This document shows positions 1 to 64,000 of a DNA stretch of 64,000 nt, piece after piece. The DNA is from Verrucomicrobiia bacterium (GTDB lineage Bacteria; Verrucomicrobiota; Verrucomicrobiia; JADLBR01; JAIBCM01). The position numbers and the translations under genes were made by a program. Position 1 is the stretch's first letter, and the number at the start of each line of letters is the position of its first letter. The DNA is taken from positions 4,925 to 68,924 of the forward strand of contig JAWLBA010000001.1 of assembly GCA_041395165.1 (NCBI GenBank). Reading direction: 5' to 3'. The notes below the pieces were generated by a model. It had not been told where the DNA came from and did not search any database. It saw only the letters and a program-made list of their open reading frames with translations.

Positions 1-8780: not shown

Positions 8781-9386
8781 TTGGTGGGTGTTCAAATCGG
8801 AGCTACTAAGGATGTTTGGGGGTCAGAAAAAGTAGGAAATTTAGAGATTAGAGGAACGCTTGAGTTTCGCGAAAAAATTAAGCAAGCCATAGCAAATGGA
8901 GTAAAACGCCTGAATTTAAAGAGGTGTTTGAGAAAGTTAAAAATCTGCGAACATTTCAATGCGATTGAAGAAGTCCGAGACAAACATAGTGAGGCAGCAC
9001 CCAACCCTAAAGACCCTGATAGTTGGCTTGACTCTATGAATGGTAAAGGGACTAAAGCGGTGATAAGAATTAATTTAGATGATGCTGATAAAGGCCCCGT
9101 GGATGATAGAGGTTGTAAAAAATCCTCTATAGAAGCTGTTTTAGGCCACGAATTGGGTCATGCAGTTGACTTAAACGAGGGCAAGAATGACTATAAGCCT
9201 TATGGGAAAATTCCTCCCGGTGAAAAGACTGCAATGAGAGTTGAAAATGCAATTCGAAGGGATCAAGATCTTGTTCCTCGTTCGGATTATAATATTGATC
9301 CCTCAACGACGTCAGAAGCGCCAGGTTGCAGGCCTCCTCCACAAGATATAACGCCGCCTCCAAGAGGGCCTGTTATGAGCCCTTAG
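8781..9386 (+). CDS. small protein with an HExxH zinc-metallopeptidase motif (AVLGHELGHAVD); probable N-terminal extension from 8708 in another frame
   Basis: The 201-aa ORF has a TTG start, a single HELGH motif and a Pro-rich C-terminus. Upstream ATG 8708 opens MGVLKKNGVDVQESKENPVWAMLAIGG in a different frame that ends just where this ORF begins. A 9-A homopolymer lies at 8719..8727. Confidence 0.5.
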   Translation: MVGVQIGATKDVWGSEKVGNLEIRGTLEFREKIKQAIANGVKRLNLKRCLRKLKICEHFNAIEEVRDKHSEAAPNPKDPDSWLDSMNGKGTKAVIRINLDDADKGPVDDRGCKKSSIEAVLGHELGHAVDLNEGKNDYKPYGKIPPGEKTAMRVENAIRRDQDLVPRSDYNIDPSTTSEAPGCRPPPQDITPPPRGPVMSP

Positions 9387-9955
9387 ATAGTTTGGTGTCT
9401 AATTTGTAAGATTAGAATTCCTGTTTCACCATAATTTTTTTGGCGTAGAATTTCAAAAGGAACCAATTTTTTGGGCGATAAAGCCGTGAAATATTCCAAA
9501 ATAAACCATCCTTCGGGCGCTAACCAGGGTGCAATGGCATGGAATAAGTTTTGATGAAATTGTTCGGCCTCATCAGCTTGTTTCATATTTTTTTGATAAG
9601 GTGGAGTAGCAAAAATAAGTGAGTAAGGAGTGGGTGAATTTTTTAGAAAAGTGAAAACGTCTTGTTGCACGATTTGCGCCTGTTCTTGAAATTTGGTATG
9701 TATTAAATTTTGCTTAAGAAAATTGGCAATTTGACGATCGCGTTCGACAAAGGTGATCGATTTTGCTCCACGACTTAATGCTTCGATCCCTAGCGAGCCT
9801 ACGCCACTAAAAAGATCGAGAATTTTAACATCAAAAATTTTATCGCCGAGCATGGAAAAGAGCGCGCCTTTCACCTTGTCTTGAATGGGGCGCAAAAGAG
9901 GCGATTTAGGCGCTTTGAGTTGCAAGCCGCCGGCGGTTCCAGAAATTACGCGCAT
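9383..9955 (-). CDS. rsmD: 16S rRNA (guanine966-N2)-methyltransferase RsmD
   Basis: 190-aa ORF with RVISGTAGG...LDLFSGVGSLGIEALSRGA...ATPPY motifs of RsmD-type SAM methyltransferases. RsmD is usually adjacent to coaD, which here lies 6 kb away. Confidence 0.85.
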   Translation of the reverse strand: MRVISGTAGGLQLKAPKSPLLRPIQDKVKGALFSMLGDKIFDVKILDLFSGVGSLGIEALSRGAKSITFVERDRQIANFLKQNLIHTKFQEQAQIVQQDVFTFLKNSPTPYSLIFATPPYQKNMKQADEAEQFHQNLFHAIAPWLAPEGWFILEYFTALSPKKLVPFEILRQKNYGETGILILQIRHQTI

Positions 9956-9977
9956 AAGTTTTTGAAATAGTGTAACC

Positions 9978-9983
9978 TTGACA
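9978..9983 (+). promoter_or_regulatory. sigma70-like promoter TTGACAAGAAG-N12-TTTAGT upstream of secreted paralog A
   Basis: ccTTGACAagaaggaaagtttattcTTTAGTg at 9976..10007. Nearly the same TTGACAAGAAG...TTAGTA arrangement is at 12169. Confidence 0.3.
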
Positions 9984-10026
9984 AGAAGGAAAGTTTATTC
10001 TTTAGTGAAAGTTTAAGAAAAATTTT

Positions 10027-11052
10027 ATGTTAAAACAAATCTTAGTTGCGTGCTTAACCTTTACTTTCATTTCCGGTTTACTAGCCGATTCGGTGGTTTT
10101 AAATCCAGTTAAGGATAACGCGATTTACGAGGAGGGCGATTTGAGCAATGGCGCGGGTGATCATCTTTTTGCCGGACAAAATAATAATGGTAACAACCGC
10201 CGATCTTTTTTGGCTTTTACTTTTAACGCCCTTCCAACCAATGCCATTGTTACGAATGTTGTTTTGCAAATGACGAATTCGTTGAGTGCTCCGGGAAGTG
10301 GAGGACGCAATATTGCCTTGCATCGTTTGACGGGTGATTGGGGTGAGGGAACTTCCGACGCGCTGAATGCTGAAGGACAAGGAGCTGCTGCTGCGATGGG
10401 TGATGTGACTTGGACTAATGCCTTTTTTGGCGGTGCGCTTTGGACTACACCGGGTGGCGATTTTGTTGTGGCGCCTAGTGCGGTAGCATTAGTGAATTTG
10501 GAAGGCAATTATAGTTGGAGTTCGGTTGGGTTGGTAAATGATGTTAATTTTTGGCTAACTAATGGCAGCGCAAATTTCGGTTGGATTGTGATCGGTGACG
10601 AAAGCGCGACTCAAACTGCAAAACGTTTTGATAGTCGCACCAGTGGTAATCCGCCGGTTTTAACCATTGGATTTACGACAAATGCGAATGAAGTGGTGAA
10701 TCCTATTTTATCGGGTGTCACATTTGAAAAATTGAGACCCAAAACCGGAAAGCGACGTAATTTTGTGGCCTCGAAAGGCATCAAGGTAAAAGGTCGCGTT
10801 ATTACGACCAATACGATTACAGCGGGCACCGCATTTTTACAATTTGGCGCAAGTAACCAGACGGCTCCCGTTTCGTTGACCTTTAAAGATTTAAAGCAAA
10901 AAGGTGTTCTTGTGGGCAAAAAATTCAAAGCCAAAGGTGTCGGAGTTGGTTCGCCAGCCGGTGAGACGGCTTATGATGTGGTCATTACAGTTGGCAACGG
11001 ATTCGCCAATGCTTCGGTGACCAATACCATTGGGCTTTCTAAGATCAAATAA
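10027..11052 (+). CDS. secreted beta-rich protein, tandem paralog A (341 aa, signal peptide)
   Basis: N-terminal hydrophobic signal MLKQILVACLTFTFISGLLA. Conserved blocks NALHRLTGDWGEG, VTWTNAF, TPGGDF and GWIVIGDE are shared with the next gene. Confidence 0.75.
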   Translation: MLKQILVACLTFTFISGLLADSVVLNPVKDNAIYEEGDLSNGAGDHLFAGQNNNGNNRRSFLAFTFNALPTNAIVTNVVLQMTNSLSAPGSGGRNIALHRLTGDWGEGTSDALNAEGQGAAAAMGDVTWTNAFFGGALWTTPGGDFVVAPSAVALVNLEGNYSWSSVGLVNDVNFWLTNGSANFGWIVIGDESATQTAKRFDSRTSGNPPVLTIGFTTNANEVVNPILSGVTFEKLRPKTGKRRNFVASKGIKVKGRVITTNTITAGTAFLQFGASNQTAPVSLTFKDLKQKGVLVGKKFKAKGVGVGSPAGETAYDVVITVGNGFANASVTNTIGLSKIK

Positions 11053-11097
11053 TTTTTTCGTCGACGCGAAGAGGAATTTCGCTAGAAAAGCAAAGTT

Positions 11098-12096
11098 ATG
11101 AAAAGAATTTTGCTAGCAGTTAGCCTATTGATTCCTACTTTATTTTTGCAGGCCGCCACGTTGGATTTAGTTCCCACAAAAGACACCACGATTTATCAAG
11201 ATGGTGAATTAAGTAATGGCGGAGGAAGCCGATTAATTATTGGAGCGGATGGCATGCAAAGTCCGAGGCGCTCTCTGTTACAGTTCGATTTTAGCGCGAT
11301 CCCTGTTGATGCAGTCATTACGAATGCTGCCTTGAGACTGGATTGTGTGAGTGTGAATATGGTTGGACCGCGAGTGGCTAATTTGCATCGCTTGACACAG
11401 GCTTGGGGCGAAGGCATTGCCGTGGCAGTGGATCCGCAAATTAACGGTTCCCCCGCCAACAATGGAGATGCGACTTGGACCAATGCTTTTGTGGGGTCGG
11501 TGGCTTGGTTGAATCCGGGAGGCGATTTTGTTCAGGCGCCGAGCGCGACGGTGAATGTGGATGATGTGGGCGCTTATGTTTGGAATTCAGCTCAACTGTT
11601 AGCAGATGTGAAAACGTGGGTGACGAATGCGACAGCGAATCAAGGATGGATTGTTATCGGTGACGAAACAGCAGCCAATACTATTAAAAGTTTTGCCAGT
11701 CGTTCTTCGACTAATTCGCCTGTATTAACCGTTGGTTTTTCTACGAATGTGATTTTATCAGGCGTTACCTTTGAAAAATTGCGTCCGAAAACGGGTAAGA
11801 AAAAGAATTTTCGATCCTCCCGTGGCATTGTTGCTAAGGGGCGCGTGATTACCACAAATCAGTTGGATGGCGGTTTTGCGTTTCTGGTGATGGGTTCCAA
11901 TCAACCGCGCATGTGCCTTTTTCTAAATTCAAAGATTTGAAGAGGAAAGGCAAAGTGGTGGGCAAAAAATAAAGGCGAAAAAGTAGGGGCAGGTGTCTGG
12001 AAAGGTAAAATCGCTTATCAAGTGGTTTACGTTGTGACCAATAGTATTGGAAGTGCGTCGGTCACTAATACTTTAGCCACTTCGAAGATTAAATAA
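11098..12096 (+). pseudogene. secreted beta-rich protein, tandem paralog B; 3' end disrupted by two +1 frame changes
   Basis: ORF 11098..11940 ends ...AFLVMGSNQPRMCLFLNSKI*. Frame +1 continues HVPFSKFKDLKRKGKVVGKK*. A further +1 frame gives KGEKVGAGVWKGKIAYQVVYVVTNSIGSASVTNTLATSKIK* (to 12096). This is collinear with the paralog A C-terminus ...SLTFKDLKQKGVLVGKKFKAKGVGVG...VTNTIGLSKIK. Confidence 0.65.
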
Positions 12097-12168
12097 TTTT
12101 TAGAACCTAAAGCAGTAAATGCGTCTAGGCATAAGGTGTAAAAATTAAATTTATTTTTTCAAAACAAT

Positions 12169-12174
12169 TTGACA
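12169..12174 (+). promoter_or_regulatory. sigma70-like promoter TTGACAAGAAG-N12-TTAGTA inside an AAAACAATTTGACAAG motif
   Basis: Sequence at 12161..12200. Lies about 55 nt upstream of an ATG at 12230 that opens a degraded N-terminal region of the 12390 gene. Confidence 0.3.
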
Positions 12175-12389
12175 AGAAGCATTTTCTGAATTTAGTAACC
12201 CAATTATTTATTGTTTTGATTGAATTATGGCTGTAGGTTGTTCGTGGTGTTTTTCGTCGTGCTAGGCGTTATTTTTTGGGAGTTTCTCTCTCTGATGCTG
12301 TAGAAGATGCTATTAAATTGAAAATCAAAGTGATTAACAAAAAAATTTGATGATATACATCAAGAAATTGATAAAAAATTGAAAAAAAT

Positions 12390-13205
12390 TTGGGTGAAAG
12401 ACCTCTTTGGGATGAAAGCAGAGATTCTACTACAATCATTTTAAGGCCTCATAATAAGTTTATTAAAGACGTTGAAACAATCAAGCTCACAACGGGAAAA
12501 CATTTGTTGGAAGTAAAAGAGATAGAAACGTATTTGCAGTATTTGGCTAAACAATTGAATGAATCAGGAGGTGCTAGTGCAAAGGAAGCGAAAAAGCTTT
12601 TAGCAAAAGTGGCTGAATTGCGTAAACACGCAGAAAAAGCTGATCAATCGGCTAAAAGAGCTTTCGATATTGCCAGCAACCATGGTCAACGTTCTCAAGT
12701 AGTCAGTATTGTAGCACTTGGTGAGGCAAAAGATCATATAGCACAAGCCCAATCCATTATGTCCCAAATTTCAAATGATCCTTCTTTGAGAAATGCTATA
12801 TTGGCAGGGGCTGCTGCAAGCTATAGTCCAGGCACTTTAGAAGTGGTGACAGATGGGGTTTTGGATGCGATTGATTATGGCTTGGAAACCGCGGATGCTG
12901 TGGAATGTCTTTCTACGTTAGGAGTGAGTTGTGCGGTAGATGCCGGATTGGAGTATGCTTTGGATAAAGCGATTGAAGTTGCTGCCCCCGTTGTAGAGCC
13001 TATTGCTAGCGAAGTGATGGACCGAGGAGGTCAGGGCATGGCAACAGTTGTCGGAGGTGCTAGTGCGTTAGTCAATAAAGCAAGTAAACAACTTAACGAA
13101 AAGGTGGGAACGAAGTTGGAAGCGGCGTTTCAAGTTCCTCAGAAAGCGGCTTACAACGTTGCGGAGCGTGCCACTGGTGGGTTGTGGCCAAGTTTTTCAC
13201 CTTAA
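12390..13205 (+). CDS. distant member of the minus-strand paralog family (C-module VECLSTLGVSCAVD...NEKVGTKLEAAF...GGLWPSFSP); N-terminus probably degraded upstream (12228..12389)
   Basis: 271-aa ORF with TTG start. Alignable to P2 and P3 in the C-module (AETVECLGGYNPFC / ADAVECLSTLGVSC; GEKAGAKLQEAF / NEKVGTKLEAAF). Upstream, three short coiled-coil-like ORF fragments lie in different frames. Confidence 0.55.
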   Translation: MGERPLWDESRDSTTIILRPHNKFIKDVETIKLTTGKHLLEVKEIETYLQYLAKQLNESGGASAKEAKKLLAKVAELRKHAEKADQSAKRAFDIASNHGQRSQVVSIVALGEAKDHIAQAQSIMSQISNDPSLRNAILAGAAASYSPGTLEVVTDGVLDAIDYGLETADAVECLSTLGVSCAVDAGLEYALDKAIEVAAPVVEPIASEVMDRGGQGMATVVGGASALVNKASKQLNEKVGTKLEAAFQVPQKAAYNVAERATGGLWPSFSP

Positions 13206-13284
13206 CAGTAAGGGTGGAGCTGGAGTTCCTGAAACATTTTCAAGGCTTGCCAAATTGCTTTGTGATGCGCTTTGATAGCGTGTT

Positions 13285-14361
13285 ATGCGCGAAGCCTCTT
13301 TAAATTTTCTTCAAACGTTATTGGAAACTCCATCGCCTTCGGGTTTTGAAACGAAAGGGCAACGGGTTTGGTTGGATTATGTTTCAAAATTCGCTGATGA
13401 GGTGGAAACCGATAGTTATGGCAACTGTTTTGCGATTTTGAATCCGAAAGGAACGCCGAAGGTTTTGTTAGGTGGTCATAGTGATGAGTTGGGGTTTATG
13501 GTGAATTATATTTCGGATGCGGGATTTATTTATTTTAAAGGAATTGGTGGAGTGGATAATACGTTGATTCGCGGTCAACGTGTCACGGTGCATGGTCGCA
13601 AAGGGTCTGTGGCGGGTGTGACGGGTTTATTGGCGATTCATTTGCAAGAGTCGGATGATCGAAAGAAGGTGCCAGGTATTCATGAGATGTATATTGATAT
13701 CGGAGCAAATTCAAAAAAAGAGGCGGAGGCCCTCGTGCAAGTGGGTGATGCGATTACTTATAGCGCAGGGTTTCAATTTTTGGGAAAAGAAAAAAATCGT
13801 ATTGCGGCTCGCGGTTGCGATAATCGAATTGGCACTTTTGCTGCTGCGGAGGGTTTGCGGCTGGCATTTGAGAATCGTAAAAATTTGAAAGCGTGTGTGG
13901 TGGCAGCTTCAACCATTCAGGAAGAAAATGGTCTTTATGGTGCGAGCATGGCGGGCTATCGGGTGAAACCGGATGTGGCATTGGTGGTGGATGTGACGCA
14001 TGCCACGGATATTCCCTCCTGTTCCAAAGAAAAATTTGGCGATGTTAAGCTGGGTAAAGGGCCTGTAATAAGTTTTGGAAGTGCGAATCATCCGGTGATT
14101 AATGAGCGTTTAGAAAAAGTTGCCGCTCAACATAAGATTGCATTACAGCGAGAAATTAATCCTAGATGGACGGGCACCGATGCTGATGCGATCTTTATTC
14201 AACACGGTGGTATTCCAACAACGAGTATTGGGTTGCCGAATCGTTACATGCACTCTCCGGTAGAAGTGATTGAACTGAGTGATTTGGAAGCGGTCGGTAA
14301 TTTATTGGGACATTTTGTTTTGGACTTGAAATCAGATGAAACGTTCCAAGTTAAAATATAA
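13285..14361 (+). CDS. M42 family metallopeptidase (FrvX / glutamyl aminopeptidase-like)
   Basis: 358-aa ORF with GGHSDELG, CDNRIG and the other M42 hallmark motifs. Confidence 0.85.
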   Translation: MREASLNFLQTLLETPSPSGFETKGQRVWLDYVSKFADEVETDSYGNCFAILNPKGTPKVLLGGHSDELGFMVNYISDAGFIYFKGIGGVDNTLIRGQRVTVHGRKGSVAGVTGLLAIHLQESDDRKKVPGIHEMYIDIGANSKKEAEALVQVGDAITYSAGFQFLGKEKNRIAARGCDNRIGTFAAAEGLRLAFENRKNLKACVVAASTIQEENGLYGASMAGYRVKPDVALVVDVTHATDIPSCSKEKFGDVKLGKGPVISFGSANHPVINERLEKVAAQHKIALQREINPRWTGTDADAIFIQHGGIPTTSIGLPNRYMHSPVEVIELSDLEAVGNLLGHFVLDLKSDETFQVKI

Positions 14362-14366
14362 AGGAA

Positions 14367-14750
14367 ATGATGATCACAAAATTTTTGCACACTCGTTATC
14401 GCGTGAGCGATTTGGAAAAAACGATAAACTTTTATCGCGATGTTTTGGGTTTGAAAGAAGTGTCTCGTCACGAATCGCCGCGTGGTTCTAAATTGGTTTT
14501 TTTTGCCGTGCCCAATAGCGAAGAGCAGATCGAAATTTCTTATTATCCGCCGAGCGGTCCGGTGCAGGTGCAAGCGGATTTAACGCATCTGGCGTTTGAG
14601 GTGGAGGATTTGAATGCTTTTTCAAAAGTGCTAGAGAAAAAGGGTTATCCTTTAAGCGATGGACCCACGGAAACTTCGTCGGGTAATCTCATTGCTTTTA
14701 TTGATGCGCCGGAAGGATATGAAATTGAATTGATTCAACGAAAAAAATAA
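14367..14750 (+). CDS. VOC family protein (glyoxalase I-like)
   Basis: 127-aa ORF of typical glyoxalase / bleomycin-resistance fold size, with the HxxxxV...E pattern. Confidence 0.75.
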   Translation: MMITKFLHTRYRVSDLEKTINFYRDVLGLKEVSRHESPRGSKLVFFAVPNSEEQIEISYYPPSGPVQVQADLTHLAFEVEDLNAFSKVLEKKGYPLSDGPTETSSGNLIAFIDAPEGYEIELIQRKK

Positions 14751-14763
14751 TATCTTAAAAATC

Positions 14764-15432
14764 ATGGCTCGACCCACCCTCATAGCTCCTTCGATTTTAG
14801 CAGGGAACATGGCGCACTTAGGCGCGGAGGCTAAACGTGCCGAGCTGGCGGGCGCGAATTGGTTGCACGTGGATATTATGGATGGCCATTTTGTGCCGAA
14901 TTTGACGTTTGGCCCGGCAACGGTGGCGGCATTAAAGCGCGAGACGCAGTTGCCTTTGGATGTTCATTTGATGCTGATGCGGCCTGATCTATATGCAGCA
15001 GCTTTTTTAAAGGCTGGTGCGGATATTTTAACGGTGCATGTGGAGGCGGAGCATGAGATCGAAAGAACATTGTCTTTTATTCGTGAAAAGGGGGCGCGCT
15101 GCGGATTAGCCTTGAATCCAGGAACTCCTTTGGATGAGGTGAAACCTTATCTGCAACAGATCGATTTATTATTATGCATGACGGTAAATCCAGGTTTTGG
15201 TGGGCAAAGCTTAATCACAGAAGTGTTTCAGAAAACAAAACAAGCCCAACAATGGCGTGATGAGATGGGATTAGATTTTGAAATCGAGGTAGATGGGGGT
15301 GTGAATTTAGAGAATGCTTCGGAATGCGTTGCTCAAGGTGCGAATGTTTTAGTAGCGGGCACTTCACTCTTTGGAGCAGAAGATATGGCCGAAGCCATTG
15401 CAAGGATGGCTAAATGTAGTCATGTGGGATGA
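14764..15432 (+). CDS. rpe: ribulose-phosphate 3-epimerase
   Basis: 222-aa ORF with PSILAGN, HVDIMDGHFVPN and VDGG motifs. Confidence 0.9.
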   Translation: MARPTLIAPSILAGNMAHLGAEAKRAELAGANWLHVDIMDGHFVPNLTFGPATVAALKRETQLPLDVHLMLMRPDLYAAAFLKAGADILTVHVEAEHEIERTLSFIREKGARCGLALNPGTPLDEVKPYLQQIDLLLCMTVNPGFGGQSLITEVFQKTKQAQQWRDEMGLDFEIEVDGGVNLENASECVAQGANVLVAGTSLFGAEDMAEAIARMAKCSHVG

Positions 15433-15447
15433 TTTTTTACTTAAAAT

Positions 15448-15453
15448 TTGACA
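15448..15453 (+). promoter_or_regulatory. sigma70-like -35 TTGACA in an AAAATTTGACAA motif, 62 nt upstream of the 15515 start
   Basis: ttaAAAATTTGACAAttattttttgtggaatttattg at 15441..15476. The same 12-mer occurs at 17907..17918. Confidence 0.35.
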
Positions 15454-15514
15454 ATTATTTTTTGTGGAATTTATTGTTGGGAGTAATATTTTTTATCTAA
15501 AGGAATAGACAATA

Positions 15515-17854
15515 ATGAGTGGTTTAGCGACTGGAGCGAGAGTGGTTCGTGGGGTGGGTATTGTTGCGGGTGCTACGAGTCGCGTGAGTCGAGCAAAAAG
15601 ATCATTAGATTTAGTCTTAAGGCGCATGGTGGATGCGGAAGCTCGAGTAACAAGCGCCAGAATTGCGTTGGCTGGTGTTGATGGCGCAACTTCTACTGGC
15701 GCTGGCTATCTTGCTAGACAGCGAGTTGCGGTTGCTTTGGCCAGACGGAATTATTCGAATGTAGCAAAGCGTGGTGCTGTGGCAGCGGAGCGCTTTGCAG
15801 AGGCTAAAGAAGCAGAAGCGCTTCGCTTAGCGGAAGCAGCTCGGACAGCTCATCGAACGGGAGCGCCTAGTGATGTTATAGCTCGTTTGGACTGTATTGA
15901 AGGGGAAAGAGTAGCCCATGAAAAAGTGGTTAATGCAAGGGAGACAGTGGACAGGGCTCATGGTGATTGGTCAGTAAAAAATAACAGTCCAACTGCTGTT
16001 GGGGAGCGTGAAAAGGCTCAAAAAATTTTGGAAAAAGCGGAACGTGATCTTGCAGAAGCAGAGGCTGATTTCGAAATGAAACGTGCTTTAGCGAAACAAG
16101 CTCGTCAGCGGCGTTTGGCCTCAGTTCAAGGACGTCGTATTTCAGAAGATTTCGGTATAGCTGAGCCTGCTAATATTTTTGAGAGCGCAGAAGCCGCGGC
16201 AGTTGAGGCTGAGGAAGCTAGAAAAATGGCTGATCAATTATTTCGTGAGTCAAGAAGTGCTGAAGCAGCGGTAATAATCGCAGAAAAAGGAATTTTTGAT
16301 GATTTAGAAGCAGGCGTAATCGAAGGTGTGCTTGGGAGAGCTACTGCTGGTGATGCGGTGGCGCAGCAAGAAGTGAAGCAAATTGCAGGCATCGCGAGGC
16401 GCGAAGCAGATAGATTAGTTGCTGAGGCTGATATGCTTCAAGAGAGTCTATTAAGGGCTGAAGCAAATGCTGAACAAGTAACCGCTGACTATAACAGATT
16501 AAAAGAAGCTGTTGAAGGATACGAAGCTACTGCGAATTCTACAGGTGAAATACCAACCGATATTAATCAATTCATTGCGCAAGCGGAGGTAGCTAAAGAG
16601 GCAGCGGATCAAGCTGCATTTTATCAACTTCAACTCGGAATGAGTGAGGTGTTAGATGAAAAAGCAACATTGGAATTATTTAATGCCCGTATTGCGTTGT
16701 CTAATGCTCAAACAAGAGCTGCACGGGCCATTGGGGTTGCTGCTCGGGCTGAATATGTTTCAGCTAGCACGGGAGCAACTTTAGAAGAAGTGAATCAAGC
16801 CATGGGACGTTTGTCTAGAGCTCGCTCGGCCCTTAAAAGAGCACGTTTTCAAGCTGATGAAGCTGCTACAAAAGCAAAAAATTTAGATGATTGGGCAGCT
16901 AGGCCTGGAGCTACCGAGGCAGATCGTGCAGCAGCCCATGAAGCCAAACAAAAAGCGGGTCAAGCGGCTGAAGCGGCTGGGTTAGCCAAGTTTCAATACG
17001 ATATGGAACGTCGCGTTGCTAGGGGTTTGACCATTGCGGCAGGTGTAGCAGCTAGCTATTCTATTCCAACAGATGCTGAGGCATTAGTGGAGGATGCTCA
17101 ATTTGAGTTTAGGGATGCGAGTGTAAAAGCTCGGCTTGCAAACGAGAAGTTTTCAAAAGTAAAGGGATCGGCAGCTTCGGGTGGATCGGTCGATTATGGC
17201 ATGGCGATGGAAGAGGCGAAAAAGGCTTCTGAAGAAGCTCAGAGAGCCAGGAATGCTTATGTTCAGGCGCGCGTGACCGAGCAACGTCGTAAAGAACTTG
17301 GTGAATGGGCTGACACTTATTCTGAGGATGTGCCAAGTGAAGAAGGAGTTTCAGTTTTAGATGGAGAAAGTGGTGCTTCTACAGATTTTTCCGCTGGAAC
17401 TTTGGATCAGGTAAGTCTTGATGGCACAGGTTTGGTAGCTTTAGGACAGCTGATTTATGAAGTGCCTGGTCTTGTGCAAGCAACTGGCGAAGGTTTGAAC
17501 GAGTTGAGTAATGGTATAAAAGAAGAACTGCTAAAACGAGAAGTGGCTTATTACAATTTTAAAACAGCCCGAAAAGTTGAGGATGATATCGAGATTGAAG
17601 AAAGCAGTGTGCATCCCTCTCCTGTTGTTGTTCCTAATCAAGAGGAGCCTTTGGATCGAAGAACGCTTTTGGCTGAAGCTGGAAGTAAAAAAGATTTGGG
17701 TCAAAAAGATAACAGTAGAGTATGGACGGCAATTGAGGAGGCGAACCAATCGGTAGATTCTTCTCTTGAAAACAATATGTGCTCAGCCGATGAACCCAAT
17801 ATGAGTGTTGATCCTTCTTTGCAACCGCAATTATCCATGGCTCCTAAGGTATAA
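15515..17854 (+). CDS. large Ala/Glu/Arg-rich coiled-coil protein (779 aa), family 2, C-terminal tail ...NMSVDPSLQPQLSMAPKV
   Basis: Long low-complexity helical ORF. The C-terminal 60 aa align with the C-terminus of the 18864..20435 ORF. Confidence 0.75.
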   Translation: MSGLATGARVVRGVGIVAGATSRVSRAKRSLDLVLRRMVDAEARVTSARIALAGVDGATSTGAGYLARQRVAVALARRNYSNVAKRGAVAAERFAEAKEAEALRLAEAARTAHRTGAPSDVIARLDCIEGERVAHEKVVNARETVDRAHGDWSVKNNSPTAVGEREKAQKILEKAERDLAEAEADFEMKRALAKQARQRRLASVQGRRISEDFGIAEPANIFESAEAAAVEAEEARKMADQLFRESRSAEAAVIIAEKGIFDDLEAGVIEGVLGRATAGDAVAQQEVKQIAGIARREADRLVAEADMLQESLLRAEANAEQVTADYNRLKEAVEGYEATANSTGEIPTDINQFIAQAEVAKEAADQAAFYQLQLGMSEVLDEKATLELFNARIALSNAQTRAARAIGVAARAEYVSASTGATLEEVNQAMGRLSRARSALKRARFQADEAATKAKNLDDWAARPGATEADRAAAHEAKQKAGQAAEAAGLAKFQYDMERRVARGLTIAAGVAASYSIPTDAEALVEDAQFEFRDASVKARLANEKFSKVKGSAASGGSVDYGMAMEEAKKASEEAQRARNAYVQARVTEQRRKELGEWADTYSEDVPSEEGVSVLDGESGASTDFSAGTLDQVSLDGTGLVALGQLIYEVPGLVQATGEGLNELSNGIKEELLKREVAYYNFKTARKVEDDIEIEESSVHPSPVVVPNQEEPLDRRTLLAEAGSKKDLGQKDNSRVWTAIEEANQSVDSSLENNMCSADEPNMSVDPSLQPQLSMAPKV

Positions 17855-17911
17855 TAAATAGTTGTAACGCAGTAATCTTTATTTGTCCCAGAGGCATTTT
17901 ATTTTTAAAAT

Positions 17912-17917
17912 TTGACA
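17912..17917 (+). promoter_or_regulatory. sigma70-like -35 TTGACA in AAAATTTGACAA; a TATATAAT lies at 17944..17951; 74 nt upstream of the 17991 start
   Basis: Identical 12-mer to the one at 15444..15455. Confidence 0.35.
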
Positions 17918-17990
17918 AAGATTTTTTATGAGTTTTATTGCTTTATATAATAAGGAAACTATTTTGTCTTAAATTGGAAGGATAAATCTA

Positions 17991-18815
17991 ATGGCTGTTC
18001 CTGCTATTCTTCGTGGTGCTGCGGCAGTTGCCCGCTTGCGCCGTCTTCAAAGAGCCGTTAGCCAAACCGGAGGGCGTGCTATGGTTCTTAACTCACGGGC
18101 CTATGCTATTGAAGGTGGGGTCACTGCTTTTCGAACGACGGCATCAGGAAGAGGAGCGATTGCAGCCGTTAATCCTCGTGTGGGCTATGCAATAATGAGA
18201 CGACGTGAAGCTCTTATGCGAAGAGGTCATGCTACGGTTTCACAACATTATGCGGATGCCCTCGTGGAGCAAGCAAATCGTCTCAGAGAAGCCGCTCAAG
18301 CCGTTAAAGTAAGCGCAGATGAGGCGAGACAAGGTCAAAGGTTCTCTGAACAATTGGACCGCGTTGCGCAAGAAACCGCGGAACATGTGCGGCATCCGAC
18401 AGATGAGATTATTGCTAAATATTCGGCTTATCGTTTTGATCCTGGCACACCTCGTCAAGAGGTAATAGATTTTATCATACAAAAGGCTGAGGCTGATCGA
18501 GTTTATGCTGATCAGTTTAGGCGTTATGCTGAAAATTTGGCTATTAAAGCTCGGGAATCAGCTAATAGACTGCGTGAAATTGAGCAAGAAATTGTAGAGG
18601 CTCATGGTAGGCCTTTAACTTTGGATGAGCTTGAAGCTTTGGCAATTGAAAAGGCTCAAGACGCTGAAAAGGCAAGAGAAGCAGTGAAAGTTTATAATAA
18701 AAAAGCGGATGAAGCTGGAGCCGAAGCACTAGAGGATGCGGATAAAGCGCTTCAAACGGTGGTGGCGAGCGATGCGGCTTTAGCTCAAAGGGAGGCTGAG
18801 GCTTTGCTGATATAG
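17991..18815 (+). CDS. Ala/Glu/Arg-rich coiled-coil protein, N-terminal part of a family-2 gene (274 aa)
   Basis: The N-terminus (AVPAILRGAAAVARLRRLQRAV) resembles the N-terminus of the 779-aa protein. It is in the same reading frame as the following ORF, separated from it by two TAG codons. Confidence 0.6.
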   Translation: MAVPAILRGAAAVARLRRLQRAVSQTGGRAMVLNSRAYAIEGGVTAFRTTASGRGAIAAVNPRVGYAIMRRREALMRRGHATVSQHYADALVEQANRLREAAQAVKVSADEARQGQRFSEQLDRVAQETAEHVRHPTDEIIAKYSAYRFDPGTPRQEVIDFIIQKAEADRVYADQFRRYAENLAIKARESANRLREIEQEIVEAHGRPLTLDELEALAIEKAQDAEKAREAVKVYNKKADEAGAEALEDADKALQTVVASDAALAQREAEALLI

Positions 18816-18863
18816 CTGGGCGAGGTGCTTCGGTGGAAGAGACAATTTTAGAAGTCCAAATCC

Positions 18864-20435
18864 GTGACGCTAATCAAAGGGCTACATTACTTGGCTGAGA
18901 GAATGCGTGAACATCCGCGTCCGGCATCTGAACTTAGAGCAGAGGTTCAAACAGCTCGTGATGCACTTAGATTAGCGCGGGATCGAGAGAGTTGGGTGCG
19001 GGGTGAATTAGCTACCGCTGTGCCTGGTTCGCGGAGAGCTGAGGAATTAACTAAAAAATTGCGTGACCTTGAGATAGAGATTGATACGCATAGTCAAGTA
19101 GCAAACTATGCCCAATACGAGGCAGAGGCTGTGGAAGATTTAGCCTATGCGCTAAACAATAAACCATCTTATGTCGATGGTGCGAGGTCTAGAACTGCTT
19201 CAGCGTTTGAGTCAGAAGCTCGTATTAAATTGATTGCGAGTGGGCAAACCGATCTCGAAGTTATCAACACTGCTGCTAGGCGTGTGGCTGAAGCGCGTGT
19301 GGCGTTAGTCGAAGCGCGGATTGAAGCTGTGCATGCGGCAGAGCGCGCTAAGGAAACTCGAAAGATTGCTAATCGTCCTGGCGCGACTCATCCTCAACGA
19401 GCATTAGCTGAAGAGGCAGAAAAAAAAGCTACTGAAAAAGCTCAAGCATTGGAACACGCTAACGAGGCCTACACTAAACAAGTTACAACCATTAGTGTTG
19501 GTGGTATTACTTTGGCAACGCTTATTACAGTTCCCAGTAAAGCTGAGGCAGCGCGTGAAGAGGCTCAAAAGGCGGGGGCCGAAGCCAGAATGATTAATGA
19601 AAGGCTAGCTCAGGTGCGTGAAGCGGCTGCTCGTCCTGATGCTGGATTGAGTGAACTTGTGACGGTGGTCGGCGCTGCATTTAAAGCGCACGCGGCTAAA
19701 GAGAGTGCTGAACGTGCTTATGATAAATATGTAGAGGCTCGTGTGGATGAACAGATCGCAGCCGAGGAGGCTGCCAAAGTAAAAGTAGAACAAGAAGCTG
19801 AAGCTAGAGGAGAAGCTTATTTTAAAAGCACTGCAGAAGGCATGGCTTGGGAAGGCATGAAGTGGGTTGGAAAAGGTGTTATGACTGGTCTCCATTATAC
19901 CGAGGAAGGGTTGGCTTACGCTGTGGATGGGTGGGGCTATATGATGGGAATGCCTAATCCTATAGCTAGTCCCGACACTAGCGTTGACATAGGTCATGGC
20001 TTACTCGCAGCTCAAGATGCTATCATAGAACATGTAGCTGCGCCAGTCGCGATCGCAACTTATGAAGGAGCTGTTGCTGAAGCCAATCCTATGGCTCCAC
20101 TTGAAGAGGCCAGACAACGTGAAGAAAAAGCTGCAGAAAGATTTGCTAGCGCTGCTGAAATCAGGGACGATGATGAAATTGACAAGTCACTCCAAGGTAA
20201 GTTTCCTAATGTTATCATCATTCCTGATGCGGAACCTCCAGCACCAACTTTAGTGGCAGAAGCTAAAAGAAAAAAGAGAAGCGATGAAGCATGGGCCAAA
20301 ATTGAAGAAAAAGCGCAACAGTCCATTGAAAGAAATATGTCTCTAATCGCAGAAGGTGAACCTGAAGGGGAACTTAATATGAGTGTTGATCCTAGTTCGG
20401 CTCCTTCGCCTTCAACCTCTGCGCCGAAAGTTTAG
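18864..20435 (+). CDS. Ala/Glu-rich coiled-coil protein, C-terminal part of a family-2 gene (523 aa, GTG start), tail ...LNMSVDPSSAPSPSTSAPKV
   Basis: The C-terminal block WAKIEEKAQQSIERNMSL...NMSVDPS...APKV matches the 779-aa protein. Confidence 0.6.
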   Translation: MTLIKGLHYLAERMREHPRPASELRAEVQTARDALRLARDRESWVRGELATAVPGSRRAEELTKKLRDLEIEIDTHSQVANYAQYEAEAVEDLAYALNNKPSYVDGARSRTASAFESEARIKLIASGQTDLEVINTAARRVAEARVALVEARIEAVHAAERAKETRKIANRPGATHPQRALAEEAEKKATEKAQALEHANEAYTKQVTTISVGGITLATLITVPSKAEAAREEAQKAGAEARMINERLAQVREAAARPDAGLSELVTVVGAAFKAHAAKESAERAYDKYVEARVDEQIAAEEAAKVKVEQEAEARGEAYFKSTAEGMAWEGMKWVGKGVMTGLHYTEEGLAYAVDGWGYMMGMPNPIASPDTSVDIGHGLLAAQDAIIEHVAAPVAIATYEGAVAEANPMAPLEEARQREEKAAERFASAAEIRDDDEIDKSLQGKFPNVIIIPDAEPPAPTLVAEAKRKKRSDEAWAKIEEKAQQSIERNMSLIAEGEPEGELNMSVDPSSAPSPSTSAPKV

Positions 20436-21546
20436 AAAAATAATTCAGCGCCTGGAAAAGACCTGCGGCTTTGTGTTCGGTTTCCTGAAATTCTTTCTGC
20501 GGATCGGAATCAATTGTAATGCCACTACCCACACCAAAGGAAAAATGGTTCTCACGAATTTCCAAAGTGCGAATGGCAATGTTAAATTGTGATTCTCCAT
20601 TGAATCCAAAATAGCCAATGGCGCCGGTGTAAAGCCCACGAGGTTGACCTTCTAATTCGCGAATAATTTCCATCGCTCGCTTTTTCGGGGCACCCGTAAT
20701 GGATCCTCCCGGGAAACAATTTTTCAACGCCTCCATTTGGGAAATTTCAGGTCGTAACCAACCCTGAATCACGCTCATGAGATGATGAACATGCGAGAAA
20801 GAGCGGCGGGCGACTAATTCTTCCACTTCAACCGAGCCATATTCACAAATCTTTCCCAAATCGTTTCTTTCCAAATCGGTGATCATAATCAGTTCCGCCA
20901 ACTCTTTTTCGCTACGAATCAAATCAAACGCCGACTGTTGATCGACCATAGCATCACGAAACCGTGGTCGCGTACCTTTAATCGGGCACGTCGTCACGCG
21001 TCTACTGGAAAATCGCAAAAAAAGTTCCGGTGATGCCGATAAAATCGTGCGACTAGGCAATTCCAAATAGGCCGAAAATGGTGCAGGCGAAAAACGCTTC
21101 ATTTGCGAAAATAAAGTCCGTGTTGAACCTTCAAAGTTTCCTCTGATTTGACGCGTCAAATTGGCTTGATAAATATCGCCCGACTCAATGTAACTCTGCA
21201 ACGCTTGGACTTTTTCGATATATTCCTTTTCTTCTAAAGAAGAAACGAAACCGGAAGCTTGATAAAAAGTTTTTTCTGAAAAAGGCCAATCCGATGCTGA
21301 ACATACTTTTAATTCAGGATAAAAACCAAATTCGAAATCGCCTTCATAAGTAATAAAACCTACTGCTGCACCTTCAGGAGCATTAGACTTGGCCTCAGAA
21401 ACAGTCTGATAACGAGCTAAAGCACGCTCTAACTGAGTCGCATTTTGAAAAAGCGAACCCGTTAAATATTCCACAGGTTCTTTTTGAGAAACAAGTGCCG
21501 CCGCCTCACCATTCGGTAAAATGTGATCTGTTTCCAGCCAAAGCAT
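20392..21546 (-). CDS. pabB: chorismate-binding enzyme (aminodeoxychorismate synthase component I / TrpE family, short form)
   Basis: 384-aa ORF with the C-terminal chorismate-binding domain motifs GxAxGYxxxxG and SPERF-like SPELFLRF. Its 3' end overlaps the convergent 18864..20435 ORF by 44 nt. Confidence 0.7.
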   Translation of the reverse strand: MLWLETDHILPNGEAAALVSQKEPVEYLTGSLFQNATQLERALARYQTVSEAKSNAPEGAAVGFITYEGDFEFGFYPELKVCSASDWPFSEKTFYQASGFVSSLEEKEYIEKVQALQSYIESGDIYQANLTRQIRGNFEGSTRTLFSQMKRFSPAPFSAYLELPSRTILSASPELFLRFSSRRVTTCPIKGTRPRFRDAMVDQQSAFDLIRSEKELAELIMITDLERNDLGKICEYGSVEVEELVARRSFSHVHHLMSVIQGWLRPEISQMEALKNCFPGGSITGAPKKRAMEIIRELEGQPRGLYTGAIGYFGFNGESQFNIAIRTLEIRENHFSFGVGSGITIDSDPQKEFQETEHKAAGLFQALNYFSKLSAQRLKAKEPN

Positions 21547-21655
21547 AAAAACTAAAGATTAACTGACCTTACTCTTTTTCAAGTTAAAAAGAAAATTATG
21601 AATTTTAAATTTCCATTTTTGAGTTATAGTAATAAGATTATGCAAATAAGATATT

Positions 21656-24600
21656 ATGCATAAATATCTCTGTCTTCTCTTGACTCTTTTTTGCTTAGAA
21701 AAAGCGCACGCCACACTTACGGAAACGGTGGATTCTTTTGAAGATGGCGAACTGCTTACCAATCCAACCTGGCAAGGAAATCTTACTAATTACGTGGTTA
21801 CTAGCTCTGGAGCATTGCATGATGTTCAATCTCTTCGCGTCAACACTTCCAACATTCTTTCCACGCTCACTTTCTCATTTGGAACCCAAACCAACCTGGG
21901 AGCAAAACTAACCGAATGGTCTTTTCTTTATCGCGACACGGAAGGAAATCCAAGTGGTGTCGCTAATAATGGTTGGCGACTTTGGTTGGTGTGCGATAGC
22001 ACGAATTTAACCAGCGCCAATGGCTACGCAATTCGTCATGGCAACACAGGCACTCCTGACAACCTAGTTCTGGTTCGAATGGAAAATGGTGCTGAAATTG
22101 TCCCCGCGCTTTTAACGAATACTGTGGATCCGAGCACCACTCTTCATTCTATTCGCGTGACCCGCTCTTACGAAGGATTATGGGAGCTTTTCATCACGCC
22201 CAGCATCACAGGCCTCGCTACCAACTCTTTTGGTACAGTCCAAGACACCACTTTTTTCAGCGGCAACGATGAGCTTAACACCAACCTCTTTTTAGCTTTG
22301 CAAGCCAGGACAACCTCTGGGGGAAACAACCCTCTCCGATTTATTTTTGATGATGTCCGCTTTGGATTTCCTTCCTATGCTTATTTAACAATAACTACCA
22401 ACATCTCCGAAGATATCGGCACCTATCAACTTACCGTACAACGACCCACCTCCATCGGCTCACTCACTGTCACGAATGTCATCGTGCAAGGCACGGCTTC
22501 CAACAATGTCGACTTTTTCATCAACTCTCTCACCAACAAAATTACCTTTAATCCAGGTGAAACATTGGCTTCACTTCCTATTATTATCACCAACAATGCC
22601 ATTGAAGATGGCAATCGCACCTTCACCAATTTTTTAACAGGACCTACAGGCGTCCAACTCAAACACATTGTTACCATTATCGATGAAGACCCCGCACGGC
22701 TCCAATTTAGCGATCCACTAGGTTTCGTAGGAGAGTCTAACCAAACCGCGATCATCTCTGTTGCGCGCACACAAAGCACCAATCTTCCCATTAGCGTGGA
22801 TGTGGTAATTACCGGTGGCACCGCAGTCAATGGCGTTCACTATCAAAACACCGGTGTCTCTAATCTTACTTGGTTAGCGGGTGAAAGCGGCACAAAATCC
22901 ATCACAATTAAAACCATAGATGACGCCAACATTAACGCCGATCGCACTATTATTCTCAGTCTCAGCAATATTATAGTAGCTGCTTACGGCTCACCCACCA
23001 ATCATACACTTACAATTCTGGACGATGAAACCACTGGCGTTACTAATTTAGCACCTGGCGAGGCAGCGATTATCGCCTACAACTCCGCTAATCCCGATGC
23101 TTTTTCCATTTATACATTAACTAACGTGCTGGCTGGCGCTCGACTTCGCTTCGCCGATCAAGGTTGGAGCAGTAGTAGCAGCTCCTGGCGCGTCGGTGGA
23201 AAAGAAGGCGCTTTAGAATATGTCGTGCCCGCTTATCTTCCTGCAGGCTCCATCGTTAATTTTACCATTACTAATTTCGGTGGCATTATTGATTCAAACC
23301 CTAAAGTCACCAGCATCGGTCCTGCTGTGGGGGGACTCAACATGGATGGCACAGAAAGCGGATTTGCCCTTACTCAACAAGGCGATCAACTTTTTCTCTT
23401 CCAAAATTATAACAACCAAACCAATTTCATTTTTGCTTATAACAATGACAGTGCCTGGGATCCTGACTCGGTTAGTTCGACGACTAGCGCATTGCCGCCG
23501 CCTTTAATAAATGGTTCCAACGCAGTCGCCGTCGGCGGGACGCTCGGCCAAGTTAGCGCTAAATACAACATGGTCACCAATCTCAGCGCTGGATTTACTC
23601 CAAAACAAGTTCTGCTTGCCATTGCCAATAGCAACAACTGGATTCTCGCTTCCACCAATCAACCTCCGCCCGTTATTCCACCCAACATGCTCGTTTTAGG
23701 AAATAACCAACCCATTTCCGATGGTGATAACACTCCCAGTGCCAGCGACTTTACTCTGTTCCCTAACACCTTATTGGGGAACAACACGATTCATACATTT
23801 GTCATTACCAATTCTGGCGGTTCCACACTCACCATTTCTAGTATTACCGAAGCATCACCTCAATTTGCCATTGGCAATCTTGCGCTACCACTCAACATTC
23901 CCACTAACAGCTCAGCAACGTTCCAAGTTCAATTCACCCCATTAAGTGCTGGCGTCTTTTCCACAACCATTTTTTGCACCAACAATTTGCTTGGACCCGC
24001 TAACCCGTACGAATTTTTGGTTCAAGGCACCGGTTTCACCAACGCAATTCCCCCTCCACCGCCACAAACTAATATTGTCACCATTACTGCTACAGATCCC
24101 GAAGCTTTTGAAGTAAATGCTGATACCGCTACCTTCACCGTCACTCGCAACTTTGCTACCAACACTCCATTAACAATTCTGTACGCGATTGCAGGCACAG
24201 CCACGGCCGGAGCTGATTACCAACCGCTCTCAGGCTCAACACAAATTTCTGCTAACGAAACCCAAAGCTCGATTATTCTCACTCCCATTTTCGATCTTCT
24301 TGAAGAAGGAACAGAAACCGTAGAGCTTTCACTTCTCCCAAGTCCTAATTATCTCATTGGCTCTCCTTCCAATGCCGTTGCCACGATCGAAGACAACACT
24401 TCAAAGATCACGGGTTTAAACGCCCCTTTCAGCGATTATAATAAAGATGGCTATTCCGACATCCTCTGGATGAACCGATCTAAAAAAGGCAGCAATCGTT
24501 CCACCCTGTCTCAAGCCTATTACATGTCCAACCTAACACTGCTTGGCATCGGCCCCACCAATGCTACCGAAAGAAAACTTAAAATTGTTGGCTCTGCCGA

Positions 24601-25258
24601 TCTCAATCATGACGATTGGGCTGATCTCATTTTTCAAAAACGCACCCCTAAAGAAAACACCGTTTGGGCGCGTTATGGTGGTCTGGCTCCTGGCCTTTTC
24701 TCTAATGCCACACCTCTTGTTACATTACCAAAACCCTTCCGCGTTGTCACAGCAGGAGACTACAATCGAGATGGCTACGCCGATCTCGTTTTGCTGCGTA
24801 AAAGTGCCGGCCAAAATCAAATTCATCTTCTCTTACAAGACAGCAACCAAGTTTTCACTTCTCCCACTCTCACAGATCCTCCACTGCTCACCGTAGCCAA
24901 ACCTTTCAAACCATTTGCCAGCGGTTATTTTAATTCTGATTCCAACATTGATCTGGTTCTTATCCGACGTCATGGAAAATTAAACGATCTTTACCTGGCC
25001 TACGGTGATGCCAATGGAGGTTTGCAAGCACCTTCAGGAGCTGCTTTTACCTCAGTTCTCAAGAAATGGAAACCGGCTGCAGTGGGTGATTATGATGGCA
25101 CCAATTTTACTGATTTCCTTTGGATGAAACGAAATAAAAAAATTCAAGAAATCTGGATAACACGAACGGATCCAACCGGCGCCGCCGCCACGCCCGCTCC
25201 AGAAATTGTGCCACAAGCAACCAACGTAAAACCTTGGAAAGCTGTAGCGCCAAAATAA
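21656..25258 (+). CDS. 1200-aa secreted adhesin-like protein with Calx-beta domains and C-terminal FG-GAP/VCBS-type repeats
   Basis: Signal peptide MHKYLCLLLTLFCLEKAHA. Repeated about 100-aa beta units end in TIIDD/TILDDE. There are six or more DxNxDGxxD(L/I) repeats (DYNKDGYSDILW, DLNHDDWADLIF, DYNRDGYADLVL, YFNSDSNIDLVL, DYDGTNFTDFLW). Confidence 0.8.
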   Translation: MHKYLCLLLTLFCLEKAHATLTETVDSFEDGELLTNPTWQGNLTNYVVTSSGALHDVQSLRVNTSNILSTLTFSFGTQTNLGAKLTEWSFLYRDTEGNPSGVANNGWRLWLVCDSTNLTSANGYAIRHGNTGTPDNLVLVRMENGAEIVPALLTNTVDPSTTLHSIRVTRSYEGLWELFITPSITGLATNSFGTVQDTTFFSGNDELNTNLFLALQARTTSGGNNPLRFIFDDVRFGFPSYAYLTITTNISEDIGTYQLTVQRPTSIGSLTVTNVIVQGTASNNVDFFINSLTNKITFNPGETLASLPIIITNNAIEDGNRTFTNFLTGPTGVQLKHIVTIIDEDPARLQFSDPLGFVGESNQTAIISVARTQSTNLPISVDVVITGGTAVNGVHYQNTGVSNLTWLAGESGTKSITIKTIDDANINADRTIILSLSNIIVAAYGSPTNHTLTILDDETTGVTNLAPGEAAIIAYNSANPDAFSIYTLTNVLAGARLRFADQGWSSSSSSWRVGGKEGALEYVVPAYLPAGSIVNFTITNFGGIIDSNPKVTSIGPAVGGLNMDGTESGFALTQQGDQLFLFQNYNNQTNFIFAYNNDSAWDPDSVSSTTSALPPPLINGSNAVAVGGTLGQVSAKYNMVTNLSAGFTPKQVLLAIANSNNWILASTNQPPPVIPPNMLVLGNNQPISDGDNTPSASDFTLFPNTLLGNNTIHTFVITNSGGSTLTISSITEASPQFAIGNLALPLNIPTNSSATFQVQFTPLSAGVFSTTIFCTNNLLGPANPYEFLVQGTGFTNAIPPPPPQTNIVTITATDPEAFEVNADTATFTVTRNFATNTPLTILYAIAGTATAGADYQPLSGSTQISANETQSSIILTPIFDLLEEGTETVELSLLPSPNYLIGSPSNAVATIEDNTSKITGLNAPFSDYNKDGYSDILWMNRSKKGSNRSTLSQAYYMSNLTLLGIGPTNATERKLKIVGSADLNHDDWADLIFQKRTPKENTVWARYGGLAPGLFSNATPLVTLPKPFRVVTAGDYNRDGYADLVLLRKSAGQNQIHLLLQDSNQVFTSPTLTDPPLLTVAKPFKPFASGYFNSDSNIDLVLIRRHGKLNDLYLAYGDANGGLQAPSGAAFTSVLKKWKPAAVGDYDGTNFTDFLWMKRNKKIQEIWITRTDPTGAAATPAPEIVPQATNVKPWKAVAPK

Positions 25259-25298
25259 CACTTGCTCTTTTTTTCCATCTGCAACTAAATTATATCCC

Positions 25299-25808
25299 AT
25301 GAAACCATTCACCCTCTTTTTCTTACTTTTAACTTCTTTAACCTCTTTTGCTTTAGAATTCAAAGTCGACACCTCTAACGAACTGGTTCTCTTGGATTCT
25401 CACAACACCGAATTACAACGTTTCAAACCCGGAGTCGTTGATGAAGCAATCGATCTCGACAGCCAAAATTTTCATCTCAGTTACGGCGAAGATATCAACG
25501 GACTATTAATGGCCGTGCTTTCTCCCGCTCCTGATAAGCCGCAATCTATTTTTGTCATAGCCAATGCCATCACCCCAGCAGCCGTTGTCGCTATCGAAGC
25601 TGGGCTTTTAGGAAAAATTGAAGTGAACAAAAAAACCGTTCCCGGCGGCATGCGATGGAAACCCAATAGCGATTCCAAACCACCTTATCGTATTGAATCC
25701 GGAAAAGACTCCATCATTACTATTTACTGGAGAACCTACAACTCGCCTCCCTCTTCGGTACTGGAACAGCCTTCCACTACTAACGCCCCCGCCACAGCTC
25801 AACCTTAA
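25299..25808 (+). CDS. small secreted protein (169 aa) with signal peptide
   Basis: Signal MKPFTLFFLLLTSLTSFA followed by an ALEF cleavage context. Confidence 0.55.
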   Translation: MKPFTLFFLLLTSLTSFALEFKVDTSNELVLLDSHNTELQRFKPGVVDEAIDLDSQNFHLSYGEDINGLLMAVLSPAPDKPQSIFVIANAITPAAVVAIEAGLLGKIEVNKKTVPGGMRWKPNSDSKPPYRIESGKDSIITIYWRTYNSPPSSVLEQPSTTNAPATAQP

Positions 25809-26284
25809 GTTTTTTTCCCTTCAGAACCCTCTTCTCCTTCATTGCTATCGCCTGAAAGCGATTGAAGTAATTCGTTCATATCTTCCACTTCATTCCAAAC
25901 TTCGACATTCACATAAATCGGCGCTCCCGCCTGCATAGCCAAGGCAATGCTGTCACTCGGACGAGCATCGATCTCAATCACTTTATGATGAATTTCACTT
26001 TCCACCTTCAAAATTAATCGCGCAAAAAAAGTGCCATCTCGCAAATCATTAATCACCACTCGTTCCAATTTTGCATCTAAAGCATTTAAAATGTGACCAA
26101 TTAAATCATGAGTCAATGGACGCTCCTTAGTCACATGCTGCAAAAACATAGCAATGGCTTGCCCAATCGTGGCATCAACATAAATAATAAAAGCCTTCGA
26201 TTCATTACCGACAAAAACTGCGCACCCTTGATTTTTTGTAGGTAAAACAGCTTTGACTTCAATGGGTATGACCGTATTTTTCAC
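25805..26284 (-). CDS. bifunctional nuclease family protein (BFN/DUF151)
   Basis: 159-aa ORF with ...RPLTHDLI...ARPSDSIALA motifs of DUF151 nucleases and an acidic C-terminal tail. Confidence 0.7.
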   Translation of the reverse strand: MKNTVIPIEVKAVLPTKNQGCAVFVGNESKAFIIYVDATIGQAIAMFLQHVTKERPLTHDLIGHILNALDAKLERVVINDLRDGTFFARLILKVESEIHHKVIEIDARPSDSIALAMQAGAPIYVNVEVWNEVEDMNELLQSLSGDSNEGEEGSEGKKT

Positions 26285-26386
26285 ACTTTCAATCTAGCAA
26301 AGCGCTGTGTAAAAACAAGAGAGGTAAGAGATTTTCACTTTCATCCCTCGACATTCTGTTTGACTTCTTTATTTTGAAACCCACTC

Positions 26387-27673
26387 ATGGATGCTTTGGA
26401 ACGCTGTTTAAAAATCAAATCGCAATTCCCCAAACAAGGACTTTTTGACAATCACCATTGGCGTTGTTCACCCGATCCTTTCTTTCTGGATGAAAATTCT
26501 CTAAATTCCATTCACAGATTTGGTCAAATTTTTCACATTTTTAACCAAGCTTGCAATCGCCTTTATTTTGCAAGCTTAAATGGCAAACAGCCTTCTTGGA
26601 TTGCTCAATGGCTCGATGCCGGAAAACCCCCCGCCCTTTTAGAGTTGAGTCGTCATAAAATTTTTAAATCTAAAACACCACTCATTATTCGGCCTGATCT
26701 ACTTCTGACCGATCACGGATTCTCACTTTCCGAGTTAGACTCAGTTCCTGGTGGCATTGGAGCCACAACATGGTTACAGGAAACTTACGCCCTATTTTTT
26801 CCTGATATTGCCGGTGGTGCTTCAGGCATGCGACAAGGTTGGCAAACGGTTTTCCCCGAAGGTGATATTGTTATCTCAGAAGAAGCTTCTACTTACCGTC
26901 CTGAAATGGAATGGCTTAATCAAAATTCGCCACCAATTCAAATTCATTCTGCGGAAACCTATTTTGCCAAAGAAAAATCTATCTACCGTTTTTTTGAACT
27001 TTTTGACATTCCCAATCTCGCCAATGCTCCGCAATGGTTTGAAACACTTTTACAAGGCAACACCCCAATCACTCCTCCCATCAAACCTTTCTTAGAAGAA
27101 AAAATGTGGTTCGCTTTTTTCTGGATGAAACCGCTTCAACATTATTGGCGAACAGAACTAGGTGAAAAAAATTTTCTGCTCCTACAGGAAATGATTCCCT
27201 ACACATGGATTTTAAATCCTGATCCCTTGCCGCCTCAGGCTGTTCATCCCCGTCTAGAAATTCAATCCTGGGAAGAACTTTTTACCTTTTCACAAAAACA
27301 ACGGCGATTAGTGATTAAAATATCCGGTTTTTCACCTCAAGCGTGGGGCTCACGTGGTGTCACTTTTGGTCACGACCTTTCCGCTGCAGAATGGAAAAAC
27401 GCATTGCAACAAGCTCTACAATCTTTTCCACACCAACCTTACATTCTACAAGCTTTCGAAAATAGCCAGCTTCACATAACCCATTATCTTGACGAAAAAA
27501 CAAATACGATCCAATCCATGGATAGCCGTGCGCGTTTGTGCCCTTACTATTTTGTTGATAAAAATGATCAAGCTAAATTAGGCGGTATTCTAACCACTCT
27601 TGTGCCTTCTGATAAAAAAGCTATTCACGGTATGCGCGATGCAGTCATGACTACTGTGGCAAAAAAAACTTAA
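26387..27673 (+). CDS. conserved hypothetical protein (428 aa), possibly ATP-grasp-like
   Basis: Long intact ORF with no signal peptide. The function cannot be assigned from sequence alone. Confidence 0.5.
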   Translation: MDALERCLKIKSQFPKQGLFDNHHWRCSPDPFFLDENSLNSIHRFGQIFHIFNQACNRLYFASLNGKQPSWIAQWLDAGKPPALLELSRHKIFKSKTPLIIRPDLLLTDHGFSLSELDSVPGGIGATTWLQETYALFFPDIAGGASGMRQGWQTVFPEGDIVISEEASTYRPEMEWLNQNSPPIQIHSAETYFAKEKSIYRFFELFDIPNLANAPQWFETLLQGNTPITPPIKPFLEEKMWFAFFWMKPLQHYWRTELGEKNFLLLQEMIPYTWILNPDPLPPQAVHPRLEIQSWEELFTFSQKQRRLVIKISGFSPQAWGSRGVTFGHDLSAAEWKNALQQALQSFPHQPYILQAFENSQLHITHYLDEKTNTIQSMDSRARLCPYYFVDKNDQAKLGGILTTLVPSDKKAIHGMRDAVMTTVAKKT

Positions 27674-28950
27674 AGTTTTTTTACTAAAACTTTAGAATTT
27701 CGCCCGCTCTGTTCCCATTTTTCGCAACGAGCTTTGGGTAAAATTTCTGCTCCTTTTGCTTCGGCAAAACCGCCCTTCTGTTGAAAAAAAGTAAAAGCTT
27801 GAGTCGATAAAACAAAAAGTTGTTTTAACCCTTTTCGTTGCGCTTCTTTCTCAATAAATGTCATTAATTTTTGACCAATTCCAGCATTCTCATGAGAAGA
27901 ATTGACGTACAAACAAGCTAATTCACCCACTTTTTCTTGCGGATAAAGATGTAACGCCACACAACCGATAATATTACGATCAACCTCGAACACATAATAA
28001 TCTTCTAACTGCTCCGTAATTTGGGTTTTGGTGCGGGGAACGAGTTCTTCGTTTTCTATCGCTCGTTTAATCAAACTATGAATCGCTGGCACATCCTGTT
28101 TTCGCGCCAGACGAATGGCTTGATAATCATTTGCATAAATCATCGTGCCCGTGCCTTCGTTTAAAAATATTTCACCTAAAAGCGCCTCGTCCTCAGTGCC
28201 ATTGACCATATGCACTCGACTGATGCCTTCTTTGCAAGCGCGAATGCCATAATTAATTTTAGATCGCAACACATCAGGAATTTCTGAAACACTTGCTTTC
28301 AAAAAATCTTCCGCCTCCGCCACACTTAACTGACCAATGATTTGATTGCCTGCACGTAACTTGCCTTGCGGCGTCACAAAAATAATTTTTGAAGCACTCA
28401 ACTCTTTTGCCACGGCAAATGCAATCGCATCAGAATTCACACGATAAGTTCGTCCTTCACCATCGAAACCCAACGGTGATAACACAGGAATTGTTCCTTG
28501 TTTTAAAGCTTCTTGAATCACCGAACTTTCCACTCGTTCGACCTTGCCAGTAAACTGATAATCTTTCCCTTTCAAAATTCCTACGGGTTGAGCAATGATG
28601 CTGTTGGAAGAAATACCGCGCAAATCCACGACCGAAAGCCCTTTCATAACCTCATGCGTGATGCGATTAGCTACCACAATCGCCGCTTCTAAAGTGCTTT
28701 CATCCGTAGGACCAGTTCCGTCAGCATTCGAAAGATTGAGTTGGTGTGTCTTTGCCCATGCTTTGAGCTGATGACTCATGCCGTGCACCAAAACCACGCG
28801 CACATTTAAATTCCATAGCACGGCAATATCGCGCAAAAGATTGGCAAAATTATCGTGCGCGATCACCTCACCATCGAGAGCGATCACAAATACTTTCATA
28901 CGATAACGCGGCACATAAGTTAAAATACCGCGCAGATCCGATACTTTCAT
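27670..28950 (-). CDS. argA: amino-acid N-acetyltransferase (N-acetylglutamate synthase; acetylglutamate-kinase-like domain plus GNAT domain)
   Basis: 426 aa. The N-terminal amino-acid kinase fold (VIALDGEV...VHGMSHQL) and the C-terminal GNAT (CVALHLYPQEKVGELACLYV...GIGQKLM) together are typical of ArgA. Confidence 0.75.
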   Translation of the reverse strand: MKVSDLRGILTYVPRYRMKVFVIALDGEVIAHDNFANLLRDIAVLWNLNVRVVLVHGMSHQLKAWAKTHQLNLSNADGTGPTDESTLEAAIVVANRITHEVMKGLSVVDLRGISSNSIIAQPVGILKGKDYQFTGKVERVESSVIQEALKQGTIPVLSPLGFDGEGRTYRVNSDAIAFAVAKELSASKIIFVTPQGKLRAGNQIIGQLSVAEAEDFLKASVSEIPDVLRSKINYGIRACKEGISRVHMVNGTEDEALLGEIFLNEGTGTMIYANDYQAIRLARKQDVPAIHSLIKRAIENEELVPRTKTQITEQLEDYYVFEVDRNIIGCVALHLYPQEKVGELACLYVNSSHENAGIGQKLMTFIEKEAQRKGLKQLFVLSTQAFTFFQQKGGFAEAKGAEILPKARCEKWEQSGRNSKVLVKKL

Positions 28951-28978
28951 AATTGCACTGAGATATATGCCGCGTTAT

Positions 28979-29851
28979 TTAGCGTTGGCAAGTTTCCTTC
29001 ACCCATTTTGCAGCCAATTGAATCGCGGCAATCATGCTCTGGGGATTAGCTCGATTGCAACTCGCTATGTCAAACGCGGTTCCATGATCGGGCGAAGTGC
29101 GCAAAAAGGGCAATCCCAGGGTGCAATTCACCCCCGTCTCAAAAGCCACCATTTTAAAAGGAATCAATCCCTGATCGTGATAAAGAGCAATCACTCCATC
29201 ATACTTTCCTTGAGCCGCTTGATAAAAAAGTGTGTCAGCTGAAAGAAGTGGCAAGGGTAAGCCCAATTTTTTTGATAACGATTTTAGCCAAGGTTGAATT
29301 TTTTCTTGCTCTTCCCTGCCAATCAAGCCGCCTTCCCCCGCATGAGGATTCAATCCCGCCACGGTCAATCGCACGGGCGTTTTTTTTATTTTTTTCAAAA
29401 AAGATAAGGCGTGACAAATCGTGCGCTCCAATTTTGTTTGGGTAATTAATCCAATCGCTTGCCGCAAACTGACATGTGTCGAAACCAAAAAAACATTCAG
29501 CTTCTCACTCACCATCGCCATCGTGACAGCGTCTTCTTTCAGTCCACAACGTTTTGCTAAAAATTCTGTCTGTCCAACAAAAGGAAAACCGCGTTTTGCT
29601 AAAGTTTCCTTACAAACTGGCCCCGTGACTAAAGCCTGAAATTTTCCTGACAAACATCCCGCCACACCTTCTTCCAAAGCGTCCCAAGCTATTTGTGCTC
29701 CACGGCTAGTTTTTGCTCCAAGCTTAGAAATTTTTCCAAGAACTTTATAATCACAAAAACGTGGTAATTTCCCGGATTGAAGCGCTTTTGCAACCACTTC
29801 AGGCCCCACGCCACCGAGATCTCCCAGGGTAATGGCAATAGTCGGCTTCAA
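28979..29851 (-). CDS. pdxA: 4-hydroxythreonine-4-phosphate dehydrogenase PdxA
   Basis: 290-aa ORF starting MKPTIAITLGDLGGVGPEV with HDQGLIPFK and DHGTAFDIA motifs. Lies downstream of surA, as in the E. coli surA-pdxA arrangement. Confidence 0.85.
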   Translation of the reverse strand: MKPTIAITLGDLGGVGPEVVAKALQSGKLPRFCDYKVLGKISKLGAKTSRGAQIAWDALEEGVAGCLSGKFQALVTGPVCKETLAKRGFPFVGQTEFLAKRCGLKEDAVTMAMVSEKLNVFLVSTHVSLRQAIGLITQTKLERTICHALSFLKKIKKTPVRLTVAGLNPHAGEGGLIGREEQEKIQPWLKSLSKKLGLPLPLLSADTLFYQAAQGKYDGVIALYHDQGLIPFKMVAFETGVNCTLGLPFLRTSPDHGTAFDIASCNRANPQSMIAAIQLAAKWVKETCQR

Positions 29852-30852
29852 AACATTTTAATGTAAGCTTTGCTACGCAGCCGATTTAACCATTGTTCCT
29901 GCGTTTTGCGTCGTTCTTCCACCAAAAGTTGACTTTCAATTTCGCTTCGTGCGTCTTCGATAGGTTTAATGCCAGCGCGTTTTCGTTCTTCAACTTTTAA
30001 AATATAATAGCCATCGTCGGTTTCGATAACCTGACTGTTTTGTTCCGGATTTAATTTGAAAGCAATATCGGCCAACTCTTTGCGCAACGTGTCTCGCGAA
30101 ACCCAACCCAAATCTCCTCCATCCGCGCTCGCGGGTCCTTCAGAATAAGTGCTCGCTAAATCGGCGAAGTTTTCGCCCGCTTCTAATTTTAACAATGTTT
30201 CCAATGCCAAATCATATTGTGGATCGGAAGGTTTGGAAATCTCACTCGCGTTAGTGTCTGAGTTTTCCGGTGGAGAAGTTCTTTTGAAAAAAATCATACT
30301 AAGACGAACTTGATCGGGCGTGGCAAATTTCGAAGCATTTTCAAAGTAATATTCTTCAATTTTAAATGGCGACACGATTACCTCTTCCGATACAAATTTT
30401 TGCCGCATAATACGAACCACAAGGCTATCGCGTTGATCCTGTTTGAATTGATCAAGCGTTTTCCCCATCGCTTTTAACGTTTTGATAAAAGCCACACGAT
30501 CCCCATCAAACTTAGTGCGAACAATATCGTAAACCTGATCTTCAACTACATTATCTGGCAAAAAATAGCCCTTGCTATTAAACTCCTGGATAATCAGCTC
30601 GCGTTCAATCAAAGCTCTCAACGCTTCCAAACGAATCTCTTTCACCCGATCCATCAGTTCACCGCCTTGCAAGCCGGAATCACTCAACGCCTGTTCGGCG
30701 TCTTGAACTTGTCGTTTTACTTCAGAAAAAGTGATAACCTTACCATTTACCACTGCTGCAATTCCATCGGTATTCTGCGCCACAAGCGGCGCTGCTCCTA
30801 AAAGGCATCCCAACACAATCCAGCATTTTTGACACAACTTCATGGCGCTCAT
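29848..30852 (-). CDS. surA: periplasmic chaperone / peptidyl-prolyl isomerase SurA-like (parvulin domain)
   Basis: Signal peptide followed by a SurA N-domain and one PpiC domain (GGDLGWVSRDTL...DDGYYILKVEE). Overlaps pdxA by 4 nt. Confidence 0.75.
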   Translation of the reverse strand: MSAMKLCQKCWIVLGCLLGAAPLVAQNTDGIAAVVNGKVITFSEVKRQVQDAEQALSDSGLQGGELMDRVKEIRLEALRALIERELIIQEFNSKGYFLPDNVVEDQVYDIVRTKFDGDRVAFIKTLKAMGKTLDQFKQDQRDSLVVRIMRQKFVSEEVIVSPFKIEEYYFENASKFATPDQVRLSMIFFKRTSPPENSDTNASEISKPSDPQYDLALETLLKLEAGENFADLASTYSEGPASADGGDLGWVSRDTLRKELADIAFKLNPEQNSQVIETDDGYYILKVEERKRAGIKPIEDARSEIESQLLVEERRKTQEQWLNRLRSKAYIKMF

Positions 30853-30975
30853 TATTAGTGGGTGGCCCCAAATATGACAAGTCGTAACTCACCAACTTAA
30901 CTGGCACCTGAAAAAACTGGTCGCCTATTGTTACCGATCAAAATAATGCTTGCCTTCCCATGAAACTTCTTCAAG

Positions 30976-31251
30976 ATGTTGCGTTTTCGAAAAATAACTA
31001 TGAAAACTGAATTTCTACAAACCGCTTTAGGCAACGTTCCTAATTCCCAAGTTTTAATTAATGTAGTCTCACGACGCGTTAAACAATTGGGCCAAGGCTT
31101 TCGTCCTTTAGTTGCTGTCGACCCCCGATGGTCTTTTATGGAAGTGGCTCTTAAAGAAATTGCCGATAGCAAATTAACTTTCGAACAACTCGCTCCACAA
31201 GAAGTTGCTCCGACTAAAACAAGAAAAAATACCAAGAAAAAACGCAGTTAA
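30976..31251 (+). CDS. rpoZ: DNA-directed RNA polymerase subunit omega (start possibly at the internal Met of MKTEF)
   Basis: Small ORF with the LINVVSRRVKQLGQG pattern resembling the RpoZ core. Sits next to smpB. Confidence 0.55.
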   Translation: MLRFRKITMKTEFLQTALGNVPNSQVLINVVSRRVKQLGQGFRPLVAVDPRWSFMEVALKEIADSKLTFEQLAPQEVAPTKTRKNTKKKRS

Positions 31252-31278
31252 TCGCGTTTTTTCAAAGTCATCTTTATC

Positions 31279-31749
31279 ATGGCTGAAAGTTCCTCAGCCC
31301 CATCCATCGCTACTAATCGTAAGGCTCGACACGATTTTCATATTAAAGAAACCATTGAAGCCGGTCTGGTTTTAACCGGCACGGAAATTAAGTCCATTCG
31401 CGCTGGCAAAGTTAATATCGCCGACTCTTTCGCTCGTCTTGAAAAAGGCGAGGCTTACCTTTACCAAATGGATGTTGCACTCTATGACAAAGGGAATATT
31501 CATAATCACGATCCGCGACGCATTCGCAAACTACTCCTTCACAAATCCGAAATTCAACGCCTTTTCCAACTCAGCGCTGTGAAGGGAAATATTTTAGTCG
31601 GCCTAGAACTTTATTGGAAACGCGGCCATGTCAAAATATTACTCGGCCTCGCTCAAGGCAAAACGCACGGCGACCGAAGACAAACCATCAAACAAACCGA
31701 AGCCAAACGTGAAATAGATCGTGCTATTAAGAATCGGTTAAAACGCTAA
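31279..31749 (+). CDS. smpB: SsrA-binding protein SmpB
   Basis: 156 aa with the IATNRKARHDFHIKETIEAGLVLTGTEIKS...WKRGHV...KTHGDRR consensus. Confidence 0.9.
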   Translation: MAESSSAPSIATNRKARHDFHIKETIEAGLVLTGTEIKSIRAGKVNIADSFARLEKGEAYLYQMDVALYDKGNIHNHDPRRIRKLLLHKSEIQRLFQLSAVKGNILVGLELYWKRGHVKILLGLAQGKTHGDRRQTIKQTEAKREIDRAIKNRLKR

Positions 31750-31826
31750 ACTGCATCGCATTTCAGCAAAAACGATCAAGTATTTTCTAAAAAAACGTCC
31801 TACTCTGCTTTAAGAAAGACGTTTTA

Positions 31827-32723
31827 ATGAAATCGGCCACCTTAAAATTTTATAAAGAAAAATTGTTGCGAGTATTGATTTATATTCAGCAACAGCTCGA
31901 TGAGCCATTAACGCTTAAGATTTTAGCCGCTCAAGCTCATTTATCGCCTTACCATTTTCATCGTATTTTCACCGGCATGATTGGTGAATCACTTCATCTT
32001 CATATCCGACGTTTACGATTGGAACGCTCTGCGATGCAACTTAAACACAACCAAAAATCCGTGATTCAAATCGCTTTTGAGGCAGGCTATGAAACCCATG
32101 AAGCATTTAGTCGCGCTTTTCGAAATGTTTTTCACTTATCTCCTTCACAATTTCGAAAAAAAAATAGATCTATACAGATCTATTCTCGATCCGGCATCCA
32201 TTACCATCCCAATCACATTTTGAAAAATTTTAAAACTCAACCCAAACAAAAAGGAATCCAAATGAAAGTAAATCTGAAAACTCTTGAACCTCAACTTGTC
32301 GCCTTTATACGCCACACAGGACCTTACTCCGAATGCGGCACAGCCTGGGATCGCCTTCTCACACTCCTCGGCAAAGAAGGACTCATTGACAGCAAAACTC
32401 AATTCATTGGTCTATGTCATGACGACCCCGAAATCACACCCTCCGATAAAATACGTTACGACGCATGTGTTACAGTAGACAAACATTTCAAACCTGACGG
32501 GGAGATTGGCATTCAAACTATTTCGGGTGGAGATTATGCTGTCTTAACCCATTTTGGTTCGTATTCAAAACTGAATGAAAGTTATAAAAAATTGATCGGC
32601 ACATGGATCCCACGCAGTGGACGTGAATTACGATCTTCACCCTGCTTCGAAATTTATCTCAATTCCCCTGAAAATACAGAGCCCGAAGATTTAATCACCG
32701 ATATTTATGCTCCTCTCAAATAA
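31827..32723 (+). CDS. AraC family transcriptional regulator with GyrI-like effector-binding domain
   Basis: N-terminal HTH_AraC (LSPYHFHRIF...AGYETHEAFSRAF) and a C-terminal GyrI-like domain. Confidence 0.8.
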   Translation: MKSATLKFYKEKLLRVLIYIQQQLDEPLTLKILAAQAHLSPYHFHRIFTGMIGESLHLHIRRLRLERSAMQLKHNQKSVIQIAFEAGYETHEAFSRAFRNVFHLSPSQFRKKNRSIQIYSRSGIHYHPNHILKNFKTQPKQKGIQMKVNLKTLEPQLVAFIRHTGPYSECGTAWDRLLTLLGKEGLIDSKTQFIGLCHDDPEITPSDKIRYDACVTVDKHFKPDGEIGIQTISGGDYAVLTHFGSYSKLNESYKKLIGTWIPRSGRELRSSPCFEIYLNSPENTEPEDLITDIYAPLK

Positions 32724-32744
32724 CCATTCAACAATAAGCATTTT

Positions 32745-33353
32745 ATGGAAAAAATAGATTTATACCGGATTCACAAATCAGAATACATTGCCCCTAAAAA
32801 ACCAACGCTATTACAGATCGAGCCTGCTTATTATCTTGCCATTAGCGGCCAAGGAAAACCTGGCAATGAAAAGTTTACAACTAAGATTGAAGCATTGTAT
32901 GGAGTCGCTTTTACATTAAAAATGACGCGTAAATTTAAAGGGCAACAAGATTACACTATAGGCAAATTAGAATGCCTATGGTTCATTGATGGCAAAAAGA
33001 TTGCTGATCAAACATCGCAAGATCGATGGCGCTGGAAACTACTCATTCGAACTCCTGATTTTGTTACTCAATCCGAATTAGATCATACTATTACCACTCT
33101 TTTAAAAAAAGGAAAGGAACCCGCGATTCGTGAGGTTAACCTAGAACTCTTAAACGAGGGTCAGTGCGTGCAAATGCTTCATGTCGGACCTTACGACCAA
33201 GAATCAAAAACCATTGCAATCATGAAATCCTTTACCGAAGCTAAGGGATTAAGCTTAAAAGGGCCTCATCACGAAATCTATCTTTCAGATCCTCGCAGAG
33301 TTCCTTCTGAACGATTAAAAACTATTCTTCGTGAACCAGTAACAACTCAATAA
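32745..33353 (+). CDS. GyrI-like small-molecule-binding domain protein
   Basis: 202-aa ORF with architecture similar to the C-terminal half of the preceding gene (PAYYLAISGQG...HEIYLSDP). Confidence 0.65.
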   Translation: MEKIDLYRIHKSEYIAPKKPTLLQIEPAYYLAISGQGKPGNEKFTTKIEALYGVAFTLKMTRKFKGQQDYTIGKLECLWFIDGKKIADQTSQDRWRWKLLIRTPDFVTQSELDHTITTLLKKGKEPAIREVNLELLNEGQCVQMLHVGPYDQESKTIAIMKSFTEAKGLSLKGPHHEIYLSDPRRVPSERLKTILREPVTTQ

Positions 33354-33414
33354 ATTAAAAACAGGGGTTGAAACCCACTTACGGCTTATCGGAATTGACG
33401 AAACATTAAATCTG

Positions 33415-34339
33415 GTGCATGTTATTAGCATGGAGGAGAAGAACGTTAAATACGTTAGCCGCTGCTTTGATTGCAGTATTCGATTAACTGGTTTTTTACT
33501 AGGGGCTCTTGCTTTGTTTTTTTTAGAAAATTCGTCACTAGCGGTTAATGCTTTAAACCGCGCACGATTTACGGAAGTAGTCAATCAAGTAGAAGTGATT
33601 CCTCCTAATGACGCTCCTAAAAAACAGGCACAAGTTGGCTCTCTTTTTCAAATGCCTGAAATTTTACAAACGGGTAGCCGATCCCGTGCAGAACTGGTTG
33701 CAGAAGATAAAACCGTAACGCGTGTGGGAGCCAATACCATTTTTTCCTTTCAACCTCGGGATCGTACGATTCAATTGAAACGTGGCAGCCTGCTTTTTCA
33801 TGCTCCGAAAGGGCGTGGTGGCGGAACGATTCAAACCGCTGCCGCCACTGCCGCGGTGTTGGGCACAACGATTATTGTTATGACCACCGATGACGGTGGC
33901 TTCAAATGTCTCGTATTGGAAGGCCAAGGAGAAGTGACTTTGCCCAATGGATTTCGTCAAAAAAGTTAATGCCGGCGAGTTGGTTTTTATTCGGCCGGGC
34001 TCCAAAAAAATTTCCAAACCCTTACCCTACAATCTTTCGCAACAGGTGGAAAATTCCTTGCTCGTTCAAGGTTTTTCACATCCGCTACTTTCTTTAAATA
34101 AAATTAGTCATGCGATTAATGCGCAACGACAAAATTTTCCATATCTTGCCTACGAATCTGAAGCTCCATTTATTGCTAATTTTCAACATCAAAAAGATTA
34201 CGCTTTGGTGGATCCCAATTCGCGAGTTCATTTAAATCCCACTTCTCAAAAAGAGGCGCCAAAACCTGAGCCGCCCACCACTTTGCCTCCACCCACACGC
34301 AAAAATCCTCCTCGACTTCCACCCCCTATTCCAGGTTAA
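33415..34339 (+). pseudogene. FecR domain protein (anti-sigma-like, TM segment, Pro-rich C-terminus) with a frameshift near 33945..33965
   Basis: ORF 33415..33969 ends ...GEVTLPNGFRQKS*. The offset-2 ORF from 33947 reads MDFVKKVNAGELVFIRPGS..., which is the continuation expected for a FecR domain. An A6 run lies at 33959..33964. Confidence 0.6.
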
Positions 34340-34351
34340 TATTGGATTTCT

Positions 34352-35383
34352 ATGCGATTTCTTTTTCGCTGTTGCCTGATAGGAATTTTTGGAAGTTTTT
34401 TTATTCTATCAATTCAGTGCCAAACTGCAGCGCAACAAATTGAACAAGTCGAACAAGTCAATCGACTCCGTGATTTAAGACGCTCGCTCTTTGATGTGCC
34501 CGAAACAATGAATAAGGCGCCCTTAATTTCCGAAGAAGAGTTGGAAGATGTCGGCCCCCAATATTTGCTCCGTTTTAAACCTAAACGAGAATGGTTCGAA
34601 GCCTTGTTCGATGTCCAATATTACTACACTTCCAACTTCAATCTAAATGAAGAAAAAAGTGAAAGGAATCCCGTAGGCGAAATTGACACGGGCGTGCTCG
34701 TGAGCACAGCTCAATTTGCGTTTGCTCCCAGCCCCTTCCGGGTTTGGGACGGTTGGTTAAGCCCGCGAGTGGGTTACCGTCATCAATGGTATAATTATGG
34801 TTTGGATAATACGGACAACCAACTCAACAACTTCGATTTTGATGTGCAAACAGTTTTTGGCGAAGTGAGTTATCAATTTTTAGAAAATTGGAATGCCCGG
34901 ATTGGGTTAAGTTGGACGCGACTTCTCAACCACGAAGACGTCGGCAATCGAGAAGATTACAGTGAATTTTATAAGGAATTTGTGCCAGAGTGGGAAATTC
35001 AACGCTACATCAAAATTAATCCCAACTCTCTCTTCGTGATCGGTTATGAAGGCAACTATCATCATACCGAAGTCGATCCTACCCCCAACGCCTACATTAA
35101 CGATCGCATGGATCATATCTTAACATTAACTTATCTGCATCAACTCACTTCCCACATTATTTTACAACCGTATTATCGCTTCACCTATACCGATTTTTGG
35201 GAAAATGGAGATCGCAACGATTTTCTTCATTCTTTCGGTCTAGTAGCGAGTTATCATTTCAATAAATGGTCCAGCATTCGCCTCTTTTGCAACTACGATA
35301 AAAGAGAATCTGACGATCCTTTCGTTCCCGACTATGAAAAAATTGATGCAGGCGGCGGTGCAACTTTAGTTTTTCGATTTTAA
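34352..35383 (+). CDS. outer-membrane beta-barrel protein (343 aa)
   Basis: Signal peptide, alternating amphipathic beta-strand pattern and a C-terminal ...ATLVFRF ending in Phe. Confidence 0.55.
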   Translation: MRFLFRCCLIGIFGSFFILSIQCQTAAQQIEQVEQVNRLRDLRRSLFDVPETMNKAPLISEEELEDVGPQYLLRFKPKREWFEALFDVQYYYTSNFNLNEEKSERNPVGEIDTGVLVSTAQFAFAPSPFRVWDGWLSPRVGYRHQWYNYGLDNTDNQLNNFDFDVQTVFGEVSYQFLENWNARIGLSWTRLLNHEDVGNREDYSEFYKEFVPEWEIQRYIKINPNSLFVIGYEGNYHHTEVDPTPNAYINDRMDHILTLTYLHQLTSHIILQPYYRFTYTDFWENGDRNDFLHSFGLVASYHFNKWSSIRLFCNYDKRESDDPFVPDYEKIDAGGGATLVFRF

Positions 35384-36985
35384 TTAAAACACTCTTTGAA
35401 TTAATAAAGATTCTTCCGCTTTTAAATTTTTAGCTTTCGCTGTTAAATCTTCCCAAGGTTGTAGTTGATTTTTTTGAAAAGTCCGGCTCATCACCACATA
35501 AATCGATGTTTGATCTCCACCAATTCCTGCCAGTTCAATATTTGACCAGGTTTTCGCTTTGACTTGATCGGTCACAGAAAGTTTATCCTCTTGCCATTCC
35601 AAAACTCGTTCAAAAGTGAAAGGAGCGGGCTGCGGGTTAGTAATTAAAATTTTTTGTAAAATACGACGAATTAAATCAGGAAAAAATCGACCCCCTGTTA
35701 ACATAATAACCCGTAGTGCGATAAGTCGAAAAGGCGTCATTAATTTTTGTTTGGCCCAACCTAAACTTCCTCCAATCGAAACACGATCCGTTTCGACACG
35801 AGTTTGATAATTTCCAACTAAATGTGCTACTGCATTTTTATTTTTCTTACCTTCCCACACTAAAAAAGAAAGTTGCGTATCGGAAACTATCAATTTATTA
35901 CCTCGAAAAAATTTGAAAACTCCTCCTTTATTCAAAGCGAGATAAAGTTCCGCATCTTTCCGACGCTCAATCAAAATTTTAGCCCCAGCTAGCCACGTTC
36001 GGCCCTGTCTGCGATCAGGCACTGGGGGACGTTCTTTCACAAAATCTTGCCACGCCAAAAAATAATTCCATGTGTGATGCCCAATAATATGATCATCGGC
36101 ATAACACGGGGCCATCCCATGTTCGGCGCCTTTTAAAAAAGCATCATTTATTGCAAGCGCTTCTGGCATCCATTTGCCAATCAACTCAAAACCGTTCGGA
36201 AAAAAATTATAAGTATTGCGACTCGTATACTCTCCTCCAAATGAGCCATCCGGATGCACAAAAAGGGCCGCTAATTTAACCGCTTTTTCCAATGCTTCCC
36301 TCAGCGCAGGAGTGGGATTTTTTTCATACAAACGCGCTAAACAAAAAACAGTTAAAGTATGATAACCCGGATCGCATCCTTCATATTCCGGAAACCAGCC
36401 TTCTTCATGTTGCCAGGATAAAATTTTTTCTAATCGTCTATGCTGCGCATTCTTCCAAACATCTGTTTTCAACAACTCACCGCTCGCTTGCAATCCCAAC
36501 GCTATCAAAGCCTGATGATTTGTTAACTTCCCGCTTTCTTCATGTTCCGCCAACCAATTGGCCCGTTTGCGAAAAAAATGAAGCGCTTCATCATTTTTTA
36601 AATTCAAAAGGCGATAACTCTCTATACAGGCTAAAAGTGAAAATGCCGCGGCTCCAGCCGCCTTTTCATAAGGAAAATAATCGTCGCATGAACCATCAGG
36701 ATGTGCGCTCCGCGCCGCATATAAAATTGCTGCTTCCACCCATTGTTTAAGCGCCGGCTGTTGGTAAAAAGCGTTATTTGGTAAATTAACCTGATAAGCT
36801 AAAGCAAGCGGCCAACAAAATTCCTGAGCCATGCCACTCGGAAAATCGATGATCTTATACTGCCAAAAATTTCGATCAAAACAGCCATAAGTTGGGCTGT
36901 GAACATTGCGATCGAGTAAGGTTAATAATTTTGGAATTTGCGCCAGCGCTTCTCGAGCAAACCATTCACCATTATTTGTTGTCAT
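35384..36985 (-). CDS. hypothetical protein (533 aa), possibly alpha/alpha-toroid polysaccharide lyase/hydrolase-like
   Basis: Long intact ORF rich in W/Y/F aromatic residues. No confident family assignment from sequence alone. Confidence 0.45.
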   Translation of the reverse strand: MTTNNGEWFAREALAQIPKLLTLLDRNVHSPTYGCFDRNFWQYKIIDFPSGMAQEFCWPLALAYQVNLPNNAFYQQPALKQWVEAAILYAARSAHPDGSCDDYFPYEKAAGAAAFSLLACIESYRLLNLKNDEALHFFRKRANWLAEHEESGKLTNHQALIALGLQASGELLKTDVWKNAQHRRLEKILSWQHEEGWFPEYEGCDPGYHTLTVFCLARLYEKNPTPALREALEKAVKLAALFVHPDGSFGGEYTSRNTYNFFPNGFELIGKWMPEALAINDAFLKGAEHGMAPCYADDHIIGHHTWNYFLAWQDFVKERPPVPDRRQGRTWLAGAKILIERRKDAELYLALNKGGVFKFFRGNKLIVSDTQLSFLVWEGKKNKNAVAHLVGNYQTRVETDRVSIGGSLGWAKQKLMTPFRLIALRVIMLTGGRFFPDLIRRILQKILITNPQPAPFTFERVLEWQEDKLSVTDQVKAKTWSNIELAGIGGDQTSIYVVMSRTFQKNQLQPWEDLTAKAKNLKAEESLLIQRVF

Positions 36986-36994
36986 ACTTTTTTA

Positions 36995-38170
36995 TCACTC
37001 GCGCGATAATTCATCTATCTTCTCTAAAAGTTCGTTTTTCGAAAGAATTTTTTTCTTTTTCCCTTCTCCATTATTTTCTTTTTCTAAAACACGTTTAAGC
37101 AAGGGTTCAGGAGAGCCAATCAAACGTTCATGATAGAGCGTTTGCCAGGGTTCCGATAATTTAGTTTTAGGCAACCATGCTTCATGTTCCAATAAAATAT
37201 GTGTCACACCATATTTTTCTAAAAATTGTTGAATTACTTCTTTTTCAGTTGCCGTCCATACTACAAAACTATCATTCAACCGCTCTTTGGCTGCATGATA
37301 AAAAGTTTGATGATAAGGCAAAGACAATTCAATCGAAGCGATAATCGGGGTTCGAACTAAAAGAGGTAAAGCGTCACCCAATTGACTTGCCGGAAATGTT
37401 GCAACAATCGGTCCAGGAACAGAAACTAACTTTTCTCGAACTAAATCGGCTTCTGACTCCTTATGATAGTTTTGGTTGCTGAAATGATAATTCATTAAAA
37501 AAAGCAATATTGGAACCAAACCACATCCTAAAAACAAACGCCGATTCCAAACAGAAACAACTAACAATCCCGAAATGATTGGAACACTATAATAAATATA
37601 ACGATTGGGATGAAACAAACGAAACCAAAACGCGTGAGCGAGAAAAAACAAAAAAAAGCCACTTGCTAATAAAATAATTAGCCACATCCATTTTCGGCCT
37701 AAGAACTCTTCACGAGAAAAAAATCGTGTTTTAAAGCCACACAAAATTCCTAACCCCAAAAATAGCCAGGCCGCTTGGACATCACGCGTCATAAAACCGC
37801 TGCGTGTTCCGGTAAACCAAAACTCCCAAGGATTCGAAGAAAAATAAACGGCACGACCGCCTTTGTGAAATTCTGGCAACGTAAGCGCTTGCGATCGAGT
37901 AATAGTAGGAGCAAATTCAGCTAAGCGATGAGATTGATAATAAGCGACCCCTAGTAAAACTCCAAAACTTAATCCTACAACTAAACTGATTTTCCAAAAT
38001 CGCATTTTTTTTTGAAAAAAATTTTCTATTCCCAAAACCGCGAGCAAGACAAATCCTAAAACTGCTAAAGGCGCGTAAAAAGTGCCGTCAAAATAACGAC
38101 ACAAGCTAGTCGAATCAGATGATTGGCTAAGATGGCTTCTAACATCATTAAAACACATAAACCCGCCCAA
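36995..38170 (-). CDS. polytopic membrane protein with C-terminal soluble domain (391 aa), possibly a GtrC/ArnT-like glycosyltransferase partner
   Basis: Multiple hydrophobic segments. TTG or internal ATG start. Located directly downstream of a GT2 polyprenyl-phosphate glycosyltransferase. Confidence 0.5.
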   Translation of the reverse strand: MGGFMCFNDVRSHLSQSSDSTSLCRYFDGTFYAPLAVLGFVLLAVLGIENFFQKKMRFWKISLVVGLSFGVLLGVAYYQSHRLAEFAPTITRSQALTLPEFHKGGRAVYFSSNPWEFWFTGTRSGFMTRDVQAAWLFLGLGILCGFKTRFFSREEFLGRKWMWLIILLASGFFLFFLAHAFWFRLFHPNRYIYYSVPIISGLLVVSVWNRRLFLGCGLVPILLFLMNYHFSNQNYHKESEADLVREKLVSVPGPIVATFPASQLGDALPLLVRTPIIASIELSLPYHQTFYHAAKERLNDSFVVWTATEKEVIQQFLEKYGVTHILLEHEAWLPKTKLSEPWQTLYHERLIGSPEPLLKRVLEKENNGEGKKKKILSKNELLEKIDELSRE

Positions 38171-38277
38171 GCTCGAGGCGTGCTACTGATTAAATCATCA
38201 CCACTCCACAAAAAAGCCTGGATAAAAGCTACAAGAAAAAGGTTTTGGCAAAAATTTCCTTTTTAAAAAGAGGTTGC

Positions 38278-38568
38278 TCAAACGAATGACAAAAAAGTAA
38301 CTAACCAGGCGATGAGAAGCGGTTGCCCCCAACGCGCCCATTGTAAGGGAGAACAAAAAAAAGAAGTGAGCTCATTTAAAAATTTGATTCCTAAAGGAAC
38401 AGTAAGTTCAAAATAATGGCCAAAAAAATTGTCGACATGTTGCAAACCGAGCACATGTTGCCGCATGTCATCTTGAAATGTGTTCTGAACATCTTCGCTC
38501 AAATGCAAAAAAATATGGATCGCATAACCCAGCAAAGCTGGAATATAAAATACCCATTTTTTTTTCAT
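38278..38568 (-). CDS. small membrane protein (96 aa), possibly GtrA-like
   Basis: Hydrophobic helices. Overlaps the GT2 stop by 1 nt. Confidence 0.35.
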   Translation of the reverse strand: MKKKWVFYIPALLGYAIHIFLHLSEDVQNTFQDDMRQHVLGLQHVDNFFGHYFELTVPLGIKFLNELTSFFCSPLQWARWGQPLLIAWLVTFLSFV

Positions 38569-38569
38569 C

Positions 38570-39460
38570 TTACAATTTCATGCGACGATCGATCAAATCG
38601 GCTAGTAATCCGATAAATATCATTTGAATGCCGGTCAATGCCATAGTAATGGAAAGCAATCCCAAATGGCCTTGTCCGGTGTAATCGATGTAACCTTTGA
38701 TTAAGCCCAAAAAAATAAGCAATAAAGCCGGCGGCATGAAAACATTCAACGGCTTGAAATAAGCACAAATGCGAATGATCAAAATGGTAAAATTAACAAA
38801 ATCGCGAATCGGATGAATCGAAGAATTGCCCACTCGCTTATGATAATTAATGGGGACAAATTTGACAGGGTAATGATTGGTAAGCAAAGCTAGAGTAATG
38901 GTGGTAGTAAAGGAAAAACCATCTGGAAAAAGAGTGAAAAATCTCATGGCTACTTCTTTTTGAAAAACGCGAAATCCGGAGTTTAGATCTGGAATTTTTC
39001 GGCCACTCAAATATTCCGCCAGTCGCGTGATTAACCATTTTCCTGGACGACGCAATAAGGGAACCTGTACCACTTTTCCTGTGCGGGCGCCCACTACCAT
39101 CGCGTATTTTTCTTTATCTTCCAAAAGTTTTGGAATGTCTTCCAAAGGATAGGTGCTATCGGCATCGGCAATTAAAATCCAATCATAACGCGCTTGCAAT
39201 AAACCTTTTTTTAGCGAAGCGCCATAACCTTGGTTGGTTTCATTTTCCAAAACGATAACGGGAAATTTTTGAGCAATCTCTCGTGTCTTATCTTCGGAAC
39301 CATCATCGATAACAATAATTTCTGTGCGAGAATCCATTTGCGATAAAAGGGATTGAATTGTTTTGGCAATGCTCTGTTCTTCGTTGTAAGCAGGAATGAG
39401 AATGCTTAAACCAGATTCGGTGAAGCTTGAGTTATGATTCATACCAACACTATTTCTCAA
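38570..39460 (-). CDS. GT2 polyprenyl-phosphate sugar transferase (GtrB/ArnC/DPM1-like)
   Basis: 296 aa with LSILIPAYNEE...DDGSEDKT...DADSTYP and two C-terminal TM helices. Confidence 0.85.
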   Translation of the reverse strand: MRNSVGMNHNSSFTESGLSILIPAYNEEQSIAKTIQSLLSQMDSRTEIIVIDDGSEDKTREIAQKFPVIVLENETNQGYGASLKKGLLQARYDWILIADADSTYPLEDIPKLLEDKEKYAMVVGARTGKVVQVPLLRRPGKWLITRLAEYLSGRKIPDLNSGFRVFQKEVAMRFFTLFPDGFSFTTTITLALLTNHYPVKFVPINYHKRVGNSSIHPIRDFVNFTILIIRICAYFKPLNVFMPPALLLIFLGLIKGYIDYTGQGHLGLLSITMALTGIQMIFIGLLADLIDRRMKL

Positions 39461-40468
39461 CTAAATTTCTAATTTTTGGAAGTTTTTTAATTTAGATTCT
39501 AGCCAATCTAGGCTTGTTGAAGTAATAAAAATTTGAAAATCAGGGTCTAATAAATTTAACAGAGCCGTGCGACGACGATTGTCCAATTCACCAAAAATAT
39601 CATCAACCAAAATGATTGGTTTTTTTTCCAAGTAATTTTGAAGAACAGCAATTTCTGCCAGTTTTAAGGCAATAGCTGCGGTGCGATGTTGACCTTCGCT
39701 GCCATAAGTTGCCATAGGTTTTTGATTAAGACGCAAAACAATTTGATCTCGATGAAAACCAATAAGTGTCCGTTTATACTGTCTTTCCTCTTCAAAAGAA
39801 ACTTTCCAAGTAGCGGGAGCATATTGCCAATCTAACGTTTCAGAATTTTTTGAAAGATGTTTGTAAAAAATAGTGGCTATTTTTCCTATTCTTCGAGCTA
39901 GCTGTTCATGTGCTTGTTGAAGTGGTTTACCCCACTTTTCCATTTGATAAGTCAATGACTCGAATAAAATTTTATCGAAATTAAGTTGTCGAAGCAAAGC
40001 ATTGCGATGTTTTAAAATTTTTTGATAATTAAGAAAAGAAATGAGGTGGGATTGGTCGAGTTGAATCAAAATTGAACTAAGAAATTTTCGGCGTTCCGAT
40101 GAACCTCCTCCACATAGTTCCTTATCCTGCGAAGTCAGTGCTACGCATAAAAAATGATGCAAAAAATCGATGGGTTTTACGGGGTTATCGTTTAAAAAAA
40201 TTTTCTTTTCTTCAGGTGACCAATCGATACCTAGTTTATCCGTGTCAGTAAAAAGTCGAGTCGCAAACTGTTTTTTGCCGTGTTTAATCAATTCCCGAGT
40301 AGTCGCTGTGCGAAAGGAACGAAGTCGACTGACATAATAAATCGCTTCTAATAAAGCGGTTTTTCCTCGTCCATTATTGCCGACAATCAAATTAAAATGG
40401 GGAGAAAAACGGGCAGAAAACTGGTGATGACAACGGAATTGACTTAAACGCAGTTCTTGAATGAGCAT
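39461..40468 (-). CDS. recF: DNA replication and repair protein RecF
   Basis: 335 aa with Walker A GNNGRGKTALLEAIYY and a signature motif. Directly downstream of dnaN. Confidence 0.9.
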   Translation of the reverse strand: MLIQELRLSQFRCHHQFSARFSPHFNLIVGNNGRGKTALLEAIYYVSRLRSFRTATTRELIKHGKKQFATRLFTDTDKLGIDWSPEEKKIFLNDNPVKPIDFLHHFLCVALTSQDKELCGGGSSERRKFLSSILIQLDQSHLISFLNYQKILKHRNALLRQLNFDKILFESLTYQMEKWGKPLQQAHEQLARRIGKIATIFYKHLSKNSETLDWQYAPATWKVSFEEERQYKRTLIGFHRDQIVLRLNQKPMATYGSEGQHRTAAIALKLAEIAVLQNYLEKKPIILVDDIFGELDNRRRTALLNLLDPDFQIFITSTSLDWLESKLKNFQKLEI

Positions 40469-40471
40469 GCT

Positions 40472-41569
40472 TTAAGCCACTCGCATCGGCATAATAACGT
40501 AAAGGAAAGTGGCTGTGTCGATTCGCATCACGCCTGGGCTCAATTCATCGACAAAATCCATGTGAATTTCGTCGGAAGAAAGATTTTTCAAGGCGTCCAT
40601 GACGTATTCTGGATTAAATGCGATGGTTAACTCTTTACCGCGATATTTAATCGGCAAAGTCTCACGCGCTTCCCCAATCTCAGGCGTGTTCGCGCTAAGG
40701 GTTAAAGTGTCTTTATTAAAATTAAGTTTTACTGAGCTAGATTTCTCACTCGTTAATAAAGAAACGCGTCGCAACGTATTAAAAAAAGTTTCTCTTTCCA
40801 ACGTAATTCTCTCTTTCGTTTCGTTAGGAATGACTTGGCGATAGTTCGGGTAATTGCCTTCGATTAATTTAGAAACCAGTACAGCCCCATTTAATTCCAA
40901 TCGAATTTTGTTTTCGGTTAAAGCAAGCGTGATATCACCCTCGTCTTTGAGTAAACGTTGTATTTCATTAAGCGTCTTGGTCGGAATAATAATGTCAATC
41001 TCTTGGCTTTTTGCGAATTCCAAATCCGACTCAGTCAGTGCCAAACGCCTACCGTCCGTAGCAACCATGGTTAATTTTTTCTCTTTAAAGCTCATCAGCA
41101 CGCCGTTGAGAACATAACGTGTTTCATCATGAGAAATAGCGTAAGAAGTCTTTTTAAACATGTCTTTTAATAACGCTTGTTCAATATTAATCTGGCGCGC
41201 ATTTTCTAGCTTAGGAAAAGGAGGAAATTCCTCTTGGGAAAGACCATTGATTTTAAAGAATGATTGCCCAGAACGGATGGAAGCAATATCTTTACTATCC
41301 ACTTCTAAATCAATTTCGTGGCTCGGTAATTCTCGAAAAATACTTAAAAGTCGACGCGCTGGTAAAGTTGTGCCTCCTTCTTCAGAAATTTGTGCTTCAA
41401 TTTGACAAGTAATGCCAACGTCTAAGTCCGTAGTTGAAAGTTCCAATTTACCTTTTTTCGCTTGTAAAAGGACATTTTGAAGAATAGGCAAGGTTGTGCG
41501 TGTAGAAATAACACTTTGCACCTGTTGCAAACCCTCTAGCATTTTATCTTTAGCAACGCGAATTTTCAT
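40472..41569 (-). CDS. dnaN: DNA polymerase III beta sliding clamp
   Basis: 365 aa starting MKIRVAKDKMLEGLQQVQSVISTRTTLPILQNVLL, a typical DnaN N-terminus. Confidence 0.9.
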   Translation of the reverse strand: MKIRVAKDKMLEGLQQVQSVISTRTTLPILQNVLLQAKKGKLELSTTDLDVGITCQIEAQISEEGGTTLPARRLLSIFRELPSHEIDLEVDSKDIASIRSGQSFFKINGLSQEEFPPFPKLENARQINIEQALLKDMFKKTSYAISHDETRYVLNGVLMSFKEKKLTMVATDGRRLALTESDLEFAKSQEIDIIIPTKTLNEIQRLLKDEGDITLALTENKIRLELNGAVLVSKLIEGNYPNYRQVIPNETKERITLERETFFNTLRRVSLLTSEKSSSVKLNFNKDTLTLSANTPEIGEARETLPIKYRGKELTIAFNPEYVMDALKNLSSDEIHMDFVDELSPGVMRIDTATFLYVIMPMRVA

Positions 41570-41790
41570 AATTTTTAAAAGTTATTAGACCCTCTGTTTA
41601 TAAAAGAAAAAATAAAACAAACAACTCTTCTTAGTAATGACGTGAATAAGAGTTCTTATCGTTCTTGTCAAGTGAACCCCAAAGACTTAGCTAGGTTTTT
41701 GTTTGGGAATAACTTTAGAATAACTCACTGTTTTTTTGTAAATTTTACAATTATGGAAAAACAGAAAAGAAAATTGCTTTTTTCTAACCA

Positions 41791-41799
41791 GTTATTCAC
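41791..41799 (+). promoter_or_regulatory. DnaA-box consensus TTATTCACA (TTATNCACA) in the AT-rich region upstream of dnaN
   Basis: Exact match to the 9-mer consensus. A second 8-of-9 box (c)GTGAATAA lies at 41641..41649. Confidence 0.3.
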
Positions 41800-41859
41800 A
41801 GAACTTTATATTATTTATTAATAGAATTTTTTTAAATTTTATGCAAAGGTAATAAAGGT

Positions 41860-42360
41860 ATGGCTGTCGATTTCGTCCCTCAAAAGTTTTCTTCGGACTC
41901 CATTTTTTTAAAGAAAATTTTAGTGCCGATCGATTTTTCGCAACCTTGCCTTAAAGCAATGGATTATGCTTTGGTGTTGGCTCAACATTTTGGCAGTCAA
42001 ATTATTTTGGTTCATGTGATTCGTAAAATAAATCCAGCTACTCGTATTGTTGTTGATCGTCCTAAATTACAAAACCGTTTGAAAGAAGAGGGGCAACGTT
42101 TACTCAATACTTTTGTTAAAAAACATATTTGTTTAAAAGTTAGCTTAGATAAAATTATTCGAACAGGAGTTCCGTTTGATGAAATTGTTATGACAGCCAA
42201 ACGTTACAATGTAGATGCCATTGTAATTGCAACTCATGGTTATTCAGGTTTAAAACACATCACTATGGGTAGCACGGCTGAAAGAGTAGTTCGCTACGCA
42301 CCTTGCCCTGTTTTGGTTGTTCGAGAAAAAGAACACGAATTCATTATCAAAAAGAAATAA
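41860..42360 (+). CDS. universal stress protein (UspA family)
   Basis: 166 aa with the UspA fold motifs ILVPIDFS...VHV...ATHGYSGL...GSTAERVV. Confidence 0.8.
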   Translation: MAVDFVPQKFSSDSIFLKKILVPIDFSQPCLKAMDYALVLAQHFGSQIILVHVIRKINPATRIVVDRPKLQNRLKEEGQRLLNTFVKKHICLKVSLDKIIRTGVPFDEIVMTAKRYNVDAIVIATHGYSGLKHITMGSTAERVVRYAPCPVLVVREKEHEFIIKKK

Positions 42361-42363
42361 ACT

Positions 42364-43773
42364 TCAGCAAGTTTTTTCGAAACGATTTTTTAAAGTTTGC
42401 TCGAGTTGATTGTGAATTCCTCCAAAACCGCCGTTGGAAAAGATGATAATAACATCTTTTTTTTCCAGTAGTGGCACAAGCTTTTTGACGATAGCTGGAG
42501 CATCGGTTTCGTAGAATGCAGGCACTCCTTTGGCTTCGATGGACGCGACAACTTTTTCGGGATTCAATCGCTCATTTTCTGGCAATTGCTCCAGACGCGC
42601 GACTTGAGAAACAAAAACGCCATCCGCGAGAGCCAAAGCCTCGGGTAAGGAATTTTGAAAAACTGCGCGACGCGTGGTGTTGCTGCGTGGTTCGAATAAT
42701 GCCCACAATCGTCGACCTTCATAACGTTGTCGCAACCCTTTTAACGTTTCTTTCATGGCTGTGGGATGATGTCCAAAATCATCGACAATCGTAATATCAC
42801 CCACCGTTGCACGCTCCTCTTGACGACGTTTAACGCCTTTGAATTGTTGGAGCGCTTCGGCAATGGTGGAAAGATCAATTTGATAAAAATGCGCAGCAGC
42901 AATAGCCATCGCGGCGTTGCGAACATTAAACTCACCGTGCATTGGTAAGTCGAATTTTTTTCCTAAAACTTCAAACTGTACTCCTAAGCTCGAAGATTGA
43001 AAATTTTTAATAGCAATCGCCGCATTGTTCGAAAAACCCACTTCTGTCACAGGCGCTAAAGCGTTTTTAACCACAGCCAGGGAATTGGGATCATCCGCGT
43101 TGACCAGAATCATTCCTTGTGTGGGCACGAGATTAACCAAGCGACGAAATGAGAGTTGGATCGACGCGAGATTTTCGTAAATGTCCGCGTGATCAAATTC
43201 GACATTATTAATAATCACCAACTCCGGAAGATAATGTAGAAACTTAGAGCGTTTATCAAAAAAAGCGGTGTCGTATTCGTCTCCTTCCAAAATCCAAAAA
43301 TTACTTTTACCCTTTTTGCAACCGCGATCAAAATTACCGGGCAACCCACCAATTAGAAAACTAGGATCTTTCCCAGCAAATTCAAAAATCCAAGCTAACA
43401 ACGAACTCGTTGTTGTTTTGCCATGTGTGCCGGTAACAACTAAATTATGAGCGCCTTTCAAAAAAAATTCCTTCAAAACTTCTGGCAAAGATAAGTAGGG
43501 CAGTTTTTTGTTCAGAATCGTTTCCACTTCCGGATTACCACGACTTATCGCATTACCAATCACACAAAAATCCGGAGCATTACCTAAATGACTCGCTTCG
43601 TAACCCGATTTTAATTCCACGCCACAATTTTCTAAAAATGTCGACATCGGAGGATAAACATTTTGATCCGATCCTGAAACGTGATAACCGCAAGCTTGCA
43701 TCATCGCAGCCACATTTCCCATAGCCGTTCCGCAAATGCCAACAAAATGAATTCGCTTTTTATCTTTTGTCAT
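42364..43773 (-). CDS. mpl: UDP-N-acetylmuramate:L-alanyl-gamma-D-glutamyl-meso-DAP ligase (Mpl)
   Basis: 469 aa. The N-terminal IHFVGICGTAMGNVA...NVYPPMST...GTHGKTTT pattern matches Mpl rather than MurC. Confidence 0.8.
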   Translation of the reverse strand: MTKDKKRIHFVGICGTAMGNVAAMMQACGYHVSGSDQNVYPPMSTFLENCGVELKSGYEASHLGNAPDFCVIGNAISRGNPEVETILNKKLPYLSLPEVLKEFFLKGAHNLVVTGTHGKTTTSSLLAWIFEFAGKDPSFLIGGLPGNFDRGCKKGKSNFWILEGDEYDTAFFDKRSKFLHYLPELVIINNVEFDHADIYENLASIQLSFRRLVNLVPTQGMILVNADDPNSLAVVKNALAPVTEVGFSNNAAIAIKNFQSSSLGVQFEVLGKKFDLPMHGEFNVRNAAMAIAAAHFYQIDLSTIAEALQQFKGVKRRQEERATVGDITIVDDFGHHPTAMKETLKGLRQRYEGRRLWALFEPRSNTTRRAVFQNSLPEALALADGVFVSQVARLEQLPENERLNPEKVVASIEAKGVPAFYETDAPAIVKKLVPLLEKKDVIIIFSNGGFGGIHNQLEQTLKNRFEKTC

Positions 43774-43821
43774 GAGAAAGAAAAGTTATCTGAATTTTAA
43801 AAATTAGAAAATTGATTATTT

Positions 43822-44541
43822 TTGCGTGTAAAATATTCATTTCTTGCTACAATCACCCCTTATTGCATGAATTTTCGATTCTCCTGGTTATTACCGGTTA
43901 TAGCAATGGGATGGTTGGTGGGTTGCGCAAGTTTGGATGAAGCCGACGATTCCGACGATGTTCCGTCTCGAGAAAAATCGAAACCAACACCAAGACCGAC
44001 GACCGTGGCTTACATTAGTGTCGCGCAACAAATGATGGAAGTAGTTAGAGACGGCGTTCGTATTGCGCGTTATCCCGTTTCCACTTCTAAATATGGTCTA
44101 GGTGACGATCCGAATAGTTATAAAACGCCACTTGGAATTTTTGAAATTGCTAAAAAAATTGGTGAAGGCGTGCCGCGTGGTGGCAAGTTTTATAAACGTA
44201 AATTTACTGGAGTCGTTTTTGATTTGGATCATTACGATCCTATTCTTCATCCCGCGGAATACGATAGCATTCTCACACGCATTTTATGGTTAAACGGATT
44301 GGAATGGCGCAATCGTCGCGCTTACAATCGTGGCATTTATATTCATGGCACTAACCAAGAGCATCTCGTGGGCCGACCAGTGAGTTACGGTTGTATCCGT
44401 ATGAAGAACAATGATGTTCTTAAGCTTTTTGAATTGTTGGATGAAGGCGCTTATGTTGTTATTCGCCAAGCGCCTTTGCCTAATGGCCCTTCTTACCAAG
44501 ATTTGATTGCTCTTACCCAACGCGCCAACACTTCGGGCTAA
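43822..44541 (+). CDS. L,D-transpeptidase (YkuD domain)
   Basis: Lipoprotein-like signal with Cys (LVGCASL). Catalytic motif IYIHGT...SYGCIRM. Confidence 0.8.
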   Translation: MRVKYSFLATITPYCMNFRFSWLLPVIAMGWLVGCASLDEADDSDDVPSREKSKPTPRPTTVAYISVAQQMMEVVRDGVRIARYPVSTSKYGLGDDPNSYKTPLGIFEIAKKIGEGVPRGGKFYKRKFTGVVFDLDHYDPILHPAEYDSILTRILWLNGLEWRNRRAYNRGIYIHGTNQEHLVGRPVSYGCIRMKNNDVLKLFELLDEGAYVVIRQAPLPNGPSYQDLIALTQRANTSG

Positions 44542-46412
44542 GCAGATTCGGTAATCAACGAATTACCGCCAAATTGCAATTCATTTAATCGTCGATAAAG
44601 CACGGATTCGTTCAATAAAAATTCATGAGTGCCTCGTGCTACAACTTGACCTTGGTCTAGCACGATGATTTCATCTGCTCTTTCAATGGTGCTCAAACGG
44701 TGTGCGATGGCAATTACTGTGCGGCCAGTGGAAAATTTATCAATTGCATCTTGCACTTTTGCTGCGCTTTCCGCATCCAAAGCGCTTGTCGCCTCATCCA
44801 GCAAAAGAATTGGTGCATTTTTCAAAAAAGCGCGAGCCAAACTTAGCCGTTGTTGTTGACCACCTGAAAAACGACAACCTTTATCGCCTACAATGGTATC
44901 ATATTTTTTAGGGAGTTGCTCAATAAACTCATCAGCATGTGCCAAAGCAGCAGCTCGTTCTATAGATTCCTGGCTGGCTTTAGGTCGGCCATAGAGAATA
45001 TTTTCCCGAATACTGGCGTGAAAAAGAAAAGTTTCTTGGGAAACCAACCCAATCTGGCGACGCAACGATTCCATCTCAATATCACGAATATCTTTGCCAT
45101 CGATCAACACCCGACCTTGTTGAGGCTCATAAAAACGCATAATCAAATTGAAAATAGAACTTTTTCCCGCGCCACTCGGGCCGACGAGCGCATAAAATTT
45201 GCCTGGTTCAAAGACGAGAGAGACATTCTTTAAAGCGCGGCGTTGTTCCAAAATACGGCCTTCTTGCGGTCCTCCTTCTTCATGAAAACGGCGAATGACA
45301 TATTTAAATTTTACATTTTCCAACTCTACTCGACCCTGTGATGAATCAATAACCAAAGCATTAGGCACGTTTTCTACACTCGGTTTTGTATCTAAAATGC
45401 TAAACAAGCCTTGCAACATGGTAGATACGCGTTGAGCGGTTACATAAATGCGGCTTAAACTTTTAAAAGGGCCATACATTAAAAAAATTCCGGTCGCGAC
45501 AATGATCAAATCCTTAGCGGCCATGTGAGTATAAATCCCATAAATGATTGCTGCACCAAAACCGATCGAGGCCAGAACTTCTACACTTGGACCCACCAAT
45601 TCCATTAGCTTGCGATTTCGCATCGAAGCATTGTATTCGTCCAAGCCCGCCTTTTTGAAACGGCGGATTTCGTCTGCGCTTTGGGCGTAAGATTTGACCA
45701 CACGCATGCCCAGCAGATTTTCTTGCAAAATGGTAACTGTTTCAGCTCCAGAACTTTCCTCTGCTCTGCCTTTACGACGCACGCGGTAACCGATAACTAG
45801 GGCAGGAATTAAACTCGCGGGAATAAAAAACAACACCATTAACGTAAATTTGGGATTGTGATGAATCATGTAGCCTATCACCCCGACCAAAGCCATGGGT
45901 TGTTTTACCACATCAGCCACCAATTGGGTTAACACCATTTGAGTATTTTTAGTGCGTTGCACGACCTGAAAAATGAGTTTTCCCGATTTTTGATTTGCAA
46001 AATAATCCAAAGACAACCGCTGCAAAGCGGAAAAAATTTCCGTTTTTAAATCAAATAAAATCCGCAACCCTACCCACATTGTGCAATAAACACTGAGATA
46101 ACCCAAAACTGCCCTTACAATAAAATAAAAAGGTACTAAACTACCAGCTAACACAATTTCCCATAGAGAAAGTTGAACCTTCGATTTTTCTAAAGATTCC
46201 AAACTCCACTTTAAAAAAGGCAATAGAGCTCCCTCCCAACTTCCTGCCAGACCGCCTAGAGCCAATCCTGCAATCCAACGAAATCGATAAGGTTTTACGT
46301 ATTGTCCCAACCGTTTAAAATGTGGCCAAACTTCCAAAAAATCTTTCACGGAATGCTGTAAAAATCGCTTTAAACGGTTTTGGGAAATTTCCCGAGTATC
46401 ATTTTTTTCCAT
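44538..46412 (-). CDS. ABC transporter ATP-binding/permease (MsbA-like exporter)
   Basis: 624 aa: an N-terminal 6-TM domain followed by an NBD with Walker A GPSGAGKSS, signature LSGGQQQR and Walker B ILLLDEATSALD. Confidence 0.85.
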   Translation of the reverse strand: MEKNDTREISQNRLKRFLQHSVKDFLEVWPHFKRLGQYVKPYRFRWIAGLALGGLAGSWEGALLPFLKWSLESLEKSKVQLSLWEIVLAGSLVPFYFIVRAVLGYLSVYCTMWVGLRILFDLKTEIFSALQRLSLDYFANQKSGKLIFQVVQRTKNTQMVLTQLVADVVKQPMALVGVIGYMIHHNPKFTLMVLFFIPASLIPALVIGYRVRRKGRAEESSGAETVTILQENLLGMRVVKSYAQSADEIRRFKKAGLDEYNASMRNRKLMELVGPSVEVLASIGFGAAIIYGIYTHMAAKDLIIVATGIFLMYGPFKSLSRIYVTAQRVSTMLQGLFSILDTKPSVENVPNALVIDSSQGRVELENVKFKYVIRRFHEEGGPQEGRILEQRRALKNVSLVFEPGKFYALVGPSGAGKSSIFNLIMRFYEPQQGRVLIDGKDIRDIEMESLRRQIGLVSQETFLFHASIRENILYGRPKASQESIERAAALAHADEFIEQLPKKYDTIVGDKGCRFSGGQQQRLSLARAFLKNAPILLLDEATSALDAESAAKVQDAIDKFSTGRTVIAIAHRLSTIERADEIIVLDQGQVVARGTHEFLLNESVLYRRLNELQFGGNSLITESA

Positions 46413-46450
46413 AAATTATCTAACTATATCACATCTTCAAAAAAGAATCC

Positions 46451-48274
46451 CTATTGCTTTTGTTGTAATAACGATTCTGTAGCAAAATAAAACATTTTCT
46501 CAGCTAAGATTTGCGTGCCTTCGTCTAAAGCTTGATTTGCTTTTTTTAACCGTTCCAATTCCTGGTTTTGTAGTGCCTCACTTACTTTTTTGGCGAGTTG
46601 TTTGATAGCATCAATTTCTTTTGGCAGCAGGCGATTTTGTAATAGTGACAAAGCCTTGTCCGTTGCTTCCAGCATTTCTTTGGCTTTTAACTCAGCTTCC
46701 ACCCAACGTCTTTGCGAGACATCTTCAAACGCGTGCGATAAAGAATCTGCAAGCATTTCTTCCACTTTTTGATCGGAAACTTCAATGGCCGACTTAAGTT
46801 CTATCACCTCTTCCTGCCCCGTTTTAATATCGCGCGCCAACACTTTCAAAATGCCGTCTGCATCAATCTCAAACTGCACGCCTACTCGTGGCACGCCGCG
46901 TGGTGCTGCTTCAAATTCCAATTCTAACTGTCCTAGAGGCCAATTATCTTTAGCAAGTTCGCGTTCCCCTTGAAGAACCAGAATTTTCATCGCGCGCTGG
47001 TAATCCACAGCCGTTGTAAACATTTCACCCGCTTTAATTGGAATCGTTGAATTACGCGGGATGATCACATTCATCAACCCGCCAAAAGTTTCGATGCCTA
47101 AAGAAAGTGGTGTGACATCCAACAATACCACATGAGAAATGTTTCCTTCCAAAATACCCGCTTGTAATGTTGCGCCCAAAGCTACTGCTTCATCGGGATT
47201 CATCGAAATGTTAGGTTCTTTACCAAAAATTTCTTTCACCAAATCGCGAACCAACGGCATTCGTGTTTGCCCTCCCACCAAAATCACTTCATCCAAAAAC
47301 TCCGGTTTGATTTTGGCATCCAACATGGCTTGAAGACAGTGTTGGCGCGTTTTTTCAATGATGGGTTTGGCCAAGCGATTTAACTCGTCACGTGTTAACA
47401 CATAAGAAAAATTAAAATTTTCCTCAAGAAAAGGGAGATGAATTTCAGCTGATTCTTCCGTAGATAAAACGATTTTTACTCTTTCGGCTTCTTCACGCAA
47501 TCGCGTGTTGATGATAACATTGGATTTTCCTGAAAATCCTTTTTCCAACATTTTTTGCCATAAAAATTCGCTGACTTTTTGATCAATATCATCGCCGCCC
47601 AAACAGGTATTACCATGCGTCGATCGCACTTCAAAAACACCGAGATTAAGTTCCAAAATAGAAAGATCAAATGTTCCTCCGCCCAAATCATAAACAGCAA
47701 TCAAAGCACGCTGTTTTTTGTCTAACCCATAAGCTAGAGCGGCAGCAGTGGGTTCGTTAAGAATGCGTTCCACCGTCAAACCTGCCAGCTCGCTAGCGCG
47801 TTTGGTGGCATTACGCTGGGCATCATTAAAATAAGCCGGCACAGTAATCACCGCGCGACTGATTGGTTCGCCGCATTCATTTTCCGCATTGGCTTTTAAT
47901 TTTTTTAAAATTTCCGAGGCAATTTCTTCGGGTGAATAATTTTTATCACCAATGGGAACTGCCACTTGTCCGGAAGCATTTTGGGTTAAAAGATAATTCA
48001 CCTTTTTTTCCTGATCATTTAACTCAGAGAAACGGCGTCCCATGAATCGTTTCACCGAATAAACCGTTTTTTCAGGGTTCAATGCCTGTTTTCGTTTTGC
48101 TGGATGGCCTACTAAAATTTTTTCTGAAGAAAAGTTGACCACGGAAGGCGTGATTCGGTGCCGTTCCGCATCAGCAATCAGAATCGGAAATCCTGAATCC
48201 ATTCTGCCCACTAAGGAATTCGTAGTTCCAAGATCAACCCCAATAATTTTAGACATAGCTTTAATTAGCAGCAT
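46451..48274 (-). CDS. hscA: Hsp70-family chaperone, HscA-like
   Basis: 607 aa with [13 protein letters not shown] and DLGGGTFD motifs. Lies downstream (same strand) of an HscB-like co-chaperone. Confidence 0.75.
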
Positions 48275-48396
48275 CTTTTGTGAGTTGAAGCGCTAAAACG
48301 CGATTTTAACTAAGGAAGAAGGTTAGATTTTGGCTAAATTTTATAAATCGTTTGACTTAATGTCTTACGTGAGCGAAATTTTCTAAATTAAAAGTT

Positions 48397-50631
48397 ATGA
48401 TTAAAACAAAATCTTTTATAAAGATATCTTATCATATTTTAATCTTTTTTATATTTGTTTTTTTAGTGTTGCCTATTCATGCCAAAAGTGTCTCAGAACG
48501 TTTCGAAGAATTATTCCGTAGGTGTCCAATTATAGCTGAAGAAGTTTCACAACCTGATGCGCGTGGCACTTATACACGCGTAAGGTTAGTAGAAACTGAA
48601 GAAGCTGGAGCTGAGTGGGTTAGGTTAGAAGCAACGATTCAAAAAGATTTTCAAACTGGGCGTGAGCATTTCCTTTCTTATCGGGCTGATGTGGCTGACG
48701 AGGTGATGGTAGAATTGAAGCGGGGTTATGAAAAACCGGCACTAGAAGCATTGTTGCAAAACTTAGGCATCGCAAGATTTCGAATTATTGAAGAAACGCT
48801 TTTACCGGGTTACGTCATTAAAATTTTAAATCCTGAACTAAATAGTGTTCCTGAGTTAGTGGAATATTTAAATCGACAACCTCAAGTTGATTTTTCGGAG
48901 AGTGATGGGCTTGGATTGTCAGCAGAAGAGGATCCCCCAACGAAAAAGCCTAATGACCCTAAGTATCAAGATAATGAGCAGGACAATTTATATCTCATCG
49001 ATGCTCCAGAAGCTTGGTATGTTACAACCGGAAGTAAAGACGTTGTCGTTGCTGTGATTGATACGGGAGTGGATTGGAATCATGAAGATTTAAAAGGAAA
49101 TATATGGGTTAATAGTGATGAAATTCCTAATAATGGTAAGGATGATGATAATAATGGATTTATTGATGACACTCGCGGCTGGGATTTTTTCTTAACGGAT
49201 AGCAATTCGCCCATGGATCACGAGGGTCATGGAACATCGGTTGCGGGGATTATTGGAGCGGCGGGAAATAATAATAAAGGAATAGCCGGCGTTAACTGGA
49301 AGGTTAGTATTATGCCATTAAAATCAGGCAACCATACACATTCGAAAAAAAACATCATTAAATCCATTTACTACGCTTGTAAAATGGGAGCTGATGTCAT
49401 TAATATTAGTATTTATGGACCACATTCCGTAAAAGAACTCAATGCTGTTAAATATGCTCAAAAACAGGGAATTTTGATCGTGGCTTGTGCAGGAAATGAT
49501 TCAGAAGAAAACAAGGGTTACGCCAATAGCTACGAGTTTCCTGCCTCATACAATGGATTGGACAACGTCATTAGCGTGGCAGCTGCTCATCAAACCTACA
49601 ATAATAAATTAGAGGATTACTCCAACTACAGCACAAAATATGTCGATTTAGCAGCTCCCGTTGCTGAAATGACCCTTAATATTGGTAACAGCTACAGATA
49701 TTTTAATGGAACATCAGCAGCTACTCCCCATGTAGTTGGTGTCGCGGCATTAATTAAATCTGTCCAACCCACATGGAAAGCTAAGGAAATAAAAAATCTT
49801 ATTTTAGCAACGGTGGATAAAGTCCCTGAATTTGAAGATAAAGTTAAAACCGGTGGACGTTTGAATGCTTACAAGGCCATTCTCAATGCTAATTCTGGCA
49901 AGATTCGTATGCTAACGAAATCACCCATAAAAGTTAAAGAGCAGCCAGGTGGTAAACTGGTTGCCATCGAAATGGAACGTGTCGATGGCAATTGCGGCAA
50001 AGTAGTGGTAAATTTAAGTAAAGTTGATGGGAGTGCAACGCAAGGTTTGGATTACAAGCCAGAAATTATTGATGCCGTATGGGGTCCAGGAGAAAAGGGT
50101 AAAAAGTATTTAACCTTTCGTATTCTTGATGATAATGAGGATGAGTATAGCGAATGGATTTTTGCTCACCTTAAAATTCAAGGAGATGCAGTTTGGGAAC
50201 ATAACGGAGGTGATAAGGATATTGTTAGCATTCAAATCCTTGATAATGAGCCCGTGGGAGTTGTTAGATTTAAGAAGAACCTATATAAGGTCGAAGAATC
50301 GGTCGGCACAGTCCAGGTTGAAGTTGAGCGTGTAGGAGGAGCCAGCGGATCTGCTACAGTAAATTATAGACTTTATTCTCTGATAGTTAAAAAAGGTAGT
50401 CAAGGGCCGACAGGAGATTTTATTCCTCCATTCGAAGGTAAAGTAAGCTGGGCCAATGGTGAAAGTGGAGTTAAAACTTTTCCCATTCATGTTCGCCAAG
50501 ATAATGTTAAAGAAGATGAAGAAGACATGTTTCGGCTGAAGTTGACCCCTGTGAATGGAACTGCGGTGCAAAATGGATTAATCCCATTCATTATCAAAGC
50601 CAGCGATTACGATAATAAAAAAGCGCCTTAG
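48397..50631 (+). CDS. secreted S8 subtilisin-like serine protease with C-terminal Calx-beta domains
   Basis: Signal peptide. Catalytic triad contexts VIDTGVDWNHEDL, HGTSVAGIIGA and GTSAATPHVVGVAALI. Two C-terminal beta domains end in RILDDNE and QILDNE. Confidence 0.9.
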   Translation: MIKTKSFIKISYHILIFFIFVFLVLPIHAKSVSERFEELFRRCPIIAEEVSQPDARGTYTRVRLVETEEAGAEWVRLEATIQKDFQTGREHFLSYRADVADEVMVELKRGYEKPALEALLQNLGIARFRIIEETLLPGYVIKILNPELNSVPELVEYLNRQPQVDFSESDGLGLSAEEDPPTKKPNDPKYQDNEQDNLYLIDAPEAWYVTTGSKDVVVAVIDTGVDWNHEDLKGNIWVNSDEIPNNGKDDDNNGFIDDTRGWDFFLTDSNSPMDHEGHGTSVAGIIGAAGNNNKGIAGVNWKVSIMPLKSGNHTHSKKNIIKSIYYACKMGADVINISIYGPHSVKELNAVKYAQKQGILIVACAGNDSEENKGYANSYEFPASYNGLDNVISVAAAHQTYNNKLEDYSNYSTKYVDLAAPVAEMTLNIGNSYRYFNGTSAATPHVVGVAALIKSVQPTWKAKEIKNLILATVDKVPEFEDKVKTGGRLNAYKAILNANSGKIRMLTKSPIKVKEQPGGKLVAIEMERVDGNCGKVVVNLSKVDGSATQGLDYKPEIIDAVWGPGEKGKKYLTFRILDDNEDEYSEWIFAHLKIQGDAVWEHNGGDKDIVSIQILDNEPVGVVRFKKNLYKVEESVGTVQVEVERVGGASGSATVNYRLYSLIVKKGSQGPTGDFIPPFEGKVSWANGESGVKTFPIHVRQDNVKEDEEDMFRLKLTPVNGTAVQNGLIPFIIKASDYDNKKAP

Positions 50632-50659
50632 TTAAAATTAAGAAACAAATTGGCTTTGT

Positions 50660-51262
50660 CTAATCCGTCATCAAGACAATCAATCTTGCATCCAATTGTT
50701 GCGCTGCACGTTCGGTAAAAGCAGTGGCGTGATAAACCTCTTTAATTTGTTGTTCATTTGCTTTGTTGGGTGCCCAAGACTCACTGAATAGCTTACATTG
50801 ATTTTCCAAATTCTCTAGACTGTTTTCTATCTCCATTTTCAGAGTTTGAAATCGTTGGAGTAAATGGCTTTTTTCTGCTGACAAAAGTGCTTTGGATAAA
50901 GCGTTAGTTAACGTTTTTTCTTTGTTTTTCAAAGCATCAATTTCTTGGCATAACTCCCCTATTTTCCAATTTAATTCCATGGCATCTTTTTTGTCTTTAA
51001 AAATCGCTTTAACTTCATTGATTTCGTTCTGTGAAACGCCAAATTCCAGTTCCAACAAATGGGCCAGGCGCAATTTGGGTTGCGACAAAATTCGATAAGC
51101 CTCATGCATTTGCGAAAATTTTTCTTCCGCTTCCCGATGTTTGTCAGAATCGCGGAATTTGTCAGGGTGACTTTTTTCAGTAAATGCTAAAAATTTTTCT
51201 TTTAGTTTATCACGATCTAAAAAAGGTAATCGCTTTTCCTCAAATAAAGCAAAGGCGTCCAT
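50660..51262 (-). CDS. hscB: Fe-S cluster co-chaperone HscB-like (J-domain-like plus C-terminal helical domain)
   Basis: 200 aa with ...SHPDKF...AYRIL... J-like motif and a helical C-domain. Confidence 0.7.
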   Translation of the reverse strand: MDAFALFEEKRLPFLDRDKLKEKFLAFTEKSHPDKFRDSDKHREAEEKFSQMHEAYRILSQPKLRLAHLLELEFGVSQNEINEVKAIFKDKKDAMELNWKIGELCQEIDALKNKEKTLTNALSKALLSAEKSHLLQRFQTLKMEIENSLENLENQCKLFSESWAPNKANEQQIKEVYHATAFTERAAQQLDARLIVLMTD

Positions 51263-51265
51263 CGA

Positions 51266-52084
51266 CTATAAAGTGCGAAATTTTTTCACAAATTTTTTTA
51301 ATCGGCTGGGCTCTAATTTTCCTAGAAAATCGCCATTTTTGCGAAAGGTTGAGCCAATAATAAATCCGTCAGCTAAAAGAAAATAAGTGCTGATATTTTC
51401 GGGAGTCATTCCAGAACCTAAAAAAATCGGGAGTCGAGTTGCTTTGCGAACACGTTTTAGCTCTTTGACATCGGGCGCTTCACCGGTTCGTGGGCCGGTA
51501 ATGATTAGTCCATCAGCTAAAAAAAATTCGGCTTGTTTCGCTTCATCGGTAATATCTAAATCTGCAGTGAGTGCGTGAGAACAATGTTTCTTTTTGATGT
51601 CAGCAAAAACTCGAATAGTTTCACAACCCATTTTTTTGCGTTTTCTTAGTAATTTTCCAGCGCAGCCTTCGATAAGACCTGCGCCGCCAACGTGCGCATA
51701 TACATAACTTTCGACACGAATAAAATTCAGTTTTGCTTCGGCGGCAATTTCTAATGCGGTTTCATTAGCGGCTTCGAGAAGTTGTAATCCAATTGGACCA
51801 GGGAAACGGCGACGTACCTCACGCGCGATTTGTGTCATGAGACCAACAGCTTCCTGAGGCAATGGCGGTTTGATATAAGGTAGATCATAGCTGTTCTCTA
51901 GAACGATGGCGTCGACTTTGGCTGACTGGTAAATAGCTAAATCACTGAGAACTTGGCTTAGAATAAGTTTGGAATTATTTTGATAAAGAGGCGATCCCGG
52001 TAAAGGTGGCACGGCGATCATGGCTGCGAGGCATTTGGGAGGAAGGCTTGATTTCATGACTGTTAGCTTGAATAATGACAGCAA
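51266..52084 (-). CDS. BtpA/SgcQ family TIM-barrel protein
   Basis: 272 aa with the BtpA family pattern (VENSYDLPY...RVES...GPRTGE...IFLGSG). Confidence 0.65.
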
Positions 52085-52974
52085 TTGCTAAATTATTGAA
52101 GTCTATAAAAATTATGAATTATGTTCACCCAGAAGTTTTAGTGGATGCGGCTTGGATTGAAGCGCATCAAAACGATCCCAAAGTTCGTATTATTGAAAGT
52201 AACGAAGATATTTTGCTTTATGATACGGGTCATATTCCTGGTGCGGTCCATATTGATTGGCGGCGCGATCTTCAAGATCCGGTGATGCGCGATTATATTT
52301 CGCCGGGCGCTTTTGCCGATCTCTGTCGCAAAAACGGTATTGCTCCGGACACGACGTGCGTTTTTTACGGGGATAAATCCAACTGGTGGGCTTGCTATGC
52401 TTTGTGGGCGTTTCGATTGTTTGGTCATGATAAGGTCAAAATTTTAAATGGCGGTCGCGATAAGTGGATTGCAGAAAAGCGACCCTTAACGCGTGAAAAA
52501 CCGGCTTATCCCCAAACTGATTATCCGACGTCTACCGAACGTAAAGATCATGAAATTCGTGCTTTTGCCCATGAGGCTTTAGCACAGAGCCAGCAAAGAA
52601 AACCGCTCATTGATGTGCGTTCGCCCGGAGAGTTTAGCGGTGAGGTTACACACATGCCAGAATATCCGCAAGAAGGCGTGTTGCGCGGTGGTCATATTCC
52701 GCATGCATGCAGCGTGCCTTGGAAAACGGCGGTCAATGATGATGGCACCTTTAAATCGGCTGATGCTCTGCAAAAAATTTATGCGGAAGGTTGTCAACTT
52801 CAGCCCGATGAAGAAATCGTTGTTTATTGCCGAATTGGTGAGCGTTCTAGCCACACGTGGTTTGTTCTGACCTATTTATTGGGTTACGAAAAGGTTCGTA
52901 ATTATGATGGTTCCTGGACGGAATGGGGAAATCAGGTGCGAGCTCCGATTGAACGTGGTGCAAGAACTCCATAA
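52075..52974 (+). CDS. sseA: 3-mercaptopyruvate / thiosulfate sulfurtransferase (tandem rhodanese)
   Basis: 299 aa. Two rhodanese domains with the active-site loop CRIGERS. Confidence 0.85.
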
Positions 52975-52994
52975 AATTTTTTAGCTAACTTTTC

Positions 52995-53489
52995 ATGAGA
53001 TGTTCTGATATCCCTACGAATCCTGCTCCTTCCCAATATCCTTCCAAGCTTCAACAGATCGTTGATTTTTTTGAAGGATTGTCAGAAGAGGACAAGCGCG
53101 AAAACCTCATCGTTTATAGCGATGGCGCGCGCCGTTGTGAGCCGAAAGCGGATGAAGCGTTCGATTTGGAAGATATTCGTAAGGACGAAGAGTGCACCGA
53201 TACCGTGGGTGTTTTTTTGCGAGTTGATCCTGAAGGTAAAGCTCATTTTCGACTTACTTTGGGGCCGCAGGTGCAAACGCTTACCAAGGCCATGACCGCT
53301 ATTTTATGTAAAGGTTTAGAAGGCACCACGCCGCAAGAGGTTTTAGCGATTCCTAGCGATTTTGTGCCTCGTATCGTCGGTGGTGAACTGATTCGCGTGC
53401 GTAGCCAAACCACTTATTATATTTTGAGCCGAATGAAAGGTATTTGCAAGGTTTGGCTGGATCGACAACGACTAAAATCGGTCGATTAA
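52995..53489 (+). CDS. SufE-like cysteine desulfuration protein
   Basis: 164 aa with a conserved Cys in the CEPKADEA context and a SufE fold pattern. Adjacent to a sulfurtransferase. Confidence 0.6.
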   Translation: MRCSDIPTNPAPSQYPSKLQQIVDFFEGLSEEDKRENLIVYSDGARRCEPKADEAFDLEDIRKDEECTDTVGVFLRVDPEGKAHFRLTLGPQVQTLTKAMTAILCKGLEGTTPQEVLAIPSDFVPRIVGGELIRVRSQTTYYILSRMKGICKVWLDRQRLKSVD

Positions 53490-53548
53490 TAAAAAAAGAT
53501 TGAAAGTATCAATCTTTTTCCTATGCATGTCCTGTAACAAAAAAACTT

Positions 53549-54883
53549 ATGAAATCATTACCTCCTTTTTCACATCAACCCAAACCTTATCAAGGCCCTT
53601 CTGCCGAAGAAGTGCTGCGACTCCGCAAGGCGAATCTTTCTCCTTCGTTGATTACTTATTACAAAAACCCTCTCATGTTGGTGGAAGGGTCGATGCAATA
53701 TTTGTTTGATGAAAAAGGAAAGCGTTATCTGGATGCTTTGGGCGGAATTGTAACGGTCAGTGTGGGGCATTGCCATCCTCATGTATTGAAGGCAATTAAT
53801 GAACAAAATGCTATACTTCAACATCTCACCACGATTTATTTGCATCCGAACAATGCACTTTACGCTAAAGAACTCACGGATCGCATGCCGGGCAATCTAA
53901 AGGTTTGCTACTTTGTGAACTCTGGCTCTGAAGCAAACGACTTGGCTTTGTTGATGGCGCGTATTTACACCGGTAATTATGACGTGATTGCATTGAGAAA
54001 TTCTTATCATGGTGGTGTGGCTTCCACTATGGCCATTACTTCTCACAGCACATGGAAATATAATTATCCGCACACGTTCGGTGTTCAATTTGCTCAAACA
54101 CCCGACACTTATCGTGGGCCTTATGGTAAAGATGATGCGGATGCTGGTAAAAAGTATGCTGCGGATGTGCAACAGTTGATTCAATTTGGAACTTCAGGTC
54201 GTGTGGCTGCGTTTATTGCAGAATCGATTCAAGGCGTAGGCGGTTTTGTTGTTTTTCCTGACGGTTATTTGAAAGAAGCTTATCAGCACGTTCGTGCAGC
54301 AGGTGGAGTTTGTATTGCCGATGAAGTGCAAGCTGGTTTTGGTCGCACGGGCACTAAGTTTTGGGGTTTCGAAAATCAGGGAGTGATTCCTGATATTGTA
54401 ACCATGGCTAAAGGCATTGGAAACGGTAGCGCTTTAGCTGCTGTAGTCACTACGCCTGAAATTGCGCAAAAACTTACTGAACGCGTTCATTTTAATACCT
54501 TCGGTGGTAACCCTGTGGTTATGGCTGCGGGTCGGGCAGTGCTTGAGGTGATTGATAAAGAAAAATTACAGGCAAACAGTTTAGAAATAGGCAATTATCT
54601 TATCAAAGGTTTGCAAGAGTTGCAAAAGAAACAAAATCTCATTGGTGATGTGCGTGGTAAGGGTTTGATGTTGGCTTTAGATTTGGTGAAAGATCAAAAA
54701 GCTAAAACACCTGCCAAAGAAGAAGCTGCTCACGTCATGGAAAAATGTAAAGAGCTCGGCTTGCTTGTTGGTAAAGGAGGATTGAACGGCAACATTATTC
54801 GTATGGCACCACCCATGTGCATTACCAAAGATGACGCCGATTTCCTTATCGATGCGGTTGGAACTGCTATTGCGAGCGTTTAA
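53549..54883 (+). CDS. class-III (omega) aminotransferase
   Basis: 444 aa with GHCHP, PLP-lysine context [11 protein letters not shown] and MAKGIGNG. Confidence 0.85.
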
Positions 54884-54886
54884 TTT

Positions 54887-56164
54887 TTAAAGCTCATCAG
54901 GGAAATCGGGAACTTTTGCGCGGGATTTTTTGCCGCGCTTAATCCAGGAATCTTTTTCCCACGCTGTTTTTACCACATCACGATTTTGCAATGCTTCTTC
55001 GTGAGTGAGTTGCTTCCAAACGATTTTAGCGCGTCCAAGTGATCTTCCCCAGGCTAACCAACGTGAAGCAATAATTTTTTGTAAAAACTTTCGAAAACTT
55101 CTTTCCTCATCGAGTTTTTCTCTAAGTTGAAAGAGTTCCGCGCGAGCGCGTTCGGATTTGTAAGCTTGATACACGTCGATTTCTTCACCTTTTTCATCCT
55201 GCGATTCGATAAGAAAGCGACTAGGCGGTTCAGAAAATTCCTTAAATTCTTCTGTTTTCATTTCATTGAGAAAATAAACAATGTTTTCTGATGAAACATC
55301 ACGAAGTGCGTGAGCTAATAGACAGTAGTAGAGTTCACCTCGAAAATCAGAAAAATTGTAGCAAGCCGCTCGGAAATACTGTCCAAAAGCGTGACGTATC
55401 TCGGCGTTTCGACTCAAAAGTGGGCTTAATTCTCGAAGTAAATCGATATTCATTTGTAACACTTCTTTCATGACTTGTTCCGAAGAAGATTTAATCGTGT
55501 TAGAATCATGAGTGCGATAAGAGAGCAAAGGCTCAAATAAAACACCCAACTTGTTTTCCAATACTGCAATAATAGCAAAAAAATAATCATGTACAAAACG
55601 GTAGGGACGGAAAAAGTGAGACTTAAAATAGTCCGATCGAGCCACGAGATTGCTAGTAGTTTTGACGAAATTGGCAACCCCAATCCATTCCGCATTCTCT
55701 AAATGGTCTTCTTTAGGTAATTCCCAAATTTTTTGAATGCGTCTCACGCGGCTATCGGTGTCAGAAACAGGATTGCCGCGCTCATCAACCAGTGTTACTT
55801 GGGTGCAAACCGCATCGTAAGAACGATTTTGCTCTAGGAAAGCAACGCAATGCTCCAAGCGTTGGGGATGATAAAAATCATCGGAATTAAGGATTGTGAT
55901 ATAATCGAAACCTTTGATCAGAGCAATGGCGCGATTTAGTGTGTTGTGAGCTCCAGCATTGTGTTGCGTGATCAATTCGATACGAGGGTCGGTTATTTTT
56001 TTTGCCGCTTCGATGGAATTATCTGTAGACCCATCATCAATAATAAGAATTTTTTCTGGTGGCAATGTTTGTTTGAGTAAAGAATCAACAGCTTGTCCGA
56101 TATAATCCTCATGATTATAAAGAGGAATCACAGCTGCAACATGTTTCATTTTAGGAGCTGCCAT
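54887..56164 (-). CDS. GT2 family glycosyltransferase with C-terminal extension
   Basis: N-terminal AAVIPLYNHEDYIGQAVDSLLKQT...IIDDGSTDNS. Confidence 0.7.
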   Translation of the reverse strand: MAAPKMKHVAAVIPLYNHEDYIGQAVDSLLKQTLPPEKILIIDDGSTDNSIEAAKKITDPRIELITQHNAGAHNTLNRAIALIKGFDYITILNSDDFYHPQRLEHCVAFLEQNRSYDAVCTQVTLVDERGNPVSDTDSRVRRIQKIWELPKEDHLENAEWIGVANFVKTTSNLVARSDYFKSHFFRPYRFVHDYFFAIIAVLENKLGVLFEPLLSYRTHDSNTIKSSSEQVMKEVLQMNIDLLRELSPLLSRNAEIRHAFGQYFRAACYNFSDFRGELYYCLLAHALRDVSSENIVYFLNEMKTEEFKEFSEPPSRFLIESQDEKGEEIDVYQAYKSERARAELFQLREKLDEERSFRKFLQKIIASRWLAWGRSLGRAKIVWKQLTHEEALQNRDVVKTAWEKDSWIKRGKKSRAKVPDFPDEL

Positions 56165-56220
56165 AAACGTTTACTTTATTAATTGACAAAATCGTAAAGG
56201 TAAAGATTTTTAACTATATT

Positions 56221-57078
56221 ATGAGCTTTTCGGAATGGTTTTTGGGCACGAGCGCTTGGACTTATGAGGATTGGAAAGATGTTTTTTATCCTAAAAATTT
56301 AACTCATAGCCAATGGCTCACTTTTTATTCTCGTTATTTCAATGCTGTTGAGGTTGACTCCACTTTTTATCATGTGCCGGCAGAAAATGTTGTGCTTAAT
56401 TGGCGTCAAAAAACGCCAGAAAATTTTCTTTTTTGTGCAAAAGTGCCGCGTCGTATTACCCATGAATTGCGTTTAAAACATGCAGAAGCAGAAATTGATT
56501 TTTTTCTGCATGCTTTAGCACCTTTAGGAAATAAATTAGGAATGATTTTATTCCAGTTTCCCAGTTCTTTTACTGGCACTTCGAGCCGAGTATTTTTTGA
56601 GTTTATTAAAAATTTACCCAAAGCTTTTTCTTATGCTGTGGAGTTTCGACATTTTTCTTGGAATGCTCCTCGTTTTGATGGGTGGCTTCGCGAACACGCC
56701 ATCACGCGCGTTTGGAATGATGTGGAAAAGCCTGGTGGTGCTGGCGCTTTTCTGCATCGCGAACAAACAGCGTCTGATGTCTATGTTCGGTTGTTAGGGG
56801 ATATCGCCAATAAATATGATGTTTCGGGTAAAGTGAAGCATACTTATAATCATCTTCAGTGGTCGCGCGATACCGATTTGGAAGCTTGGGTGGCTCGTTT
56901 GAAATCGATAGAAAAAGCCCGTCGCCTTTTTATTTTTTCCGCTAACCATTATGAAGGTTTTGCTCCGGCAACCGTGAAGCGACTTGCAGAAAAATTGGGT
57001 TATTCTCTTCCACCGTTTCCACCCATTTCAAAATTACCCGACAACGAAGATGTTCCCGTACAAAAAGAGTTTTGGTGA
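56221..57078 (+). CDS. DUF72 family protein
   Basis: 285 aa with the typical DUF72 N-terminus (GTSAWTYEDWKDVFYP...FNAVEVDSTFY). Confidence 0.8.
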   Translation: MSFSEWFLGTSAWTYEDWKDVFYPKNLTHSQWLTFYSRYFNAVEVDSTFYHVPAENVVLNWRQKTPENFLFCAKVPRRITHELRLKHAEAEIDFFLHALAPLGNKLGMILFQFPSSFTGTSSRVFFEFIKNLPKAFSYAVEFRHFSWNAPRFDGWLREHAITRVWNDVEKPGGAGAFLHREQTASDVYVRLLGDIANKYDVSGKVKHTYNHLQWSRDTDLEAWVARLKSIEKARRLFIFSANHYEGFAPATVKRLAEKLGYSLPPFPPISKLPDNEDVPVQKEFW

Positions 57079-57228
57079 GCGATTTATTCCAAGTTGTTAA
57101 AAGCGTTGTAATATCGGCTATAAAAAGCAACGATTTGAATGGCTACGTAGATGACTACGATGAAGTAAATGAATCGTGGCAACCAGCGGCTTAGATTTTT
57201 GACATTGTCACGCCATTGCTGAGATAAA

Positions 57229-58083
57229 TCATTTTCCACATAGTTTAGAGTTTCTAAAATTTTTCCTGAAGTTTCGCCTGTGGCAAAAAAGGATTTTAAA
57301 TAAGGCGAAAAAGTAAAAAAGAGGTTGAAATGCTTCGGTAAGAGATTTGCCTTGTCGGACCTGTTCCATGACTGGTTCTGCTAATGTTTTTAAGGTGGAT
57401 GGCCACTGGCTTGAAAAAGCCAGGGAAACAGCATCGCGCAATGGGATGGCGGCTTGAAGTTGCAAGCGTAAAGTAAAAATAAAGCGATAAAGCGAATCGG
57501 TTAAGAGGCAACTGCGTAATCCTGGAAGTTTGGTGAAAAAAGTTTGCCAGAAAACTTGGCCATAACGAAAGAAAAGGAAAACCACAAAACCTATGGCGTA
57601 AAAAATGCCTAAACAACCGATCAGTTGATCAAAAAAACCCAGAGCGTCTTGTTCGGAGTAACGAAGGATGGCACTGACCAAAAAAGCGAGATGAATAAGA
57701 AAAAATGGATAGATATTGGCTACAAAAAAATCGTGTTGAACCTTGGCGCGCGCTAACCAAAACTCATTCAATTGACGACAAATCTCGCTGAGTTGTCCTG
57801 CTTTTTCGCCAGCTTCAAAAATGGCAATTTCAAAAGGTTCAAACCAATCGGCTTGCCGCCCTAGCGCAAAATAAAATGCTTGGCCTTGTTCGAGATGCAA
57901 CAAACAGTCGTAAGCTATTTTTCTTAACCGAGCCTTGGGCAAATGTTCCGCTAGCGATTCCATCGCCATGCGTAATCCGACTCCACCTGCCAATAAATTG
58001 CCCAGTTGATGATAGAACGAAGCCTTATCGGATGCTCGCGACTTCATTCTATTACTATACTCTAAGGAAAAAACATTGGCCAA
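57229..58083 (-). CDS. type II secretion system F family (GspF/PilC-type) single-domain membrane protein
   Basis: ASFYHQLGNLLAGGVGLRMAMESLAEHLP...FEAGEKAGQLSEI matches the T2SS-F domain consensus. Three or more TM helices. Confidence 0.6.
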   Translation of the reverse strand: MANVFSLEYSNRMKSRASDKASFYHQLGNLLAGGVGLRMAMESLAEHLPKARLRKIAYDCLLHLEQGQAFYFALGRQADWFEPFEIAIFEAGEKAGQLSEICRQLNEFWLARAKVQHDFFVANIYPFFLIHLAFLVSAILRYSEQDALGFFDQLIGCLGIFYAIGFVVFLFFRYGQVFWQTFFTKLPGLRSCLLTDSLYRFIFTLRLQLQAAIPLRDAVSLAFSSQWPSTLKTLAEPVMEQVRQGKSLTEAFQPLFYFFALFKILFCHRRNFRKNFRNSKLCGK

Positions 58084-58112
58084 CGCTAAAAATTTGCTTC
58101 AATACTCACTCT

Positions 58113-58550
58113 ATGAAAGAAACGAACTGCGATTGTCATAAAACGGCGGCATTTATGTTGCTACGATTATTTTTAGCAATGTTGTTTATTATTGCTTTTT
58201 TGGGAAAGATAAAAGGTGAAGGAAATGATTATGCTCTGGCAAATTTGTCTGGTTTTAGCAAGGGCTTAGTCGAGCAATTTACGCAGGCAACTTTTTTGCC
58301 GCGATTTCTTTTAATTCCTTTTTGCTGGGCCTTGCCATGGCTAGAAATTGTTTTTGGAGTCGCATTACTTTTGGGTATTAAGACGCGCTGTGTTTTGGTG
58401 TGTTTGGGATTGCTTATGCTCACCTTGTGTTTCGGAATGATGCTTATGAAGCAATCGAATGTTGTTGCGAATAATGCGTTTTATTTATTTTTAGTTGTGG
58501 CAGCTCTTTATTTGTCATCCCACAATCGTGGTTGTCTTGTGAAGGATTAA
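58113..58550 (+). CDS. DoxX-like small membrane protein
   Basis: The ORF 57876..58550 overlaps the minus-strand T2SF gene at its 5' end. The internal start at 58113 gives a 4-TM 145-aa protein. Confidence 0.45.
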   Translation: MKETNCDCHKTAAFMLLRLFLAMLFIIAFLGKIKGEGNDYALANLSGFSKGLVEQFTQATFLPRFLLIPFCWALPWLEIVFGVALLLGIKTRCVLVCLGLLMLTLCFGMMLMKQSNVVANNAFYLFLVVAALYLSSHNRGCLVKD

Positions 58551-58558
58551 TATGAACC

Positions 58559-64000: not shown

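Follow-up and report, generated by a model that had tools for sequence, protein, structure and literature searches.

Two same-frame open reading frames in a Verrucomicrobiia genome appear to be one gene interrupted by a pair of opposite indels, probably consensus errors of the assembly

In the 64,000-nucleotide stretch of a Verrucomicrobiia genome analysed here (the window), positions 17991 to 20435 form one gene of about 814 codons that the deposited record breaks by a net loss and a net gain of one nucleotide. Both indels are probably consensus or assembly errors of this metagenome-assembled genome (MAG) rather than changes that the organism itself carries, a reading that we favour because the same contig arm holds many other gene breaks made of indels only, four of them in the essential gene coaD, with no sign of relaxed selection. 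The first-pass annotation of this DNA had pointed to two open reading frames (ORFs), 17991..18815 and 18864..20435, lying in one frame and interrupted only by TAG at 18813-18815 and TAG at 18849-18851, and direct reading of the sequence confirms it: from the ATG at 17991, this frame runs through the first TAG, LGEVLRWKRQF, the second TAG, KSKS and the GTG at 18864 to the stop at 20433-20435, 815 codons in total. Taken literally, nothing else interrupts frame 0, but to put it this way masks the true lesion, since the 78 nt around the two TAGs are out of register. The features on which the argument turns are as follows.

15515..17854, forward strand: intact tandem paralogue of 779 aa, same lineage-restricted family
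17837..20347, forward strand: tract 99.6% identical to the genome of the sister MAG K1X66, over a background of about 88-92% (identity profile)
17991..18806, forward strand: N-terminal part of the single gene, read correctly in frame 0; record R3F23_00145, 274 aa
18805..18808, forward strand: indel site 1, TTGGTTGAT in orthologues and TTG-CTGAT in the window; GT>C at 18805-07, net -1 nt (DNA alignments and difference list)
18809..18886, forward strand: frame-2 stretch of 78 nt (26 codons), whose homologous reading encodes DIAGRGASVEETILEVQIRDANQRA(T)
18813..18815, forward strand: first TAG, an out-of-frame triplet (gat-ATA-Gct) also present in intact orthologues
18849..18851, forward strand: second TAG, an out-of-frame triplet (att/gct-TTA-Gaa) also present in intact orthologues
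18884..18885, forward strand: indel site 2, GCTGATTAC in orthologues and GCTACATTAC in the window; G>AC, net +1 nt, back to frame 0
18888..20435, forward strand: C-terminal part of the single gene, frame 0, deposited from the ATG at 18903 as R3F23_00150 (510 aa)
20385..20400 (at 20393), no strand: junction or synteny break, where homology to the K1X66 813-aa locus (contig 2) stops

The earlier suggestion that the two ORFs are halves of one gene is borne out by the relatives. K1X66 encodes an intact protein of 813 aa (P0004, about 98% identity) that spans both halves, another intact protein of 805 aa (P0001) aligns at 69-73% identity over 100% coverage, and these two, like all other full-length members of the family (8 of 8), are single ORFs continuous over the point where the halves meet; the intact homologues measure 775-897 aa. 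The family is small, lineage-restricted, alanine/glutamate-rich and predicted to be all-helical, with only 10 representatives among 1.84 billion proteins searched, none of which, this record excepted, has the halves as separate proteins. The first-pass annotation had named two separate genes in relatives as the result that would speak against it, and the opposite was found. It had also invoked a 779-aa paralogue, which does exist directly upstream; the resemblance stands for the C-terminal part, of which about 430 residues are all that align significantly (BLASTP, 32% identity, E=1e-26), whereas for the N-terminal part it is weak in pairwise comparison and holds in the family alignment and profile. 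K1X66 shows the same arrangement, with an equivalent 775-aa gene (P0006) directly upstream of the intact 813-aa gene, and it carries a third paralogue of 897 aa. Searches for a family function in Pfam, NCBIfam and PDB sequences gave no match, the AlphaFold model is all-helical at low confidence (pLDDT 56, pTM 0.26), and NCBI annotates the two CDS of the split gene as hypothetical proteins. An ORF resembling an NleD-like M91 peptidase lies near the locus.

Homology changes frame exactly at the two length differences that are not multiples of three, as in a single gene interrupted by frameshifts, whether real or artefactual. The N-terminal part, whose exact sequence stands in NCBI as MEZ5404612.1, shows a single difference from the K1X66 gene (L004:10001-) over its 816 nt. 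Starting at indel site 1 (deposited bases 18804-18811, TTGCTGAT) the true reading frame is displaced from frame 0, and the peptide then read in frame 2 is 100% identical to the corresponding residues of P0004 and about 64% identical to those of P0001; beyond indel site 2 (deposited bases 18881-18890) the C-terminal part shares 98.6% protein identity with P0004. When the DNA is aligned, the window has a 1-nt gap at 18806 and a 1-nt insertion at 18884, and the intact-frame reading at the two sites is TTGGNTGAT and GCTNATTAC. Both changes are small delins, neither is a homopolymer slip, and no further lesion was found within the 2.4 kb of the gene. The window has the hexamer GCTGAT at site 1, whereas K1X66 has it at site 2; an explanation by a methylation motif or by this hexamer was considered and led to nothing.

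The contexts of the TAG triplets, GATATAGC for the first and TTTAGAAG for the second, are invariant between the window, the K1X66 locus (L004) and three further loci (L001-L003), so neither TAG arose by substitution, and the nonsense disruption that had been proposed falls away: both triplets stand, out of frame, in the DNA of intact orthologues. The net loss at 18805-07 would shift reading into the +1 frame of the true gene for 78 nt, that frame, as any wrong one here, holds stops, of which the two encountered are the TAGs first noted, and the net gain at 18884-85 would restore the original frame. The two ORFs share a frame because the second change brings the original one back. The +1 frame of the gene holds one stop per 21 codons, TAG being the commonest, and 44% of its 26-codon windows contain two or more; two stops within 26 out-of-frame codons are ordinary and match chance expectation.

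The split gene does not stand alone. By comparison with K1X66, eight genes of the window are broken (coaD, a 278-aa gene, a GNAT gene, a CBM96-like 333-aa gene, a 325-aa gene, the split gene of about 814 codons, FecR and a 527-aa gene), by at least 19 frameshifting indels of 1-2 nt, about half of which lie in A/T runs, and by no stop derived from a substitution; the converse, a K1X66 gene broken where the counterpart in the window is intact, was not seen. The gene coaD, identified by the equivalog TIGR01510, has four indels (at about 2650, 2734, 2853 and 2964) and lacks nonsense codons, and its dN/dS is 0.047. When the K1X66 frame is followed, dN/dS is 0.05-0.14 in the four conserved genes (coaD, CBM96-like, FecR and 527-aa) and 0.16-0.40 in the GNAT, 278-aa and split genes, the alignment of the 325-aa gene being unreliable. 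Breaks by indels alone, the lack of nonsense codons and the purifying selection kept are together the signature of assembly or consensus indel error. Seventeen of the 19 indels lie left of the junction at 20393 (15.7 kb aligned), against two to its right (25.3 kb), as would be expected if this arm of the contig were chimeric or of low quality. A point on the other side is that the 44 kb at the right of the window look clean, so that quality is not poor throughout the assembly. In three genes hit more than once the net length change is a multiple of three (-1/+1 in the split gene, -1/-1/-1 in the CBM96-like gene, +1/-4 in the 278-aa gene). A stop lies between the changes in the split and CBM96-like genes, so selection cannot have favoured restoration of their frames; the division of the 278-aa gene into two ORFs suggests a stop there too. 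Changes that cancel out are the behaviour of a length-preserving consensus artefact.

Indels that fragment genes are a known property of long-read assemblies and are addressed by reference-based correction tools (PMC12007338, PMC8103633). The indel errors of long-read or metagenome assemblies resemble ours in the intact reference orthologue and in homology that hops between frames at differences of 1-2 nt. The likeness extends to the many genes affected in one assembly, essential genes included, to the half of the indels in homopolymers, to the absence of nonsense substitutions and to unchanged signatures of selection. Unlike such errors, the two indels of this gene are delins outside homopolymers, and the damage is concentrated in one contig arm and not evenly spread. 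Sequence of the same species was not found across the genome, metagenome and protein collections searched: exact-protein look-ups of both halves gave no independent match from the same strain, GTDB representative genomes none to the protein patterns or to a 28-base DNA pattern, and JGI metagenomes none to the protein patterns or to a 48-base junction pattern. The other members of the PlsX cluster are only 93-94% identical and therefore belong to other species, and the literature search found nothing for the accessions and locus tags.

The alternative that deserves most attention takes both indels as real and the gene as a recently inactivated frameshift pseudogene, giving at most a truncated N-terminal product of 274 aa, the rest being without a good restart; we consider it possible but less likely. 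Across the tract 17837..20347, dS is 0.024 compared with 0.35-0.66 in flanking genes, and the only cluster of differences consists of the two indel sites and one substitution at 18826; such non-homopolymer delins, clustered with a substitution inside a nearly identical tract, could also stem from a real mutational event at the site, for example patch repair or a template switch. As the source of this cluster, gene conversion from a paralogue was rejected, the paralogues being far too divergent in the region. Seven of the eight isolated substitutions are non-synonymous and dN/dS in the tract is 0.40-0.70. Such values would suit a real pseudogene under relaxed constraint, and equally a family that evolves fast, the pair of intact paralogues having 0.29. 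Since the sister genome has two paralogues, redundancy could allow loss, and the locus is dynamic, with a tract of recent exchange between lineages and, where the gene ends 3', a junction formed by rearrangement. To the right of 20393 the sequence matches the 3' tail of the K1X66 897-aa paralogue and the convergent pabB (contig 6), and the GC skew passes from +0.2 to -0.2. Under the reading of real lesions, it is tempting to imagine that the gene was imported near-intact from the sister species, had its 3' end joined to the tail of the other paralogue through an inversion between paralogues that would account for the skew flip, and was then knocked out by the clustered delins, substitution and delins, although we regard this sequence of events as rather improbable; the junction may be a mis-join. 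Against a true pseudogene stand at least 17 further frameshifting indels, spread over seven more genes, which we place in the same contig arm and which include those of coaD, an indel-to-substitution ratio that would have to be several-fold above that of neutral decay, the restoration of frame despite the intervening stops, so that selection does not explain the pairing, and the absence of other lesions from the gene. Small indels against an intact orthologue, in a family whose paralogues may make a copy dispensable, do recall the frameshift pseudogenes of decaying bacterial genomes. Real decay normally adds nonsense substitutions, larger deletions and raised dN/dS, and these marks are absent from the seven companion genes, among which coaD is unlikely to be dispensable. 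Compensated frameshift mutations likewise bring a -1 and a +1 close together and restore the downstream frame. In true cases the shifted stretch must be open, whereas here it has two stops and the second change restores nothing.

The readings that accept the deposited sequence and call on translation fare much worse. Readthrough, the other possibility raised in the first-pass annotation, or reassignment of TAG would have both codons decoded into an 815-aa protein containing ...LLI-x-LGEVLRWKRQF-x-KSKSVTLIKGLH...; the common frame of the ORFs and a summed length like that of the paralogue agree with this. Yet the frame-0 peptide of 18807-18887, LGEVLRWKRQF included, is unlike that of any homologue, the orthologous peptide being in the other frame, and intact orthologues carry the TAG triplets out of frame. 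Moreover, TAG terminates 10 of the 47 long ORFs in the window, within which neither a tRNA nor an Rfam element was detected, and the RNA of this region folds less stably than its shuffled controls (z=+1.33). We give this reading almost no chance. No more credible is programmed ribosomal frameshifting, in which the ribosome would slip by -1 near 18807 and by +1 near 18886 and so make the full protein from the deposited sequence: exactly these two shifts do give a product collinear with the orthologues, but in the two closest relatives a single open frame covers the peptide, so that the shifts are not conserved. We found neither a slippery heptamer of the form X XXY YYZ at CTTTGCTGAT nor, at GCTACATTAC, a stop or rare codon prone to shifting, and there was no stimulatory structure. 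We know of no earlier case in which two programmed shifts of opposite direction lie 78 nt apart. Known cases of recoding (prfB +1 and dnaX -1 frameshifting, UAG readthrough or pyrrolysine) share with this locus the superficial picture of a protein-sized frame with stops; here the interruption is not conserved in relatives, slippery or shifty site, RNA element and machinery were all missing from the window, and the homology lies in another frame than a readthrough model requires. Recoding is excluded for practical purposes. Fission into two genuinely separate genes for an N-terminal and a C-terminal protein, as the two NCBI CDS would have it, is just as implausible: between the halves there is no promoter- or terminator-like site, no Shine-Dalgarno-like motif stands at proper distance before GTG 18864 or ATG 18903, what looks like a spacer is coding sequence whose homology lies in another frame, and no family member has a split architecture.

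The biological weight of the observation is small, since there is no recoding here. What matters is that the deposited record splits one protein of about 814 aa in two and breaks at least seven other genes within the first 40 kb of the window, so that anyone counting genes, calling pseudogenes or inferring metabolism from this MAG would be misled, as by a CoaD that seems to be missing. When ORFs share a frame across close stops, a compensating indel pair should be the first thing tested, by translating the intervening sequence in the remaining frames. If the lesions were real, this verrucomicrobium, possibly a host-associated one, would have at the locus a hotspot of exchange and inactivation.

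Reading from the ATG at 17991 runs into a TAG at 18813-18815, and eleven codons (LGEVLRWKRQF) separate this TAG from a second one at 18849-18851, after which KSKS precedes GTG 18864, the start of a 523-codon ORF ending at 20435; the whole occupies a single frame of 815 codons. The sequence read directly confirms the two same-frame ORFs and two TAGs described in the first-pass annotation. Immediately upstream (15515..17854, forward strand) is an intact paralogue of 779 aa, with which BLASTP gives a significant match over the C-terminal ~430 residues only (32% identity, E=1e-26).

Only two clusters were matched in a search of 5.8 billion proteins. One is P0001 (805 aa, encoded on three Logan contigs), 69% identical over 100% of the concatenated query. 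The other is P0002, the 510-aa C-terminal piece as it stands in NCBI (R3F23_00150, MAG Verrucomicrobiia bacterium), whose 90% identity cluster includes the 274-aa N-terminal piece R3F23_00145 and also the intact 813-aa P0004 (K1X66_03505) from a second MAG, GCA_019694135.1, hereafter K1X66. An exhaustive profile search found only 10 family members among 1.84 billion representatives, and all eight full-length members (775-897 aa) run unbroken across the junction, which falls within a moderately conserved motif, ALAQREA..I..IA.R.A. In both relatives the gene order is M42 peptidase, glyoxalase, rpe, a 775-aa paralogue (K1X66 only) and a single large gene, and this synteny agrees with one gene, not two. 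The earlier suggestion that the ORFs are halves of one gene is thus upheld by intact homologues and gene order alike; judged on sequence comparison, 17991-20435 is one gene. Its family is very narrow, each genome having at least three paralogues (775/779, 813 and 897 aa), and gave no match to Pfam, NCBIfam or PDB sequences; the AlphaFold model is all-helical and of low confidence (pLDDT 56). Members have in common an arginine-rich N-terminus, a C-terminal block AEGMAWEGMK.VG.G..TGLHY.EEG.AY and a tail NMSVDPS...PKV. The function of the family has no bearing on the finding.

At the junction, intact proteins read REAE(A/T)LVDIA(G/Q)RGA...QIR.ANQRADYLAERMRE, whereas frame 0 of the window, the frame of 17991, reads REAEALLI*LGEVLRWKRQF*KSKSVTLIKGLHYLAERMRE, equal in codon number and unrelated in the middle. 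Read in frame 2, 18809-18886 gives DIAGRGASVEETILEVQIRDANQRA, identical to P0004. Alignment of the window with the K1X66 DNA (L004) and with the DNA of intact orthologues (L001-L003) results in two length differences:

18805-18807, site 1: GT replaced by C, net -1 (relatives TTGGTTGAT, window TTG-CTGAT)
18884-18885, site 2: G replaced by AC, net +1 (relatives GCTGATTAC, window GCTACATTAC)

The TAG-bearing octamers, GATATAGC and TTTAGAAG, show no variation among all sequences aligned, and intact genes read them as gat-ata-gc. and.tt-tta-gaa.; since they are invariant and read out of frame in intact genes, mutation of a sense codon accounts for neither TAG. The two TAGs are stops that come to light only in the wrong frame, which in this gene holds one stop per 21 codons, most commonly TAG, and at least two stops in 44% of 26-codon windows. 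With one base removed and one inserted, the restored protein has 814 residues and shares 98% identity with P0004. The proposal of nonsense disruption or stop-codon readthrough therefore fails, the triplets being out of frame in intact orthologues and the homologous peptide lying in frame 2.

Recoding is excluded by several observations. TAG ends 10 of the 47 long ORFs in the window. The closest relatives encode this peptide without any change of frame, so that nothing of the interruption is conserved. By reading of the sequence, site 1 has no slippery heptamer and site 2 no shift-prone codon context; the RNA at the site is less stably folded than shuffled controls (z=+1.33). Neither tRNA genes nor Rfam elements were found in the window, nor a promoter-like or terminator-like site between the halves, nor a plausible ribosome-binding site at GTG 18864 or ATG 18903.

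From K1X66, about 85 kb of sequence (L004-L007) was aligned with the window, for which background DNA identity is 88-92% and dS 0.35-0.66. Eight genes are disrupted in the window but whole in K1X66, all of the breaks being indels of 1-2 nt:

~2606-3099, reverse: coaD (TIGR01510), four frameshifting indels, dN/dS 0.047 in the K1X66 frame
7143-7976, reverse: 278-aa hypothetical gene, +1 and -4, dN/dS 0.29
8129-8594, reverse: GNAT acetyltransferase, two indels, dN/dS 0.16
11098-12097, forward: CBM96-like 333-aa gene, three -1 deletions, dN/dS 0.078
12221-13205, forward: 325-aa hypothetical gene, -2, +1 and -1, dN/dS 0.41 from an unreliable alignment
17991-20435, forward: gene of the finding, -1 and +1, dN/dS 0.40
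33430-34339, forward: FecR-domain 303-aa gene, +1 in an A run, dN/dS 0.115
36998-38568, reverse: 527-aa hypothetical gene, -1 in an A run, dN/dS 0.135

The total is at least 19 frameshifting indels and no substitution-derived stop, and among the aligned genes we found no reverse case of a broken K1X66 gene with an intact window copy. Many indels in the companion genes sit in A/T runs; the CBM96-like deletions all lie within 75 nt, in runs of A3, A7 and A6. NCBI lists fragments of the six companion genes (coaD apart) as separate proteins, and in the largest GNAT ORF the Pfam match is confined to the C-terminal half. For coaD, pantetheine-phosphate adenylyltransferase, whose K1X66 orthologue matches TIGR01510 at 192 bits, the window has no ORF of at least 80 aa, homology is spread over three frames by indels near 2650 (+1), 2734 (A7>A8), 2853 (+2) and 2964 (T6>T4), and the K1X66 frame contains no stop. 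That an essential gene is broken by indels only points to consensus errors. Its 495 nt carry 8.5 non-synonymous changes, and four neutral indels should have brought tens, assuming the usual indel-to-substitution ratio of bacterial pseudogenes.

The gene of the finding has a dS of 0.024 against about 0.5 in its neighbours. The stretch 17000-20390 is 96-100% identical to K1X66, compared with 88-92% elsewhere in the genome, and a second, milder high-identity patch covers about 10500-12250; the 17000-20390 tract implies either very recent exchange between lineages ~10% diverged or contig switching between co-occurring populations. At ~20393 (range ~20385-20400), within the last ~14 codons, the window departs from the K1X66 813-aa locus, the match passing from K1X66 contig 2 to contig 6. 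In both relatives a GT4 glycosyltransferase gene and then an amylase-family gene come after this locus; past ~20393 the window tracks the 3' tail of the third K1X66 paralogue (897 aa, L005:4400-7093) and the convergent pabB, with the same 44-nt overlap of the two as in K1X66. GC skew changes sign at the junction, from ~+0.2 to ~-0.2, and the 813-aa and 897-aa loci of K1X66 each lie in uniformly signed skew, of opposite signs. One reading that fits is a genuine inversion, brought about when inverted paralogues recombined; a chimeric contig join fits too and is slightly favoured, the indels being concentrated on the left arm (17 of 19 in the 15.7 kb aligned left of 20393, two in the 25.3 kb aligned right).

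At 2-kb resolution, window GC skew is negative over 20-48 kb, positive over 48-60 kb and negative over 60-64 kb. An ~800-nt insertion absent from K1X66 (8598-9404) separates the GNAT and methyltransferase genes and carries a 201-aa ORF (8781-9386, forward) matching Pfam Peptidase_M91 ('Effector protein', NleD-like; E=1.6e-7, 32 bits, gathering score 25). Between pabB and a 1200-aa Calx-beta/FG-GAP protein K1X66 has a 542-aa PD40/Tricorn-like gene, in place of which the window has a 109-nt spacer (21547-21655), where a tblastn search for remnants was negative.

Neither reads nor an independent assembly of the same strain were found (genome, metagenome and protein collections), so the argument on error versus mutation is comparative. 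In three genes, namely the CBM96-like gene, the 278-aa gene and that of the finding, the net length change is divisible by three. The first and the last have stops between their indels, so that selection cannot have favoured frame restoration there; for the 278-aa gene we infer such a stop from its split into two ORFs alone. Length-cancelling indels are naturally explained by length-preserving local mis-consensus, and two papers describe gene-fragmenting indels as a recognised artefact of long-read assemblies (PMC12007338, PMC8103633). Indel-only breaks, length cancelling, left-arm concentration and this known artefact favour consensus error, and the -1/+1 pair is probably an error of consensus or assembly. 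It seems rather unlikely that the indels are real and the gene a frameshift pseudogene, though in favour of this both changes are small delins outside homopolymers and form, with a synonymous substitution at 18826, the sole difference cluster in a tract (17837-20347) that elsewhere matches K1X66 at 99.6% identity. Of the eight isolated substitutions there, seven are non-synonymous, but eight are too few to tell relaxed constraint from the fast evolution of the family, the intact paralogue pair having a dN/dS of 0.29. The feature is thus a pair of indels, -1 and +1, which most probably arose as an artefact of assembly: the interruption was rightly observed and rightly taken to lie within one gene, and it is neither a nonsense mutation nor a readthrough site.
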